From assembly GCA_965223325.1 (NCBI GenBank), contig CBDCWI010000002.1, forward strand, positions 4,352,001 to 4,416,000: DNA of 64,000 nt, written 5' to 3'. Position numbers and translations under genes: made by a program. The notes below the pieces were generated by a model. It was given only the letters and a program-made list of their open reading frames with translations, was not told the origin of the DNA and did not search any database. Source of the stretch: Candidatus Multivoradales bacterium (GTDB lineage: Bacteria > Acidobacteriota > Thermoanaerobaculia > Multivoradales > Multivoraceae). Of this stretch, positions 1 to 64,000 are shown piece by piece. The stretch's first letter is position 1. The number at the start of each line of letters is the position of its first letter.

Positions 1-262
1 TGACCTGAAAGATCCCGCGACGAACGACATCTTCGGCGTGCAGCCGGTCGATTCGCTCGCCGAGAAACTCGATGTTGCCGTCGGTGACCGCGCCGTCTTC
101 GGGCTCGAGCAGGCCACTGATCGCCTTCAAAGTCGTCGACTTGCCGGCGCCGTTGGTGCCTAAGAGCGCAGCGATTTGTCCGGCCTTGACCTCGAGGGAA
201 AGCCCCTTGAGCACCAGCACGACATCGTTATAGATGACTTCGATGTTGTTGAGTTGGAGCAT
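1..262 (-). CDS. ABC transporter ATP-binding protein, LivF-like (partial, runs off window)
   Basis: Manual translation of the - strand: MLQLNNIEVIYNDVVLVLKGLSLEVKAGQIAALLGTNGAGKSTTLKAISG, with Walker A GTNGAGKST. Confidence 0.9.
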   Translation of the reverse strand, partial: MLQLNNIEVIYNDVVLVLKGLSLEVKAGQIAALLGTNGAGKSTTLKAISGLLEPEDGAVTDGNIEFLGERIDRLHAEDVVRRGIFQV

Positions 263-282
263 GAAAGAGTGGCAGCGAACTC

Positions 283-1503
283 CTACTCGACGATGCGCAG
301 GTCGGTGGCAGGCTCCCAGGTGGCGTCGTTGACTGAGAAGATCCGCATGCCCTTGATGCCGCGGTGGTCACTCGAGCTGTAGCTCACCGGCGCAGTGACG
401 CCGCCGGTCTCGAAACCGTCGAGCGTTTCGAGGGCCGCCTTGATGGCCTGGCCGGTTACCGGCTCGCCAGTTGCGGCGGCGCGTTCGATGCCTTCCGCCA
501 TGATGCCCATTGTCCACCAGCCCTGGACGAACAGGAGGCCCTTCTCGCGCAGCGACTCGCCGCGACCGTCGAGGTAGGCCTGAGCATCGGCGAGCCCCTC
601 GACGCCGGTGATCGGTGGCGAGTAGATGACCGAGCCGAGGACGCCCTGGGCGGCGCTTCCGGCCAGCGAAGTCAGAACCTCATTCGAGCACCAGTTGAGG
701 CAGGCGAAGCGCAGGTCGAGGCCGAGGTCGTCAGCGTTGCGCAGCGCGGTCGCCACAGGGGCGGAGGTGGTCTGGAAAACGATCCACTCGATCCCGGAGT
801 CGGCGATGCGAGTCAGCTGGGCGGTGTAGTCGGTTGCGCCGCGGGGCATCTCGAAGGCTTCGAGCGTCACCCCGACGGACTCGGCGTACTCGCGGCCGCC
901 CTGCTGGTAGGGCGACAGGCCAAAAGGACTGGGATGATGCATCAAGGCGACCTGAGACAGCCCCGGATCCTGCTCGCGCATGTAGTCGAGCATGATCATC
1001 AACTGATGGGTGTAGCTGGTGCCGGAGAGGAAGTTGTAGGGCGCTTCGCCAGGCTCACCGAGCACGTGCGAGTACGAAGCCGACATGAAGGGAATGTGAT
1101 CGTCTGCAATGCGGCCGCGCAGGGCCTCGGTGTCGCCGGTACCCCAGCCCATGAAGGCGACCGCCCCTTCGCCGACGTATTGCGAGTACAGCTGCTCAGC
1201 CTGGTCGACTTTGTAGCCGTAGTCCTGGTAGAGAAGGTCGATCGGCCGGCCGTTGATGCCGCCGTTCTCGTTGCGCCAGTCAACGTAGGCGCGGATTCCC
1301 TCAGCGTAGGTCGTACCGACGTCAGAAGTGACGCCCGTGAGGTCGAAGATCGCCCCCACCTTGATCGGTGCGTCGGGGCTCGTGCTGTCGACCGCCGCCT
1401 CGCGATCGCCGCCGCAGGCGCTCATGAGGCTAAGGATGCCGAGAATGGTCAGCGAGATGAAGAGGGAACCGATACGGGTCGGCGTAGCGAGTCTGCGCAG
1501 CAT
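283..1503 (-). CDS. ABC transporter substrate-binding lipoprotein (LivJ/Peripla_BP_6 type)
   Basis: Lipobox LMSAC and the motifs IKVGAIFDLTG and NENGGINGRPI; start trimmed to MLRRLATP. Confidence 0.88.
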   Translation of the reverse strand: MLRRLATPTRIGSLFISLTILGILSLMSACGGDREAAVDSTSPDAPIKVGAIFDLTGVTSDVGTTYAEGIRAYVDWRNENGGINGRPIDLLYQDYGYKVDQAEQLYSQYVGEGAVAFMGWGTGDTEALRGRIADDHIPFMSASYSHVLGEPGEAPYNFLSGTSYTHQLMIMLDYMREQDPGLSQVALMHHPSPFGLSPYQQGGREYAESVGVTLEAFEMPRGATDYTAQLTRIADSGIEWIVFQTTSAPVATALRNADDLGLDLRFACLNWCSNEVLTSLAGSAAQGVLGSVIYSPPITGVEGLADAQAYLDGRGESLREKGLLFVQGWWTMGIMAEGIERAAATGEPVTGQAIKAALETLDGFETGGVTAPVSYSSSDHRGIKGMRIFSVNDATWEPATDLRIVE

Positions 1504-1739
1504 GAGTTCTCCTCCGGAGCAATGGATGGCTCCGTGGTCGATGGGCCGCGGCAGCGGCCTCCCTCGACACGATGAATCAATGGGACGTCGACCCATTGTA
1601 CGACCCATCCGCCCTGTGGCTAGCCCGGTGTTGAGTTCCATCGTGGTCAGGAATCCGCGGCGCGCGCCAAGCGAGCGAAGGTCGACGCCATTTCGTCAAC
1701 GCGACGTGGTTGGCAAGGGGCCGCGCTGCGGGACGCTTG

Positions 1740-3649
1740 GATACGCCGGGATAAACCGGCATGGAGAAAGGAATGAGAGAGTCCCACCCTCGAAGGGGTA
1801 GCGACCCAGAGGGTCCCCGAGTCATGCGCCGGCTCCCGCGAGGGTGCGGTGAAGCGTTGACAGGGGCACACACAGGCCGGGTATTGAGCCGCGAAATAAG
1901 AATTTGGGAGTGCCGACGCTGTCAAGCGAAGCGGAAGGCGAGACTCCGTAGCGCGCTATCGCGAGCTCTGCGGCGACTCCCCGCGGTCGTAGACCCTGTG
2001 CATGTGTGGAATCTCCATGCGCGAGAACCGGGAGATCCGCGATCTGGCCAGTTGGGTATCTGGTCCGCATCGGGAAGGCTAGAGGCCGTAAGCCGATGAC
2101 GCACGGATGGCGGAAGTCAGACAGGCCCGTAGTACCTGCGAAGTCGTCGAACAACGGTGGGAGACCAGCGGCGGAGGCGGTGGAGGGAAGGGGCCTGGCC
2201 AAGGGGAACACGGGCAAGCAAAACGCACCCCGGACACAGAGCCGGATGGAGAGTGCGAGCAATGCGCTGGGCCGTGTACGAGAAGCCGCCCGCAGGGGCA
2301 AGGAAGTGAAGTTCACAGCGCTTCTTCACCACATCACGGTCGAGCGACTCCGGAGCGCATTTGACGTGTTGCACCGAGACGCAGCGGCAGGAGTGGACGG
2401 AGTGTCATGGAGCGAGTACGCAGAATCTTTGCTGAGCAATCTCGAGGACCTGCACTCTCGTGTCCACCGTGGGAGCTACCGGGCGAGTGCGACTCGTCGC
2501 GTCTACATCGAGAAATCGGATGGGCGGTTCCGACCGCTTGGCATCGCCACGTTGGAGGACAAGATCCTTCAGCGCGCCGTCGTCTCGGTGTTGGATGCGA
2601 TCTACGAGGAAGACTTTCTCGGGTACTCATACGGATTCAGGCGAGGCCGCAGCCAGCACGATGCTTTGGATGCGCTATTCGTTGGAATCACAAAGCGGAA
2701 GGTGAACTGGGTGCTCGACGCAGACATTCGTGGGTTCTTCGATGCCCTGGACCACGAGTGGCTGGTGAAGTTTCTCGAGCACCGTATCGGAGACCGTAGG
2801 ATCCTTCGCCTCATCCAGAAATGGCTGAGGTCCGGAGTGATGGAAGACGGTAAGTGGCACGCGAGCACGCGGGGGACTCCTCAGGGGGCGACGATTTCGC
2901 CTCTCCTCGGGAACGTGTACCTGCACTACGTGCTCGATCTCTGGGTCCAGCAGTGGAGGAAACGCAACGCGCTTGGGGACATGATCTTCGTGCGCTACGC
3001 GGATGACTTCATCGTTGGATTTGAGAGGCAGGAGGAGGCAGAACGATTCCTCGAGGAACTGAACCTGCGACTCCGTGACTTCTCGTTGGAGATCCAACCC
3101 GAGAAGACGCGCCTGCTGGAGTTTGGCCGCTTTGCGGCCTACAACCGACGCGCGCGAGGTCTCGGGCGGCCGGAGACCTTCGAGTTTCTAGGCTTTACGC
3201 ACTGCTGTGCGCAGTCTAGTCGAGGGAGGTTCTTGCTGAAGCGCATCACGAGCCGCCACCGAATCCGCAGGACACTGAAGGCTGTCGGTACGGCCCTTCT
3301 GGGACACCGACACTCGCCGCTACCAGAGCAAGGTCTCTGGCTGGGATCCGTGGTGCGAGGCTTCAATGCCTACTACGGCGTACCCGGCAACTCAGCGGCG
3401 TTGAACGCCTTTCGACAGGAGGTCATTCGGCACTGGATGCGCGCTCTGCGCCGACGCAGTGACAAAGACCGCACGTCCTGGAAACGGATGTGGGCCCTGG
3501 TGGCCCACTACCTACCCAAAGCCCGAGTCCAACATCCCTGGCCTGATGAGCGACTTGTCGTCAATACCTGAGGCAGGAGCCCAGTGCATTAGCAGTGCAC
3601 GCTGGGATCTGTGCGGGGGGCGCCGGGCAACCGGCGCTCCTACCGCGAT
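1740..3649 (+). mobile_element. Group II intron, copy 1 (1910 bp, endonuclease-less RT, bacterial class D/E-like)
   Basis: Domain V GAGCCCAGTGC...GCACGCTGGGATC (AGC triad, AC bulge); domain VI with bulged A, ending ...CCTACCGCGAT; EBS1 CAAGCG (1923-1928) is complementary to the exon end CGCTTG (1734-1739); boundaries taken from copy 2. Confidence 0.93.
2096..3571 (+). CDS. ltrA: Group II intron reverse transcriptase/maturase
   Basis: RT motifs FTALLHHI, RPLGI, SYGFRRGRS, DADIRGFFD, GTPQGATISPLLGNVYL, YADD and FEFLGF; X domain present, no HNH domain. Confidence 0.95.
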   Translation: MTHGWRKSDRPVVPAKSSNNGGRPAAEAVEGRGLAKGNTGKQNAPRTQSRMESASNALGRVREAARRGKEVKFTALLHHITVERLRSAFDVLHRDAAAGVDGVSWSEYAESLLSNLEDLHSRVHRGSYRASATRRVYIEKSDGRFRPLGIATLEDKILQRAVVSVLDAIYEEDFLGYSYGFRRGRSQHDALDALFVGITKRKVNWVLDADIRGFFDALDHEWLVKFLEHRIGDRRILRLIQKWLRSGVMEDGKWHASTRGTPQGATISPLLGNVYLHYVLDLWVQQWRKRNALGDMIFVRYADDFIVGFERQEEAERFLEELNLRLRDFSLEIQPEKTRLLEFGRFAAYNRRARGLGRPETFEFLGFTHCCAQSSRGRFLLKRITSRHRIRRTLKAVGTALLGHRHSPLPEQGLWLGSVVRGFNAYYGVPGNSAALNAFRQEVIRHWMRALRRRSDKDRTSWKRMWALVAHYLPKARVQHPWPDERLVVNT

Positions 3650-3777
3650 CGCCGCAAGAGTGATGAGTAGCGGAGCCGTGGTAACGCCTTTTCGAGGTCG
3701 AAGAAGCGGCAACTCCGGGCCGTCAACGAGTCACCGAAGAGGCCCTTCTGGCAGAGGCCGCAAAACCACGGCCCCCG

Positions 3778-4566
3778 CTACAAGAAGCCGAAGATCGCGA
3801 CGAAGTGGATCGCTGCGCCGACGAGGCCGAAGACGTGCCAGACCGTGTGGCCGTAGGGCAGGTTGTGCCATAGATAGAAGGCTCCGCCAAGGGTGTAGGC
3901 CAGGCCGCCGGCGAGGAACAGGGTCCAGGCCATTGGGGGCAGGGCAGCGGTAGCAGTGGGATACACCAGAAAGATGCTCCAACCCAGAGCGGCGTACGAA
4001 CCAACACACCAGCGCCGGTGCCAGACGCTGCTGCAGTGGTGTTTCCGGGTCACCAGCTTGAGGACGATCCCGGTGGCGGCGGCACTCCACACGGCACCCA
4101 ACAGGGGGACACCCACCGAGTGGTCGAGCCCGAGCAGGCAGAAGGGGGTGTAGGTACCGGCGATGAAGAGGTAGATCGCACAGTGATCGACGACCTGAAA
4201 AAGGGCACGGCGGGCCGGCTGAAGCTCGGCATGAAAGAGGGTCGAGGCAAGAAAGAGAAGAACCAGTGTGGCGCAATACAAAGCGCTGGCCGCAAAGGGA
4301 AGCAGAGACGTTTCGTAGGCGAGCCGAGTGAGCACCAGGCCCGAGGCGCCAGCGGCGGCGACCAGCCCGGCGGCATGGGTGACGATCTCAGCGAGGTCCT
4401 CGGTCGGTCGCCGGCGCGGGCGTGCGCTGGCCTTCTTCTTGGGGGCCTCCACCCTGATGGTTCGAGCGTCGACGGCGAGGCCTGTCTCGCTGGCCCGCCG
4501 GACTCTCTGACCGCCGAGCGTGGTGCGTGCGGGGATTGGTAGCAGGGTAACTTCGGTGGTGGACAT
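3778..4566 (-). CDS. Hemolysin III / PAQR family membrane protein
   Basis: Motifs STLFH, DHCAIYLFIAGTYTP, GGLAYTLG and HTVWHVF; about 7 TM segments. Confidence 0.92.
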   Translation of the reverse strand: MSTTEVTLLPIPARTTLGGQRVRRASETGLAVDARTIRVEAPKKKASARPRRRPTEDLAEIVTHAAGLVAAAGASGLVLTRLAYETSLLPFAASALYCATLVLLFLASTLFHAELQPARRALFQVVDHCAIYLFIAGTYTPFCLLGLDHSVGVPLLGAVWSAAATGIVLKLVTRKHHCSSVWHRRWCVGSYAALGWSIFLVYPTATAALPPMAWTLFLAGGLAYTLGGAFYLWHNLPYGHTVWHVFGLVGAAIHFVAIFGFL

Positions 4567-4634
4567 GGCTTATTGCAGGAGGAGACCGTCGAGATGGAGA
4601 GGTGGTTCAGGGCCAGGGCTGTGGACTGCCTCGC

Positions 4635-4862
4635 TCAGGCGACGTGGTGGCGGCGGAATTCGAGGTGCGACGAGGCTTCTGCGTACGTCGTCGAGGTCGC
4701 CGCTGCGCTCTTGGCCTGGCGCCGGGTCGAGAACTGGTCGAGTTCGACCGCCAGCAGAGAGAGGTCGTCGTCACTGAGTTGGTCGTCGAGCGCCGTCCAG
4801 CTCCAATCGTTTCGGTGAAGGAGGTCGTCTAGCCGGTCTGCGATGGCGGTGGTCGGTTTCAT
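4635..4862 (-). CDS. Small hypothetical protein
   Basis: 75-aa ORF with GGAG upstream, co-oriented with its neighbours. Confidence 0.45.
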   Translation of the reverse strand: MKPTTAIADRLDDLLHRNDWSWTALDDQLSDDDLSLLAVELDQFSTRRQAKSAAATSTTYAEASSHLEFRRHHVA

Positions 4863-5124
4863 GATCGGTGGTCTCCGGTTGCTGCTCGATGGCTTCTGCC
4901 GCTGCTTCTTCGCTCAGGCCTCTGGTACTGCAGTGCGCGTGCCAGGGCTCGTTTCAGGGCGGTCGCCACCAGGAACAACCCAGTAAATACCCTCAGAGGG
5001 CTGTTTCAACGCGGCGCGTGGCATTCGCGGTGGTGACTTCGGTGGCAGCCAAGTGGGCACAAGTGGAACTCTGGCTCCATTGGCTGGAGCCAGAGCTCTC
5101 CTCCGTGACGTCGAGTGAAGGCTG

Positions 5125-5694
5125 CTAAGCGTTCTTCCGGTTGTTCCACCAGTTGAGGGCGCCGCGCGCCAGGGTTGCCCAGATACCGTTGCGCTGTTCC
5201 TGGACTTCACCGCCGCGCGACTCGCGGTAGCGGTCGATACCCCAGTCGACGACTCGGGTGAACCAGTTCTTCTTCTTGGTCGTACCGTCGGCTCCCGCCT
5301 CGGGCGCCAGCCCGCTGCGGTAACGGCGATAGCGGCTGACACCCCAGTCGGCGAGTTTGGCGAACCATCCACCCTTGGTGGCCGAGGTGGGTTCGCCCGT
5401 GCGGTAGGTCTTGAAGCGATCTACACCCCAGTCGACCAGGTTCTGCCACCAACGGTCCGGCTTGCCCTGGGAGCGCCGGTCTTCGCTGCGCTGCCACCAA
5501 TCGCCGAGCAAGCGGGTGAGCCAACCACCTTGCTGCTTGGGGCTTGCCTGCTGGGGCGCGGCTTGACTGTTGTAGGTGCGGGGGGTTTCGTTGCCATCGA
5601 CGGGGGCGCTTTGCGGGCGGGCCACCTGAACGTCGGCGGAGTACGTGCTCGCCACCTGGCGTGCGGTTGCGTTCTGAATTCCAGCTAGAGACAT
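5125..5694 (-). CDS. Hypothetical protein with five Trp-rich amphipathic repeats (WxxxLxDWGxxRY)
   Basis: AGGAGG RBS before the ATG at 5694; repeats visible in the translation. Confidence 0.75.
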   Translation of the reverse strand: MSLAGIQNATARQVASTYSADVQVARPQSAPVDGNETPRTYNSQAAPQQASPKQQGGWLTRLLGDWWQRSEDRRSQGKPDRWWQNLVDWGVDRFKTYRTGEPTSATKGGWFAKLADWGVSRYRRYRSGLAPEAGADGTTKKKNWFTRVVDWGIDRYRESRGGEVQEQRNGIWATLARGALNWWNNRKNA

Positions 5695-5772
5695 CGGACA
5701 GGCCCTCCTTTTGAGGTCTTGATTCGTGTTCTGGGCCTCGGCCACCGGCGGTGGTCGCGGGTTCAGAGGGCT

Positions 5773-5849
5773 CTTCCGGAAGGCGCCGGCTTTGTTACCG
5801 GTCGGACCGGTCGAAACAGGGGTGTAACGAATCTGGCTCAGGTCGGAAG
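5773..5849. promoter_or_regulatory. Back-to-back promoter-like motifs GTAAC-N15-CGGAAG with a central palindrome
   Basis: - strand 5798-5773 and + strand 5824-5849 have identical boxes and spacing; palindrome ACCGGTC-G-GACCGGT at 5797-5811. Confidence 0.6.
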
Positions 5850-5894
5850 GGAAAGAGAGACGACAGATCGAACCCCTTTCACTGGAGTTTTCCC

Positions 5895-8321
5895 ATGACC
5901 GTTGCCTACAACCCCGTTCCTGGTGCCTCGCCGCCTTCGAACTACAAAGCGCCCTCACCGGGCGCCACACCACAACCCGCCAAAGCCCCCGGCGACAGCT
6001 ATGTCGGGGGCCCCGCCGGAGGGACGAGTGGTCACAGCCCGGGCCGACTGCACAAGATCAAGCGCTATCTCGAGCGCCTGTCCGCACAGGACCTCGAGCG
6101 TCTGGCGGCGAAGCAGTTCGCTCCCATCCAGGAACTCACCATCGGGCTGTCGGCTGCCGACCAGGCAACCGTACAGAACATGCTCGTTCAGAAGCTCGAG
6201 GCGGCCGGAGTTGCACTGCCAGGGGCCGGTGGTCCTGGCGGTGCGGAGGCGGATCAGGAGATCGCGCCCGGTGTGACGCTTGGCGAAATCGCTCCGCAGA
6301 CCGCCTGGGATGCCGTTCAGATTCGCCTGCCAAAAAGCCAGGACGAGATCAAAGCGATTCTGCGAGAGAACTGGGACCAGCGAGCAGAGACCGAAGGCGA
6401 CCAGATCCTGCCGGGTAAGCCGCCGGGTCAAGCCGTTATCGACTGGCACGAAGGCTCGGTCAACCACCTGATCAACTTCGGCATGGACGTTGGTGCGCTG
6501 CCGCACGAGATCAAACACGACGCCGCGGTCACCGCACGCAATCTCCTGGGCTACGCCCCAGGTGAGACGCCTGGCGGCGGGCCCAGGCCGCTCGCCGAAG
6601 AGGCCGTCTTCGGCGCCGTCTTGATGCGCATTCCCGAGGAGCGCGTCAACCCATACCAGCTCAAGTCGGCGCTCAAGTTCGTTGCCAAGGCCAAAGACGG
6701 CGCCGAACAGGCGCGCCGCCTGACCCAGACCATCGAGGGAATGCAGGTGCTCGACAAGGCCGGCTCGCCGCCGGTCACCGACACGATGCTCGAGCAGTGG
6801 CTGTACCAGAAGCACGACGTGCCGTTCGTGGCGATGCGCATGAGCCCGCAGGAGCTGCGCGAGAAGCACGACGAGATTGCCTTTATCCAGTCGGCGCCCG
6901 GGCACCACGAGGTCGGGCTGTCCAAGCACCGCACCTTCAAGATCGATAACGACGAACAGGGCAACACGACCCACGTCGAGGTCCACAAGAAGAGCGGCTG
7001 GTCGCGCTTCAAGGAGAAGTCGATCAAGTGGGCCGGCATTGCGTTCACCATCATGAGCTTCATTCCGCCGGTTGCCTGGATCGGCATGATCGGCAACGCC
7101 GCCATTTCGCTCTACCAGGGCTACAAGAACAAGGACTGGGTGGGTGGCATCGTTGGTGCCGCGGCGTCTTTCGCTGGTGCCGGTGCCGCCGGAGTGGCGG
7201 GCGCCGCGACCAAGGCTGCCCAGACCATGGCGACGGTTGGCAAGTACGCCGCCGTGGCTGGCGGCTTGATGGACGCCTATGCGGCCAAGAAGCGCGGCGA
7301 CTCGGCGGGTTTCTGGGGTGGCGTGGCTGGCTCAGTAGCGACCGCCTTCGGTGGCAAGCTCAACCGCGTCGGCGAGAAGGCGACCACGATGAGCCAGAAG
7401 ATCGGCGACTGGGCGGCGCGCGCTGCTGCTGCGGCCGACGGCTACAAGGCGGCCAAGAACGGTGACTACCTGGGCGCGGCAAGCGTTGGCTTGCGGATCG
7501 CCGCGTCGCTCGACGCTACTGGTGAGAAGGTCGATGCCAAGCTCCTGAAGACCGCCGATGGGTTCGACAGGTACCTCAACCCGGCTCTTGCGGCGGCTCG
7601 CAACGAGGACTACTTCGGAGCGGCATCCGGGATCGCCGGCTTCTTGAGTTCCTATGGTGGCAAGAACCAGAAGGCGTGGGAGAACACCGCCATCGCCCTT
7701 CAGGCCCTGGGCTATTCAAAGGAGGCGATCGAACACAAGCAGTGGGGTGCTGCTGCTGCCGGCATCGCCGGGGCTGCCGCGCGCTGGCGCGAGACCTACG
7801 AGAACCGGCGTGATGCCAAAGCCGGCGAGACCGGCGTATCGACCCCCGATGCCGCTGACACCGATTCCGAAACCCGAAAGAAGATGGAGGTCTCGGACCT
7901 GCTCGACCACCTCTCGAAGGGCCTCAACTACCTCGACAGCGGCTACCAGCTACTCAAGGAGCATCGCTACAAGGAAGGTGCAGCAAGCCTGCGTGGTGCC
8001 TCGGCCGACTATCTCGCGGGCAACAGCATCGGCCGCAGCGTCGAGCGCCAGGCCCAGATCGTCGACCAGATCGTCTCGGTGGCCGAACGCCTCGAGGCCG
8101 GTGACTATGAGCGTGGCGGCGTTGAGCTCAACTACCTGGCGACGATGCTCACCGGTGCCGGTCTCGACGACCTCAAGGCCGAGCTCGAAGGCGCGGCACG
8201 TTACTTCGTCGAAGTCGGTCGCGCGGGTCAGGAGCCCTCGGCCGAGGCCGAACAGCGTTTGAGCATGGCCCTCGAGGCGATGTTCAAGGCGTGGGCTCCC
8301 GAGGTGCAGCAGGCAGCCTGA
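5895..8321 (+). CDS. Large hypothetical protein: Pro-rich N-terminus, central hydrophobic hairpin, Gly/Ala-rich helical repeats
   Basis: 808-aa ORF with GGAG RBS and genome-like codon usage; repeated xxxD(W/Y)xGAA motif. Confidence 0.8.
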   Translation: MTVAYNPVPGASPPSNYKAPSPGATPQPAKAPGDSYVGGPAGGTSGHSPGRLHKIKRYLERLSAQDLERLAAKQFAPIQELTIGLSAADQATVQNMLVQKLEAAGVALPGAGGPGGAEADQEIAPGVTLGEIAPQTAWDAVQIRLPKSQDEIKAILRENWDQRAETEGDQILPGKPPGQAVIDWHEGSVNHLINFGMDVGALPHEIKHDAAVTARNLLGYAPGETPGGGPRPLAEEAVFGAVLMRIPEERVNPYQLKSALKFVAKAKDGAEQARRLTQTIEGMQVLDKAGSPPVTDTMLEQWLYQKHDVPFVAMRMSPQELREKHDEIAFIQSAPGHHEVGLSKHRTFKIDNDEQGNTTHVEVHKKSGWSRFKEKSIKWAGIAFTIMSFIPPVAWIGMIGNAAISLYQGYKNKDWVGGIVGAAASFAGAGAAGVAGAATKAAQTMATVGKYAAVAGGLMDAYAAKKRGDSAGFWGGVAGSVATAFGGKLNRVGEKATTMSQKIGDWAARAAAAADGYKAAKNGDYLGAASVGLRIAASLDATGEKVDAKLLKTADGFDRYLNPALAAARNEDYFGAASGIAGFLSSYGGKNQKAWENTAIALQALGYSKEAIEHKQWGAAAAGIAGAAARWRETYENRRDAKAGETGVSTPDAADTDSETRKKMEVSDLLDHLSKGLNYLDSGYQLLKEHRYKEGAASLRGASADYLAGNSIGRSVERQAQIVDQIVSVAERLEAGDYERGGVELNYLATMLTGAGLDDLKAELEGAARYFVEVGRAGQEPSAEAEQRLSMALEAMFKAWAPEVQQAA

Positions 8322-8349
8322 GTCGAACCGCGGAGCGAGAACTCCTGGT

Positions 8350-9465
8350 TCAAGGCGCCAGTTGACGCGTCGCCGCCGCGCGGCGGCGCGCGGCCAGGGT
8401 CGACGCAGGCTCGATAGCCAGGGCACGGTCGGCGGCCGCGAGCGCCTTCTCCGGCTCGCCCAGGGCGAGAAGAATGGAGGAGTAGGTGCAGTGCAGGCGG
8501 GCATCGCCTGCCTTGGCGCGCAGGGCCGACTCGAGGACGGCAAGTGCTTCCCGGGGCCGGTCGAGCTCGCGCAGCGCGATGGCCATGGTGTTCTGTGCTC
8601 CGACGCTCAGCCTGCCGCCGTCACTGGTGCTCGAGCGGATTGCGAACAGAGCCTGCTCAGGGCGCCTTTTTCGCAAATGGTGGGCGGCTGCGATTTCCCA
8701 GGCGTTCGCGAGCAGCGCATTCTCGCGTGTCGTTGGGGCGATCGACTCCGCATAGCGATCGTTGTAGAACTGGATGTAGTGCGCCAGAGGTTTCCATTGA
8801 GACGAGGAAGCGCCGGCTTCGAAGACCCACGGCTTGCGGTTTCGATCGTAGACCAGAAGGGCCAGGTGGTCCGAAGTGCTGAGCGCCCCGAGCTGTCGGG
8901 AGAGACCGAGCCGAGGCCTGAGCCGATCGACCCGATCGAGGATCGCATCCAGGAGGACCACTCCGCTGTCGCAGTCGACCCAGAATGCTTCGCCGTGATG
9001 CGGCGCGCCGGGGTGCAGGCGTTGTTGGTCGAACCGCAGCGACAGAAGCGTGTTGTCGCCACCCTCGCGTTGCCACTGCACGCCGGCTAGTTGAAGGAGC
9101 TCGGCGGCCCGTTCGACGAGGGCGTCGGTCTTGCGGATCTGATCCGCTTCCCGTACCAGTCGGGCCGCCGTTTGATCGCGCAGGCGAAGCACTCGCCGTG
9201 CTCCGCGGGCGGCGCGCTCCTTGGTGGTGTTCGAATCGTAGGCAACCGTTTCCCGGTCGATCAGGAGCCGGGCCTCGAGACGTTTGCCATGTCGCGCCAG
9301 CTTGGCTGCGCGCTCGGCGAGCGCACCCTCTTCAAAGGCAGCTGAGCCCGCGACTGCTCGCGCCTCGGATGCCAAGAGAGCAGCGGCGGCCAGGACCGAG
9401 GCCAGCAGGGTGGAGCGCGCACTCCATCCCGAAGAGCAAACCGTTCGTACCTGCTTGGGGACCAT
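8350..9465 (-). CDS. Exported TPR protein with a possible transglutaminase-like Cys-His domain
   Basis: N-terminal hydrophobic segment; VDCD...DHLAL; C-terminal TPR-like helices. Confidence 0.65.
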   Translation of the reverse strand: MVPKQVRTVCSSGWSARSTLLASVLAAAALLASEARAVAGSAAFEEGALAERAAKLARHGKRLEARLLIDRETVAYDSNTTKERAARGARRVLRLRDQTAARLVREADQIRKTDALVERAAELLQLAGVQWQREGGDNTLLSLRFDQQRLHPGAPHHGEAFWVDCDSGVVLLDAILDRVDRLRPRLGLSRQLGALSTSDHLALLVYDRNRKPWVFEAGASSSQWKPLAHYIQFYNDRYAESIAPTTRENALLANAWEIAAAHHLRKRRPEQALFAIRSSTSDGGRLSVGAQNTMAIALRELDRPREALAVLESALRAKAGDARLHCTYSSILLALGEPEKALAAADRALAIEPASTLAARRRAAATRQLAP

Positions 9466-9537
9466 TGATCCCCAAAATAGCACCGACTACGACTCGTCCC
9501 TCGCGATTCGTCCCAAGGCAGAGTTGGCGAGGTTGCT

Positions 9538-12501
9538 CTAGTGCCGCTCGAGCAACAGGTTGGTCACCCGTCCTGCATCCAAACGAAGTCTGCCGGGCAA
9601 AGCCTCTCCGCCTGGATTGCGCAGGGCGAGGAAACCATCAGTCCAAAGCGGCCCCTCTTCGTCATCGGCAGACGACCATCGCAGCTTCGTCTCGAGCCCC
9701 GGCGGCACCGAGATCGCCAACAGACCGTTCTCGAACGAGATCTCTTAGGTTACGTCGAGCTCCGCGCTGTACCAGCGGCCGACGTAGGGCCGCGCGTCAG
9801 CGGCAGCGGCTGGTGGCGGGATCTCGGTGCTGTCTTGCCCGATCGAGAGCAGTTCCGGTTCGCGAGCGGTCTGCGCCTTCTCGGGTTCCATCCTCGCCCC
9901 GAGCAAGACCTCCGCGGTCCGTTGGGCAAGGCGTGTGGACCAAGCGTCAGCACGGTTGCACAGTACGACGGTGGCGAGGTTCTCGCTCGGCCAGGTGGTC
10001 ATATTCGCGCGGTAGCCGACGAAGGCGCCGCCGTGCCCGAGCGTCTCCAGCCCTCGATGTTCGCCGTACGTGATGCCGAAGGCGTAGGGGTGGAGTTCCG
10101 GTTCTCCGTTGTCGCTTCCTTTCGAGTCGCCTCCGCGCAGCGGCTGGCGCGTTCGGATGAGATCGTGGAAAGGAGCGCCGAGCACCCGCGGCTCGAGCAG
10201 CTCCCGGGCCCACCGCGACATGTCCTCGACGTTCGAGAAGACGCCGCCGTCCCCGACCATGTCGAGGGTCGTCATCGACTGCCGCCAGTGCTGGCCTGGA
10301 CTCTCGGCGTAGCCGTTGGCCCGATGGGCGACGACGTGCGCGTGGTCGTCGTGAAAATGGGTGTCGGACATGCCGAGAGGTTCGAAGATCAGCTCGTCGG
10401 CAACTGCGCGAAGCGACCGGCCGGTGACCCGTTGGACGATCTGCGACATCAGGAAGTAGCCGCTGTTGCTATAGAGAAACTCGGCACCGGGCTCGAAGTT
10501 CAGCTCTTGTTGGCGCTCAATCATCGCCGAAGCTTCAGCGTCGGTGTAGAAGTCATCGCCTCGCTTGCCGGCCAGGAACATGAGCGTCAGGTAGTCCCGA
10601 ACGCCGCTTGTATGGTGGATGAGTTGGCGCGTGGTGACTTCGTTTCCCCATTCGGGAAGGTTTGCCAGGTAGCTCTTGATCGGCACATCGATATCGAGAG
10701 CGCCGCGCAGGTGAAGAAGCGCAACGGTGGCGGCAGTGAACTGCTTCGAGACCGAGCCGATACGAAAAACCGTCTTTGAGTCGATCGCGGTTCGGGCTTC
10801 GAGGTTGGCCATACCGTAGCCACGCGAGAACTCGAGCCGCCCGTCTCTCACGACGCCGAGAGCGCAACCCGGTGCGTGGGTTCCTCCCATTCCGTGGTCA
10901 GAGAAGACATCGTCAAGGGCGGTGATCACCTGCGGGTCATGCGGGTCCCTTACGCCGGCTCGACGAAGGGCACGCCCGGGTCGTTCGCCGGTCGCGCGGC
11001 CGCGATCCCAGACCGTCCGCCCGTTGACCCACACTCGCACGATGCCCAGGGAGGTCTTGGAGGGTTCCTCGAAGGTTGCCCGGTCGCGGACCGTCTCGGC
11101 GTCGAAGAGCACCAGGTCGGCTGGTCCTCCGACCCGGATGACACCGCGCAGCAACTGACCATCTTTGCCGGTCAGGCCGACGTTCCTGGCGGCCAACGCC
11201 GAAGTCTTGTGGCTCGCCTCGGCCAGGGTCACTGCCCCCGCCTCGCGCACGATCATGGCGAAGAAGCGCGGGAAAGACCCCGCGCCCCGCGGGTGGCGAT
11301 CGGCGAGGGCACCGTCGCTCGAGACGTTGGTGTACTTCCAGGTGTAGAGCTCTTCGATGTCTTGTTGTGACATCGAACGCGCGATGATCGACTCGCCAGA
11401 GGCACCGGTCTTCTGCCGCCATTCTGCGGCTTCGGCGAGCAGGTCGAGATAGAGGTCGACCGGGTCGACCTTGCGTGCACGGGCGATCTCGTCGAGGGTG
11501 CGACCGACGAGCTCAGGCTGGGGGGCCCAGCGCGACAGACGAAAGCCATCTGGCGGCGCGAGCTCGCGGAGGGCGAAGGCGGCCGTCTCCCGGTTGTCGA
11601 AGTCACGCTCGGGGAAGAGCACCGTCATCGTCGACTGCCACGCGTCGTAGGGGTAGACGTCTGCCGAGACTTCGATCCCCTCGTCACGCGCTGCCTGCAG
11701 GCGAGCGATCACCTCGTTGGCACGCCCGTGCAGGCTCTTCATGGCGAGTTTGAGGTGCGACGCCTGGACTGGGATCTCGGCCCGCCGTCCAATCTCGATC
11801 AGCTCGTCGAGGGCCTCCAGCACTTGGCGGTCTTCAGAGCGCATGTGTGAGACGTAGCGCCCGTCATGGCGTGCAACGGCCTTGGCCAACGCGACCACCT
11901 CGTCGGTCGTGGAGTAGATCCCCGGGTCGTACTCGAGCCCGCTCGACAGGCCGAGGGCGCCGTCGCGCATCGCTTGTTCGACAAGTCCGACCATGCGTTC
12001 GACCTCGTCTTCGGTGGCGGCGCGCTCGAAGTCGTCGCGCATGACGGCGGCCCGAATCGTTCCGTGGCCTACGAACGTAGCCACGTTGACTGCCGCGGGC
12101 TGCCTATCGAGGCCGCGCAGGAAGCGGCCGACTGGAAGCGATGAACCACCGTCCTGGCCAACGACGATGGTCGTGATGCCCTGACTGATCGCTGCTTCGG
12201 CGAGCGGCTCGTCGAAAAGGCCGATGTCGTGGTGGCTGTGAGTATCGACGAAGCCCGGCATCAGAACCAGGCCCGCGGCCTCGATGACGCGGTCGGTGCT
12301 CTGCGTCATCGCTTCGGCCTCGCGGCCCAGCGCGGCCACCGCATCGCCTTCGATGCGGACCGTCAGAACGCGACCATCGGCACCACTGCCGTCGAAGACG
12401 GTGGCACCTTGGATCACGGTTGCCGGGCGGCTCTGTGCGGCGACCGCCGCAGTAGTCAGAAGAAGCGCGCCGAGCGCACCGAGGGCGCTGCTAGGACGCA
12501 C
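9538..12501 (-). CDS. D-aminoacylase (amidohydrolase) fused to a beta-lactamase-family serine hydrolase; in-frame TAA at 9745-9747
   Basis: PGFVDTHSH, SHMRSE and HPRGAG (amidohydrolase); SVSK, YSNSGY and GHGG (serine hydrolase); the reading frame continues past the TAA to 9538. Confidence 0.85.
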
Positions 12502-14137
12502 CGCGACGGACGGCGAAGGCGCGGTCGATGGCGTTCATGTGCTCGATGCGCAGGTTGCTGCCAGCCTGGATGGTTTCACCGAGCTCCATGTAGGCCTCAC
12601 TCTCGGGTGTGAAGGCCGGCCACTCCGGGAAACCATCGCCGTTCGGGTTGCCCGTCCTGGCGAAGCGCACCCAGAGATCGGCGATGGTCTCGGAGAACTC
12701 CTCGTCGGCCTCGGTCGGTTCGGCGCCGAAGAGCGTCAGGTCGCCAAAGACATAGCCGAGCTCGCCAGCATGAAAGGCGCCGAGGTCGGTGTCACCCGGG
12801 ACCGGCGGGCTCCAGGTGAAGTAGTACAAGTAGGCCGGGCTGCTGGCATTTGCCATGCCGCGTGCCCAGGCGCGCTGCGGATAGGCGAACAGTACGTCAC
12901 TGAAGAGATCGATCCAGGCGCGGCGCGCCTCATCGTCGCCCACCGGGTAGAGCACCTTCGCCTCGTCTCCGAGTTCAGGAAGGGTCATTGCCAGGTAGCG
13001 CTCGAAGCCGACGTTGCCGGCGCCGAGAGCGGTGGCGAGGTAAGGCAACAGGGTCGACCCCTCATCGGCGTTGGAGCCGGTCATGACTGGAACGTCACTC
13101 TGGTCTCCGGCGGCGAAGATCTCGGCGACTTCCCTGGGGATCGCATGGCCGTCGACGATGGCCAGTCCTTCGTAGGCGGCGAACGGCTGAAACGCCTCGA
13201 GCACCCTGGCGGGATCCTGGGCGCGCAGCGCGGCGAGCGATGCCTCCGCTTCACCATCGTCGGCGGCTGGCAGGAGCGCCTTTGTAAACTCCTCGCCTCG
13301 CGCCTCGGCCGAGGGAGTCCAGCTGGTTGCCTCGGTACGGTGAACCATGGGTTGGAACGAGCCACCGCTTTGTCCGATGGCGCGATGGAACATCCCCTTG
13401 GCAAGCGGCGAGGCCTGCACCAGCGAAACGCTGAGTGCACCAGCAGACTCTCCGAAGATGGTGATGTTGTCCGGGTCTCCGCCGAAGGCCGAAATGTTGT
13501 TGCGCGTCCACTCGAGTGCCTTGATCTGGTCGAGAATGCCCTGGTTGCCGGAGGTGCCGTGCGGGCTTTCGGCCGACAGTTCGGGGTGCGCCAGGAAGCC
13601 GAAGGCACCGAGGCGGTAGTTGATCGTCACCAGCACGACGCCCTTCTTGGTGAGCAGGTCGCCTCGATAGTCGCCGCCGCTACCCGCCGTCAGACCGCCG
13701 CCGTGAATCCAGAACATCACCGGCAGGCGGTCGTCTTGCGAGGTGGCGCGCGACCAGACGTTGAGCGTCAAGCAGTCTTCTGAGACCGCGCTGTACGACT
13801 GGTTGTAGAAGCCGCCGTCAGGGCCCGCCAGCTGCTGACACGCAGCGCCGACCTCGGTGGCACTGCGCGTACCCTCCCAGGCGACGACTGGTTGCGGTTC
13901 GCGCCAGCGGAGCGCGCCGACCGGGGGGGCTGCATAGGGAATACCGAACCAGACGGGTGTTCCGTCGGCACTCGTCGTACCAACGATGGCGCCGCCGGTT
14001 ACCGCGATTTCAGCAGTGATACCAGTCGCCGTCTGGTCAGCACCGGTCTCGTTCATGTCGCAAGCCGCGAGGGTAGAGATCAAGAGCAGAAGCAAAGTGG
14101 GAAGAGCAACGTTCCTGAAAAGGGTGAACAACGCCAT
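12491..14137 (-). CDS. Carboxylesterase type B (lipoprotein)
   Basis: Motifs GIPYAAPPVGALRW, SEDCLTLNVW, HGGG, GESAG and FHAGEL. Confidence 0.95.
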   Translation of the reverse strand: MALFTLFRNVALPTLLLLLISTLAACDMNETGADQTATGITAEIAVTGGAIVGTTSADGTPVWFGIPYAAPPVGALRWREPQPVVAWEGTRSATEVGAACQQLAGPDGGFYNQSYSAVSEDCLTLNVWSRATSQDDRLPVMFWIHGGGLTAGSGGDYRGDLLTKKGVVLVTINYRLGAFGFLAHPELSAESPHGTSGNQGILDQIKALEWTRNNISAFGGDPDNITIFGESAGALSVSLVQASPLAKGMFHRAIGQSGGSFQPMVHRTEATSWTPSAEARGEEFTKALLPAADDGEAEASLAALRAQDPARVLEAFQPFAAYEGLAIVDGHAIPREVAEIFAAGDQSDVPVMTGSNADEGSTLLPYLATALGAGNVGFERYLAMTLPELGDEAKVLYPVGDDEARRAWIDLFSDVLFAYPQRAWARGMANASSPAYLYYFTWSPPVPGDTDLGAFHAGELGYVFGDLTLFGAEPTEADEEFSETIADLWVRFARTGNPNGDGFPEWPAFTPESEAYMELGETIQAGSNLRIEHMNAIDRAFAVRRGAS

Positions 14138-14315
14138 GGGTTGGCCTCCTTGGCACCGCTGGGCGATCGCCTCAGGACCAGAGAGCGCAAAGACTCACGG
14201 TCCGCCGCAGCGGCTCAGGTTGTTTCAAAAAGGGGGGGACGGGCGGAATCTTATCGGAGGTCCCGCCGGGCCCCAGCCGCAACTCTTGAGGTTCAAGGCC
14301 CGTAGAAGGTCTTCA

Positions 14316-14984
14316 ATGCGAGGAATCGAGCAGATCCCATGGTGCTACGACACTTTGATGGGAATCTCCGAGCGCACCGGTCTCGGACGTTGGCGCCGCT
14401 GGCTCACCTCCGGCAGCCAGGGACAAGTCCTCGAAGTCGGCAGCGGCACCGGCCGCAACCTGCCGCTCTACCCCGGCGACGCCAAAGTCATCGGCCTCGA
14501 GCCCGCCTTCGCATCACTCCTCGCAGCCCGCAAGAAGTCCCCCGATACCCGCCTCGTCCTCGGCAGCGCCGAAGACCTGCCCTTCAGACCGAACAGCTTC
14601 GACACCGTCGTCTCCGGCCTGGTCTTCTGCAGCGTCCCCGACCCCATGCGCGGCCTCTCCGAAGTCGCCCGAGTCCTCCGCCCAAGCGGCACCCTGCGCA
14701 TGTTGGAGCACGTCCGCGCCAAGAGCCACTGGGGAGGAAGATTCCAGGACCTCATTCTGCCCCCCTGGAAATTCGTCACCGGCGGCTGTCACCTCAACCG
14801 TGACACCGAAGCCAACGTAAGAAACGCCGGCTTCCAGATCCAGCCCGACCGGAAAGAAGACGGCTCCCTACGCTGCTTCAGCGCAGTTCCGCCGCGCGAG
14901 GTGAGTCGCGATCGAGTCCAAGCCGAGGGCCGTATGACCCCGTTGACGCCGCCTCGGGGCAACGGCCTGCAGCTCGGGTTGTAG
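14316..14984 (+). CDS. Class I SAM-dependent methyltransferase (its 3' end lies inside repeat unit A)
   Basis: Motifs VLEVGSGTG, AEDLPF..SFDTVV and EVARVLRPSG. Confidence 0.9.
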   Translation: MRGIEQIPWCYDTLMGISERTGLGRWRRWLTSGSQGQVLEVGSGTGRNLPLYPGDAKVIGLEPAFASLLAARKKSPDTRLVLGSAEDLPFRPNSFDTVVSGLVFCSVPDPMRGLSEVARVLRPSGTLRMLEHVRAKSHWGGRFQDLILPPWKFVTGGCHLNRDTEANVRNAGFQIQPDRKEDGSLRCFSAVPPREVSRDRVQAEGRMTPLTPPRGNGLQLGL

Positions 14985-15652
14985 CCGTAGAATCCGAGTA
15001 GGCGCGCGCCCAGCGACTCGCAGTCGTTCGCCGCGTGTACAGGGCGGCCTCCCGGCGCCGTCGGCCCGCGCTTCGGACCGCTTGCGCCGTCCCCCTTGAG
15101 GGGGTACCAGGGGGTGAGGTGACATTGATTGGGGTCGTGGTAACGACGGATCGCGCTCGCGAGATCGCCTCTCTCTACCAACAGCCTCACCCAAGCCGAG
15201 CGCGATACGAGGGCCGTATGACCCCGTTGACGCCGCCTCGGGGCAACGGCCTGCAGCTCGGGTTGTAGCCGTAGAATCCGAGTAGGCGCGCGCCCAGCGA
15301 CTCGCAGTCGTTCGCCGCGTGTACAGGGCGGCCTCCCGGCGCCGTCGGCCCGCGCTTCGGACCGCTTGCGCCGTCCCCCTTGAGGGGGTACCAGGGGGTG
15401 AGGTGACATTGATTGGGGTCGTGGTAACGACGGATCGCGCTCGCGAGATCGCCTCTCTCTACCAACAGCCTCACCCAAGCCGAGCGCGATACGAGGGCCG
15501 TATGACCACGTTGACGTCGCGTTTCGGGAACTGTGAACCCATCAAGTCATAGCCGTAGAATCCGAGTAGGCGCGCGCCCAGCGACTCGCAGTCGTTCGCC
15601 GCGTGTACAGGGCGGCCTCCCGGCGCCGTCGGCCCGCGCTTCGGACCGCTTG

Positions 15653-17562
15653 GATACGCCGGGATAAACCGGCATGGAGAAAGGAATGAGAGAGTCCCAC
15701 CCTCGAAGGGGTAGCGACCCAGAGGGTCCCCGAGTCATGCGCCGGCTCCCGCGAGGGTGCGGTGAAGCGTTGACAGGGGCACACACAGGCCGGGTATTGA
15801 GCCGCGAAATAAGAATTTGGGAGTGCCGACGCTGTCAAGCGAAGCGGAAGGCGAGACTCCGTAGCGCGCTATCGCGAGCTCTGCGGCGACTCCCCGCGGT
15901 CGTAGACCCTGTGCATGTGTGGAATCTCCATGCGCGAGAACCGGGAGATCCGCGATCTGGCCAGTTGGGTATCTGGTCCGCATCGGGAAGGCTAGAGGCC
16001 GTAAGCCGATGACGCACGGATGGCGGAAGTCAGACAGGCCCGTAGTACCTGCGAAGTCGTCGAACAACGGTGGGAGACCAGCGGCGGAGGCGGTGGAGGG
16101 AAGGGGCCTGGCCAAGGGGAACACGGGCAAGCAAAACGCACCCCGGACACAGAGCCGGATGGAGAGTGCGAGCAATGCGCTGGGCCGTGTACGAGAAGCC
16201 GCCCGCAGGGGCAAGGAAGTGAAGTTCACAGCGCTTCTTCACCACATCACGGTCGAGCGACTCCGGAGCGCATTTGACGTGTTGCACCGAGACGCAGCGG
16301 CAGGAGTGGACGGAGTGTCATGGAGCGAGTACGCAGAATCTTTGCTGAGCAATCTCGAGGACCTGCACTCTCGTGTCCACCGTGGGAGCTACCGGGCGAG
16401 TGCGACTCGTCGCGTCTACATCGAGAAATCGGATGGGCGGTTCCGACCGCTTGGCATCGCCACGTTGGAGGACAAGATCCTTCAGCGCGCCGTCGTCTCG
16501 GTGTTGGATGCGATCTACGAGGAAGACTTTCTCGGGTACTCATACGGATTCAGGCGAGGCCGCAGCCAGCACGATGCTTTGGATGCGCTATTCGTTGGAA
16601 TCACAAAGCGGAAGGTGAACTGGGTGCTCGACGCAGACATTCGTGGGTTCTTCGATGCCCTGGACCACGAGTGGCTGGTGAAGTTTCTCGAGCACCGTAT
16701 CGGAGACCGTAGGATCCTTCGCCTCATCCAGAAATGGCTGAGGTCCGGAGTGATGGAAGACGGTAAGTGGCACGCGAGCACGCGGGGGACTCCTCAGGGG
16801 GCGACGATTTCGCCTCTCCTCGGGAACGTGTACCTGCACTACGTGCTCGATCTCTGGGTCCAGCAGTGGAGGAAACGCAACGCGCTTGGGGACATGATCT
16901 TCGTGCGCTACGCGGATGACTTCATCGTTGGATTTGAGAGGCAGGAGGAGGCAGAACGATTCCTCGAGGAACTGAACCTGCGACTCCGTGACTTCTCGTT
17001 GGAGATCCAACCCGAGAAGACGCGCCTGCTGGAGTTTGGCCGCTTTGCGGCCTACAACCGACGCGCGCGAGGTCTCGGGCGGCCGGAGACCTTCGAGTTT
17101 CTAGGCTTTACGCACTGCTGTGCGCAGTCTAGTCGAGGGAGGTTCTTGCTGAAGCGCATCACGAGCCGCCACCGAATCCGCAGGACACTGAAGGCTGTCG
17201 GTACGGCCCTTCTGGGACACCGACACTCGCCGCTACCAGAGCAAGGTCTCTGGCTGGGATCCGTGGTGCGAGGCTTCAATGCCTACTACGGCGTACCCGG
17301 CAACTCAGCGGCGTTGAACGCCTTTCGACAGGAGGTCATTCGGCACTGGATGCGCGCTCTGCGCCGACGCAGTGACAAAGACCGCACGTCCTGGAAACGG
17401 ATGTGGGCCCTGGTGGCCCACTACCTACCCAAAGCCCGAGTCCAACATCCCTGGCCTGATGAGCGACTTGTCGTCAATACCTGAGGCAGGAGCCCAGTGC
17501 ATTAGCAGTGCACGCTGGGATCTGTGCGGGGGGCGCCGGGCAACCGGCGCTCCTACCGCGAT
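15653..17562 (+). mobile_element. Group II intron, copy 2 (apparently identical to copy 1)
   Basis: Constant 13913-bp offset and identical ORF translations; the empty site CGGACCGCTTG|CGCCGTCCCCC in units A and B defines both ends. Confidence 0.95.
16009..17484 (+). CDS. ltrA: Group II intron reverse transcriptase/maturase
   Basis: Same protein as 2096-3571 (YADD). Confidence 0.95.
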   Translation: MTHGWRKSDRPVVPAKSSNNGGRPAAEAVEGRGLAKGNTGKQNAPRTQSRMESASNALGRVREAARRGKEVKFTALLHHITVERLRSAFDVLHRDAAAGVDGVSWSEYAESLLSNLEDLHSRVHRGSYRASATRRVYIEKSDGRFRPLGIATLEDKILQRAVVSVLDAIYEEDFLGYSYGFRRGRSQHDALDALFVGITKRKVNWVLDADIRGFFDALDHEWLVKFLEHRIGDRRILRLIQKWLRSGVMEDGKWHASTRGTPQGATISPLLGNVYLHYVLDLWVQQWRKRNALGDMIFVRYADDFIVGFERQEEAERFLEELNLRLRDFSLEIQPEKTRLLEFGRFAAYNRRARGLGRPETFEFLGFTHCCAQSSRGRFLLKRITSRHRIRRTLKAVGTALLGHRHSPLPEQGLWLGSVVRGFNAYYGVPGNSAALNAFRQEVIRHWMRALRRRSDKDRTSWKRMWALVAHYLPKARVQHPWPDERLVVNT

Positions 17563-17801
17563 CGCCGTCCCCCTTGAGGGGGTACCAGGGGGTGAGGTGA
17601 CATTGATTGGGGTCGTGGTAACGACGGATCGCGCTCGCGAGATCGCCTCTCTCTACCAACAGCCTCACCTTGAGGGGGTACCAGGGGGTGAGGTGACATT
17701 GATTGGGGTCGTGGTAACGACGGATCGCGCTCGCGAGATCGCCTCTCTCTACCAACAGAGGGCCGAGTAGGCGCGCGCCCAGCGTATGACCACGACCCCA
17801 A

Positions 17802-18845
17802 TCAATACCTGAAAGGCCAAAGCCGAAAATAATCCTTCACATTCCGCCACAACTTCGCCAACCCCTCCGGCTCTAGAATCAAGAACAACACAATCACCAA
17901 CCCAAAGACTCCCTGCTGTACGAACGGCAACTTCGCAGCGAGAAGTGGCGCCGTGTCTTGCATCGCCCGGCCCATGGTCGAAATGAACGCCGGCAGAAGC
18001 ACAATCAGAGTGGCCCCGAAGAAGCTGCCGTTGATCGTGCCGAGGCCGCCGATGATGATCATCGCCAGGTAGAGAATGCTGGTCTCGATCGTGAACCGCT
18101 CCCAGGTGACGATCGTTCGGTAGTGCGCCAACATCGCACCCGCCAGCCCGACGACGAAACTCGAGGTCGCGAAGGCCAGGAGCTTGTAACCAAAGACGTT
18201 GACGCCGATGGCAGAGGCCGCGATGTCTTGATCGCGAATCGCAACGAACGCCCGGCCGACGCGCGACCGGAAGAGATTGGCAGTGGCCAAGGCGACCAGG
18301 CAAGCGACACCGACCGCGATCCAATAGAACTCGAAGTCACCGTTCACCCGCATGCCGGCCAGTTCTGGTGCCGGCACGACCAGCGCTTCGGTGCCGCCGG
18401 TAAGCGCTGTCCAGTGGGTGATCACCCACTCGACGATCTGTTGAGCGGCCAGGGTTGCGATGGCCAGGTAGAGGCCCTTCAGGCGCAGGCTCGGCAGGCC
18501 GAAGAAGAGCCCTATGAGAGCAGTCAGGAGGGCCGCTGCCGGAATGCTGAGGAAGAAGGGCCAGTCGAAGCGGGCGGTGAGGATTCCAGAACTGTAGGCA
18601 CCGATGGCGAGAAAGGCACCCTGCCCGAGGCTGATCTGACCGGTATAGCCAACCAGGATGTTGAGGCCCAGCGCACCGATGGTCGCTAGAGCGATCTGGT
18701 TGGCGAGGGTGAGCCAGTAGTTGCTGGCGACGAACGGAAAGGCAACCAGAAACACTCCGAACAGGGCCAGGCGCACCTTCTCGAGCGGCAAGCGGCGCAG
18801 CGACATGTCGCGGCGATAGGTTTCGAAGAACGTTCCAGATTGCAT
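17802..18845 (-). CDS. Branched-chain amino acid type ABC permease, LivM-like
   Basis: Motifs GLNILVGYTGQISLGQ, LRLKGLYLAIATL and IIIGGLGT. Confidence 0.93.
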   Translation of the reverse strand: MQSGTFFETYRRDMSLRRLPLEKVRLALFGVFLVAFPFVASNYWLTLANQIALATIGALGLNILVGYTGQISLGQGAFLAIGAYSSGILTARFDWPFFLSIPAAALLTALIGLFFGLPSLRLKGLYLAIATLAAQQIVEWVITHWTALTGGTEALVVPAPELAGMRVNGDFEFYWIAVGVACLVALATANLFRSRVGRAFVAIRDQDIAASAIGVNVFGYKLLAFATSSFVVGLAGAMLAHYRTIVTWERFTIETSILYLAMIIIGGLGTINGSFFGATLIVLLPAFISTMGRAMQDTAPLLAAKLPFVQQGVFGLVIVLFLILEPEGLAKLWRNVKDYFRLWPFRY

Positions 18846-18866
18846 GGGGAAACTCGTTGCCGCGCG

Positions 18867-19745
18867 TCAGACGCGTTCGATGATCCTCTTTCCGAAGAGT
18901 CCGTAGGGGCGCACCATCAGCACCAGAATGAGCACCAGGTAGGGAACGATCAGTTCGAGCCCGTGCCCGTAGTAGCCGCCGGTGTAGGCCTCGAGCAGGC
19001 CGATGATCGCGCCGCCAACGATGGCGCCGGGAATCGAATCGAGGCCACCGAGAATCACCACCGGGAAGACCTTCAAACCTACGTGGGTGATCTCGAGGTT
19101 GACTCCGATCAGGTTAGAGAGCATGAGGCCAGCCACCGCCGCGGACACAGCCGCCATGGCCCATGCGACAGCGAGCACACGCTTGATCGAGATTCCCATG
19201 GACAGCGCCGCCTGCTGGTCGTCGGCAATGGCGCGCATGGCGATGCCGTTGCGGGTGTAGCGAAAGAACAGCGACAGGCCGGCCAGGAGCAGCATGGCGA
19301 TCAACACGATCAGAACGCGGTCGAGGCCGACGATGGCACCGGCGAGCGACAGTTCGCGATCAGGCAGAAATGCCCGGTCCTCGAAGGTCCTCGGGAGCGG
19401 CCCCCAGATCCCGCCGATCAGAGCGCGCAGGAGAGTCGAGAGCCCGATGGTCACCATGATCATCGAGATGATGGGCTCACCGATCAAGGGGCGCAGGACC
19501 AGACGTTCCACCAGGAGACCAATGGCGCCGGCAACCAACAGGGTCATGAAGAGACCGAGCGACCAGTGCAGGCCGAACTGAACGACGAAGCTGTAGGTGA
19601 GGTAGGCGCCGAAGACCAGAAACTCGCCCTGGGCGAAATTGATCACGTCGCTGGCCTTGTAGATGATCACGAAGCCGACGGCCACGAGGGCATACAACAT
19701 GCCATTCGAGAGGCCGGTCACGGTCAGCTGTAGGAAGGTCTCCAT
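18867..19745 (-). CDS. Branched-chain amino acid type ABC permease, LivH-like
   Basis: Motifs YALVAVGF...INFAQGEF, VILGGLDS and RPYGLFG. Confidence 0.93.
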   Translation of the reverse strand: METFLQLTVTGLSNGMLYALVAVGFVIIYKASDVINFAQGEFLVFGAYLTYSFVVQFGLHWSLGLFMTLLVAGAIGLLVERLVLRPLIGEPIISMIMVTIGLSTLLRALIGGIWGPLPRTFEDRAFLPDRELSLAGAIVGLDRVLIVLIAMLLLAGLSLFFRYTRNGIAMRAIADDQQAALSMGISIKRVLAVAWAMAAVSAAVAGLMLSNLIGVNLEITHVGLKVFPVVILGGLDSIPGAIVGGAIIGLLEAYTGGYYGHGLELIVPYLVLILVLMVRPYGLFGKRIIERV

Positions 19746-19758
19746 GGTCAGGGGCCCT

Positions 19759-21711
19759 TTAGGCGGAGGAAGTCGCGCCAGTTTCGAGGCTGTCGATTCG
19801 CAGCCGGGTGTCGATCTTTGCCGTGCGCCCGTCCTGATAGGTGATCTCAGTTGCGAGTGCCAGTGAGTCGTCGCTGCCGTAGAGCGCGTCGACGATTTCC
19901 TTGTAGCGCTCGGCGACGAAGCCTCGGCGCACTTTGCGGGTGCGCGTCAGTTCAGCGTCGTCGGCGTCGAGTTCTTTGTGCAGGAGCAAAAAGCGACGGA
20001 TACGAGCAGCCTCGGGCAGGTCGGCATTGGTGCGTTCGACATGCTCACGGACCAGCTCGTACATCTCGTTCTTCTGCGACAGGTCGGTGAAGGTCGTGTA
20101 GGGGATCTGTCGACGCTCCGCCCACTTGCCTGAGTTGCCGAAGTCGATCGTGATCATCGAGGTGACGAAGGGCCAGTCGCCGCCGAAGACAACCGCCTCG
20201 CGAATGTAGGGGCTGAACTTGAGCTTGTTCTCGATGAACTGCGGCGAGAAGCGCGTGCCGTCGTGCAGGGTCATGACGTCTTTGGCGCGGTCGATCACGA
20301 TCAGGTGCCCGTCGTCGTCGAAGTAGCCGGCGTCTCCGGTGTGAAGCCAGCCATTCCGCAGGGTCTCCTCGGTGGCGTCGGGGTTCTCGAAGTAGCCCTG
20401 GAACACCGCGCTCGAGCGCGTCAGGATTTCGCCGTCTTCACTGAGATCGATCTCGGTTCCTGGCATCGGCGTGCCGACGGTCTGGCACTTGATCTCCCCG
20501 TCGCGATGCACGCACGAGATGCCACTCACTTCGGTTTGGCCATAGATCTGTTTCAGGTTGACGCCGATGGCGTGAAAGAAACGAAAGACGTCCGGGCCGA
20601 GGGCTGCACCGCCGGTGTAGGCGCGTCGCAGCCGCCGGAGGCCCAGCTGGTCTTTGAGCCAATGGAAGCAGACCCCCTCGGCGACCAGTCGGCGGAACCG
20701 CAAGCCGAACGATGCTGACGGTGGTGGGCCTTTAGACTGGTCGCGATCGAGGAAGTGGTCGGCGTAGCGGTAGCCCGATGCCATCGCCCACTCATAGACC
20801 CGACGCTTGAGCGGCGTGGAGTCTTCGATTTTGACTTGGACCTCGGAGAGCATGTTCTCCCAGATCCGCGGCGGCGAAAACATGACGCGAGGCCCGATCT
20901 CGCGGATGTTTTGCTGCACCGTTTCGGGTTCTTCGGGAAAGTTCACCGGAAACCCCACCAGCAGCCCACAGGCGACGCTGATCATCTGCTCGCCGATCCA
21001 GGCCAGGGGGAGGAACGAGACAAAGTCATCGTTCTCGAGCATTGGATCGGTGGCCTGCAGGCGCTCGGCCATCGCCACCATGTTGCGGTGGCTGAGCATC
21101 GCGAGCTTGGGTTTGCCGGTCGTGCCCGAGGTCGTCGACAGAACCGCGGTGTCGTCGACCTTCACATGCGCGACTCGGGCGTCGAAGTCTTCTGAAGACT
21201 TGCCGGCGCGTCTCCCGATCTCTTCGAGCTCAGGAAACGCCAACAGCTTCGGATGGCCGCGGTAACCGCTGCTGGTCAAGCCGCGCGGGTCGTAAAACAC
21301 GACGCGTTCGACGCGGGGGACGTCCTCTTCGATCTCGAGTAGCTTGTCGACCTGTTCCTGGTCCTCGGCAACGACAAAGCGTGCACCCGAGAAGTCGACC
21401 AGATAGCGCACCTCTTCGGCCACCGAGTCCTGGTAGACGCCCATCGAGACGCCACCGAGTGCCTGAGCTGCCCATTCGGCGATCAACCATTCGGGCCGGT
21501 TGTCGCCCAGGATGGCGAGCTTGTCGCCGGGTGCAAAACCCTGGTCTTCGAGGCCCCAGGCGAAGGCTTGTACGCGCTCCCTGAGCTCCGCCCAGGTGAT
21601 CGACCTCCAGATCCCGAACTCCTTCTCGCGCATGGCGACGCGGTCGGGCCAACGCGATGCGTTTCGTAGCAGTAGTGCTGGCAGCGTCGGGGGCGTGGGG
21701 CTCTCAGCCAT
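19759..21711 (-). CDS. Long-chain fatty acid-CoA ligase (AMP-binding)
   Basis: Motifs TTSGTTGKPK, YGQTE, GWLHTGD and DRAKD. Confidence 0.93.
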   Translation of the reverse strand: MAESPTPPTLPALLLRNASRWPDRVAMREKEFGIWRSITWAELRERVQAFAWGLEDQGFAPGDKLAILGDNRPEWLIAEWAAQALGGVSMGVYQDSVAEEVRYLVDFSGARFVVAEDQEQVDKLLEIEEDVPRVERVVFYDPRGLTSSGYRGHPKLLAFPELEEIGRRAGKSSEDFDARVAHVKVDDTAVLSTTSGTTGKPKLAMLSHRNMVAMAERLQATDPMLENDDFVSFLPLAWIGEQMISVACGLLVGFPVNFPEEPETVQQNIREIGPRVMFSPPRIWENMLSEVQVKIEDSTPLKRRVYEWAMASGYRYADHFLDRDQSKGPPPSASFGLRFRRLVAEGVCFHWLKDQLGLRRLRRAYTGGAALGPDVFRFFHAIGVNLKQIYGQTEVSGISCVHRDGEIKCQTVGTPMPGTEIDLSEDGEILTRSSAVFQGYFENPDATEETLRNGWLHTGDAGYFDDDGHLIVIDRAKDVMTLHDGTRFSPQFIENKLKFSPYIREAVVFGGDWPFVTSMITIDFGNSGKWAERRQIPYTTFTDLSQKNEMYELVREHVERTNADLPEAARIRRFLLLHKELDADDAELTRTRKVRRGFVAERYKEIVDALYGSDDSLALATEITYQDGRTAKIDTRLRIDSLETGATSSA

Positions 21712-22549
21712 CGCGGGTGGCGCCTTCGCCCAGGTAGGCGGCTATGACGGCAGGATCGGCGCGCACGACACGAGGGGTTCCGCGTGCGATCACCCGGCCG
21801 AAGTCGAGAACGACAACGCGGTCCGAAAGGTCCATGACGACCCCCATGTCGTGCTCGATCAAGACACAGGTCACGTCGCGTTCTTCGTTGATGTCGAGAA
21901 TGAAACGCGCCATGTCTTCCTTCTCTTCGACGTTCATGCCGGCCATCGGCTCGTCGAGGAGCAGAAGCCTCGGGTCGAGCGCCAGTGCGCGCGCCAGCTC
22001 GACACGCTTCTGCAGGCCGTAGGCGAGCGTTCCAACCGGCTCTCGACGGAGTTGTTCGATCTCGAGAAAGTCGATGATCTCTTCTACGAACTCGCGGTGC
22101 TCGATTTCTTCGCGGCGTTGTGGGCCCCACCACAGGGCCGCCGTGAGGACATTGCCGTGCATGTGAACGTGGCGACCGAGCATCATGTTCTCGAGCACCG
22201 TCATGTGGCGAAAGAGCTCGATATTCTGAAACGAGCGGGCGACGCCGAGGCGTGCGATGCGGTGAGGCGCCAGTCGGGTCAGGTCATGGAACTGGCCCGC
22301 GCGGTCGCGCAGGAGAACCTGACCCTCCTGTGGTCGGTAGAGGCCCGAGATCGAGTTCAAGAGCGAGGTCTTGCCGGCACCGTTGGGGCCGATGACGGCG
22401 AGGATCTCGCCGTCTCGAACATCGAGGGCGGCGTTGGTCAGCGCTTTGACTCCGCCGAAGCGCAGCGACAGGTCGCGAACCTCCAGTAGGGGGTCCTGGG
22501 CGACGTCGCTGCTTGGGTCCGTTGACTCGCTGGCGCGGGGCTCGTTCAT
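21704..22549 (-). CDS. ABC transporter ATP-binding protein, LivG-like
   Basis: Motifs GPNGAGKT, LLLDEP, IEHDM and VIAAYLG. Confidence 0.93.
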   Translation of the reverse strand: MNEPRASESTDPSSDVAQDPLLEVRDLSLRFGGVKALTNAALDVRDGEILAVIGPNGAGKTSLLNSISGLYRPQEGQVLLRDRAGQFHDLTRLAPHRIARLGVARSFQNIELFRHMTVLENMMLGRHVHMHGNVLTAALWWGPQRREEIEHREFVEEIIDFLEIEQLRREPVGTLAYGLQKRVELARALALDPRLLLLDEPMAGMNVEEKEDMARFILDINEERDVTCVLIEHDMGVVMDLSDRVVVLDFGRVIARGTPRVVRADPAVIAAYLGEGATRDG

Positions 22550-22842
22550 AGAGTTTGCGATCGAGGACTCGGTCGACGACGACCTGCCTCGACTGCACCC
22601 TCGAGGGGTGTCAGGACAAAGGTGGCTCAGCGGGGTGGTGAATCCGTCGAACCCCCAGGGTTGTTGGGAAGGTGGCTGGATATATAGCACGCGCCTCCAC
22701 CGACGAATCGAAACCCCGGGAAACGCAGTAGTTGCGGTATTCGGGATACCATCCAGAGCTGGGCTCGCCACTGCCAGGCGCTCGAATAGATCGCGGGCCC
22801 TCACTCGACGGGAGCACTAGACGGAGGCGGACCACGGTGGCG

Positions 22843-24249
22843 ATGGGACCGGAAGAGTTACGAGACAAGCTCGAGAGGCTGAGGCGCGAGCGCCTCGTCG
22901 ACGAGCTGTTGACGATTGCGGACGGCGAGCCGGCGGTTCGACTGCGACTCGAGACCCTCGCTCTGGCGACCGACCCCGAGGCGCTCGGCAAGTCGCTCGA
23001 GAACCGCATTTCGCGTCTCATGCGGGCGCGCCGCTTCGTGCCCCACCGCAACAGCGCGACCTATGCCCGGGAACTCGACGAGCTGGTTGAGACGGTCGAA
23101 CGCGACCTTCTGCCCTATGCACCCGAGAAGGCCTGTGAGCTGGCAGAGCTGTTCCTGCGCACCGACGGAACCACCTTCGAACGGGTCGACGACTCGTCGG
23201 GCTGGATTGCCAGCGCCTACCGGCGAGCCGCTCGTCTGTGGCTCGATGCCGCAGCTGCCAGCTCGGAAACGCCAGCCGACTCACCGTCGTGGATGGAGAA
23301 GCTTCACGAACTCGCGGTTCAAGACGCCTACGGTGTGCGCATGCCACTCCTGCGCCACGCCGACGTTCTGCTTTCCGAGCACGAGCTCAGGAGACTGGTA
23401 AGGCGGTTCGAAGGTGAGCTTTCGAACCGCGAGGGCGATGGTGACACCACTTCGTCCCTGGCTCTTCTGGCCGAAGCGCTACGCGACCCACGTCTCTTCG
23501 AGCGCTCGATCACCTGTCGCAGCGGCGTGTTGAGCGAGGCCGAGGCCGCTAGCGCCGGTCGTCGCTACCTCGAGTGGAACAAGGTCGCGGACGCCTGCCG
23601 AGTGCTGCAGCCCTATGCCGGTCCCTCGGCACGGCGCGAGGTCGTCGCGCTGCTGGCGGAGTGTCATGAGAGAACCGGCGACGTCGAGGCAGAGCGCCCG
23701 TATCGCTGGCAACTGTTCGAAGCACAGCCCGACTCCTCGACCCTCGAACGGTTGCTCGAACTCGAGACAGGGCAGGTCGAAGGAAACGGCGGCACCCTGT
23801 CGACGGGTCAAACGCTGCGCGCTAGAGCGGCGACCGAACGGGCGCGCCGCATCGCAGCCGAGCACCCCGACGTCATTGCCGCGTCGCGCTTTCTGCTCGA
23901 GGCGGGCTTCGGTGACGACGCCGAGTCGTTGTTGCTCGATCGTCGCCTCGATCTCGAAGAGATCGGCCAGAGTGTGCTGGCAGAGTTAGCGCGCCTGGGC
24001 CGCGCCAAGAAGCGTCCAACCGTCGAGGTGGTCATCTATCGCGAACTGACGGTGAGGATTCTCGATGCCACCCGCCGCGGGGCCTACGGACACGCGGCGC
24101 ACTACCTCGGGCGTCTCGAAGAGCTGGACGAGAGCGTGATCGACTACGGCCCACTCGATGATCATGCCGGCTTCCGCTCTGACCTGAAGGCAAGACATGG
24201 CCGCAAGTCCTCCTTTTGGCGCAAGGTGGGAAGGGACCCGGTCGCCTGA
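22843..24249 (+). CDS. Hypothetical alpha-helical protein (DUF6880-like)
   Basis: ERVDDSSG motif and C-terminal YGHAAHYL...HGRKSSFW. Confidence 0.7.
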   Translation: MGPEELRDKLERLRRERLVDELLTIADGEPAVRLRLETLALATDPEALGKSLENRISRLMRARRFVPHRNSATYARELDELVETVERDLLPYAPEKACELAELFLRTDGTTFERVDDSSGWIASAYRRAARLWLDAAAASSETPADSPSWMEKLHELAVQDAYGVRMPLLRHADVLLSEHELRRLVRRFEGELSNREGDGDTTSSLALLAEALRDPRLFERSITCRSGVLSEAEAASAGRRYLEWNKVADACRVLQPYAGPSARREVVALLAECHERTGDVEAERPYRWQLFEAQPDSSTLERLLELETGQVEGNGGTLSTGQTLRARAATERARRIAAEHPDVIAASRFLLEAGFGDDAESLLLDRRLDLEEIGQSVLAELARLGRAKKRPTVEVVIYRELTVRILDATRRGAYGHAAHYLGRLEELDESVIDYGPLDDHAGFRSDLKARHGRKSSFWRKVGRDPVA

Positions 24250-24269
24250 GTGCGGTCGGGCGCGGTTCG

Positions 24270-24950
24270 ATGGCACGAGGGTTGACCAGGCGGGTTCTCA
24301 TGTCGACAGGAGTCGCGGGTGCAATGCTCGTTGCTCCTCTCGAGGTTTCCGCTTTGCAAATCGTGCCTCGAGAGGGGGGCCCTGTTGAGCAGAACGGCTT
24401 CCTGGCTCCGGCTGTCCAGCAGAACACCGGCCTGGGTGATGCCATGAGCGCCCCTGGCTTACGAACCGACGAGGGTACCGAGCAGACGCTCTTCGCGGGC
24501 ACCGAGAGGGCGACGGTTCTGGTCTTCGTTGGGCGAGAATGCCCGATCTCGAATCGCTACACGCCAACGCTGAACCGACTGCGACGTGAAACGTTGGCCA
24601 CACACGGTCAGTCTTCGGTGGCCTTCTGGTTGGTTTACCCAGAGCGAGGGGTAACCGCGGTGGAGGTGCGCGAACACCGCGAAGCCTGGGATCACGAGTG
24701 GCCCGCGCTGCTCGATCTGGACCGAACCGCCGTAGAGCTCGTCGGAGCAGCGGTCACCCCTGAAGCCGCTTTGTTCGACGACAGAGGAACGTTGATCTAC
24801 CGCGGGCGCATCGATGATCGCTTCCGCGCGCTCACGCGTAGCCGCCCACGGGCAACTCGCCATGAGCTGAAGAGTGCGCTCGACGCACTGCTTGCCGGAG
24901 AACCAGTACCCGTCGCTCATGCTCCTGCGGTGGGTTGTTTCATCGAGTAG
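24270..24950 (+). CDS. Redoxin/thioredoxin-fold exported protein
   Basis: Motifs ECPIS, VTPEA, YRGRIDD and AVGCFI; start uncertain. Confidence 0.8.
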   Translation: MARGLTRRVLMSTGVAGAMLVAPLEVSALQIVPREGGPVEQNGFLAPAVQQNTGLGDAMSAPGLRTDEGTEQTLFAGTERATVLVFVGRECPISNRYTPTLNRLRRETLATHGQSSVAFWLVYPERGVTAVEVREHREAWDHEWPALLDLDRTAVELVGAAVTPEAALFDDRGTLIYRGRIDDRFRALTRSRPRATRHELKSALDALLAGEPVPVAHAPAVGCFIE

Positions 24951-25014
24951 TCGGGAACCAACTCGCCCCTCGACCAGTCAAAACCACCGGCTAGCGTGAC
25001 GTGCGCCCTGGGCA

Positions 25015-28000
25015 GTGCGATGGCGCTGGGACCTTCGCTGCCTGGGATGGGTTTGGGACCATCTGGGACGAACGGTGTTCGAAAGTCTCGCGATTCGTCC
25101 CTTGCAAGGAACGGATCGTGCTTCTCTTTCGTACCTTGAAGATGAAACGGGGGAGCGGGACGAATGTCTAAGACGGGCGAGGGCCATGAGAAGGGTGTCC
25201 ATGGTCGCTTTCGGAACCGGAATCGGAGGGGCCTGGGGTTTGACGGCCGGAGTACCGCGCTCAACTGAATTCAACGGAGCGCCGTTGATTCAAGGTGATG
25301 ACCCCGAAGGGCCCCTGGACCTCTTCGAGATCCGTTCAACGGACCGGTTCGTGCCGCGCCGCCTTCTCGGGCGTGGCTCCTTCGGCGCGCTCTGGGAAGC
25401 GTGGGACTGCCGGCGTGGGGTCCGGGTGGCGGTTCGGGTCCTCGACCCGCGTGGGGGAATCGCGATTCCGGTGTGGAAGCGGGCCTTCCGCTTGCTCACC
25501 AGGATTTCGCACCCGTCGATCCTCGAGCCACAGGAGCTGGTCAACAGTAGTGAGCAGTGGCTGGTGATCACTCAGCTGGTCAGTGGCCCCGACCTGGTCA
25601 GCGCTTTGCGTGTCGGTGCCGGCTCCGATCGCTCGGGGCCCGTGACCGGCGTCGACTTCGATCGCGTGCGCAGGTCCTTCTCGCAGCTGCTCGCCGGCCT
25701 TGATGCGTTGGCCCGGTACGGCCGGGTGCACGGAAACCTGAAGCCCTCCAACGTGCTGCTCGACTCTTCCGGCACGGTTCGTCTTCTCGACGGCGGGCTG
25801 GCGGAGGAAGTCCGAGCACAGCTCGCCGAGACTTGTGCGAATGGAAGCTTCGAACGGGTCTTTTGTCCGGCTCCCTTCTACGCCGCTCCAGAGTCGATCG
25901 TGCAAGAGGTGGGAGAGCTTCAAGCTGGCGTTACCTCGGCAGGCGATCTCTACTCGGTCGGAGTGTTGCTGCACGAGGTGCTGACCGGCATTCTTCCGGG
26001 CGCTGGCCGGGACCGCCGGCCGAGCTCGAGGCGTAGCGGCATCCCGGTCGATCTAGACGTTCTGACGGCCGACCTGTTGCAGCCCGACCCAGATTCTCGG
26101 CCTTCGCTTTCCGAGGCGCGGCTGGTGCTCGAACGCGGTACCAAGAGCGACGCCACCAGCCGTAAAGACGGAGCGTTCGGTAGTTCTTCGGGCAGGCTCG
26201 AGCCTGACGACGGAGGTTCTCCGGTTCTCGTCGGGCGGGGACGGGAGCTCGATCGGCTGCGCGGGCTCTACGAGGAAGCCGTCTGGAGTGATCAGCCCGG
26301 CGGTCTCGAAGACGGTGCGGGCCGGCTGATCTGGATTCGAGGTCAGTCCGGGATGGGCAAGACCGCTCTCCAGGAGGGGTTCGCTCAGGAGATCGCCGCG
26401 ACTTTTCCGGAGACCTGGGTGATGATGGGGCGCTGTCATCGTCAGGAGAGTGTGCCCTTCAAGGTATTCGATCCGATTGTCGAGGCTCTCGTTGGAAAGA
26501 TTGAGGAGCTTCCTGCCGACGACCACGAGGGCACTGCCCTGCGCGCGCTCATTACGCCGGCCCTGCGACGCGTCTTCCCGTGGGTCACGCGCTCGCGGAC
26601 GAACGAGGGGAGAGAGCGTTTGCCGCTCCTGAGCTCCGCTGCCGCTCCCGATGTGTCTCCCGACGAGCTTCGCCTTCATGCCTTTCGTGACCTGCGGGTT
26701 CTCCTCGCTCGCTGTGCAGAGCAGCACCCGATTGTCGTTGTTCTCGACGATCTCCAGTGGGGCGATGCCGACAGCGCGGCGTTGCTTGCCGAGTTGGTTC
26801 GTTCGCCCATGCCAGGGTTCCTCCTCATCGCCAGCTGCCGCAGCGAAGACCTGGAACAGAGCCCCTTTCTCTCTGCGCTGCCGGCAACTGTTTTGGGCCT
26901 CGGCGAGGACATGGTGCTGCCCGGTCTCGATGAGGCGTCGGCAGAGCAGCTGGCGCGCGAGTGGATCACGGAGCCTCTGTGTGAAGGCAGCTGCACGTCC
27001 ACCTCTACCGATGGCCCGAACGGCTCGGCTCGCGATCGCCTGGTTCACGCGGTGGTGCGAGAGTCGATGGGCAATCCCTTCTACCTGACGACGCTCTCTC
27101 GTGCCGCCGCGCGTCGCGAGTTCAGTCCCGATGGACTGGTCTTGAGCACGGTCATCGAACAACAGCTTGCAGAACTGCCCGACTTGTCGCGTCAGCTGCT
27201 GGCGCTACTGGTGGTGGCTGAGATGCCGCTCGACCGCGAGGTCTGCCGGCGCGCGCTGGGCCCGGTGACCGACGACGATTCAGGAGCGCCCGACTTCGTG
27301 ACCTTCGATGGCTGCCTGCGACGTCTCGAGCTCGAGGGCCTGGTGAGAGTCATGGGGCCTGGCGGGCGCGAGGTGATCGACCTGCGTCACGATCGCCTGC
27401 GCCGACCGCTTCTCGAAACCGTCGACGAGGCGGAGCGCCGAGAGTTGCACGGCCGGCTGGCGACGGCCCTCGAAAGAGCTGGCGAACGTGCCGCAGGAAC
27501 CGTTGCCAGTCATCTTCACCAGAGCCATGACGACGGACGCGCTGCAAGCTATGCGGTCGAGGCAGCGGAACAGGCGTTCGAACAGTTGGCCTTCGACCGC
27601 GCCGCACGTCTGCTCGAGCTGGCGCTCGACCTCAGTCGTCAAGGTGGCGTGACGGAAGCCGAGATGGCGGCGCTGCGGGCGAGGCTTGGTGACGCGCTGC
27701 GCCTGGCCGGACGCGGTGCCGAGGCGGCGGGCGAGTACCTTGCAGCCGTCGAAGGTGGTGGCTCGCGAAGAGTGCTGGAGCTCCAACGTGGAGCCGCCGA
27801 ACAGTTGCTGCTTTCAGGGCATGTCGAATCTGGGGTTCGGGTGCTGCGACACGTCTTTCGGACGGTGGGTCTTCCCTACCCGAAAGGTCGGCGCCGCTTG
27901 CGCTTCTGGCGAACCGGTGGCCGACGCCGCAAGTTGCGCTTCGAAGCACGCCGCCAGGAAGAAGTATCGCCCGCCCTTCTGTTGCGCGTCGATGCTTGCT

Positions 28001-29118
28001 GGTCGGCGGCGGCGGGGCTGCGCCCCATCGATCCAGCCGCGGCCAGTGACGCGCAGGAACGGCACCTCAATCTCGCTCTCCAGGCCGGTGATCTCCCGCG
28101 CATCGTGCGGGCTCTTCTCATGGAGGTCGCGTCATCGGCGGCTGCCGGCACCGAGTCCAACGAGCGAACCCAGGAGCTCCTGGAAGAGGCGACCAGGTTG
28201 GCCGAGAGAAACGGCGACCCTGAATCTCTCGGCCGGGCCGCGCTCGCGGCCACCATCGCCGCGACAGCCGAAGGTCGCTGGGCCGAGGCGGTGCGGCTCG
28301 GGCGGCAGACCGCGACCATCCTGGTCGAGCGCTGTTCGGGAGTTGCCTGGGAGCGCCGCCTGAATCAAGACCTCGTTCTTCAAGGCCTCAACGGCCTTGG
28401 CGCGTTCGACGAGATCTCGGCTCGCCTGCCGCGGCTGCTTACCGAGGCCGTCAAGTGCAACGATCTCTACGCCCAGAACAACCTCGGCATGTGGATGGCC
28501 AGAGCCGAGCTGATCAAGGATCGCCCCAAGGAGGCACGGCTTCGTCTCGAAGCTGTAGAACAACAGTGGCCCAGCGGGCGCTGGGAGCTGCCGCGGCTGC
28601 AGGCGAAGTTGGTCGAGATCGAGGTCGCCCTCTATTGCCAGGAGACCGATTGTTGGCAACAGATCGAGCGCCGCTGGTCAGCGGTCCGTTCGAGCGGGAT
28701 GCTCGAGAGCCAGGTGGTGAGGATTCGCCTGGCCCTTCTACGCGCCCGTTCGGCTCTCCTTGCGGCGCGCTCGGGCGGCGGCGAAGTCGGCGCCTGGCAC
28801 GACCGGATCGAGCGCGAACTCACCGCCATCGATAGCGAAGGCGCTCCCTGGGGAAGCAACCTCGCCGACGGTCTGCGGGCCACGCTTGCCGTCCAGCAAG
28901 GCGATCGGGCGCGGGCGAAACGCCTCTACGAGGTCGTTGAGCGCCGGGCGCGAGGTACCGAGATCGCGGTGCTCGCCGGTGCATGCCGCTTGCGTCGCGG
29001 TGAACTGATCGGCTCCGGCCTCGGCGATCGAATGGCCACCGAAGCGCGTCAAGAGATTCGAGAACTGGGTGTCGTGTTTCCTGAGCGCATTGCGGCGCTG
29101 TTTCTCGGAGCGTTGTAG
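25015..29118 (+). CDS. Ser/Thr kinase-like domain fused to an AAA/STAND ATPase and a helical C-terminus (probable pseudokinase)
   Basis: LGRGSFG, VAVR, HGNLKPSN, DGG, YAAPE; Walker A GQSGMGKT; VVLDDLQWGD; GNPFY; the true start is probably 170-270 nt downstream. Confidence 0.85.
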   Translation: MRWRWDLRCLGWVWDHLGRTVFESLAIRPLQGTDRASLSYLEDETGERDECLRRARAMRRVSMVAFGTGIGGAWGLTAGVPRSTEFNGAPLIQGDDPEGPLDLFEIRSTDRFVPRRLLGRGSFGALWEAWDCRRGVRVAVRVLDPRGGIAIPVWKRAFRLLTRISHPSILEPQELVNSSEQWLVITQLVSGPDLVSALRVGAGSDRSGPVTGVDFDRVRRSFSQLLAGLDALARYGRVHGNLKPSNVLLDSSGTVRLLDGGLAEEVRAQLAETCANGSFERVFCPAPFYAAPESIVQEVGELQAGVTSAGDLYSVGVLLHEVLTGILPGAGRDRRPSSRRSGIPVDLDVLTADLLQPDPDSRPSLSEARLVLERGTKSDATSRKDGAFGSSSGRLEPDDGGSPVLVGRGRELDRLRGLYEEAVWSDQPGGLEDGAGRLIWIRGQSGMGKTALQEGFAQEIAATFPETWVMMGRCHRQESVPFKVFDPIVEALVGKIEELPADDHEGTALRALITPALRRVFPWVTRSRTNEGRERLPLLSSAAAPDVSPDELRLHAFRDLRVLLARCAEQHPIVVVLDDLQWGDADSAALLAELVRSPMPGFLLIASCRSEDLEQSPFLSALPATVLGLGEDMVLPGLDEASAEQLAREWITEPLCEGSCTSTSTDGPNGSARDRLVHAVVRESMGNPFYLTTLSRAAARREFSPDGLVLSTVIEQQLAELPDLSRQLLALLVVAEMPLDREVCRRALGPVTDDDSGAPDFVTFDGCLRRLELEGLVRVMGPGGREVIDLRHDRLRRPLLETVDEAERRELHGRLATALERAGERAAGTVASHLHQSHDDGRAASYAVEAAEQAFEQLAFDRAARLLELALDLSRQGGVTEAEMAALRARLGDALRLAGRGAEAAGEYLAAVEGGGSRRVLELQRGAAEQLLLSGHVESGVRVLRHVFRTVGLPYPKGRRRLRFWRTGGRRRKLRFEARRQEEVSPALLLRVDACWSAAAGLRPIDPAAASDAQERHLNLALQAGDLPRIVRALLMEVASSAAAGTESNERTQELLEEATRLAERNGDPESLGRAALAATIAATAEGRWAEAVRLGRQTATILVERCSGVAWERRLNQDLVLQGLNGLGAFDEISARLPRLLTEAVKCNDLYAQNNLGMWMARAELIKDRPKEARLRLEAVEQQWPSGRWELPRLQAKLVEIEVALYCQETDCWQQIERRWSAVRSSGMLESQVVRIRLALLRARSALLAARSGGGEVGAWHDRIERELTAIDSEGAPWGSNLADGLRATLAVQQGDRARAKRLYEVVERRARGTEIAVLAGACRLRRGELIGSGLGDRMATEARQEIRELGVVFPERIAALFLGAL

Positions 29119-29179
29119 GAACTCACCTGCCAAGCGCGTTCGCCGGCAGACCTCGCGGTGGTGAACTAGCATCGGCGGG

Positions 29180-31024
29180 ATGAACGACGAAGAGCCTCGC
29201 CGGGCACCCTCGGCGATCGCGAAGGACTATCAGGCCCGTTTGGCCGAGCGCACCGCGTCAGCTGAGAGTGCGGCACGGGCAGAGTTCTGGATCTCGGTTT
29301 CCAGACTGGTGGTTTTTGTAGCCGGGCTCGTCGCTGCCTGGCTGTCGCTCCAGTCCGGCTGGTTCAGCCCCTGGTGGCTCTTGCTGTTCGTCGCTCTCTT
29401 TCTCGTCCTGGTCACGGTTCATGAGCGTGCACTCAGGCGCCGCACCCGCTCCGACCGAGCGGTCAGCTACTACGAGGCCGGTCTCCGTCGACTGGCATGG
29501 GATGAGGGCACCGGAGAGTGGCCCGAGGTTTCTGCCAACGGTGAGCGCTACCGCGAGAACCTGCATCTCTACGCCGATGACCTCGACCTGTTCGGTTCGC
29601 GCTCGCTATTCGAACGCCTTTCGGTGGCGCGCACCAGGGTCGGTCAGGACGTTCTGGCTGGGTGGCTGCGGGCGCCGGCGGAGCCGAGTGAGGTTCGCGC
29701 CCGGCAGGCTGCCGTGGCCGAGGTTGCAAAACGCCCCGACCTGCGCGAGCGGCTGTGGGTCCTCGGCGGCGAGATCGAAGGCGGCATGGATGCCAAGCGC
29801 CTGATCGAGTGGTCGGGTAGTCAGCGCAGTCTTCCAGCCTGGCTTCGGTGGCCGGCGCTGGCTCTGGTCCTCGCCAACGCGCTGACCCTCATCGCTTGGG
29901 GGTTCTTCAGCCAGGGACCGCGGCCGTTTCTCTATCTGTTGGTCCTCGACGCGGCGGTGTTCACGGCCGTGCGTACGCGTTTCGCGGCGGCGATCAACGG
30001 GGTCGAAAAGGCGAGCCGTGATCTCTACTTGATGGCTGAGTTGCTGGTTTCGCTCGAAGGCGAGACCGCAGAGTCTCCGTGGATGACCGCACGAATCAGC
30101 GAGTTGGGCCGCGGAGCAGATGCTGCGGGTCGTCGCATCCAAAGCCTGCGACGCCTGGTCGAGTTGTTGGACTCGCGACGGAACCCCTTCTTCGCGCCCT
30201 TTGGAGCGCTCCTCTGGTGGGGTACCCATCTCGCCCTTTCTCTCGAGAACTGGCGTGAGGAGGTGGGGCCCCGTGTTGCGCGCTGGGTGGAGATCGTCGG
30301 CGAACTCGAAGCCTTGTCATCGCTGGCGCACTGGCGGGCCGAAAACGAGGCGTTTTCGACCTTTCCCGAGATCGCTCCCAACGACGGGGGTGTTTTGCCA
30401 TCGGTAGAAGGAGAGAAACTGAACCATCCCTTGCTTTCACGGGCGGCGAGTCGAGCCAACGACATCAGCCTCGGAGGGGCGGAGGCGCCACAGGGTTACA
30501 TCGTCAGTGGGTCGAACATGTCGGGGAAGAGCACCTACCTGCGCACCGTTGGCCTGCAGGCGGTCCTCGCGCTTGCCGGTGGGGCAGTGCCGGCGGAGCG
30601 CTTTCGCATCGCTCCGGTCGCCATCGCGTCGTCGATCCGGATCAACGACTCGCTCGCCGAAGGTGCTTCTCGCTTCTACGCCGAGATAAAGCGGCTTCGT
30701 CAGGTGCTCGATGCGACGGCCGGCGAGCGGCCGGTCCTCTTCCTGCTCGACGAGATTCTGCACGGCACCAACTCTCATGATCGCCGGATTGGTGCCGAGG
30801 CCTTTACCCGCAGCATGCTCGATCGTGGGGCCGTGGGTTTGGTGACGACGCACGACCTGGCGCTCGCCGCAATCGCTGAAGATCCCGACCTGCACCTGCG
30901 CAACGTCCACTTCGATGATCGCGTCGAAGAGGGCCGGATCGTGTTCGACTATCAGTTGCGCGACGGTGTCGTCACGCGGAGCAACGCCTTGGCTCTGATG
31001 CGCGAGGTCGGTCTCGAGGTCTGA
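29180..31024 (+). CDS. Membrane-anchored MutS domain V family ATPase
   Basis: TM segments; motifs DLDLFG, GSNMSGKST, SRFYAE, DEILHGTNS and TTHD. Confidence 0.9.
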   Translation: MNDEEPRRAPSAIAKDYQARLAERTASAESAARAEFWISVSRLVVFVAGLVAAWLSLQSGWFSPWWLLLFVALFLVLVTVHERALRRRTRSDRAVSYYEAGLRRLAWDEGTGEWPEVSANGERYRENLHLYADDLDLFGSRSLFERLSVARTRVGQDVLAGWLRAPAEPSEVRARQAAVAEVAKRPDLRERLWVLGGEIEGGMDAKRLIEWSGSQRSLPAWLRWPALALVLANALTLIAWGFFSQGPRPFLYLLVLDAAVFTAVRTRFAAAINGVEKASRDLYLMAELLVSLEGETAESPWMTARISELGRGADAAGRRIQSLRRLVELLDSRRNPFFAPFGALLWWGTHLALSLENWREEVGPRVARWVEIVGELEALSSLAHWRAENEAFSTFPEIAPNDGGVLPSVEGEKLNHPLLSRAASRANDISLGGAEAPQGYIVSGSNMSGKSTYLRTVGLQAVLALAGGAVPAERFRIAPVAIASSIRINDSLAEGASRFYAEIKRLRQVLDATAGERPVLFLLDEILHGTNSHDRRIGAEAFTRSMLDRGAVGLVTTHDLALAAIAEDPDLHLRNVHFDDRVEEGRIVFDYQLRDGVVTRSNALALMREVGLEV

Positions 31025-31062
31025 GGACAGCGACCCCGTACCAGTTCTTCCTCGTGAGGGCC

Positions 31063-32193
31063 CTAGCGCGGTGGCGGTGGTGGAACCCGGAGCCGGCGGA
31101 CGACGACCAGACTGAAGTCATCTTCGAGTCGGTTCTCGCCCAGGTGCCGTTCGAGCTCCTGATGGATGCGCGCGTGAATCTCGTCTGCTGAACCTTCGTT
31201 GCGAAGAAGCTCACGCAGCCGCTGGTAGCTGAAAGCGCGGCCACTCTCGTCGACCGCTTCAGGAAGACCGTCGCTGAACAGGACCAGGGTGTCGCCAGGT
31301 TCGAGTGTGATGCGGCCGGTTGCGGGCACTGTTTCGACGCGGAGTCCAAGGGGCAGGGCGCCGTCGCCGACCTCCAGGACCGTGCCGTTGGCACGTCGTA
31401 GGAGCGGGTACGGGTGACCGGCAGACGCCCAGTCGAGCGCTCCGCTTTCCCGATCGAGCACCGAGTAGAAAAGGCTCATGAAGTCGCGCCGGCCGCCGGT
31501 GCGGTAGAGCGCCCGGTTGATGACCTCGAGAACCGGTTCGGGCGCCGTGTTCTCGTCCATCGCCAGGCGGAGGCTGGCGTGGGCGATCGCCATCACCAGG
31601 CCGGCGGCGAGGCCGTGCCCGCTGGCGTCGCCCACCAACAAGGCGAGGCGACCGTCGGGGAGCTCGAGGAAGTCGTAGTAGTCGCCACCCACGGTGTTGG
31701 CGGTGCGCCAGGAGTGGGCGATGCGCCAGTCACGATGCTCTGGTGCCTCGAGCGGCAACAACTGGAGTTGCAGGTCGCGCGCCACTTCGAGCTCGTCGCG
31801 CACTCTGACCTGGTCGACCAGTTCGAGAACCAGCAGAAACACCAGGCCGCTGATTGCGACCAGGAACCAGAAGCCGCTCGCCTCGATGACCAGCCGCTGG
31901 TTGATGAACTCCGGCGCGAGGTCGAGCGCGCCAAAGGCGGTCGCGAGAAGGCAGCCGACAAAGAGCAGTCGCCGCGCCGGCGTCAAACGGTAGGCGATCC
32001 CGAGGAACAGCACCTTGGCGCGGTGCAGGAAACGCGAGAACTCCTGCTGAGGCTCCGGGGCGGTCTCGTCGCGCGCCAGGACCCGGTAGGCCTCGGGCGC
32101 GTCGGCGTGAAAGAGCCGGCGAACGTCCTGGGAACGGACGCCCCCCGCAAAGTCCCGGATGAACTTCTGTGACTCCTCGACACGACGGCGCAT
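31063..32193 (-). CDS. PP2C/SpoIIE family phosphatase with an N-terminal membrane region
   Basis: Motifs VGGDYYD, GDASGHG, SAGH, FSDGLPE and EDD. Confidence 0.93.
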   Translation of the reverse strand: MRRRVEESQKFIRDFAGGVRSQDVRRLFHADAPEAYRVLARDETAPEPQQEFSRFLHRAKVLFLGIAYRLTPARRLLFVGCLLATAFGALDLAPEFINQRLVIEASGFWFLVAISGLVFLLVLELVDQVRVRDELEVARDLQLQLLPLEAPEHRDWRIAHSWRTANTVGGDYYDFLELPDGRLALLVGDASGHGLAAGLVMAIAHASLRLAMDENTAPEPVLEVINRALYRTGGRRDFMSLFYSVLDRESGALDWASAGHPYPLLRRANGTVLEVGDGALPLGLRVETVPATGRITLEPGDTLVLFSDGLPEAVDESGRAFSYQRLRELLRNEGSADEIHARIHQELERHLGENRLEDDFSLVVVRRLRVPPPPPR

Positions 32194-32272
32194 GGTCTTA
32201 GGTACGGCCCTCGTAGCGGGGAGTTTCGTCAGTCTGGCTTCATCCCCGCTTCGGGGCCGCCCGGCGAAGGCC

Positions 32273-32599
32273 CTACTTGAACAGTGACTGCAGCTTCATG
32301 GCGAGGCCCATATCGCCACCAATCCGGAGCTTGCCGCTCATGAAAGCCGCCATGCCGTCGAGGTTGCCGCCGATCAGGTCGACGAAGTCGGGAGCGTCCA
32401 TGGTGACGGTCATGGTCGGGCTATCCGACTCACCCTCGACGACTTCGCATGCGCCGTCCTTGATGATGCAGTAGTACTTCCCGCCGTCATCACCGGTGAG
32501 GTCGTACTGAATGGTCGAGTCCATGCCGGCGGCAGTCTCGGTGTTGAGACGACTCGGCATCGAGTCGAAGATTTCTTTGACAGCGGCTGCTGTGCTCAT
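32273..32599 (-). CDS. SCP2 sterol/lipid-binding domain protein
   Basis: Motif AFMSGKLRIGGDMGLAMKL. Confidence 0.92.
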   Translation of the reverse strand: MSTAAAVKEIFDSMPSRLNTETAAGMDSTIQYDLTGDDGGKYYCIIKDGACEVVEGESDSPTMTVTMDAPDFVDLIGGNLDGMAAFMSGKLRIGGDMGLAMKLQSLFK

Positions 32600-32655
32600 C
32601 GGGTGATCTCCTCGGTTGGTTGTCGTTGTTCTGATTATAGATTCGTCGGCTCGAG

Positions 32656-33480
32656 TCAGGTTGGCGAACGCTCGAGCAGCTTGTCGAGCTCGGCACCGGC
32701 GAGGAGCTCGGAAGTCCAGTCGAAGAGCCCCTCCTGCATCTCCAGCGCTGCTTGCAACCAGCCTCCGACGGCTGCGCGCGCCAGGGCCCCACCGACGCTC
32801 AGGCGCCGCGCTCCCGCGGCTTCGAGTTGACCCAGGGATGCCCCGGGCACCATCGGGGCGAGCACGTTGATCGGCCGGCTCACTGCCTCGGCTAGAGCCT
32901 GCACCTGCTCGGGGGTCGAGAGCCCCGGTGCATACAGCACGTCGGCCCCCACCTCTTCGAAGGCCTGCAGGCGCCGCAGGGTGTCGTCGAGATCAGGGCG
33001 GCCGTGCAGGAAGTTCTCGGAGCGGGCGGTGAGGGTGAATTGGAAGTCGAGCTCCCGGGCCGCTTCGACGGCGGCATGGACGCGCTCGACGGCGTGGTCG
33101 AAGTCGTAGATCGGGGAGTACCGGTCGCCGGAGAAGTCCTCGATCGACCCGCCGACAATGCCCGTCTCGGCCACCGCGCGGATCGCACCTGCCGCGTCGG
33201 CCGGTTCGGGTCCGAAGCCGTTTTCGAGGTCGGCGCTGACCGGCAGGTCGCTGGCCGCGACCAGGCTGCGGCAATGCTCGACTTTCTCAGCCAGCGTCAC
33301 CTGGCCATCGGTGCGACCCAGGGTGTTGGCAAAACCTGAGCTGGTGGTTGCCAACGCCTCGAAACCGAGAGCTTCGAGGATGCGTGCCGAGCCACCGTCC
33401 CAGGGATTGGGGATCACAAAAGCATGCGAGCGCTCATGGAGTTGCCTGAAGACCTGCGCCTTGGCTTTCTGGTTCATCAT
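32656..33480 (-). CDS. Isocitrate lyase/PEP mutase family protein
   Basis: Motifs PNPWD, ATTSSG, SADLENGF, SIED and GADVLYAPG. Confidence 0.92.
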   Translation of the reverse strand: MMNQKAKAQVFRQLHERSHAFVIPNPWDGGSARILEALGFEALATTSSGFANTLGRTDGQVTLAEKVEHCRSLVAASDLPVSADLENGFGPEPADAAGAIRAVAETGIVGGSIEDFSGDRYSPIYDFDHAVERVHAAVEAARELDFQFTLTARSENFLHGRPDLDDTLRRLQAFEEVGADVLYAPGLSTPEQVQALAEAVSRPINVLAPMVPGASLGQLEAAGARRLSVGGALARAAVGGWLQAALEMQEGLFDWTSELLAGAELDKLLERSPT

Positions 33481-35441
33481 GGGGGCCCTTCCGAAGGTGG
33501 CCCGCCCCGCATCTCGACAGGCTCGATTTCATCGGCGGCTTCGAAACCGAAGATCCGGGCGTAGAACCAGAGCTCTGCCTCGAGAGCCCGCACGATGTTT
33601 TCGGCCTTTCGGAAGCCGTGCTGCTCGCCCTCGAACGACACGTAGGCGACCGGTACCCCCTTCTCGGCCAAAGCGGCGACCATGGCCTCCGCCTGGTTGG
33701 GCGGCACGATCTTGTCTTCGGTGCCTTGAAAGAAGATCACTGGGCAGTCCAGGCCCTGGGCGGCATGAATCGGTGAGCGCTCACGATAGAGGTCGGAGCG
33801 TTCGGGATAGGGACCAATCAGGCCATCGAGGTAGCGCGCTTCGAACTTGTGTGTGTCGCGTGCCAGTGCCTCGAGGTCGGCGACGCCGTAGTGGCTGGCC
33901 CCGGCCGAGAAGACGTCGCGAAAGGCGAGTGCTGCGAGGGTCGTGTAGCCGCCGGCGCTGCCGCCCCGAATCGCCAGCCGCCTGCCGTCGACCTCACCAC
34001 GTTCTGCCAGCCAGGTGGCGGCGGCGACGCAGTCGTCAACGTCCTTGATGCCCCAGTTGCCGCGCAGGCTGTGCCGGTAGTCGCGACCGAAACCGGTGCT
34101 GCCGCGGTAGTTGACGTCGACCACCGCAAAGCCGCGGCTGGTCCAGAACTGGATGCCGGCGCTGTAGTCGTTGGTGGTCATGGCAGTGGGGCCGCCGTGG
34201 CTCTTGACGATCAAGAGCGGCTTCTCACCGGCGCGGCCTTCGAAGTCTTCGTTCCGGGGTGGATAGAAGAAGGCGTGCGCGGTGTCGCCGTCGGTGGTTG
34301 GAAAAGAAACCGGTTGACCGGCGGAGACATAGCGCGGGTCGGGCGCGGCCGAGAGGGCGTGGACCTTCTCGTGGGTTCTGCGATCGACATCGATGGTGAC
34401 GACCGCGGGCGGCTGCTCTGGCCCGGCAGCGATCAAGACAGCGTGGCCGGAAAGATCGGCCTCTACCCCGTCGAGAACCGTGAAGGGGAGCTCGAGCTCG
34501 CGCATCGTCCGGTCCCCGAGGTCGAGAATGCCAGCACTCCATTCCCCACCCTGGCACCAGATGGTGAGTAGCCGGTTCTCTGTTGTCGCGGCCCAGGTCG
34601 ACATGCGAAACACCCAGTGGGGAAGGCCAAACGATCGCTCCCCCGGAGCGAGCGCAATGGTGTCGCCGTTTGTCTCGCGGAGGTAGAGGTTCCAGAAGCC
34701 CGAGCGATCTGAAACGTAGACCGAGCGACCGTCGGGAAGGTAGCCGGGTGCGAAGATCGCCTCATGGCGACTGCCGGCGATGCAGCGCGGCTCCTCGAGC
34801 TGCCCCGACTCGTTCAGGGCGCCTTCCCAGAGCTCGGTTCCATCCCACGGCATGTCGGGATGATCCCAGCTGAGAAACAGGAGCGTTCCTTCGTCGGGCG
34901 AGAGGCGGGGCGTAGAGTAGAAGTCGTGCCCGCTCGCCAGCCTTTGAATGGCGTTCTCGTCGTCTGCGGCGCGGCCGTCGACCGGGATTGCCGCCAGGGT
35001 GGCCTCAGGCTCGTGGGCGGCGGCCGAAGGAGCTTCGCGGACTGCGATGAGGCGTTGGCGTCTGCGATCGAGTATCAGGTCGGCAAACGATCCGCTGTCT
35101 TCTGGCGTGAGGGGCGTGGGGTCGCCTTCCGTCAAAGACTGGCGATAGATGCGTTGATCGGCGAAGTTGCAGAAGTAGACCGTGCCACCAGCGACCAGGT
35201 AGCTGCCGCCACCGTACTCATGCACACGCGAACGTGCATTCCAGGGCGCTGGCAGGAGATCGCGCGTCTGACCATCTCGCCACTCGACGATTGCCGAGCG
35301 CCCGCCCTCGGCGGGACGGCCCTCGAGCCAGTAGAGGGCGCCGTCAACGCGCGACGGCTCGACCAACCGACCCGCAGCGCTGGCGGCGTGGGCAGCCGAA
35401 ACGGGAGATGTCCAACTACCGAACGGTGCTTGCTTTGGCAT
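33477..35441 (-). CDS. S9 family peptidase (prolyl oligopeptidase/acylaminoacyl-peptidase)
   Basis: Motifs HGGPT, GGSAGG, DKIVPP and EQHGF. Confidence 0.95.
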   Translation of the reverse strand: MPKQAPFGSWTSPVSAAHAASAAGRLVEPSRVDGALYWLEGRPAEGGRSAIVEWRDGQTRDLLPAPWNARSRVHEYGGGSYLVAGGTVYFCNFADQRIYRQSLTEGDPTPLTPEDSGSFADLILDRRRQRLIAVREAPSAAAHEPEATLAAIPVDGRAADDENAIQRLASGHDFYSTPRLSPDEGTLLFLSWDHPDMPWDGTELWEGALNESGQLEEPRCIAGSRHEAIFAPGYLPDGRSVYVSDRSGFWNLYLRETNGDTIALAPGERSFGLPHWVFRMSTWAATTENRLLTIWCQGGEWSAGILDLGDRTMRELELPFTVLDGVEADLSGHAVLIAAGPEQPPAVVTIDVDRRTHEKVHALSAAPDPRYVSAGQPVSFPTTDGDTAHAFFYPPRNEDFEGRAGEKPLLIVKSHGGPTAMTTNDYSAGIQFWTSRGFAVVDVNYRGSTGFGRDYRHSLRGNWGIKDVDDCVAAATWLAERGEVDGRRLAIRGGSAGGYTTLAALAFRDVFSAGASHYGVADLEALARDTHKFEARYLDGLIGPYPERSDLYRERSPIHAAQGLDCPVIFFQGTEDKIVPPNQAEAMVAALAEKGVPVAYVSFEGEQHGFRKAENIVRALEAELWFYARIFGFEAADEIEPVEMRGGPPSEGPP

Positions 35442-35551
35442 ACCCGGAGGCTACCCCGTGGTGGGGTCCTAGGGTATTCAGCCAGCCGCCGCCCTGACAC
35501 GCAACGACTGGGGACTAAGTAGCGAGCGTGATCATCATCACCCGATCGCTC

Positions 35552-35717
35552 CTAGTACCCCGTACCATTGAACCGCACAGCGTCTGCGCGGTCCTCGCGC
35601 TCGATCTCTGTGTTGTCACTCCTCGACAGATCACCAATATGCCTGCGTCGTGACGCCTTGATCTCGAGCACGATCATCCGCTCAGCCACTATCCGTTTCA
35701 ATGGTACGGGGTACTAG
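35552..35717. mobile_element. MITE (166 bp including the flanking CTAG)
   Basis: Perfect 21-bp terminal inverted repeats CTAGTACCCCGTACCATTGAA / TTCAATGGTACGGGGTACTAG; no ORF. Confidence 0.8.
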
Positions 35718-36613
35718 AAACTCCAGGTGCCGTAGAGCTCGGTGACCGCGCCTTCGATTTCATGCCCCACGGTGTGCTGCAGGGCAATGCGGCTCACCCC
35801 GTCGTCCCACTGCAGGCGCAGATTGGTGGCACCGCTGTCGAAAGACTGGCGGGTCGAGAAGCTCATCTGTGACAACAGGCGTGACGGCGTGCCGGCGATG
35901 CGGAACTTGATGCCGACGTAGGTGTCATGGCCGAGGCTGGCGCGGGGAGAGACACGCAGGCGGGGGTGTTCGAGGTTGCGGTAGCGCGCGTTGCGTTTCT
36001 CGCGATGCTCCTCTTCGAGACGCGAGAAACCCACCCGGTGCTCGACCCAGTTGCGCACCAGCTTGCCGAGGTTGCTGCGGAAGGTGCTCGAGACTCGGTC
36101 GTAGCGATCGGTGCGGCCGTAGAGTTCGGAATTCCAGCCGTAGGTCGGGTCGAGCTCCATCAGGTCGAGGTCGAAGCGTGCGCGTTCGAGATCGCGCCAG
36201 CGGCTCTCGCCGAGGACCGAGCGGTAGTAGTCACGCTGGCGGTTTGCGGCGATCAAGTCGTCGATGGGAGGGGCGTAGAGGTCTGCCCTGGTGCCGCGGC
36301 CCCGCTGGATGCCGGGCAGACTCGAGGCTGCGCTGGGGAACATGCCGTTGCCGAGAAGCAGGCGATCGCGCACGCGCTGGTGGGTCTGAACCGCCTGAGT
36401 CTCTGTTTCCTGGGACCCTGTTTCTTGGGACTCTGTTTCTTGGGACGCGGACACCGCGTCGGCTGCGGGCTGAGCCTTCTCGGACTGAGCGCTCACCGGT
36501 CTGGTCGGGATCAGCAGTAGGGCCAGGAGCCCCAGCGCCAGGGCGGCCAAGCCACGACGGGCAAGAACCCGGGATGGGGCAGCGGAGGCTGGGTGTTTTG
36601 CTGGGGCGTTCAT
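35714..36613 (-). CDS. Exported hypothetical protein, possibly outer-membrane
   Basis: Signal peptide, SQET(E/G) x3, beta-strand-like C-terminus ending YGTWSF. Confidence 0.7.
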   Translation of the reverse strand: MNAPAKHPASAAPSRVLARRGLAALALGLLALLLIPTRPVSAQSEKAQPAADAVSASQETESQETGSQETETQAVQTHQRVRDRLLLGNGMFPSAASSLPGIQRGRGTRADLYAPPIDDLIAANRQRDYYRSVLGESRWRDLERARFDLDLMELDPTYGWNSELYGRTDRYDRVSSTFRSNLGKLVRNWVEHRVGFSRLEEEHREKRNARYRNLEHPRLRVSPRASLGHDTYVGIKFRIAGTPSRLLSQMSFSTRQSFDSGATNLRLQWDDGVSRIALQHTVGHEIEGAVTELYGTWSF

Positions 36614-36904
36614 GGCATCGTCTACTAACGGAAGGAGTCCGACTTGTTACACACTGCCGGTTGGGGCAATGAACGGGAACTCTGGACGCCAGTGTGGGAT
36701 CGACGGACCCGTCCGTGGGGGAAGACCGTCATGCCGTTCTAGCATATCCGACTCACCGGTCAGTCCGCACCCACCACTTTCACCCACAATCTTTGCAACC
36801 CGGCTGCCAGGTCGCACAGCTCCGTGCCGATGGGCCTTTGCGCCCTATCTTCGCCCGCTCTGAGGCACTGGTTGGACAGCTCTGTTCCCATGGTGAACAA
36901 CTTT

Positions 36905-38593
<1,689 letters not shown>

Positions 38594-38721
38594 GGACGGT
38601 CTCCGGACCACGAGTCTCTGGTCCTCTCCAGAGTTGAAGGGGCGGTGCGGTCGCTAAGATGTCCGAAACTCCCTCCAGGAACGGAGTCCCTTAGAAACGA
38701 TCAGGCGTCGAGGAGTCTCGT

Positions 38722-40452
38722 ATGCGCGCACTCTATCTGTTGAATTCGGCTGTCGTGGTCCTCGCTCTGGCGCTTTTTCTGCCCGGTTGCAGCGAGGAAG
38801 CGGGTACGAGCGACGGGCGCTCGACTGCCGCTCCCGGTGACACTCGGGAGACGGCCTGGGAGACGGTTGTTACGGGTCGCCCCTACGGCGAGGGTTTCCA
38901 TGGGGTGCATGGGGTGACCTTTGCGCCAGACGGGCACCTGCTTGCGGGGAGCGTTGTCGGCCAGGCGATCTACCGTGTCGACGTTGATGCCGCGGGCGGC
39001 GACGTGGAGTTGTTCGTTCCGCCGCCGTTCGGTATGGCCGACGATCTCGAGTACAGCCCCGACGGGTCGAAACTGGCCTGGACGGCGTTCCTGCTCGGCA
39101 AGGTGTTCGTCCGCGAGGGCGAAGGAGGCGAGATCATGACCGTGGCGGAGAACCTTCCCGGCACCAACTCGACCGCCTGGAGTACCGACGGGCGCTTGTT
39201 TTTCACTCAGGTCTTCGCCGGTGACGCCATGTGGGAGGCTGATCCTTCGGGGGCCGAGCCGCCGCGCCTGGTCGCAGAGGACCTCGGGGGTTGGAATGGG
39301 TTCGACTTCGGCCCCGACGGCCTGATCTACGGGCCGATCTGGAACAAGGGCCAGGTGGCGCGCATCGACCCGGATGGCGACCCGGCGATCTCGACCGTCG
39401 AGGTCGTCGCCGACGGTTTCGAGATTCCGGCAGCCGTCAACTTCGATTCAGCCGGCAACCTCTGGGTCGTCGATACGGCGGCCGGCCATGTGGTGCGGGT
39501 CGACGTTGCAACCGGTGAGAAGACCGTTGTCGCCGAGGTCGCGTCTTCGATCGACAACCTGGCGATCGGTCCACAGGATCGCTTGGTGATCTCGAACATG
39601 GCCGACAACGGCCTCTACGAGATCGATACACAGAATGGCAGCGTGCGAACGATCGTCGAAGAAACGCTCTCCGTGCCGTCGGGAATCGCCGCCTGGGGCG
39701 GCACCCTGCACGTGGCCGATACCTTCGCCTACCGCACCGTGGACCTGGCGAGCGGCACGGTCACCGACGCGCGCCGCATGTGGGGCAACAGTCTCGAGGA
39801 GATCGACTACCCGATCGGCGCTTTCGCCGACGGGAACTCTGTTCTCCTGACGTCATGGACATCAGGAACGGTGCAGGTCATCGATCGGCGCACGGGCGAG
39901 ACCGAGGTCATGCTCCATGGTTTCCTCGGACCGGTCGGAAGTGTTCGACTCTCGAGCGGCACCCTGGTCGTCGCAGAGGCCGGAAGTGGCCGCCTTCTGA
40001 CCCTCGACCTCGAGGAGCCCGACGCGCGTCATGTCGTTCGCGACGACCTGGTGGGCCCAGCCGGGATTGCGGTGGCCGACGGGGGCTCGGTCTGGGTGAC
40101 CGAAACCGGAGCCGGGCCCGATGCCGGCACGTTGACGCGGATTGATATCGCGAGCGGCGAAGAGGAGGTCGCCTTGAGTGACCTCTCGGGCCCGGAGGGT
40201 CTGGCGCTCACCGATGACGGACGCGTCTTGCTGCTCGAGAGCGGCGGCCGTCGTCTGGTGGCGTTCGATCCTGTGACGTCTCAGAGGGTCATCCTCGCCG
40301 ATGACCTGCCCGTCGGCCTGGCCGGGCCGCCAGGAACGCCACCAGCCTTCATCGCCAGCGGTGTGGCCGTCTCCGACGGCCAGGTCTACTTCTCGTCCGA
40401 CCTCGAGAACGCCATCTACCGCGTGCCGCTGCCACCCGAGCCGGCGGGTTGA
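38722..40452 (+). CDS. Beta-propeller lipoprotein (SMP-30/NHL-like)
   Basis: Lipobox LPGC; repeated blade motifs (GFDFGPDG, PAGIAV, PEGLAL). Confidence 0.8.
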   Translation: MRALYLLNSAVVVLALALFLPGCSEEAGTSDGRSTAAPGDTRETAWETVVTGRPYGEGFHGVHGVTFAPDGHLLAGSVVGQAIYRVDVDAAGGDVELFVPPPFGMADDLEYSPDGSKLAWTAFLLGKVFVREGEGGEIMTVAENLPGTNSTAWSTDGRLFFTQVFAGDAMWEADPSGAEPPRLVAEDLGGWNGFDFGPDGLIYGPIWNKGQVARIDPDGDPAISTVEVVADGFEIPAAVNFDSAGNLWVVDTAAGHVVRVDVATGEKTVVAEVASSIDNLAIGPQDRLVISNMADNGLYEIDTQNGSVRTIVEETLSVPSGIAAWGGTLHVADTFAYRTVDLASGTVTDARRMWGNSLEEIDYPIGAFADGNSVLLTSWTSGTVQVIDRRTGETEVMLHGFLGPVGSVRLSSGTLVVAEAGSGRLLTLDLEEPDARHVVRDDLVGPAGIAVADGGSVWVTETGAGPDAGTLTRIDIASGEEEVALSDLSGPEGLALTDDGRVLLLESGGRRLVAFDPVTSQRVILADDLPVGLAGPPGTPPAFIASGVAVSDGQVYFSSDLENAIYRVPLPPEPAG

Positions 40453-41684
40453 ACGACCCGGGCCAGCCGCGGTCGTTGGTCTTCTTTGTCCTGCTCCTGG
40501 CCGTTACCCACGCGGGTTGCGGGGACTCTGCCAGCGAGGACGCACCGTTCGAAGCGGCCTGCCCAGAAGACTTCGATGCTGCCGAGTGGTTGGCTGCCAC
40601 GCCCGAGCTCGATTTCGCCACCAACCTGAGCTTCGAAGAACTCCCGTTCGGCAACCTGGTCACCGTAGGAGAACCGTGGCCGGGGGCGAGCGAAGCGCAG
40701 CGCTATCTGCTGCTGGTGTGTGGCAGCGACCCCGCCGACGCCGCGGCCTGGAAGGACGAAAGCGGCATCGAAGTCGACGCGACCGTCGAGGTGCCGGTGA
40801 GCCGGGTCGTGACCACTTCGACGCCACAGCTGGCGCACTTCGACGCTCTCGACGGTATCGAGCAGCTCGTCGGGCATGGCGAGCTCGACTGGATTTATAG
40901 TCCGCGCATTCGTCGCGCCGCCGAGGCCGGCGCGCTTCTCGAGGTTGGAGACAACGCGATGCTCGATCTCGAGCAGCTCGTGGGTCTAGCCCCAGACGTC
41001 TTCTTGGCCTACGACGCAGGTGAGCCACGTTTCCTGGCTGGCGACCGTTTGACTCGAGCCGGCATCAACGTCGTCTACTACGCCGACTACCTCGAGGAGA
41101 CGCCGCTGGGGCAGGCCGAGTGGTTGCGCCTGACGGCTCGCCTACTCGGGCGGGGCGAGGCAGCCGATGCTCTGATCAACAAGGTGGCGAAGGAGTATCG
41201 GCAACTAGAAGACCGCATCGAGGCGCTGCGCCGTCAACCGGGCTTTCGAGAACCTACGGTTCTTCTCGGTGCGCCCTGGCAGGGAACCTGGTGGGTGGCA
41301 GGCGGCGACAGCTTCATGGCGCAGCTGATTCGCGACGCGGGCGGCGAGTATGTCTTCAATGATCGCCGCTCGCGTACGGGAGTGCCGATGACCCTCGAGA
41401 GGGTCTTCGTTCGCGCTCACGACGCAGACGTCTGGCTCAACCCTTCCGACCACCGCTCGCTGGCCGCCCTGGCGCAAGCCGATCCTCGGTTTCAGAACCT
41501 GGCTGCGTTCAAGAGGGCTCTTGTGTGGAACAACGACCGCCGGCGAAACGATCTTGGTGGCAACGACTTCTGGGAGTCCGGGGCGATCAGGCCCGACCGG
41601 GTCCTCAGCGACCTGGCCGCGATTCTTCATCCGGGACTCGAAGCAAGGGAGAGCCTCGTCTACTTCCGCAAGCTCGACCCCTGA
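40449..41684 (+). CDS. Iron/cobalamin-type ABC substrate-binding lipoprotein
   Basis: Motifs VPVSRVV, YLEETPLGQAEW, NDFWESG and RPDRVLSDL. Confidence 0.88.
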   Translation: MNDPGQPRSLVFFVLLLAVTHAGCGDSASEDAPFEAACPEDFDAAEWLAATPELDFATNLSFEELPFGNLVTVGEPWPGASEAQRYLLLVCGSDPADAAAWKDESGIEVDATVEVPVSRVVTTSTPQLAHFDALDGIEQLVGHGELDWIYSPRIRRAAEAGALLEVGDNAMLDLEQLVGLAPDVFLAYDAGEPRFLAGDRLTRAGINVVYYADYLEETPLGQAEWLRLTARLLGRGEAADALINKVAKEYRQLEDRIEALRRQPGFREPTVLLGAPWQGTWWVAGGDSFMAQLIRDAGGEYVFNDRRSRTGVPMTLERVFVRAHDADVWLNPSDHRSLAALAQADPRFQNLAAFKRALVWNNDRRRNDLGGNDFWESGAIRPDRVLSDLAAILHPGLEARESLVYFRKLDP

Positions 41685-41746
41685 GGTCTCGTTGGTTTCC
41701 GACCGTTACGTCTTAGGGGCTATCCGTCCCTGCTATCGTTCGCCGC

Positions 41747-42346
41747 ATGCCTTTGACCGTCGTCGTCGTGTCTGCCTTTGCCGTCCTGCTGGCGGTCGCG
41801 GCGTACAACTTCATGCGCCCCGAGCCCGATCTGATCGGTTCGCGCATCGACGATCGTGTGCTTGGCCCGATGACCTATCTCGAGCGCGGCCAATGGGTCG
41901 GCGAGAAAAAGCTCAGCGGTCACCCGGTCCATGTCATAGCGCTGGCCAACGCCGACGGCATGCGTGACGGGCACCGAGAGGCCTGGGAGCGTCTCGATCG
42001 CGGCTACTCGAAGCTCAAGAGCGACATCGCCACGAAGGCGATGTCGGCCTACCGCAAGGCACGCAAGAACGAGAGCGACCTTGCCCGAGTGGAGAAGCCC
42101 AGCGCGCTCTGGAAGAAGATCTCGCTGGTAGAGGTTCATCTGCGCTCGCGCCCGGGCAACTACGGGCTGGTCTACACCATCGATGAGCTCTACGAGCAAG
42201 CGGGCGACGAGAATGCAGGGGACTCAGGTCGCCCCACGTCGACGGAGCGCCCGGGGTGGTCGGCGTTCATGGTGCCGGTGCAGGACTGGAAAGTCGCCGA
42301 ACCGGTTGCCTGGCTGTTCGAACCGCCCGAGAACGCCGCGAGCTGA
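41747..42346 (+). CDS. Hypothetical protein with an N-terminal membrane anchor
   Basis: 199-aa ORF co-oriented with its neighbours; hydrophobic N-terminus. Confidence 0.65.
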   Translation: MPLTVVVVSAFAVLLAVAAYNFMRPEPDLIGSRIDDRVLGPMTYLERGQWVGEKKLSGHPVHVIALANADGMRDGHREAWERLDRGYSKLKSDIATKAMSAYRKARKNESDLARVEKPSALWKKISLVEVHLRSRPGNYGLVYTIDELYEQAGDENAGDSGRPTSTERPGWSAFMVPVQDWKVAEPVAWLFEPPENAAS

Positions 42347-42359
42347 GGCCAGAGGCGTC

Positions 42360-43628
42360 GTGGAGCCCACTCTCAACGTCTACGGATGGGTCGTGCTGGT
42401 ATCCCTCTTGGGTTTCTGGGCACTCGGCCTGGTGATGCGGTGGCTCGATCGCCGCAACTTCGCACGCCAGCGTCCGCCGGGTCTCGAACGTGTCTATGAC
42501 GAGGAGCAGTACGCGCGTGCCCGTTCCTACACCGGCGTTCGGTCTCGCTTTGGCGCGCTGGTGGCGACCTTCGACCTCATCGTGCTCTTGGCCTTCTGGG
42601 GCCTCGGAGGTTTCGGTTGGTTGGACGAAACCGTGCGTTCGCTTGCCGACCGCTGGTTCGGGGGCCACCCCATCGCCATCGGCCTGGGGTTCGTGGGAGC
42701 GCTCGGCGTTGGGCAGGCACTGCTCGCGTTGCCGTTTCAGGTCTGGTCGACCTTCGTCATCGAGGAGCGCTTCGGCTTCAACCGAACGACCCTACGCACC
42801 TTCGTTGTTGACCTCATCAAGGGTGCTCTTGTCGGTGTCGTGCTCGGCACGCCGCTCCTCGCGGCTGTACTCGCTTTCTTCCACTACGGAGGCCCGCAGG
42901 CCTGGCTCTGGGCCTGGCTCTTCGTGACCGTTTTCGTGGTGGCGGTTCAGTACGTCGTCCCGACCTGGATCATGCCGCTGTTTAACAAGTTCGAGCCTCT
43001 CGAAGATGGCGAGCTCCGTGAGCGTCTTACCGAGTACGCCGAGGAGGTCGAGTTCCCGTTGCAGGAGGTCTTTGTCATTGATGGCTCGCGGCGATCGAAC
43101 AAGGCCAACGCGTTCTTTACCGGTTTTGGCAAGCGCAAGCGCATCGCTCTTTTCGACACCCTCGTCGAAAGCCACACAGTGCCCGAGCTGCTCGCGGTGT
43201 TGGCTCACGAGGTTGGTCACTACAAGAAGAAGCATCTCGTGATCGGCATGGCGCTTTCGATTGTGCAGACGGGCTTCATGTTGTGGCTCTTCGGCACCGC
43301 CATCCGCCAGGAGGGTCTCTTTCGTGCCTTCGGCGTCGGCCAGCCTTCCGTGTGGGCAGGCATGGTGTTCTTCGGCCTCTTGATGGCACCCCTCGGCCTG
43401 GTCCTCGGCCCCCTGGCCAGCTACATCTCGCGTCGCCACGAATTCCAGGCCGATCGCTGGGCCGTCGAAACCACCGGCCACGCCAAAGAACTCGTCTCAG
43501 CCCTCCTCAAACTCTCCACCGACAACCTCGCCCACCCAACCCCCCACCCCCTCCGCGTCGCGATGGAGTACTCGCACCCGCCGTTGTTGGTGCGGATAGG
43601 AGCGATCGAGGAGTTGGAGCCGTCGTAG
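42360..43628 (+). CDS. M48 family (Ste24-like) membrane metallopeptidase
   Basis: Motifs FVIEERFGFN, NAFFTGFG, HEVGH, EFQAD and YSHPP. Confidence 0.95.
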   Translation: MEPTLNVYGWVVLVSLLGFWALGLVMRWLDRRNFARQRPPGLERVYDEEQYARARSYTGVRSRFGALVATFDLIVLLAFWGLGGFGWLDETVRSLADRWFGGHPIAIGLGFVGALGVGQALLALPFQVWSTFVIEERFGFNRTTLRTFVVDLIKGALVGVVLGTPLLAAVLAFFHYGGPQAWLWAWLFVTVFVVAVQYVVPTWIMPLFNKFEPLEDGELRERLTEYAEEVEFPLQEVFVIDGSRRSNKANAFFTGFGKRKRIALFDTLVESHTVPELLAVLAHEVGHYKKKHLVIGMALSIVQTGFMLWLFGTAIRQEGLFRAFGVGQPSVWAGMVFFGLLMAPLGLVLGPLASYISRRHEFQADRWAVETTGHAKELVSALLKLSTDNLAHPTPHPLRVAMEYSHPPLLVRIGAIEELEPS

Positions 43629-43987
43629 CGCTCTGCTTCGTCAACGGACTCTCGGGTGCGAGTACGAAGGCGCCGTAGGCGCCTATCAGGAGAGTTCGGC
43701 GGCGAGAGGACGTGCTACATGCACGTCCGTAGCCGCCTCGCACCCGCCGTTGTTGGTGCGGTTGCGGGCGATCGAGGAGCTGGGGTCGTCGTAGCTCTTG
43801 GCTTCGTGAACGGACTCTCGGGTGCGAGTACGAAGGCGCCGTAGGCGCCTATCAGGAGAGTTCGGCGGCGAGAGGACGTGCTACATGCACGTCCGTAGCC
43901 GCCTCGCACCCGCCGTTGTTGGTGCGGTTGCGGGCGATCGAGGAGTTGGAGCCGTCGTAGCTCTTGGCTTCGTCAACGGACTCTCGG
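43571..43987. repeat. 166-bp tandem array (2.5 units at 43571, 43737, 43903) containing the M48 gene 3' end
   Basis: Direct comparison; hairpins TAGGCGCCTA and GGACGTGC-TACAT-GCACGTCC. Confidence 0.93.
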
Positions 43988-43995
43988 ATCCCATG

Positions 43996-44430
43996 CTAGG
44001 CGCGCACTGAACGTTTGACATACACGATCTCCGGGTCGCCCGGGTCAAGATTGTGAATGATCCCTGATCGTTCGTAGCCCAGTTTCTCCAGGACGTGCTG
44101 CATGTGCGCGTTGGACTGGTTGGTCGATGTGAAGAAGTCGTTGGATCGAGACCGACCTTCGAGGAACGCAATCAAGGCTGGACCGTATCCCTGTGAGCGC
44201 TGAGATTCCGCCACATAGATCAGTTCGAGGAACGATCGACCAAAGAACTCGTGGGAGATGATTCCGTACCCGACAACGCGGAAGGAAACCTCGAGGATCC
44301 ACATTCGGTGCCCGTCGATGGCATCTCTTATGAAATCCCTTCGGCCAGCTTCGATGCGTGCGATGTGGTCGACGTCGAGCAAGGCCAGCAAGTCCTTGCC
44401 AACCGCTTGCCGAATGACAGGGCCTGACAT
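43996..44430 (-). CDS. GNAT acetyltransferase (gene cassette 5)
   Basis: Motifs YVAESQRSQGYG and STNQSN..MQ..LEKLGY. Confidence 0.9.
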   Translation of the reverse strand: MSGPVIRQAVGKDLLALLDVDHIARIEAGRRDFIRDAIDGHRMWILEVSFRVVGYGIISHEFFGRSFLELIYVAESQRSQGYGPALIAFLEGRSRSNDFFTSTNQSNAHMQHVLEKLGYERSGIIHNLDPGDPEIVYVKRSVRA

Positions 44431-44436
44431 GCGAGC

Positions 44437-44514
44437 GCCTAGAGGAACCGTGCCTCACCGGCGGCAACCGCCGTGAGCACAGGCTGACGTCCGCGTGAAT
44501 ACACCTTGTTAGCC
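44437..44514 (-). other. Degenerate attC site
   Basis: R'' GGCTAAC, paired L arms with bulges, R' mutated to TCTAGGC. Confidence 0.6.
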
Positions 44515-44674
44515 GGCCGAGCCGGAACGGCTTGTAGCGGTCTTGGTTTAGTGGACAGTTGTTTGTGATGACGGCGATTCTGCCTCGTCGCCTTGGGAAT
44601 CGGATCGCGAGGTTGCCCTGTGTTGGGCTTCTCGCGGGTGTTGCATGGTGCAGGTACCGCCATCGTGGCGCTCC

Positions 44675-45580
44675 TCAGGCGGCCTTTGAGAGCTTCCACT
44701 CTGAACGGATCTGAGCGGGCGTCAGGTAGCCGTGCTTCTCGACCAGCCAGTTCTGGTTGTACTTCGCCTTGAAGTCGAGCAACGCGAGACGCAGGTCTTC
44801 GACGGTGTCGAATCTCTTCACCCAGAGCAGCTGCTCCTTCAGGGTTCGGATGAAGCGCTCGGCGACACCGTTGCCTTCCGGAGCCCGCACGAAGCTCGGC
44901 GACGAGCAGATGCCCAGAAAGTCGATCTCCTGCTGGAAGTCTCGGCTGGCGTACGCGCTGCCCCAGTCGTGGCGCAGGCCCAGGCCCAGCGCGACGCCCT
45001 GATCGGGCTCGCCGAAGTGCTCACGAACGCCCTGGCGCACAGGCTCGAGAGCCTCGAAGCGATTCCCCGACCTCGAGGCGTGGATCCCGATGCACTCGCT
45101 GGTGCAGTGATCCACGGCGACGAAGATCCAGGCCAGGCCTTCCTCTCTCGTCCAGGTCATCGTTGCGTCGGTGCCCCACATCAGATCGGGCTCTGGCATC
45201 GTGATCGTCCCGTCGTGGACCCGAGGGCCACGCTCGCGACCCACGCGAGTAGGTGCAAGAAGCGAGTTCTCGCGCATCAGGCGTAGCACTCGCTCTCGAC
45301 CCACGTGGACGTCGCGTGCCCTCAGGCGAGCCCTCACCTTGCGATGCCCTTCGCCACGCAAGCCGGTCTCCTGCTCGAGCTCGCGCACGACCTCTTGGAT
45401 CATGGCCACCAGCTCCTGATCCGAGACCGCCGTCTTCGGGCCGGTCTTGCGCTTCTCGATCCCGCAAGACTCGCGGCGCTTGCGCGCGGCGTAGAAGCCA
45501 GACCGGGCAACCTCCCAGAGACGACAGACCCGTGATATGCCGTAGCGGATTCCTGTGGAGGGAGAGGGTGCGGCACTCAC
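44675..45580 (-). CDS. IS3 family transposase OrfB (DDE)
   Basis: WGTDAT, HDWGSAY, NGVAERFIRTLKE; the GTG start overlaps the orfA stop (GTGA). Confidence 0.92.
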   Translation of the reverse strand: MSAAPSPSTGIRYGISRVCRLWEVARSGFYAARKRRESCGIEKRKTGPKTAVSDQELVAMIQEVVRELEQETGLRGEGHRKVRARLRARDVHVGRERVLRLMRENSLLAPTRVGRERGPRVHDGTITMPEPDLMWGTDATMTWTREEGLAWIFVAVDHCTSECIGIHASRSGNRFEALEPVRQGVREHFGEPDQGVALGLGLRHDWGSAYASRDFQQEIDFLGICSSPSFVRAPEGNGVAERFIRTLKEQLLWVKRFDTVEDLRLALLDFKAKYNQNWLVEKHGYLTPAQIRSEWKLSKAA

Positions 45581-45924
45581 TTCCTCGACCTCCATCCAAG
45601 AAAAGGCTTCTCGCCCTCCAAGCGATGGATCTTCTCGAACAGAAGCTCCTGATCCATCGTCAGTTCACCGATCTTCGCCTGCAGCCGCCGCTTGTCCTCG
45701 ACAAGAGACTCGACCACCGGATCCTCGGTACGGGCTTTCAAGCCCTCCTCACCTGCGCTCAGGAAGGACTCGCGCCACTCGCTCAGACGAGCCACCGTCA
45801 GGCCGGTCTCGCGCGACACCTCGTCAAGCGACTCGCCGCGAAGAAGACGCAGGACCACAGAGGCCTTGCGCTTTGCGGACCAACGGCCCTTCGTCTTCGG
45901 AGCTCTTCGTTTCGTCTTCGACAT
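45577..45924 (-). CDS. IS3 family OrfA (HTH)
   Basis: RWSAKRKASVVLRLLRGESLDEVSRE and LQAKIGELTM. Confidence 0.9.
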   Translation of the reverse strand: MSKTKRRAPKTKGRWSAKRKASVVLRLLRGESLDEVSRETGLTVARLSEWRESFLSAGEEGLKARTEDPVVESLVEDKRRLQAKIGELTMDQELLFEKIHRLEGEKPFLGWRSRK

Positions 45925-45986
45925 TCGACACCTCCAACCCGAACTTAGCTCGGGTCATGTGTCCAACGAAAACCCAGGCCGACAGA

Positions 45987-46434
45987 GGCTCTCGCTGCCA
46001 AACAGCAGGCCAAAGGCCACACCCGATAGTAGATAGGGCAAGACGCCAAGGATGAATGCAGTGGGCACACGCTGCCAGAACTCTATGTAGCCCATAACGT
46101 TCTTTGGGTCGTCGCCGTCACGGGCCATCAAGATCCCTATGGCCATCGAGATCAAGGAAAAGAGAAGGCCGAGGAGGACTGAGCGATCCCAGCGAAGCGG
46201 ACGCTGGAAGACCAATCGACAAAGAACACCCAACAGAACGAGGCAAGCAAACACGGGAATCGCCAGGTAGACCGCGATGCCAACCAGAAGTGCCAATCGT
46301 CCCAAGGAGGGGAGCGCACCACCGCCAGCGATCGCGCCACCTACTCCGACCAAGGTGAAGGCAGCGACGAAAGACAGCGTCGCCGCGATTGAGGATCGCC
46401 AGATCTTGGCTCGCGACGGTTGTGGAGTATTCAT
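45987..46434 (-). pseudogene. Membrane protein of cassette 4, interrupted near its C-terminus by IS3
   Basis: Four TM segments from MNTPQPSR; removing the IS restores ...ESRSGSAG* with the TAA inside the attC R'' box. Confidence 0.7.
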
Positions 46435-46449
46435 TACGCACGACTCCAA

Positions 46450-46549
46450 CGAGGAAGGCCTGCCCGAGCCCTTCTGCCTTGTCTTCGTAGTACTCCGAAG
46501 CGTCGGCGAGCTCGCGGTCGGCAAGCGGATCAACCCTTACGTTCTTCAA
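46450..46549 (-). pseudogene. RelE/ParE-type toxin, N-terminal fragment only
   Basis: MKNVRVDPLADRELADASEYYEDKAEGLGQAFL overlaps the antitoxin stop; similarity is lost after about 33 aa. Confidence 0.7.
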
Positions 46550-46781
46550 GCCTGCGGCGAAGATCGGCGAGGACCTTCTCGGCCGGGATCAGCTCGACTT
46601 CGCCGGCATCGATCTGCCTGATTCGCTCGCGAATCTCGGCGGCCCAGAGCCGTTCGATCTCTTCGGCGTCGATGCCGTGATCGTCCTCGAGGCTACGGAT
46701 CAACAGGGCTGCCAGCTCTGCGCGGAGGCGGGGCTCCAGCTCAAGTGCTGCTCTCTCGACATCGGGAGGTGCGACGGCCAT
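46530..46781 (-). CDS. Addiction module antitoxin (TIGR02574/Unstab_antitox-like)
   Basis: ALELEPRLRAELAALLIRSLE...WAAEIRERI...GEVELIPAE; TACAAT 7 nt before the ATG. Confidence 0.88.
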   Translation of the reverse strand: MAVAPPDVERAALELEPRLRAELAALLIRSLEDDHGIDAEEIERLWAAEIRERIRQIDAGEVELIPAEKVLADLRRRLEERKG

Positions 46782-46971
46782 GCCCCGTATTGTAACGCGT
46801 CGCCCGCGCTGGCTAACGGACGAAGCTCACTCGCCGGAACCCGGAGGCCGCGAAGCGGCTGAGGGTTCCGGTCGATGTGCAGCTGTTTGAAGATCATTGA
46901 GGTCCCCTGGCGAGCTACCCACGCGGTAGCTTGCGAGCGGTAAAACAGAAACTCTTTTCAAGGAGACCTCG

Positions 46972-48016
46972 ATGCGATTCTACAGCCGCCGCCACCGGCA
47001 CACCTGCGGTGTCGATCTACACGCCCGCAAGATGTACCTCTGCGTCCTCGACGGGAACTGCGAGAAGATCTACCACCGAAACATCCCCGCTCGGCCCGAC
47101 GCCTTCCTCGAGGCCATCGAACCCTTCCGAGACGATCTGGTCGTGGGTGTCGAGTGCATGTTCTCCTGGTACTGGCTCGCCGACCTCTGCGCCGAGGAGG
47201 GAATCGAATTCGTGCTTGGCCACGCCCTCTACATGAGCGCGATCCACGGCACCAAGGCCAAGAACGACAAGGTCGATTCCTACAAGCTCGCCGCCCTCCT
47301 ACGAGGCGGGACCTTTCCAATGGCCTACACCTATCCCAAGAAGATGAGAGCCGCGAGAGATCTCCTGCGCAGGCGCCAGTACTTCACACGCAAGCGCGCC
47401 GAGCTCTTCGTCCACATCCGCACCTCGAACACTCAGTACAACTGCGACGCCACCCTCGGCAGGATCGCCCGACCGTCGGACCACACGGATCTCCTCCATC
47501 ACTTCGATGATCCGTCAGCGAAGAAAAGTATCGACGCCAACCAGCGACTCATCGCTGCCTTCGACGAGGTCATCTCCGATGTCGAGAAGCACCTCCTCGA
47601 TCTGGCCAAGGACCACGAGCCCACCGTGCTCTCTCGCCTCACGTCGATCCCCGGCGTCGGTCCCATCCTCGGCATGACGATGCTGTACGAGATCGAAGAC
47701 ATCTCGCGATTTCCGACCGGTGCAGCACTTTGCTTCCTATGCCCGGCTGATCCGCCCACAGCACGAGTCCGCAGGCAAGCGAACCGGAAGCGGCCGCCAC
47801 AAGATCGGCAACCACCATCTCAAGTGGGCCTTCTCCGAAGCCGCCGTGCTCTTCGCCCAGCGCCAGGCTCACGGCAAGAAGCTCCTCGAGCGTCTCAAGC
47901 GCAAGCACGGCAAGACCAAGGCCTACGCTGTTCTGCGTCACAAACTCGGCCGTGCCGTTTACTTCATGCTCAAGAACAACGAAGCCTTCCACCTCCCGAC
48001 CTTCATGAACGCCTGA
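46972..48016 (+). pseudogene. IS110 transposase with a frameshift near 47719
   Basis: GVDLH, VGVEC, KNDKVD and SIPGVG in one frame; VQHFASYARL...ESAGK...KLGRAVY in another. Confidence 0.85.
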
Positions 48017-48476
48017 CTCCGAGTCGGAAGCCTCGAGCCCTCCGCATAACTGGAACCACACGGCCCGATCTCATCCTTGGCGCTTCATTGGAGTCCCGGC
48101 TCCTGGTGCTTCGACACCCAACGCGCCCTGAGACCAACTGAGCCGGCAACCCGCGTGGTTGAATCGACGGGGCTTCCACTCACCTTCCAGCATTCGGTCG
48201 ATCTCGACCTCTGCCCCTCACCCGAGCCAGGCAACCAACTCCGGCGCGCTCCCGGGCGTGACCAGCACGGTTTGAATCGGACGGTACGAGGGCACCGATG
48301 TGTTTCTGGTCCGCTGGCCTAGGCCAGCAGTCGTCGCGATAGCGAGGACAGAGGCCCAATAGGTGTTTGGTGCAGAGGCTTCGCCTCGCACCCACTCTGA
48401 AACCAAAGTCAGAATTCGAGACTGATCGAAAACCGCCACGGACCTCGTCCGCTAGGAGACGTTTGCCTCTTGACGT
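48017..48476 (+). ncRNA. Putative seek/bridge RNA region of the IS1111 element
   Basis: 460-nt noncoding region downstream of the transposase; ATAGGTG (48359-48365) equals the element right end plus core. Confidence 0.55.
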
Positions 48477-48494
48477 CAGGGGACCTCATAGGTG

Positions 48495-49010
48495 TTAGGC
48501 GGTGTTCGGCGATGAGGCGACAGCATGGGTGACATCGCGTAACCGCCGCAGAAGCATGACTCCTAGGACTCCAACAACTGGCGAGGTTAGGAGGCCAGGG
48601 AAGTAGCCCTCAGTGAGAATCGACAACGCTGGGTGAGCGACGCCGTTCACGGCACACCCGATACCCAGGAACCATAGTGGAAACAAGGAGGCGCGACTGT
48701 GCGCGGCCAGACCCCAAGCGCTGATGCCCCAGATAGTGAGCCACGCGACATTGAACGACACGAAGAACTGAAGCGGCATAGGTGGAAGGCCGAACAGAGC
48801 CGGAAGCCGCTCGTGAAGGCCCGCTGAGAGCTCTTCGACGAAGTGTCCCGCCTGAAAGAGAATGGCGACCAGCACGGTCTGAACCGCACCCCGGATGTGC
48901 GTCCTGCTCTCATCGGCCCATCCTCGGGTGAGGGTTAGGTATAGAGCGATCACACCGGCGGCACCGAGAACCACCGCGCTTGGTACCATGCTGCGGAACT
49001 CGTCATTCAT
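48495..49010 (-). CDS. HXXEE-domain membrane protein (cassette 3)
   Basis: HFVEE, NGVAH and YFPGLLTS; the stop codon lies in R'' GCCTAAC. Confidence 0.82.
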   Translation of the reverse strand: MNDEFRSMVPSAVVLGAAGVIALYLTLTRGWADESRTHIRGAVQTVLVAILFQAGHFVEELSAGLHERLPALFGLPPMPLQFFVSFNVAWLTIWGISAWGLAAHSRASLFPLWFLGIGCAVNGVAHPALSILTEGYFPGLLTSPVVGVLGVMLLRRLRDVTHAVASSPNTA

Positions 49011-49461
49011 CTGAGTCAGTCTCGTGTCCGCCTAACGGACGAAGGTGAGCTGCGGGAACCCCGAGCGAGCAAAGCGAGCGCGGGTTCACGTCAGCTCGAC
49101 CTTTTCGTTGGGCTGCGCCCGTCTCGCTCCCAGAAGCGCCACCATGGTGGCGCGCAGGACGCCACTCTCGACCGAGTTCGGAGAGTCGCGGATGGTCTGG
49201 GAAGTGGGTCATGACGACCTGCGCCCATCGATCGAATTCATCCCGACGCATTCGGTACATCGGATGTGGCTGCTGGAAGAACGAGGGCGGAGACTTCTGC
49301 AGAACCCTAAAGCCCGGACCGTTCTTTCCGCATGCTGGGCAAGAGTAGGCCCGGACATCGTAAGGCTCGAACACACCGTCGATTCCGCGATAGTCGTGGT
49401 CAATCTCCCAGTGGGACGCACCGCAAGTACACTCTAGCTCGACGAGCAACGCAGGAGTCAT
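49003..49461 (-). CDS. Hypothetical Zn-ribbon-like protein (cassette 2); the ORF reads through the attC
   Basis: GAGGAGG RBS; CxC...CPAC. Confidence 0.65.
   Translation of the reverse strand: MTPALLVELECTCGASHWEIDHDYRGIDGVFEPYDVRAYSCPACGKNGPGFRVLQKSPPSFFQQPHPMYRMRRDEFDRWAQVVMTHFPDHPRLSELGREWRPARHHGGASGSETGAAQRKGRADVNPRSLCSLGVPAAHLRPLGGHETDSDE
49030..49113 (-). other. attC site
   Basis: GCCCAAC...AGGT(C)GAGCTG(A)CGTGAACCC...GGGTTCCCGCAGCTCACCT...GTTAGGC. Confidence 0.92.
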
Positions 49462-49479
49462 GGTCCCTCCTCGTAGTCG

Positions 49480-49562
49480 GCCCAACGGACGAGGGTGAGC
49501 TGCGTGAACCCGAGCGAGCGAAGCGAGCGCGGGTTCACGTCTGCTCGACCCAGTTGTTGGGG
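49480..49562 (-). other. attC site
   Basis: CCCCAAC...GGGT(C)GAGCAG(A)CGTGAACCC...GGGTTCACGCAGCTCACCC...GTTGGGC; near-identical to the attC at 49030. Confidence 0.92.
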
Positions 49563-50017
49563 GGCGTACCTCGGACCGCTGGCATCTCCGAGACCGCAGC
49601 GTGACTAAGATCGCCGTCTAGCACGGCCTCGATCTTCTCAACGAAGGCTACGAGATAGGTGACTTCGACGGGTTCGGTGATTCGCATCCCGCGAGTCTCG
49701 AAGCGAGCGTTCAACGATTCGGGTGGGATGCTGTCACCTAATGAGTGTAGCCAGGACACGTAGCCCGTGAGGAACTCGCGGAAGCAGTTGCGCTCCGTGT
49801 CGCTGAGAAGGTGACCGCTGAGGTCGATATCGCTACACCCGTTGCCATGGGCGACACGATGCTCCTGCCAGTACGACGACCACTCTACGAGCCATCGCTC
49901 CTGAGCGAACTTGGCGTCTTGGGCCAAGAACTCCGGAGCTAGATGCATGAACAGGATCTGCTCCCAGTCGTGTGCGTGAGCCCAGCACTTGCCGTAGTCG
50001 ATCGACGACCAGCTCAC
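49535..50017 (-). CDS. Hypothetical protein (cassette 1)
   Basis: GTG start with GAGG RBS; stop codon inside the attC. Confidence 0.65.
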   Translation of the reverse strand: MSWSSIDYGKCWAHAHDWEQILFMHLAPEFLAQDAKFAQERWLVEWSSYWQEHRVAHGNGCSDIDLSGHLLSDTERNCFREFLTGYVSWLHSLGDSIPPESLNARFETRGMRITEPVEVTYLVAFVEKIEAVLDGDLSHAAVSEMPAVRGTPPNNWVEQT

Positions 50018-50070
50018 GACGACCTCGCGTCGAGCAAAGCGGATGAGTGCACGGACTTTCGCATCAAGCC

Positions 50071-50135
50071 CTCCAACAGTGTTATTCAATGGACCACAAA
50101 CAGCGAACACCGCTGCTCTCGTCCACACAATTGTA
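50071..50135 (-). promoter_or_regulatory. attI-like site plus a candidate Pc -10 box
   Basis: CCATTGAATAACACTG|TTGGAG crossover nearly complements the R'' of cassette 1 and has no attC hairpin; TACAAT at 50135-50130. Confidence 0.45.
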
Positions 50136-50595
50136 CCGCTGGCGTCTGGCGACGATCGCTCGGAAAGCCGGGCGGCATTGCACTTCGGGTCCTGGGTTCG
50201 AGATTCCGGCGGTTGGAAAGGCGGACCATCTCGTCGGCCTTTGCTGATCGGAGGTCTGAAAGGTGGAACCCTGACGCGGGGGAGTCCGAGCGCGTCCCCG
50301 TGCAGGCCACGGTGTTCTGGGCGTTCGTTGATTGGGTGGCCGGCAGAATGTGGAGCATGGGCTCCACATAACCCGACCCGGACTGCGCGGGGATCGGACG
50401 TAGAGGCTCCGTAATGGAGACCGCCGCGACTGAGGCCTAACGGCCCGGATGCGCCCGCCCGCTTCTCCGTGACGGGTGCGCACGCTCAGGGGCTCGGGAG
50501 CGCCGCGCGATCTACCGCTGAGCGCACACTGACTCGGGCGAACGCCTCATTCGAGTCCCTGCGCCGCGCCCGGGCAAGGTCCTCTCGCCTCTGAG

Positions 50596-51159
50596 CTACT
50601 TCGAGAGGGCGATGACCTTCTCTTCGAGTGCGTGATAGAGCAGACGGCCGTTCACCACCTCATCGATCTTGCCGTCACGACCAAAGAAGATCGTCGTGGG
50701 GAGAGCGCCCAGCCACTCGGGCTCGAAGGCGCCGATGAAGTCGGACGAGTCTTCGGTGGAGAGGTATGAGGTGAGGTCGGGCGCCTTCTCGGCGAAGAAC
50801 GGCTGCACGCGCTTCTCGAGCAGGTCGGGCTCGTCGACCGATACCGCCAGTACGACGACGCCTTTCTCGGCGTAGCGGGTTTGGAGAAGGTTGAACTCGG
50901 GCAGTTCTTGGATGCAGGGGATGCACCAGGTCGCCCAGAAGTTGACAACGACGACCTTGCCCTTGTGGTGTTCGAGGACGCGTTTGAAGTCGGCGGAGCT
51001 GATGGCTGCCACCTTCTCGGGCGCTAGCAGTTCCGGCGGGAGGGGCGCGCCGTCATCGGCGGCGGTTGGCCCGGCGATTGTGAAGAGGAGTGCGAGGGCG
51101 AGTAGGGGGAAGAGCCGGCCAGCACGGATCGCTGGAGACGTTCGAGTTCGATGATGCAT
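50596..51159 (-). CDS. TlpA family thiol-disulfide oxidoreductase
   Basis: VNFWATWCIPC and LPTT; signal peptide. Confidence 0.92.
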   Translation of the reverse strand: MHHRTRTSPAIRAGRLFPLLALALLFTIAGPTAADDGAPLPPELLAPEKVAAISSADFKRVLEHHKGKVVVVNFWATWCIPCIQELPEFNLLQTRYAEKGVVVLAVSVDEPDLLEKRVQPFFAEKAPDLTSYLSTEDSSDFIGAFEPEWLGALPTTIFFGRDGKIDEVVNGRLLYHALEEKVIALSK

Positions 51160-51356
51160 TGGAGTCAGAGGCCCTTTCGGAAGGCGGCGCTTGGGTGAGT
51201 GAGATTCGGGTGCGGTGAGCGTCGAGTCGGCCGCTTTCTCGCGGGCGCGAGTGGTGCTCCCGAGGCAGAATAACCGAGCGCCGCCGCGAGATCTTCCGAC
51301 CGTCGAGACTGCCCGCCGGGGCCGCGCTTCGGAGTGCCGCCTCTGAAGTGCCTGAA

Positions 51357-51478
51357 ATTCGTCCCTGAATTGTGTTGATTCGTCCCAGCCAAGGCATGGA
51401 CGGTCCCCTGGCTGTTCGTCCCTCGGGGCGCGCTCCCTAGAATCTTCAGGCACGTCTTCCAGCCAGCGATTTCGTCCC
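51357..51478. promoter_or_regulatory. TTCGTCCC direct repeats, candidate LytTR operator
   Basis: ATTCGTCCC at 51357 and 51378 (21-bp period); variants at 51400, 51414 and 51471. Confidence 0.55.
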
Positions 51479-51573
51479 CCGTTGCCCAGCTTCCCGGCAT
51501 CTTCTCGCAATGTCAGTGAATCCTTGGCGGCAGGGACACGTACAAAGGGCGCAATATGAGCCCGGAGGAGTAG

Positions 51574-52344
51574 ATGATGGAATCCATTCGCACGGTAGTC
51601 GTCGACGACGAACCGCTCGCCCGAGACAAGATCGTTGGCTTTCTTTCCGAGGAACCCGACATCGAGGTCGTTGGCCAGGCCGACAACGGCCTCACCGCTG
51701 TCGATGTCATCCGCCAGCACCACCCCGACCTGGTCTTTCTCGACGTGCAAATGCCGGAGCTGAATGGCTTCGGGGTGCTCAAGGAAGTCGGTTCTGAGGA
51801 AGCTCCGGCGGTCATCTTCGTCACCGCCTTCGACCAGTACGCCCTCCAGGCGTTCGAAGTCCACGCTCTCGACTTTCTGCTCAAGCCGTTCGATCGGGCG
51901 CGCTTTCGTTCCGCCGTCGAACGGGCGCGCTCGCAGATTGTCGGCGACCGCTCGGGGAGCTTGCGCGCCAGGCTGTCGGCCCTACTCGAAGACCTGGAAG
52001 ACAAGAAGTACCTCGATCGCATGGTCGTCAAACGCTCGGGTCGGGTGTACTTCATCAAGGTCGACGACGTCGACTACATCGAGGCGGCCGCCAATTACGT
52101 TCGGCTACACACCGGTGACGACGGTCACACGGTCCGCGAAACGATGACCCGCCTCGAAGAGCGGCTCGACCCCGAAAAGTTCATGCGCATCCATCGCTCG
52201 ACGATTGTCAATATCGATCGCATCGAGGAACTGCGGCAGCTCTTTCACGGCGACTACGCCGTCGTTCTGCGCGGCGGTAAGAATCTGGCCGTCAGCCGTA
52301 GCTACCGAGACCGCATCAACACCCTTCTGGGGAAGCCCTCTTAG
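51574..52344 (+). CDS. LytTR family response regulator
   Basis: Motifs VDDEPLA, FLDVQMP, TAFD, LLKP and FMRIHRSTIVN. Confidence 0.96.
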   Translation: MMESIRTVVVDDEPLARDKIVGFLSEEPDIEVVGQADNGLTAVDVIRQHHPDLVFLDVQMPELNGFGVLKEVGSEEAPAVIFVTAFDQYALQAFEVHALDFLLKPFDRARFRSAVERARSQIVGDRSGSLRARLSALLEDLEDKKYLDRMVVKRSGRVYFIKVDDVDYIEAAANYVRLHTGDDGHTVRETMTRLEERLDPEKFMRIHRSTIVNIDRIEELRQLFHGDYAVVLRGGKNLAVSRSYRDRINTLLGKPS

Positions 52345-52459
52345 CAGCCTGCCGCGCGCGTCCCGCGCCGCTCTGCGCGGCCCCCCCCGGCCTGGCCATC
52401 GGTCTTCCCCAGGGTCGAGGTGCGCCGGCTGAGCCCGGTGGGCCATATACTTTCCGTCT

Positions 52460-53500
52460 ATGTCACTCCCTGTGATCGGTTTGCCGGTCGACCGTCTCGG
52501 CCGCGGGCTCGATGACCTGCGTATTTCGGTCATCGATCGCTGCAATTTTCGCTGCACGTTCTGCATGCCGGCGGGGCACAAGTACGAGTTCCTGCGCCGC
52601 GAGCAGCTGCTCTCGTTCGAGGAGATCGAACGACTCGCGAGGCTCTTTGCGAGCCTCGGCGTTCGCAAGCTGCGCCTGACCGGCGGCGAGCCGCTCCTGC
52701 GTTCGGAGCTCGACAAGCTGGTGGCCATGCTGGCCGCAGTACCCGGCATCGAAGACCTGGCCCTGACCACCAACGGCCGGTTGCTCGAGGAGAAGGCGAG
52801 CGCCCTGGCGGCGGCCGGCCTTCAACGCGTCACGGTGTCGCTCGAGTCGCTCGACGACGCCACCTTCGCCAAGATCAACGGCGTCGGGCAGACGGTCGCA
52901 CCGATACTCGAGGGAATCGAAGCGGCCGCTGGTGCCGGTCTCGGGCCGATCAAGATCAACACGGTGGTCATGCAAGGCGTCAATGACCACGAGGTCGCTG
53001 ACATCGCTGGCTACTTCAAGGAGCGCGGCCACACCGTGCGCTTCATCGAGTTCATGGATGTCGGGACGGTCAACGAGTGGGACCTCGCCCGGGTCGTTAG
53101 TGCCCAGGAGATCGCAGAACGCTTGGCCGCCAGGTGGCCCCTCGAAGAGCTTCCACGCGAGCGCCCAGGCGCCACTGCGCTCCGCTACCGCTACACCGAC
53201 GACGGCACCGAGGTCGGCATCGTCGCGTCGGTCACCCAGCCGTTCTGCGGCTCCTGCGCCCGCGCGCGTTTGACCTCGGAAGGCAAGCTGTACAGCTGTC
53301 TCTTCGCCACCGAAGGGCTCGATCTCCGCGCTCCTCTGCGGAAAGGGGCAAGCGATGGGGAGATCCTGGCGCTGGTCCGCGAACGCTGGGCCGCTCGTCA
53401 GGACCGCTACTCCGAGCAGCGCGCAGCGTTGCTCGAGGGTGCCGGCGGGCGCGTCGCCGCGCCGCCACAGCGGGTCGAGATGTTCAGGATCGGCGGCTGA
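52460..53500 (+). CDS. moaA: GTP 3',8-cyclase
   Basis: CNFRCTFC, CGSCARARL...C and C-terminal MFRIGG. Confidence 0.96.
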   Translation: MSLPVIGLPVDRLGRGLDDLRISVIDRCNFRCTFCMPAGHKYEFLRREQLLSFEEIERLARLFASLGVRKLRLTGGEPLLRSELDKLVAMLAAVPGIEDLALTTNGRLLEEKASALAAAGLQRVTVSLESLDDATFAKINGVGQTVAPILEGIEAAAGAGLGPIKINTVVMQGVNDHEVADIAGYFKERGHTVRFIEFMDVGTVNEWDLARVVSAQEIAERLAARWPLEELPRERPGATALRYRYTDDGTEVGIVASVTQPFCGSCARARLTSEGKLYSCLFATEGLDLRAPLRKGASDGEILALVRERWAARQDRYSEQRAALLEGAGGRVAAPPQRVEMFRIGG

Positions 53501-53556
53501 TCCGCCGGGGTTCCGGGCCAGGCGCTCGGGCCCCGTTCGTTCGATAGGGTCGCCCG

Positions 53557-55557
53557 ATGTACGCCGAGTCGAACTCCACCGCACCTCCGGCGGACCCCCC
53601 AGCAGACCCTGAAACGCTGGCTGGGCTCGACGAGAGCGTCGAACGCGCCCAGCAGTTTCTCCTCGCCCAGCAGCGGCGCGACGGTCACTGGTGCGCGCAA
53701 CTCGAAGGCGACAACATCCTCGAGTCGGAGTACGCACTGCTCCTCTACTTTCTCGGGCGTGGTGACGAAGTCAAGATGCGGCGCCTGTGTGCCCAGCTTC
53801 GCGAGGCGCAGCTCGGGACCGGTGGATGGGCGATCTACCACGGCGGTCCGCCGGATCCGAACCCATCGGTCAAGTCATACTTCGCGCTCAAGCTCGCCGG
53901 TGACGACCCCGAAGCAGCGCACATGAAGAAGGCGCGCGACGCGATTCGCGGTTGCGGAGGGGTCGAGGCTTGTAACTCGTTCACCAAGCTCTACCTGGCT
54001 GTCTTCGGTCAATACAGTTGGAACAAGGCACCGGCCGTGCCGCCCGAACTGATCCGGCTCCCGCTGTGGTTCCCGATCAACATCTGGGAGATGTCGTCGT
54101 GGTCGCGGGCGATCGTCGTTCCGCTCTCGATCGTGTGGGCGCTGAAACCGCACTGCCCGGTGCCTCCGGGTCGTGGCATCGATGAGCTGCATACTCACCA
54201 GCGCGCCGCGGAACCTCTGTACCTCCGCCGCAACCGTCGTGTGTCAACTGCGTTCTGGGCAGGCTTCTTCAGGGTCGCAGACCGAGTCGTCAAGGCGGTG
54301 GAAGCGCTCGGCCTGCTGCGACCTCTCCGGGCAGGTTCGATCGCTCGTTGCCGTTCGTTCATCGAGCCGCGACTCGAGAAGAGCGCCGGCCTCGGGGCGA
54401 TCTTCCCTTCGATCCTGAATGTCGTACTGGCGTATCGAGCGCTTGGCTTCGAGCTCGATCACCCGGTCATCGCCAGCCAACTCAAAGAGCTCGAAGAGCT
54501 CGAGGTCTCGAACGGAGATGCTCTCAAGGTGCAGCCCTGCTGCTCTCCGGTCTGGGATACGTCGCTCACCCTCGCTGCCCTCCTCGACAGCGGCTTGCCG
54601 GCCGACCACCCGTCGTTCGTTCACGCGACGCGCTGGCTCTTGCGGCGTGAGGTCACTGAGGCCGGCGATTGGCGGATGAAGAACCCCGATGGCTCGGTGG
54701 GGGGCTGGTATTTCGAATACGCCAACGAGTTCTACCCCGACTGTGACGACACGGCAGAGATCCTCGCGGTGCTCGCGCGGGTGCACATCGAAGATCCCGA
54801 GCTCGAGGAGCGAGTGCGTGCTGCCGTTCAGCGAGCGCTCGACTGGCAGCTCTCGATGCAGAACGACGATGGCGGCTGGGGAGCCTTCGACAAGAACTGC
54901 GACCGGCAGCTCTTGACCCTGATCCCTTTCGCCGATCACAACGCCATGATCGACCCGAGCACTGCCGACATCACCGCGCGCACGATCGAGGCCCTTCGCG
55001 CCCAGGCTCTGCCCGCCGATCATCCGGCGATCGAGCGTGCTCTCAGGTTTCTGCGCCGCGCGCAGGAAAGTGATGGCGCCTGGTACGGGAGATGGGGTGC
55101 GAACTACATCTACGGAACCTGGTTGGCGCTTTCAGCTTTGTCGGCGGTGGGGAAGCGGGCGTTTGGCCCGGGGGCTTCGGTCGCTGCCCATCGCGGCGTC
55201 GGCTGGCTGCGCGGCTGTCAGAACGACGACGGTGGCTGGGGCGAGAGCCTGGCCAGCTACGATCGCCCCGAGGAACGCGGAGTCGGCGAGTCGACGGCGA
55301 CCCAGACCGCCTGGGCGATCATGGGGCTGGTGGCCGCTGGAGCCGCCGAACCAGAGAGCGACGCCGCGGCATCGGCCGACGCCGTTCGAAGAGGAGTCGC
55401 GTACTTGCTGCAAACGCAAGCGGCTGATGGCTCCTGGTGCGATCTTCATTGGACCGGCACCGGTTTCCCTGGAGTGTTCTATCTTCGCTACCACGCCTAC
55501 TCACACTATTTTCCCTTGCAGGCGCTCTCGATCTACCGCCGACTCGCGCGCGAGTAG
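53557..55557 (+). CDS. shc: Squalene-hopene cyclase
   Basis: DCDDTA, QW repeats (QNDDGGW), SPVWDT and GTGFP. Confidence 0.96.
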   Translation: MYAESNSTAPPADPPADPETLAGLDESVERAQQFLLAQQRRDGHWCAQLEGDNILESEYALLLYFLGRGDEVKMRRLCAQLREAQLGTGGWAIYHGGPPDPNPSVKSYFALKLAGDDPEAAHMKKARDAIRGCGGVEACNSFTKLYLAVFGQYSWNKAPAVPPELIRLPLWFPINIWEMSSWSRAIVVPLSIVWALKPHCPVPPGRGIDELHTHQRAAEPLYLRRNRRVSTAFWAGFFRVADRVVKAVEALGLLRPLRAGSIARCRSFIEPRLEKSAGLGAIFPSILNVVLAYRALGFELDHPVIASQLKELEELEVSNGDALKVQPCCSPVWDTSLTLAALLDSGLPADHPSFVHATRWLLRREVTEAGDWRMKNPDGSVGGWYFEYANEFYPDCDDTAEILAVLARVHIEDPELEERVRAAVQRALDWQLSMQNDDGGWGAFDKNCDRQLLTLIPFADHNAMIDPSTADITARTIEALRAQALPADHPAIERALRFLRRAQESDGAWYGRWGANYIYGTWLALSALSAVGKRAFGPGASVAAHRGVGWLRGCQNDDGGWGESLASYDRPEERGVGESTATQTAWAIMGLVAAGAAEPESDAAASADAVRRGVAYLLQTQAADGSWCDLHWTGTGFPGVFYLRYHAYSHYFPLQALSIYRRLARE

Positions 55558-55606
55558 TCGAGTGGTTCAGCCACTGCCCTAGGTCCAGAAGACACAGGAG
55601 AGTTCG

Positions 55607-56608
55607 ATGCGTCTGCCGATGCACATCGCAACCGATCAGATCAAGAACCAGGTGCGCCAGCGCCTGCAGGGAAAGGAACGCTTTCCTTTTGTGTTGATGC
55701 TCGAGCCGCTCTACACCTGCAACCTCGCCTGTCTCGGCTGTTCGGTTGAGCGCCATACCGGCAAGCTGCGCGACCGCATGTCGCTAGAAGACTGTCTTGA
55801 AGCGGTCGATGTGAGCGGCGCTCCCACGGTGTCGATCTGCGGCGGCGAGCCCACCATCTACCCGGAGCTGCCGGAGTTGATCGCTGGCATCATCGAGCGC
55901 AACCGTCATATCTACCTGTGCACCAACGCGCTCCTTCTCGACACCAAGCTGTTCGGTGTGATTCCGCCGCACAAGCGGCTGACGGTCAATGTGCATCTGG
56001 ACGGCATGCGCGCCACCCACGATCTGGTCACGAACCGCGACGGTGTTTTCGACAAAGCGGTCGAGATGCTGGAGAAAGCGATCGCCCTCGGCTACCACAC
56101 GGCCATCAACATGACGATCTACCGCGAGACCTCAGTCGAAGAGGTCGAAGAGGTGTGCAACTTCGTTTCGAAGCTCGGGGTGCACAGCATTCTGATCTCG
56201 CCGGGCTACGAGTACGAGTCTGTCGGCCGTGACATCTTCTTGAAGCGTCGCGACACGGAAGTGAAGTTCGAGCGCATCCTCGAGATCGCCAAGCGCTACC
56301 GCCTGACGTCGACGCCAATGTTCTTGGAGTTCGCAGCCGGGCAGCGCGACTACGACTGTTCGCCCTGGAGCACAGTCACGCGCACTCCGCTCGGCTGGAA
56401 GGGGCCGTGCTATCTGATCGGCAAGAAGTTCTATGACACCTTCGAAGAGTTCTGGAACGAGACCGACTGGGAGTACTGGGAGTCGCGAGAAGACGACCTG
56501 TGCAAGAACTGCGCGATGCATTCGGGCTTCGAGGCCTCGGTGGTGCGAAACCTCCACAAGAGTCCTCGGGACATGATGAGGATTGCCGCCTGGCACATGT
56601 TCGGGTGA
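55607..56608 (+). CDS. hpnH: Adenosyl-hopene transferase (radical SAM)
   Basis: RFPFVLMLEPL, CNLACLGC and CKNCAMHSGFE; next to shc. Confidence 0.92.
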   Translation: MRLPMHIATDQIKNQVRQRLQGKERFPFVLMLEPLYTCNLACLGCSVERHTGKLRDRMSLEDCLEAVDVSGAPTVSICGGEPTIYPELPELIAGIIERNRHIYLCTNALLLDTKLFGVIPPHKRLTVNVHLDGMRATHDLVTNRDGVFDKAVEMLEKAIALGYHTAINMTIYRETSVEEVEEVCNFVSKLGVHSILISPGYEYESVGRDIFLKRRDTEVKFERILEIAKRYRLTSTPMFLEFAAGQRDYDCSPWSTVTRTPLGWKGPCYLIGKKFYDTFEEFWNETDWEYWESREDDLCKNCAMHSGFEASVVRNLHKSPRDMMRIAAWHMFG

Positions 56609-56621
56609 GCACCGTGGTGGC

Positions 56622-57638
56622 ATGACCGCACTGGTCACCGGCGGCACCGGGTTCGTGGGTGCACACATTGTGCGGGCGTTGCTCGCCGATGGGCAGGCGG
56701 TGCGCTGTCTGGTGCGTGCCGGGAGTGCGTGGGAGAACCTCGCGGGGCTCGACGTTGAGAAGTGTGAGGGCGATCTGGGTGATCTGGGTTCTCTCGCGCG
56801 CGCACTTTCAGATGTGCGGACTTTGTTTCACTGTGCCGCCGACTACCGTCTGTTCGCTCTTGATCCCACCGAGCTCTACCGCACCAACGTTCTGGGGACG
56901 CGCCAACTGCTCGAGTTGGCAGGGCGTCTGGGGGTCGAGCGGGTGGTCTACACGAGCTCTGTGGGTGCTCTCGCCGCGAGTGCCGATTCAGCGATCGCTA
57001 ACGAGGACACCCCGGTCGACCTGCACGACATGGTGGGTCACTACAAGCGCAGCAAGTACCTCGCCGCGCGAGTCGTCGACCATCTCGCGGCGCGCGGCCT
57101 GCCTGTGGTGACCGTTAGCCCCTCGACGCCAGTCGGTGCTCTCGACCGTCGCCCCACGCCGACCGGCCAGATTGTGGTCGACTTTTTGAATCGCCGCCTA
57201 CCGGCCTACGTCGACACCGGCCTGAACCTGGTCGATGTGCGCGATGTCGCGCGGGGTCATCTGCAGGCCGCCGAGCAGGGAACCGTTGGGCGCAACTACA
57301 TTCTCGGCTGCCTCAACCTGAGCCTGCGCGAGATGCTCGAGCGTCTTGGTCGAGTCACCGGCCTGCGGCCACCTCGAGTGCGCCTTCCGCACGTCCTCCC
57401 CATTGCCTTGGCCCGCTTCGATACCTGGCAGGCACAGAAGCGCGGCCTGAAGCCGCGAGTGAGTCTCGAGAGTGCCTTGATGGCCAAGAAGAAAATGTAC
57501 TTCGACTCAGAGCGGGCGATCTCTGAACTCGGCTTCAGGCAGACCCCGATCGACGATGCGCTCGAACAGGCCGCCACCTGGTATCGGCAGAACGGCTATG
57601 TCGAGCGTGGACCGCTTGCGCAGCGAGTTGCGCGATGA
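56622..57638 (+). CDS. hpnA: Hopanoid-associated NAD-dependent epimerase/dehydratase
   Basis: Motifs TGGTGFVG, AADYRL, YKRSK, PTPTG and DTGLN. Confidence 0.9.
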   Translation: MTALVTGGTGFVGAHIVRALLADGQAVRCLVRAGSAWENLAGLDVEKCEGDLGDLGSLARALSDVRTLFHCAADYRLFALDPTELYRTNVLGTRQLLELAGRLGVERVVYTSSVGALAASADSAIANEDTPVDLHDMVGHYKRSKYLAARVVDHLAARGLPVVTVSPSTPVGALDRRPTPTGQIVVDFLNRRLPAYVDTGLNLVDVRDVARGHLQAAEQGTVGRNYILGCLNLSLREMLERLGRVTGLRPPRVRLPHVLPIALARFDTWQAQKRGLKPRVSLESALMAKKKMYFDSERAISELGFRQTPIDDALEQAATWYRQNGYVERGPLAQRVAR

Positions 57639-58519
57639 CTGCGGAAGGAGAAGCCTGGGCGGAGGGAACGAGCGTCCTCCTGGGCGCCGTCCCGGAAGAG
57701 ATTGCCGGCCTGCGCGCCCTTCTGATCGAAGAGGATCGGCACGTTGGCCCGCGCGGGATGAAGCTTCGCCGGGGCACCATTCTCGGGCACCCCGTCGCCC
57801 TCCTCGCGACCGGAGAGGGAAGCCAGCGCGCGCATCGTGCCATGGAGTGGTTGGACGAAATCCTGCCCGAGGCTCCGATCCTGTTTCTCGGCGTGGCGGG
57901 AGGCCTCAGCGCGGCGCTCGCGCCGGGTGACCTGGTGGTCGGCGAGATGGCGCTCGAGTTTGGCGGAGATGCAACGTTTGAGAGTTTCGACCTCGCCAGT
58001 CGAGAGACCGCGGCCGCGCTTGGCCTTGGGGTCAGAAACCACGCGGCAGATGCGCTCGCTTCCGATTCCGGCCTGGCCGCTCCGGTCGGCCCGGCGGTTC
58101 TGGTGACTGTCGACTGGATCGTGACCGACTCGGTCGAGAAGACGCGCCTCTGGCAACGGGTCAGGAGATCCTTGGAGGAGACGGGAACCGAGGCTGGGGG
58201 CGAGCCCTACTGCACAGTCGACATGGAATCGGCCGCGGTCGCGCGTTGTGCGGCAGAGAGTAGCCGCCGGTTGCTCATCGTGCGTGCGGTCAGCGACTCC
58301 GCGGCCGAGAGTCTGCCGAGCTTTCTCAACCGCACGCGGCGCGCCGACGGCTCGATCAGCCGCTGGCGGGTTGCCGGCTACATGCTTTTGCTCTGGCCGT
58401 GGACCCTCTTTCGGGTACTGCACCTGCGGCAGCGCATGCGCCTTTGTTCGAGGCGGCTCACCGAGTTCGGTGTGTCCTGGCTTCAACATCGGGCGAAGTC
58501 CTCTCGCGGAGGCCTTTGA
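57635..58519 (+). CDS. hpnG: Nucleoside phosphorylase family protein, HpnG-like
   Basis: GVAGGL, VDMESAA and RAVSD; hopanoid gene context. Confidence 0.75.
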   Translation: MTAEGEAWAEGTSVLLGAVPEEIAGLRALLIEEDRHVGPRGMKLRRGTILGHPVALLATGEGSQRAHRAMEWLDEILPEAPILFLGVAGGLSAALAPGDLVVGEMALEFGGDATFESFDLASRETAAALGLGVRNHAADALASDSGLAAPVGPAVLVTVDWIVTDSVEKTRLWQRVRRSLEETGTEAGGEPYCTVDMESAAVARCAAESSRRLLIVRAVSDSAAESLPSFLNRTRRADGSISRWRVAGYMLLLWPWTLFRVLHLRQRMRLCSRRLTEFGVSWLQHRAKSSRGGL

Positions 58520-58598
58520 CCCCAGCTCGATTCGTGCCCTGGTCAGGGCCCTTTGGTGCCACGAGGAGGGCACCGGCGACTGTTAAGGTGCCAGGGCC

Positions 58599-59630
58599 AT
58601 GAACCCTGAAATCGCGGTCCGAGATCGCAAGGCCGAGCACATCGAACTGGCCCTGGATCCGCGCATGCAGGCCGAGGCCAACGCCTTTGCCCGCTATCGC
58701 TTCGAGCACAACGCTCTACCCGAACTCGACTTCGACGAGATCGATCTCGGCTGCACGATGTTCGGCCGTCAACTCACCGCGCCCCTGCTGATTTCGTGCA
58801 TGACGGGGGGGACCGAACAGGCCGCGGAGATCAACCGCAACCTGGCCGAGGCGGCGGAACGCGCGGGCGTCGCTCTGGGTGTCGGCTCACAACGCCTGGC
58901 GATCGAAGACGAAGCGCGCGTGGCGACGTTCGACGTGCGTGACATTGCCCCCTCCGTTCCGCTGATCGCCAACCTCGGTGCAGTGCAACTGAACTACGGC
59001 TACGGCCCGCAGGAGTGCCAGCGTGTGGTCGACATGATCAGCGCCGATGCGTTGGCACTTCATCTCAACCCGCTTCAAGAGGCCATCCAGCCCGAGGGTG
59101 ACCGCCGCTTTCGCGGGTTGCTGCACCAGATTGGCGACGTCGTCGAAGCGCTCGATGTGCCGGTGATCGTTAAAGAGGTCGGGTGCGGAATCTCTGCGGC
59201 GGTGGCACGTCGTCTGGCTCGAGTTGGTGTTACCTGGATCGATACCGCCGGCGTCGGTGGGACGAGCTGGGCTCGCATTGAAGCTGCGCGTGCTGCCGAT
59301 CGTGGGCTCGGCGAGACGTTTGCCCGGTGGGGGATTCCAACGCCCGAAGCAATACGGCAGGTGAGTGGGGTCGCGGGTGTCGGGGTTATCGGTAGCGGTG
59401 GCCTGCGTTCCGGTCTCGATGCCGCGATCGCGCTGGCGCTAGGAGCAGACTACGTCGGTCTTGCCTATCCTTTCCTCGGGCCGGCACAGCAGTCGGCGGC
59501 GGCGGTCGAAGAGGCGATCGAGCGACTGAAGGTGGAGCTTCGCATCGCGATGTTCTGTGTTGGTGCTCGTTCGCTGAGCCAGCTGCGAAGAGCGATTCTG
59601 TTTCACGATGGTGCTGAGGTTGCGAGATGA
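58599..59630 (+). CDS. fni: Type 2 isopentenyl-diphosphate isomerase
   Basis: Motifs RKAEHI, MTGG, GSQR, HLNPLQE, KEVG and GGTSW. Confidence 0.96.
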   Translation: MNPEIAVRDRKAEHIELALDPRMQAEANAFARYRFEHNALPELDFDEIDLGCTMFGRQLTAPLLISCMTGGTEQAAEINRNLAEAAERAGVALGVGSQRLAIEDEARVATFDVRDIAPSVPLIANLGAVQLNYGYGPQECQRVVDMISADALALHLNPLQEAIQPEGDRRFRGLLHQIGDVVEALDVPVIVKEVGCGISAAVARRLARVGVTWIDTAGVGGTSWARIEAARAADRGLGETFARWGIPTPEAIRQVSGVAGVGVIGSGGLRSGLDAAIALALGADYVGLAYPFLGPAQQSAAAVEEAIERLKVELRIAMFCVGARSLSQLRRAILFHDGAEVAR

Positions 59631-60898
59631 GCACTTCGGAAGAGTCCCGTACGAACAAGACACAAGCCACCCGTCAAGAAAAGGGCGAGGCGGAGACGGT
59701 CGACGAGATCAAGTCTGGATCAAGGGGCCTTCATCAACTGCCGCGTGGCCTGGCCGCGGCCGAAGCGGCGGCGCTCAGGCGTCGAGTCGCCGAGAGCTCG
59801 GGAGCGTCAGAGCTTCGGCACATCGCTTCCTACTCTCTCGACGACGAGCGGGCGTCAACGCGTAACTGCGAGAACTTCATCGGTGCTGCCCAGGTGCCGA
59901 TGGGGCTGGTGGGCCCGCTCCACGTCCGTGGTCGCGAGATCGACGGCGAGACCTTCGTCCCCCTGGCGACCACCGAGGGAGCGCTGCTCGCCAGCGTCAA
60001 CCGGGGTTGCCGGGCCATCGCCCGATCGGGCGGGGCGGCGGTCGACGTGGTGGACGTTGGTATGACGCGTGCGCCAGCCTTTCGGGTTCATGACCTGACG
60101 GCAGCTCGCCGCCTCACCAACTGGCTCGAAGAGAACTACGCCCGCATCAAGGAACACGCCGAAGCGACGAGCCGGTTTCTGGAACTCGTCGAGCTACGCC
60201 CGATCATCATTGGCACAACGGTCCTCATTCGTTTCCGATTCACCACCGGCGACGCGATGGGCATGAACATGGCGACCATCGCGTGCGACCGGGTCGTCAC
60301 CGAAATCATCGAGCCCGAAACCGGTGCCGAATGTGTCGCCCTCTCCGGCAACTACTGCGTCGACAAGAAACCCTCGGCGGTCAATTTTCAACTCGGACGC
60401 GGCAAGAGCATTCGCGCGGAAGCAGAGATTCCTGCCGATGTACTCGAGAAGACGCTCAAGACCACTGCTTCGTCGCTGGTCGAAGTTCAGGTGCGCAAGA
60501 ACTTCGTGGGCTCGATCGCCGCGGGGGCGATGGGCTACAACGCGCAGTTCGCCAACGTGCTTGCCGGTCTGTTTCTCGCCTGTGGGCAGGACCTGGCGCA
60601 TGTCGTAGAAGGTTCGATGGGGATAACGACCTTCGAAGAACGAGAGGCCGGTGCAGTGCACGCGGCCGTCTACCTGCCCGACTGTCCAGTGGCGGCTATC
60701 GGTGGTGGCACTTCGCTCGCGACCCAACGCGAGGCACTGTCGATTCTGGGTATCGCGGTCGATGAAGAGCGGCCCGGGACGGCGGCGATTCGGCTCGCTG
60801 AGATCACCGGTGCGGTCGTTCTGGCCGGCGAGCTTTCTCTCATGGCGGCGTTCACCTCGCGCGACCTGGCTCGTGCCCACGAGCGCCTGGGTCGCTGA
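59627..60898 (+). CDS. hmgA: HMG-CoA reductase, class I (NADPH, archaeal type)
   Basis: Motifs CENFIG, PLATTEG, GDAMGMNM, SGNYCVDKK and AGELSL. Confidence 0.95.
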   Translation: MSTSEESRTNKTQATRQEKGEAETVDEIKSGSRGLHQLPRGLAAAEAAALRRRVAESSGASELRHIASYSLDDERASTRNCENFIGAAQVPMGLVGPLHVRGREIDGETFVPLATTEGALLASVNRGCRAIARSGGAAVDVVDVGMTRAPAFRVHDLTAARRLTNWLEENYARIKEHAEATSRFLELVELRPIIIGTTVLIRFRFTTGDAMGMNMATIACDRVVTEIIEPETGAECVALSGNYCVDKKPSAVNFQLGRGKSIRAEAEIPADVLEKTLKTTASSLVEVQVRKNFVGSIAAGAMGYNAQFANVLAGLFLACGQDLAHVVEGSMGITTFEEREAGAVHAAVYLPDCPVAAIGGGTSLATQREALSILGIAVDEERPGTAAIRLAEITGAVVLAGELSLMAAFTSRDLARAHERLGR

Positions 60899-60904
60899 CG
60901 GCTG

Positions 60905-62074
60905 GTGACGAACGGCGCTGGGAAACGAAGCGTCCGCTGGTCGGCTCCCGGCAAGGCGATATTGATTGGCGAGCACGCAGCTGTCTATGGACGACCCGCA
61001 TTGGTGGTCGCCGTCGGGCTGCGGACCGAGGTTACGGCTCGAACGACGGGTGACGGCAAGGGGATCGTGACGCTCGAAGTGCCGCAGCTCGAGGCGCGAT
61101 CGGATAGTTCGCCATCAGATAGCCAGCGCGAACCGGTCCGTTGGGCCGAGCTGGCCGCCATGGGAGCCGAAGTGTCTTCACGTTGGCAGCTCTACAATCG
61201 AAGCGAAGTGCCGATCTCTGCAATCCTCGGCGAGACCTTGTTGCCCCAAGCGATCCTGGGTGTTGTCGCCCACTGGTTGGGAGAATTGCCCAGTGTCTCT
61301 CTGCGGCTTCGGGTGGCTTCCGAACTTCCCATCGGTGCCGGACTGGGCAGTTCGGCTTCAGTGGCTGCAGCAATGGTTGCCGCGACGCTCGACGCAATCG
61401 ACGTGACGGTGCCCGCGGCGGAGGTCGAGGCACTCATTCTCGAGTGTGAGCGTCTACAGCACGGCCACCCTTCCGGAATCGATGCCGCCGCCGTCCTGCG
61501 CGGCGGAGCTTTGGTCATTCGACGGGAAACGCCGGCGCAGGCCGATCAACCTCTGGAGCTGGAAGTCGAGGTCCTCGATGTAGACGAGGCGGCGTTTCGT
61601 GGGTTTCGGTTGTTCGACACCGGTCGCCCACCCGAGAGCACCGGCGAGGTCGTGACCGCAGTGCGCGAGCTTCGGTCGCGAGACGTTGAGGCGTTCGATG
61701 ATGAACTGCGGCGGGCAGAAGACGCGGCGCTGGCGATGCTCGATGGGTTGCGGCGCGCTGAGTCGTCAGACGGCGGGGCTGTCATCGCCACCGCGATGCG
61801 CGTCTTCCAGAGGTGGCTCGAGGGCATCGGCGTGGTTCCGGCCGAGATTGCTACGCTCATCGCGAAGCTCGAGGCACGAGGCCTGGCGGCCAAGATCTCG
61901 GGAGCCGGATCCCTGGTAGGCCCTGGCGCTGGCTTGGCTCTGGTCTACGACGCGGGTCGGTCTCCGAGGTCCGCTTCGGGCAGTCGCTGGTGGCATGAGT
62001 CCTGGACAGAGATCGAGGCGCCCCTCGGCGCCCCTGGTCTTTGCCGCCACCCAGCCGACATTGCCGAGGCATGA
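60905..62074 (+). CDS. mvk: Mevalonate kinase
   Basis: Motifs APGKAILIGEHAAVYG, PIGAGLGSSA, HGHPSGID and KISGAG. Confidence 0.92.
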   Translation: MTNGAGKRSVRWSAPGKAILIGEHAAVYGRPALVVAVGLRTEVTARTTGDGKGIVTLEVPQLEARSDSSPSDSQREPVRWAELAAMGAEVSSRWQLYNRSEVPISAILGETLLPQAILGVVAHWLGELPSVSLRLRVASELPIGAGLGSSASVAAAMVAATLDAIDVTVPAAEVEALILECERLQHGHPSGIDAAAVLRGGALVIRRETPAQADQPLELEVEVLDVDEAAFRGFRLFDTGRPPESTGEVVTAVRELRSRDVEAFDDELRRAEDAALAMLDGLRRAESSDGGAVIATAMRVFQRWLEGIGVVPAEIATLIAKLEARGLAAKISGAGSLVGPGAGLALVYDAGRSPRSASGSRWWHESWTEIEAPLGAPGLCRHPADIAEA

Positions 62075-62075
62075 G

Positions 62076-63119
62076 ATGAAGAAAGACACCGAACGCGCGA
62101 CGGTCGAAGCGCCGTCGAACATCGCTTTCGTCAAGTACTGGGGAGCCAAGAATCTGGAACGGGTGGTTCCCTACAACCCTTCGATCTCGATGACGCTCGA
62201 AGAAGCGGTGACTCGCACGACAGCGGTCTTCCACCGCGGCGAGGACGGCGAGGACGTCGTCTCGGTACGCCAGGGCAACGACGTCGTGGACCCGGGGAGT
62301 GGGTTCACCGAGCGGGTTACGAATCACATCACCCGTCTGCGCGAGGTGTTTGGCGTGCGCGGCTGGTTCGAGATCGAGACCCGGAACACCTTCCCGTCGG
62401 CTGCTGGTGTGGCGTCTTCAGCATCGGGCTTCGCGGCGCTGACCCTGGCGGTCGCGAGTGCCACAGGGCAAACGCTCGATCGCGTCCAGTTTTCTCGGCT
62501 GGCGCGTGCGAGCGGTTCGGGATCGGCGTCGCGCTCGGTCATGGGTGGCTACGTGCAGTGGCCGGGCGACGGCCAGGACGATGACGCAACGTATGCAGTA
62601 CAGCTCTTTGACGGTGACTACTGGTCGCTGTGTGACTTGATTGCCATCGTCGACACCGATCCCAAGGACGTCTCGTCTCGCGACGGTCACCTGCGTGCCG
62701 CTTCGAGTCCCTACTTCAAGGAGCGTCTGCGCAGTTTGCCGGCGCGTCAGGCAACGGTTCGACAGGCGATCGCGGATCGTGCGATCGAGAACCTCGGCCC
62801 GGTGGTCGAAAAAGAAGCAATCGACATGCACCTGATCGCGATGTCGTCAGCGCCTCCGATCTTCTACTGGTCTCCGGCGACCCTCGCAGTGCTCGCGGCA
62901 CTGCGAGATCTGCGGGCTTCGGGTCTCGAAGCGTGGGCAACGATGGATGCCGGTGCCAACGTGCACGTCATCTGTGAGCCGTCGGAAGCCGATCGCATCC
63001 AGGAGGAGTTGCGCGGGGTTCAGGGTGTTCTCCGTGTGCTGCGCGATCGAACCGGCAAGGGGCCGCGGGTGCTCGAAAGCAGCGCTCCAGAAGAGCCAGA
63101 CACGGAAGAACTCGGGTGA
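62076..63119 (+). CDS. mvaD: (Di)phosphomevalonate decarboxylase, probably phosphomevalonate-specific
   Basis: Motifs NIAFVKYWG, AGVASSASG, SGSASRS and DAGANVH. Confidence 0.9.
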   Translation: MKKDTERATVEAPSNIAFVKYWGAKNLERVVPYNPSISMTLEEAVTRTTAVFHRGEDGEDVVSVRQGNDVVDPGSGFTERVTNHITRLREVFGVRGWFEIETRNTFPSAAGVASSASGFAALTLAVASATGQTLDRVQFSRLARASGSGSASRSVMGGYVQWPGDGQDDDATYAVQLFDGDYWSLCDLIAIVDTDPKDVSSRDGHLRAASSPYFKERLRSLPARQATVRQAIADRAIENLGPVVEKEAIDMHLIAMSSAPPIFYWSPATLAVLAALRDLRASGLEAWATMDAGANVHVICEPSEADRIQEELRGVQGVLRVLRDRTGKGPRVLESSAPEEPDTEELG

Positions 63120-63126
63120 TTTCGGC

Positions 63127-63951
63127 ATGAGCAGATCTGCTTCGAAGGTCACAGTGGTCAAGCTCGGCGGCAGCTTGATCACCGACAAGGCCACCCGGCG
63201 GTCGGTGCGCGAAGAAACCCTGGCGCGACTTGCCGGTGAGGTCGCCGAAGCGCTCCCGGAGCTTCGTCGTCGCGGGACGCAGGTTCTCCTCAGCCATGGC
63301 AGCGGTTCTTACGGTCATATGGCAGCGCATTCGGTTGGTTACGAGAAGGGGCGGGTGATGACTGGCGGTGCGGGTGTCGTTCAGCGCGCCGCGGCAGAGC
63401 TCCATGGCCGCGTTCTCGATGCGTTGCTCTCGAGAGACGTGCCGTGTTTCAGCTTTGCGCCTTCGAGTGCCTTCGTTGCCGAGGGTGGAACCGCCCGTTC
63501 CATCGAACTGCGCCCACTACTCATGGCGCTAGAGGCGCAGCAGGTCCCGGTCACCTATGGCGATGTTGTGCTCGACGAGCACTCGGGCTGGACGATTCTG
63601 TCGACTGAAGAAGTGGTCACGGCGCTGGTCTCGGCAATCACCTCCGAGAGGGCGACGCCCGTCGAGGTTCTGTGGATGGGTGATGTCGACGGCATCCTCG
63701 ATGGGGGTGGAGAAGCGGTGCCGGTTGTTGACGACCGCAACGCGGAGGCCGTCGCTGCTGGCCTCGGTAGCGCGAGCGGCACCGATGTTACCGGTGGCAT
63801 CAAGCTGCGCTTCGAGACAGCACGCCGGCTGGCCGCCCGCGGTGTTCCTTCTCATCTCCTCGATGGCACACGCCCGGGCCTTCTGCGTGAGGCGCTTCAT
63901 GGCGCGGCAGTCGGCGGCACCAGATTCGTGAATGCAAAGGGCGCATCTTGA
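63127..63951 (+). CDS. Isopentenyl phosphate kinase
   Basis: Motifs KLGGSLITDK, HGSGSYGH, PVTYGDVV, ILSTE and DVTGGI. Confidence 0.9.
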   Translation: MSRSASKVTVVKLGGSLITDKATRRSVREETLARLAGEVAEALPELRRRGTQVLLSHGSGSYGHMAAHSVGYEKGRVMTGGAGVVQRAAAELHGRVLDALLSRDVPCFSFAPSSAFVAEGGTARSIELRPLLMALEAQQVPVTYGDVVLDEHSGWTILSTEEVVTALVSAITSERATPVEVLWMGDVDGILDGGGEAVPVVDDRNAEAVAAGLGSASGTDVTGGIKLRFETARRLAARGVPSHLLDGTRPGLLREALHGAAVGGTRFVNAKGAS

Positions 63952-64000
63952 GCGCTGATCTCCATGACCTCTTGGTCAAGACGAGTCGCACTTTCGCCCT
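63948..64000 (+). CDS. Squalene/phytoene synthase family protein (partial, runs off window)
   Basis: TTG start overlaps the ipk stop; MSADLHDLLVKTSRTFA matches the SRTFAL motif. Confidence 0.7.
   Translation, partial: MSADLHDLLVKTSRTFA

Follow-up and report, generated by a model that had tools for sequence, protein, structure and literature searches.

A group II intron without an endonuclease domain and its likely homing site within a structured intergenic repeat of a Multivoradales bacterium

RmInt1 and RmInt2 from Sinorhizobium meliloti, group II introns of class D that lack an endonuclease domain, home into ISRm2011-2 and into the inverted repeats of ISRm17, and the passages of PMC5894124 that deal with these introns state that the target extends about 20 nt into the 5' exon. 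Class C (IIC) introns take attC sites or positions behind intrinsic terminators as their targets (relevant parts of PMC12584367 and PMC3522654), and IIB1 introns sit in stop or start codons, e.g., Avi.groEL and EcKTE56.groEL (relevant part of PMC12584367). Moreover, the group II intron of Pseudomonas putida KT2440 is associated with REP sequences in two of its nine copies, as given in a table of PMC1525189. Homing into a multicopy element is a known strategy, of which the intron described here is a variant; a narrow literature search found no paper on a group II intron that homes mainly into a non-IS intergenic repeat array.

The window, i.e., the whole stretch of DNA analysed, comprises 64,000 nt of the genome of Candidatus Multivoradales bacterium (GCA_965223325.1, positions 4,352,001 to 4,416,000 of contig CBDCWI010000002.1, hereafter C2). 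It holds a tandem array of 284-bp units, A to C. The uninterrupted sequence GGACCGCTTG/CGCCGTCCCCC (in target sites, a slash marks the insertion point) is an empty site in unit A (15084/15085) and unit B (15368/15369), whereas unit C reads GGACCGCTTG, then GATACG...CGCGAT, then CGCCGTCCCCC. Comparison of the filled with the empty sites thus places the insert at exactly 15653-17562, in the single register possible and without target duplication. The intron and its parts are:

15653..17562, + strand: group II intron of 1910 nt, GATACG...CGCGAT (empty-site comparison, RF02005)
15836..15841, + strand: EBS1, CAAGCG, within the loop of a domain 1 hairpin (Rfam alignment; covariation with the exon end)
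16159..17484, + strand: intron ORF, reverse transcriptase/maturase of 441 aa (PF00078)
17490..17562, + strand: 3' end of the intron, with domain 5-like and domain 6-like hairpins and the terminal ...CGCGAT (by eye)

The Rfam model RF02005 (group II D1-D4) matches the window at 15691-15909 and 1778-1996, with 180.6 bits (gathering score 49); the alignment spans the full model (1-225), and ribozyme domains 1-4 are recognisable. The ribozyme part amounts to about 584 nt, and the 3' 95 nt of the intron are conserved in relatives. The domain 5-like hairpin (17490-17522, 33 nt), identified by eye, has AGC as its second to fourth nucleotides and a bulge of 2 nt, and Rfam reported no D5-D6 match, neither at the gathering score nor at E up to 1. 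IIC introns have a domain 5 with CGC, from which the domain 5-like hairpin of the present intron differs in this respect. PF00078 (E 6.2e-39) is the sole Pfam match of the 441-aa intron protein, in which Pfam found no endonuclease domain. The six best of its ten PDB sequence matches are group II intron reverse transcriptases (RTs) and the other four are other reverse transcriptases, with bit scores of 145-136 for IIC proteins, 134 for LtrA, and 128 for the 562-aa maturase/RT 6me0. One of these six is titled 'Retron-type reverse transcriptase' by its depositors. The clade of the intron is not placed in the relevant passages of PMC3552965 or PMC3522654.

The EBS1 proposed in the initial annotation withstands comparison with relatives, given that CAAGCG is exactly complementary to the exon end CGCTTG and that the homologous loop and exon positions -6..-1 change in step across 10 relative types. 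A search for partners of EBS2 and EBS3 identified none, and positions -7 to -12 have no covarying loop in the relatives. A possible GUCC:GGAC pairing is common to some relatives, but it falls within a conserved single-stranded stretch.

BLAST against the genome returned 14 full intron copies that are at least 99.9% identical (12 at 100% and 2 at 99.95%) and an additional 3' fragment of 239 nt with 97% identity. Tabulation of all their flanks, which the initial annotation had called for, agrees with its claim that the intron targets an amplifiable, hairpin-rich, repeated intergenic element: 13 of the 14 full copies and the 3' fragment occupy the same site, CGCTTG/C, within one repeat family, and the flanks of the 13 align as a single conserved element with the insertion at the identical nucleotide, between alignment columns 145 and 146, within the 3' strand of a helix, P1. 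The orientation of the intron within the repeat unit is always the same. CGCTTG/C is common to all 14 full copies, and CGGACCGCTTG stands upstream of the insertion in 10 of the 13 family copies. The copy at C2:2349730-2351639 is the exception, since it lies in unrelated sequence, GAGCGCTTG/CAGTT, with little in common beyond IBS1, and site specificity is thus not absolute. One of the family copies is the second intron in the window:

1631..1739, + strand: 5' half of a solo family unit (nhmmer C2:4353631-4353739, profile positions 5-114)
1740..3649, + strand: second intron copy, 100% identical (BLAST; RF02005 at 1778-1996)
3650..3781, + strand: 3' half of the solo family unit, with a P2 hairpin (sequence)

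This copy is preceded by GGGACGCTTG/ and followed by /CGCCGCAAGAG, and the match of 21 of 24 nt noted earlier for its site is explained by that site being a solo member of the family. According to nhmmer, the family comprises 172 units at 60 loci in the genome, mostly in tandem arrays of 2-7 units, so that the 284-bp array, at first regarded as a special target, is just one locus of many. The unit, of about 250 nt, consists of a domain closed by P1, followed by the P2 hairpin of 17-22 bp with a loop of about 80 nt. Units from different loci are at most 78% similar (37 last units compared), and the occupied units, 13 in number, are spread over 13 loci, two of them being solo. As the targets are diverged and the introns identical, the copies represent separate insertions. 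The opposite view, that the copies multiplied passively through duplication of intron-bearing units and without site-specific homing, is extremely improbable: the units do amplify in tandem, with a median within-array similarity of 0.98 (28 arrays), but no array holds two introns, and the near-identical introns lie between flanks that differ widely from one occupied locus to the next.

The sequence CGCTTGC occurs empty 1797 times in the genome, 119 of them in the repeat family, while CGGACCGCTTGC occurs empty 83 times, 79 of them in the family. Reading of the 7-mer alone would be expected to put about 1 of 14 insertions in the family, where 13 were observed (binomial P ~2e-14, own arithmetic). 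Thus, since the 7-nt motif is common in the genome, we infer from these statistics that the intron must read more than IBS1/IBS3, be it further upstream (positions about -11 to -7) or in some other property of the unit. There are about 92 near-identical landing sites, of which about 1 in 8 is filled; some of the roughly 79 good sites that are still empty belong to units identical to an occupied one.

The system therefore very probably represents an endonuclease-less group II intron that has undergone a recent retrohoming burst and whose homing site is one position in a species-restricted structured repeat. The EBS1 loop CAAGCG of the intron RNA pairs with CGCTTG, and insertion takes place before C at CGGACCGCTTG/CGCCGC, in the P1 3' strand; cDNA synthesis would presumably be primed from replication intermediates, by analogy with RmInt1, given the lack of an endonuclease domain. 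Local amplification of units, which yields arrays with as many as 7 near-identical copies, thereby supplies fresh empty homing sites in non-coding DNA. The description of the repeat as a putative 'self-renewing safe haven' for the intron is a reasonable evolutionary interpretation. A lagging-strand pathway like that of RmInt1 would predict a strand bias, so that the absence of any replication-strand bias counts against it (9 introns co-oriented vs 6, and 28 loci vs 32, with replichores taken from GC skew alone).

Compared with RmInt1 and RmInt2, as the relevant passages of PMC5894124 present them, the intron shares an endonuclease-less protein, a target inside a multicopy genomic element, a copy number of about 10 with hardly any divergence among the copies, and a few ectopic insertions at sites whose IBS is similar. 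Nevertheless, its host is a non-coding, structured unit that forms tandem arrays behind stop codons and has no transposase gene, and the lagging-strand bias of RmInt1 is not seen. The RT of the best many-copy rhizobial plasmid match, which we take to be RmInt1-like, is 41% identical to that of the present intron.

With IIC introns, as described in parts of PMC12584367 and PMC3522654, it has in common a many-copy structural class of intergenic target, the lack of an endonuclease domain, and a short EBS1-IBS1 pairing; unlike theirs, its site is inside a helix strand and not just after a stem-loop. Target recognition in the IIC style was considered and rejected, since no shared hairpin emerged when the 62 nt preceding each of the 14 copies were folded as DNA, and since the insertion point is part of the P1 3' strand. 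ISPpu9, ISPpu10, ISPa11, IS1397, and the KT2440 intron likewise land in palindromic repeats that are dispersed in the genome. However, in contrast to the REP-targeting insertion sequences and the KT2440 intron, the association holds for 13 of 14 copies at one exact nucleotide and, in contrast to those insertion sequences, the element is a retroelement whose site is recognised via RNA pairing. As with the IIB1 codon introns of PMC12584367, in the part concerned with them, the system is tied to the stop codons of host genes, but there the intron sits in the stop codon in sense, whereas here the stop codon is overlapped by the repeat, with the intron some 150 nt from it and on the opposite strand. 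The repeat itself resembles REPIN/BIME and small terminator-like repeats in being intergenic, hairpin-forming, clustered behind genes, and lineage-specific; unlike them, it has a far longer unit of about 250 nt with two long-range helices that undergo free compensatory change, head-to-tail arrays of whole units, and an exact overlap with stop codons.

The array in the window has the following parts:

14924..15652, + strand: units A and B, then unit C up to the intron (TRF; nhmmer family matches)
15001..15008, + strand: P1 5' strand of unit A (GGCGCGCG), with unit B at +284 and unit C at +568 (sequence)
15079..15088, + strand: P1 3' strand of unit A (CGC-TT-GCGCC), with the empty site 15084/15085; site of unit B at 15368/15369 (sequence)
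15124-15141, 15408-15425, 17602-17619 and 17698-17715, + strand: P2 5' arms (ATTGATTGGGGTCGTGGT) (sequence)
17563..17788, + strand: unit C beyond the intron, partial duplication of 96 bp (17572-17758), and last loop segment (TRF, repeat search)
17789..17806, + strand: single terminal P2 3' arm (ACCACGACCCCAATCAAT), a perfect 18-bp complement to the 5' arms

TRF describes an array at 14924-15652 (period 284, 2.6 copies, 95% matches, score 1328) and a second one at 17572-17758 (period 96, 1.9 copies, 100% matches), while the repeat search delimits units at 14913-15196, 15197-15480 (98%), and 15481-15764, the last with 61% because the intron starts inside unit C. The nhmmer family matches C2:4366989-4367147, 4367273-4367431, and 4367530-4367652 correspond to window positions 14989-15147, 15273-15431, and 15530-15652. 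TRF and the sequence thus uphold the initial description of three 284-bp units, with the intron in C and the same site empty in A and B. The terminal P2 arm was recovered by a later hairpin scan.

An artefact of assembly, affecting the array or its copy number, is very unlikely. It is true that none of the contigs listed spans the array and that the short-read contigs break at each repeat border, but piece depths reach 38.4 vs 7.25 in run X1 and 25.4 vs 10.7 in run X4 for pieces that the assembly contains 4 and 2 times, 28 comparable arrays are present in a two-contig assembly, and a segment of about 45 nt distinguishes units A/B from C. In the short-read contigs of the two runs, array pieces are covered 2.4 to 5.3 times as deeply as the single-copy flank, and the intron about 9-10 times; these depths fit the assembly and leave the order of units unproven. 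Runs X5 and X6 contain the intron with flanks of other copies in the same genome and, therefore, do not represent independent organisms.

Both helices are kept throughout the family. P1 is paired in 97.5% of 360 cells, and 4 of its 10 pairs have changed on both sides; none of 500 shuffles scored as high, and slid controls were 22-54% paired. G-T pairs are present in P1 and recurrent A-C pairs are not. The family consensus at the GC tract, which forms the P1 5' strand, is CCGCGGCGCGCG, and GTAGGCGCGCGCC at about 14998-15010 is accordingly one strand of a long-range helix and not a free-standing palindrome. Hence, the combination of GTAG and the palindrome GGCGCGCGCC, previously read as a REP hallmark, does not stand, as GTAG is not conserved there and the REP-like feature is P2. 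No consistent inner helices were found in the P1 domain, nor was a conserved 5' end of the unit. In P2, the 54 distinct stems (54-55 were covered by the family-wide analysis) are 95% Watson-Crick over 17 positions, with all four pair types at positions 6-12, and the loop measures 73-82 nt in 39 of 43 hairpins of a strict scan. Most P2 arms begin with CTAG or GTAG, and the adjoining stem differs at every locus.

A gene converges on the repeat, and its stop codon, mostly TAG, is overlapped by P2 at the outer end of the hairpin. At the array in the window, the terminal arm contains TCA (17802-17804), the TGA stop of a converging ABC-permease ORF (17802..18845, - strand), whereas in the solo unit the P2 3' arm (3765-3781) ends with CTA (3778-3780), the TAG stop of a converging ORF; there the distance from unit to stop is 2039 nt, intron included, which places the stop at window position 3778. 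The next downstream gene is on the opposite strand in 52 of the 60 loci. At 39 loci, a converging ORF was found 40-130 nt beyond the core, with the stop 79-93 nt away in 36 of them and TAG as stop in 33, vs 40.6% TAG genome-wide; this gene context derives from a crude ORF caller of our own, which missed a methyltransferase ORF adjoining the window array. The retention of two helices across 60 diverged loci, together with the exact position at the stop codon, argues that the fold of the repeat is under selection or is rebuilt by some mechanism.

Outside this genome, covariance model R1 found the family in 0 of 40 relatives, with 79 first-look candidates scored per genome, a result that means 'not found' rather than 'absent', and a motif scan of 30 same-family genomes yielded 0 of 30. 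A further scan of one genome per species gave 58 single matches, the best at 17.7 bits (R1) vs at least 114 for true members, which we take as probable chance matches on the strength of their scores. Moreover, an nhmmer profile detected the family beside none of 77 loci of related introns, and Rfam 15 returned chance-level rows alone (E 3.9 and E 0.24) for units from the window array and four other loci. The same-genus genome G001 has a decayed, internally deleted relative of the intron, which lies outside any such repeat.

As for what the repeat is, we lean slightly towards an element whose intron-sense strand is putatively read as RNA. In its plain form, a putative family of transcribed structured RNAs on the strand of the intron, antisense to the 3' ends of converging genes, this reading is held tentatively. 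It could explain why both helices are maintained by compensatory change across diverged loci, why P1 tolerates G-T pairs without recurrent A-C pairs, why P2 has 21 G-T vs 8 A-C pairs on this strand (one-sided binomial 0.012, own arithmetic), why the length of the P2 loop is held, and why the orientation of the intron is constant. Nevertheless, the excess of G-T pairs is small and comes from stems that are not independent of one another, a scan found no promoter-like or terminator-like site in the array, no Rfam family matches, the nearest transcription runs opposite in the 52 loci mentioned above, and the failure to find the family in relatives is odd for a functional RNA. If this reading is true, the intron gains both landing sites and sense transcription. 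An undescribed element that would combine a stop-codon anchor, a two-helix unit of about 250 nt, reading as RNA, and tandem amplification, from which the intron as a parasite would take landing sites and expression, seems rather unlikely.

The repeat could also be selfish DNA moved by a transposase, either a REPIN-like hairpin handled by an HUH/RAYT protein or an IS630/Tc1 MITE landing in CTAG with TA duplication, a possibility held about as tentatively as the RNA reading. Several features fit it. In most loci, [C/G]TAG bounds the P2 inverted repeat on both outer sides, a further CTAG...CTAG inverted repeat is located on a TAG stop at window 35552-35717, hairpins overlap the stop codon behind the same permease gene in relatives, and the genome has 28 PF01797-like ORFs, among them L118 (272 aa), with an HIH motif seen by eye. 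However, the 7-8 nt beside CTAG are wholly different between loci and yet complementary, unlike terminal repeats bound by a transposase; the loci are old relative to each other, judging from their similarity; the unit lacks a conserved 5' end; and the search for a RAYT/HUH gene beside the repeats revealed no link, as only 1 of the 28 ORFs is within 1 kb of an array (distances of 593 bp, 5.0 kb, 6.8 kb, and at least 16.5 kb for the rest). If a transposase did move the repeat, the intron merely parasitises the relic of a DNA transposon. The specific case of an IS630/Tc1 MITE, despite CTAG at both ends, is disfavoured by these unconserved terminal inverted repeats and by the lack of a conserved 5' end. 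An integron attC/cassette array was rejected, since the 60 loci are scattered, the nearest lies 11.5 kb from the integrase (C2:3807261-3808190, 422.7 bits, cut-off 265), and no RYYYAAC/GTTRRRY pair was seen by eye.

The intron is a case, found in nature, of a retroelement that is tuned in its choice of target to a non-coding repeat that amplifies itself, and not to a gene or an insertion sequence, with one genomic parasite living inside another repeat family. The system is suitable for asking how an endonuclease-less intron reads its target beyond IBS1 and, as the site lies within a helix strand, it could test whether folding of the target matters. As it has dozens of harmless landing sites in a genome, such an intron is also a possible tool for multicopy integration. 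In addition, the system could reveal how amplification of the repeat and spread of the intron promote one another; short units in two arrays break 0-4 nt from the intron site, a hint that intron activity itself may remodel the arrays.

Single loci can be compared with their counterparts in relatives. The gene beside ruvB ends with the same TAG stop in G001, where there is no hairpin. For the permease gene, G007 (L245) has a tight hairpin at the same stop codon to which the P2 stem is similar; with L218, the stem has CGTGGT/ACCACG in common.

The last unit, C, of the window's 284-bp array is interrupted by a group II intron, and units A and B carry the same site empty, with ...GGACCGCTTGCGCCGTCCCCC unbroken at 15084|15085 and 15368|15369. 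Comparison of the filled site with the empty ones leaves a single possible register for the insert and no target duplication. The coordinates and empty sites given in the initial annotation are correct; its EBS1 (the intron loop that pairs with the exon end, IBS1), CAAGCG at 15836-15841, is likewise correct. The features of this region and of a second family locus are:

14924-15652, tandem array, period 284, 2.6 copies, 95% matches
15653-17562, intron in unit C, 1910 nt, GATACG...CGCGAT, at the same point as the empty sites
16159-17484, ORF of the intron, 441 aa, sole Pfam match PF00078
17572-17758, 96-bp partial duplication
17802..18845, (-) strand, ABC-permease ORF, its stop (17802-17804) inside the arm 17789-17806 of hairpin P2
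3650-3781, 3' part of a solo unit, its end coinciding with the TAG stop of a second converging ORF

The Rfam model of group II intron domains 1-4, RF02005, matches at 15691-15909 and 1778-1996 (180.6 bits), and the window's second intron copy lies within a solo family unit. Among solved structures, the top matches of the intron ORF protein are group II intron reverse transcriptases. The intron starts with GAUACG, compared with GUGCG or GUACG in its relatives.

The intron was then traced by BLAST through the two contigs (C1 and C2, 6.69 Mb) of the genome, G000, which hold 14 full-length copies, 12 of them identical and two with one difference, besides a 239-nt 3' fragment of 97% identity and a 36-nt match. 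The proposal that the intron targets the repeat is borne out by the flanks of the full copies, since in 13 of the 14 these form one mutually alignable, conserved element, interrupted by the intron at the identical nucleotide; the 3' flank of the 239-nt fragment is an element of the family as well. Upstream, CGGACCGCTTG is common to 10 of the 13 family-sited copies, and their 3' exons start with CGCCG (nine), CGCGG (two), CGCCT (one) or CACCG (one). The exceptional copy, C2:2349730-2351639, is inserted at GAGCGCTTG|CAGTT in sequence unrelated to the family, where it may interrupt an ORF in sense orientation. Because the copies are near-identical, the burst is recent, and the fragment, at 97% identity, suggests that another wave preceded it. 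About 79 good sites are still empty, some in units identical to an occupied one, and no array with two introns was found among the 172 units at 60 loci; recombination, expected between 1.9-kb direct repeats lying approximately 250 bp apart, may be the reason why double occupancy is not seen. A co-oriented upstream gene is present at seven of the 13 occupied loci according to a crude GC3-based ORF caller, which was used for all locus contexts, and the window's array is an eighth by eye; read-through from such genes could express those intron copies. On the GC-skew map, replication-strand bias is absent (introns 9 versus 6, loci 28 versus 32).

Of the two elements, the host repeat is the harder to explain. 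A profile built from the 13 rebuilt sites, with a cut-off of E up to 1e-3, recovers 172 matches of this intergenic family at the 60 loci, of which the window's array is one, and no Rfam family matches the unit. Arrays contain up to seven units with periods of 128-325 bp, apart from two spacings of 360 bp. Within one array, the units hardly differ (median of mean similarity 0.98 in 28 arrays), whereas the similarity between last units of separate loci does not exceed 78% (37 units compared). The short-unit arrays G000:C2:700738-701370 and C2:4134164-4135145 jump from approximately GGAC(C/T)G(CTT) into the leader of the next unit, with the break 0-4 nt from the intron site; in the remaining short-unit arrays, the break is at profile positions 79-81.

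What defines the unit is two long-range helices. In P1, GCGGCGCGCG is paired with CGC-TT-GCGCCGC in 97.5% of 360 cells (36 sequences), with double-sided changes at four of the 10 pairs, one such pair in 11 sequences; none of 500 shuffles scored as high, and slid partners were 22-54% paired. The intron site is on the 3' strand of P1, between alignment columns 145 and 146. The second helix, P2, takes the form [C/G]TAG-N7-CGTGGT ... loop ... ACCACG-N7'-CTA[G/C], with 874 Watson-Crick cells out of 918 (54 distinct stems, 17 positions) and all four pair types at positions 6-12. A strict scan for P2-type hairpins returned 43, of which 38 belong to family loci; family DNA also adjoins most of the five remaining ones. 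In 39 of these hairpins, the loop measures 73-82 nt.

Site recognition seems to extend beyond the pairing of EBS1, which occupies a hairpin loop in the Rfam alignment. Across 10 types of relative (the L011 group treated as a single type), the homologous loop and the exon positions from -6 to -1 change in concert. Bare CGCTTG|C occurs empty 1797 times in the genome, 119 of them inside the family, and the 12-mer CGGACCGCTTGC occurs empty 83 times, 79 inside. If the 7-mer alone counted, about one of the 14 insertions would be expected in the family, compared with the 13 observed (binomial P ~2e-14, by our own arithmetic); therefore, more of the unit is read than the 7-mer, and we infer from these counts that, most simply, this would involve positions -11 to -7. 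A partner for these positions was sought in the intron and not found. Position +4 (C or G), in a covarying P1 pair, varies among occupied sites and is tolerated. Moreover, the flanks of the 14 copies share no stem-loop immediately upstream of the site, and thus recognition is not of the class C type.

The units occupy a characteristic gene context, with the next gene downstream on the opposite strand at 52 of the 60 loci. At 39 loci, a converging ORF lies 40-130 nt past the core, and in 36 of these its stop codon falls 79-93 nt past the core, which places it in the P2 3' arm, at the outer end. The stop is TAG in 33 of the 39, compared with 40.6% of 4172 ORFs (≥150 aa) genome-wide at a G+C content of 64%; this genome-wide share may be linked to stop-overlapping repeats. 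At the permease locus, relatives have tight hairpins on the same stop codon, and the orthologous loci overall are mixed. The closest relative (L218:1640-2000) has a stop-overlapping hairpin, TGA-GCGAGCC-CGTGGT-GGCT-ACCACG-GGCTCGC-TCA, with the CGTGGT/ACCACG core in common with P2; behind it lies a tandem repeat of approximately 190 nt, whose small hairpin shows compensatory changes in its stem between two units; in the same-genus genome G001, a second orthologous locus has the identical TAG stop and no hairpin.

These features bear on the nature of the repeat in two ways. It is conceivable, at rather less than an even chance, that it is selfish DNA moved by a transposase, as the CTAG ends of P2 and the 28 HUH-like (PF01797-like) ORFs of the genome would suggest. 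At 35552-35717 of the window lies a further long inverted repeat of the form CTAG...CTAG (arms 40 nt, loop 86 nt), its outer CTA (35714-35716) being the TAG stop of the ORF 35714..36613(-); stop-abutting hairpin elements therefore form more than one family here, which also favours mobility. However, the stems beside CTAG differ at every locus with pairing nonetheless kept, and the check proposed in the initial annotation, for a RAYT/HUH gene beside the repeats, showed only one of the 28 HUH-like ORFs within 1 kb of an array. A transcribed, structured RNA family on the intron's strand is a comparably tentative reading, somewhat short of even probability; it would account for the maintenance of both helices, the constant size of the P2 loop and the slight preponderance in P2 of G-T pairs (21) over A-C pairs (8). 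Nevertheless, no promoter-like site was found in the window's array, nor conservation beyond G000, and that opposite-strand orientation of the neighbours also speaks against it. An integron cassette or attC array is unlikely: an integrase gene is present (G000:C2:3807261-3808190; TIGR02249, 422.7 bits, cut-off 265), but the arrays are scattered over the genome and by eye do not resemble attC sites.

Family units were found neither beside related introns (77 loci), nor in 40 relatives searched with the covariance model (at most 79 candidates scored per genome), nor in a motif scan of 30 same-family genomes, and 58 single motif matches in a one-genome-per-species collection included no true member. 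An intron relative in G001 (L142:1250-2650), 5'-truncated, internally deleted and 76-85% identical in pieces, ends in ...CCTACCGCGAT outside any family repeat. Related introns of other phyla also occur in repeated contexts (L004-L010, L011-L013, L017, L018, L022 and L032): those of L004-L010 lie within short tandem repeats of the GGTGAAGC type, with a further copy directly next in L005 and L006, and the L011 group has the common exon motif AAGGTG...ACGCTTA.

The closest known behaviour is that of RmInt1 and RmInt2, which home into insertion sequences (excerpts of PMC5894124). Class C introns insert behind terminators (excerpts of PMC12584367 and PMC3522654), and some insertion sequences target REPs (excerpts of PMC1525189). 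Narrow literature searches did not turn up any account of a group II intron homing mainly into a structured repeat array other than an insertion sequence, and we rate the present case as a novel form of a known strategy, intron homing into a multicopy element.

HUH (PF01797-like) ORFs of 320-360 aa are clustered at a contig end in each of C1 (2126128-2143849) and C2 (4455510-4486968), and a reversed C1 joined to the end of C2 is suggested to make one chromosome of 6.69 Mb, with its origin near C2:3.5 Mb by GC skew. The window also contains a 166-nt tandem repeat at 43571-44068 (three copies; 100%, 93% and 62%), outside the family by the nhmmer profile, and a 58-nt direct repeat at 49060-49117 and 49509-49566, 86% identical and 449 bp apart.
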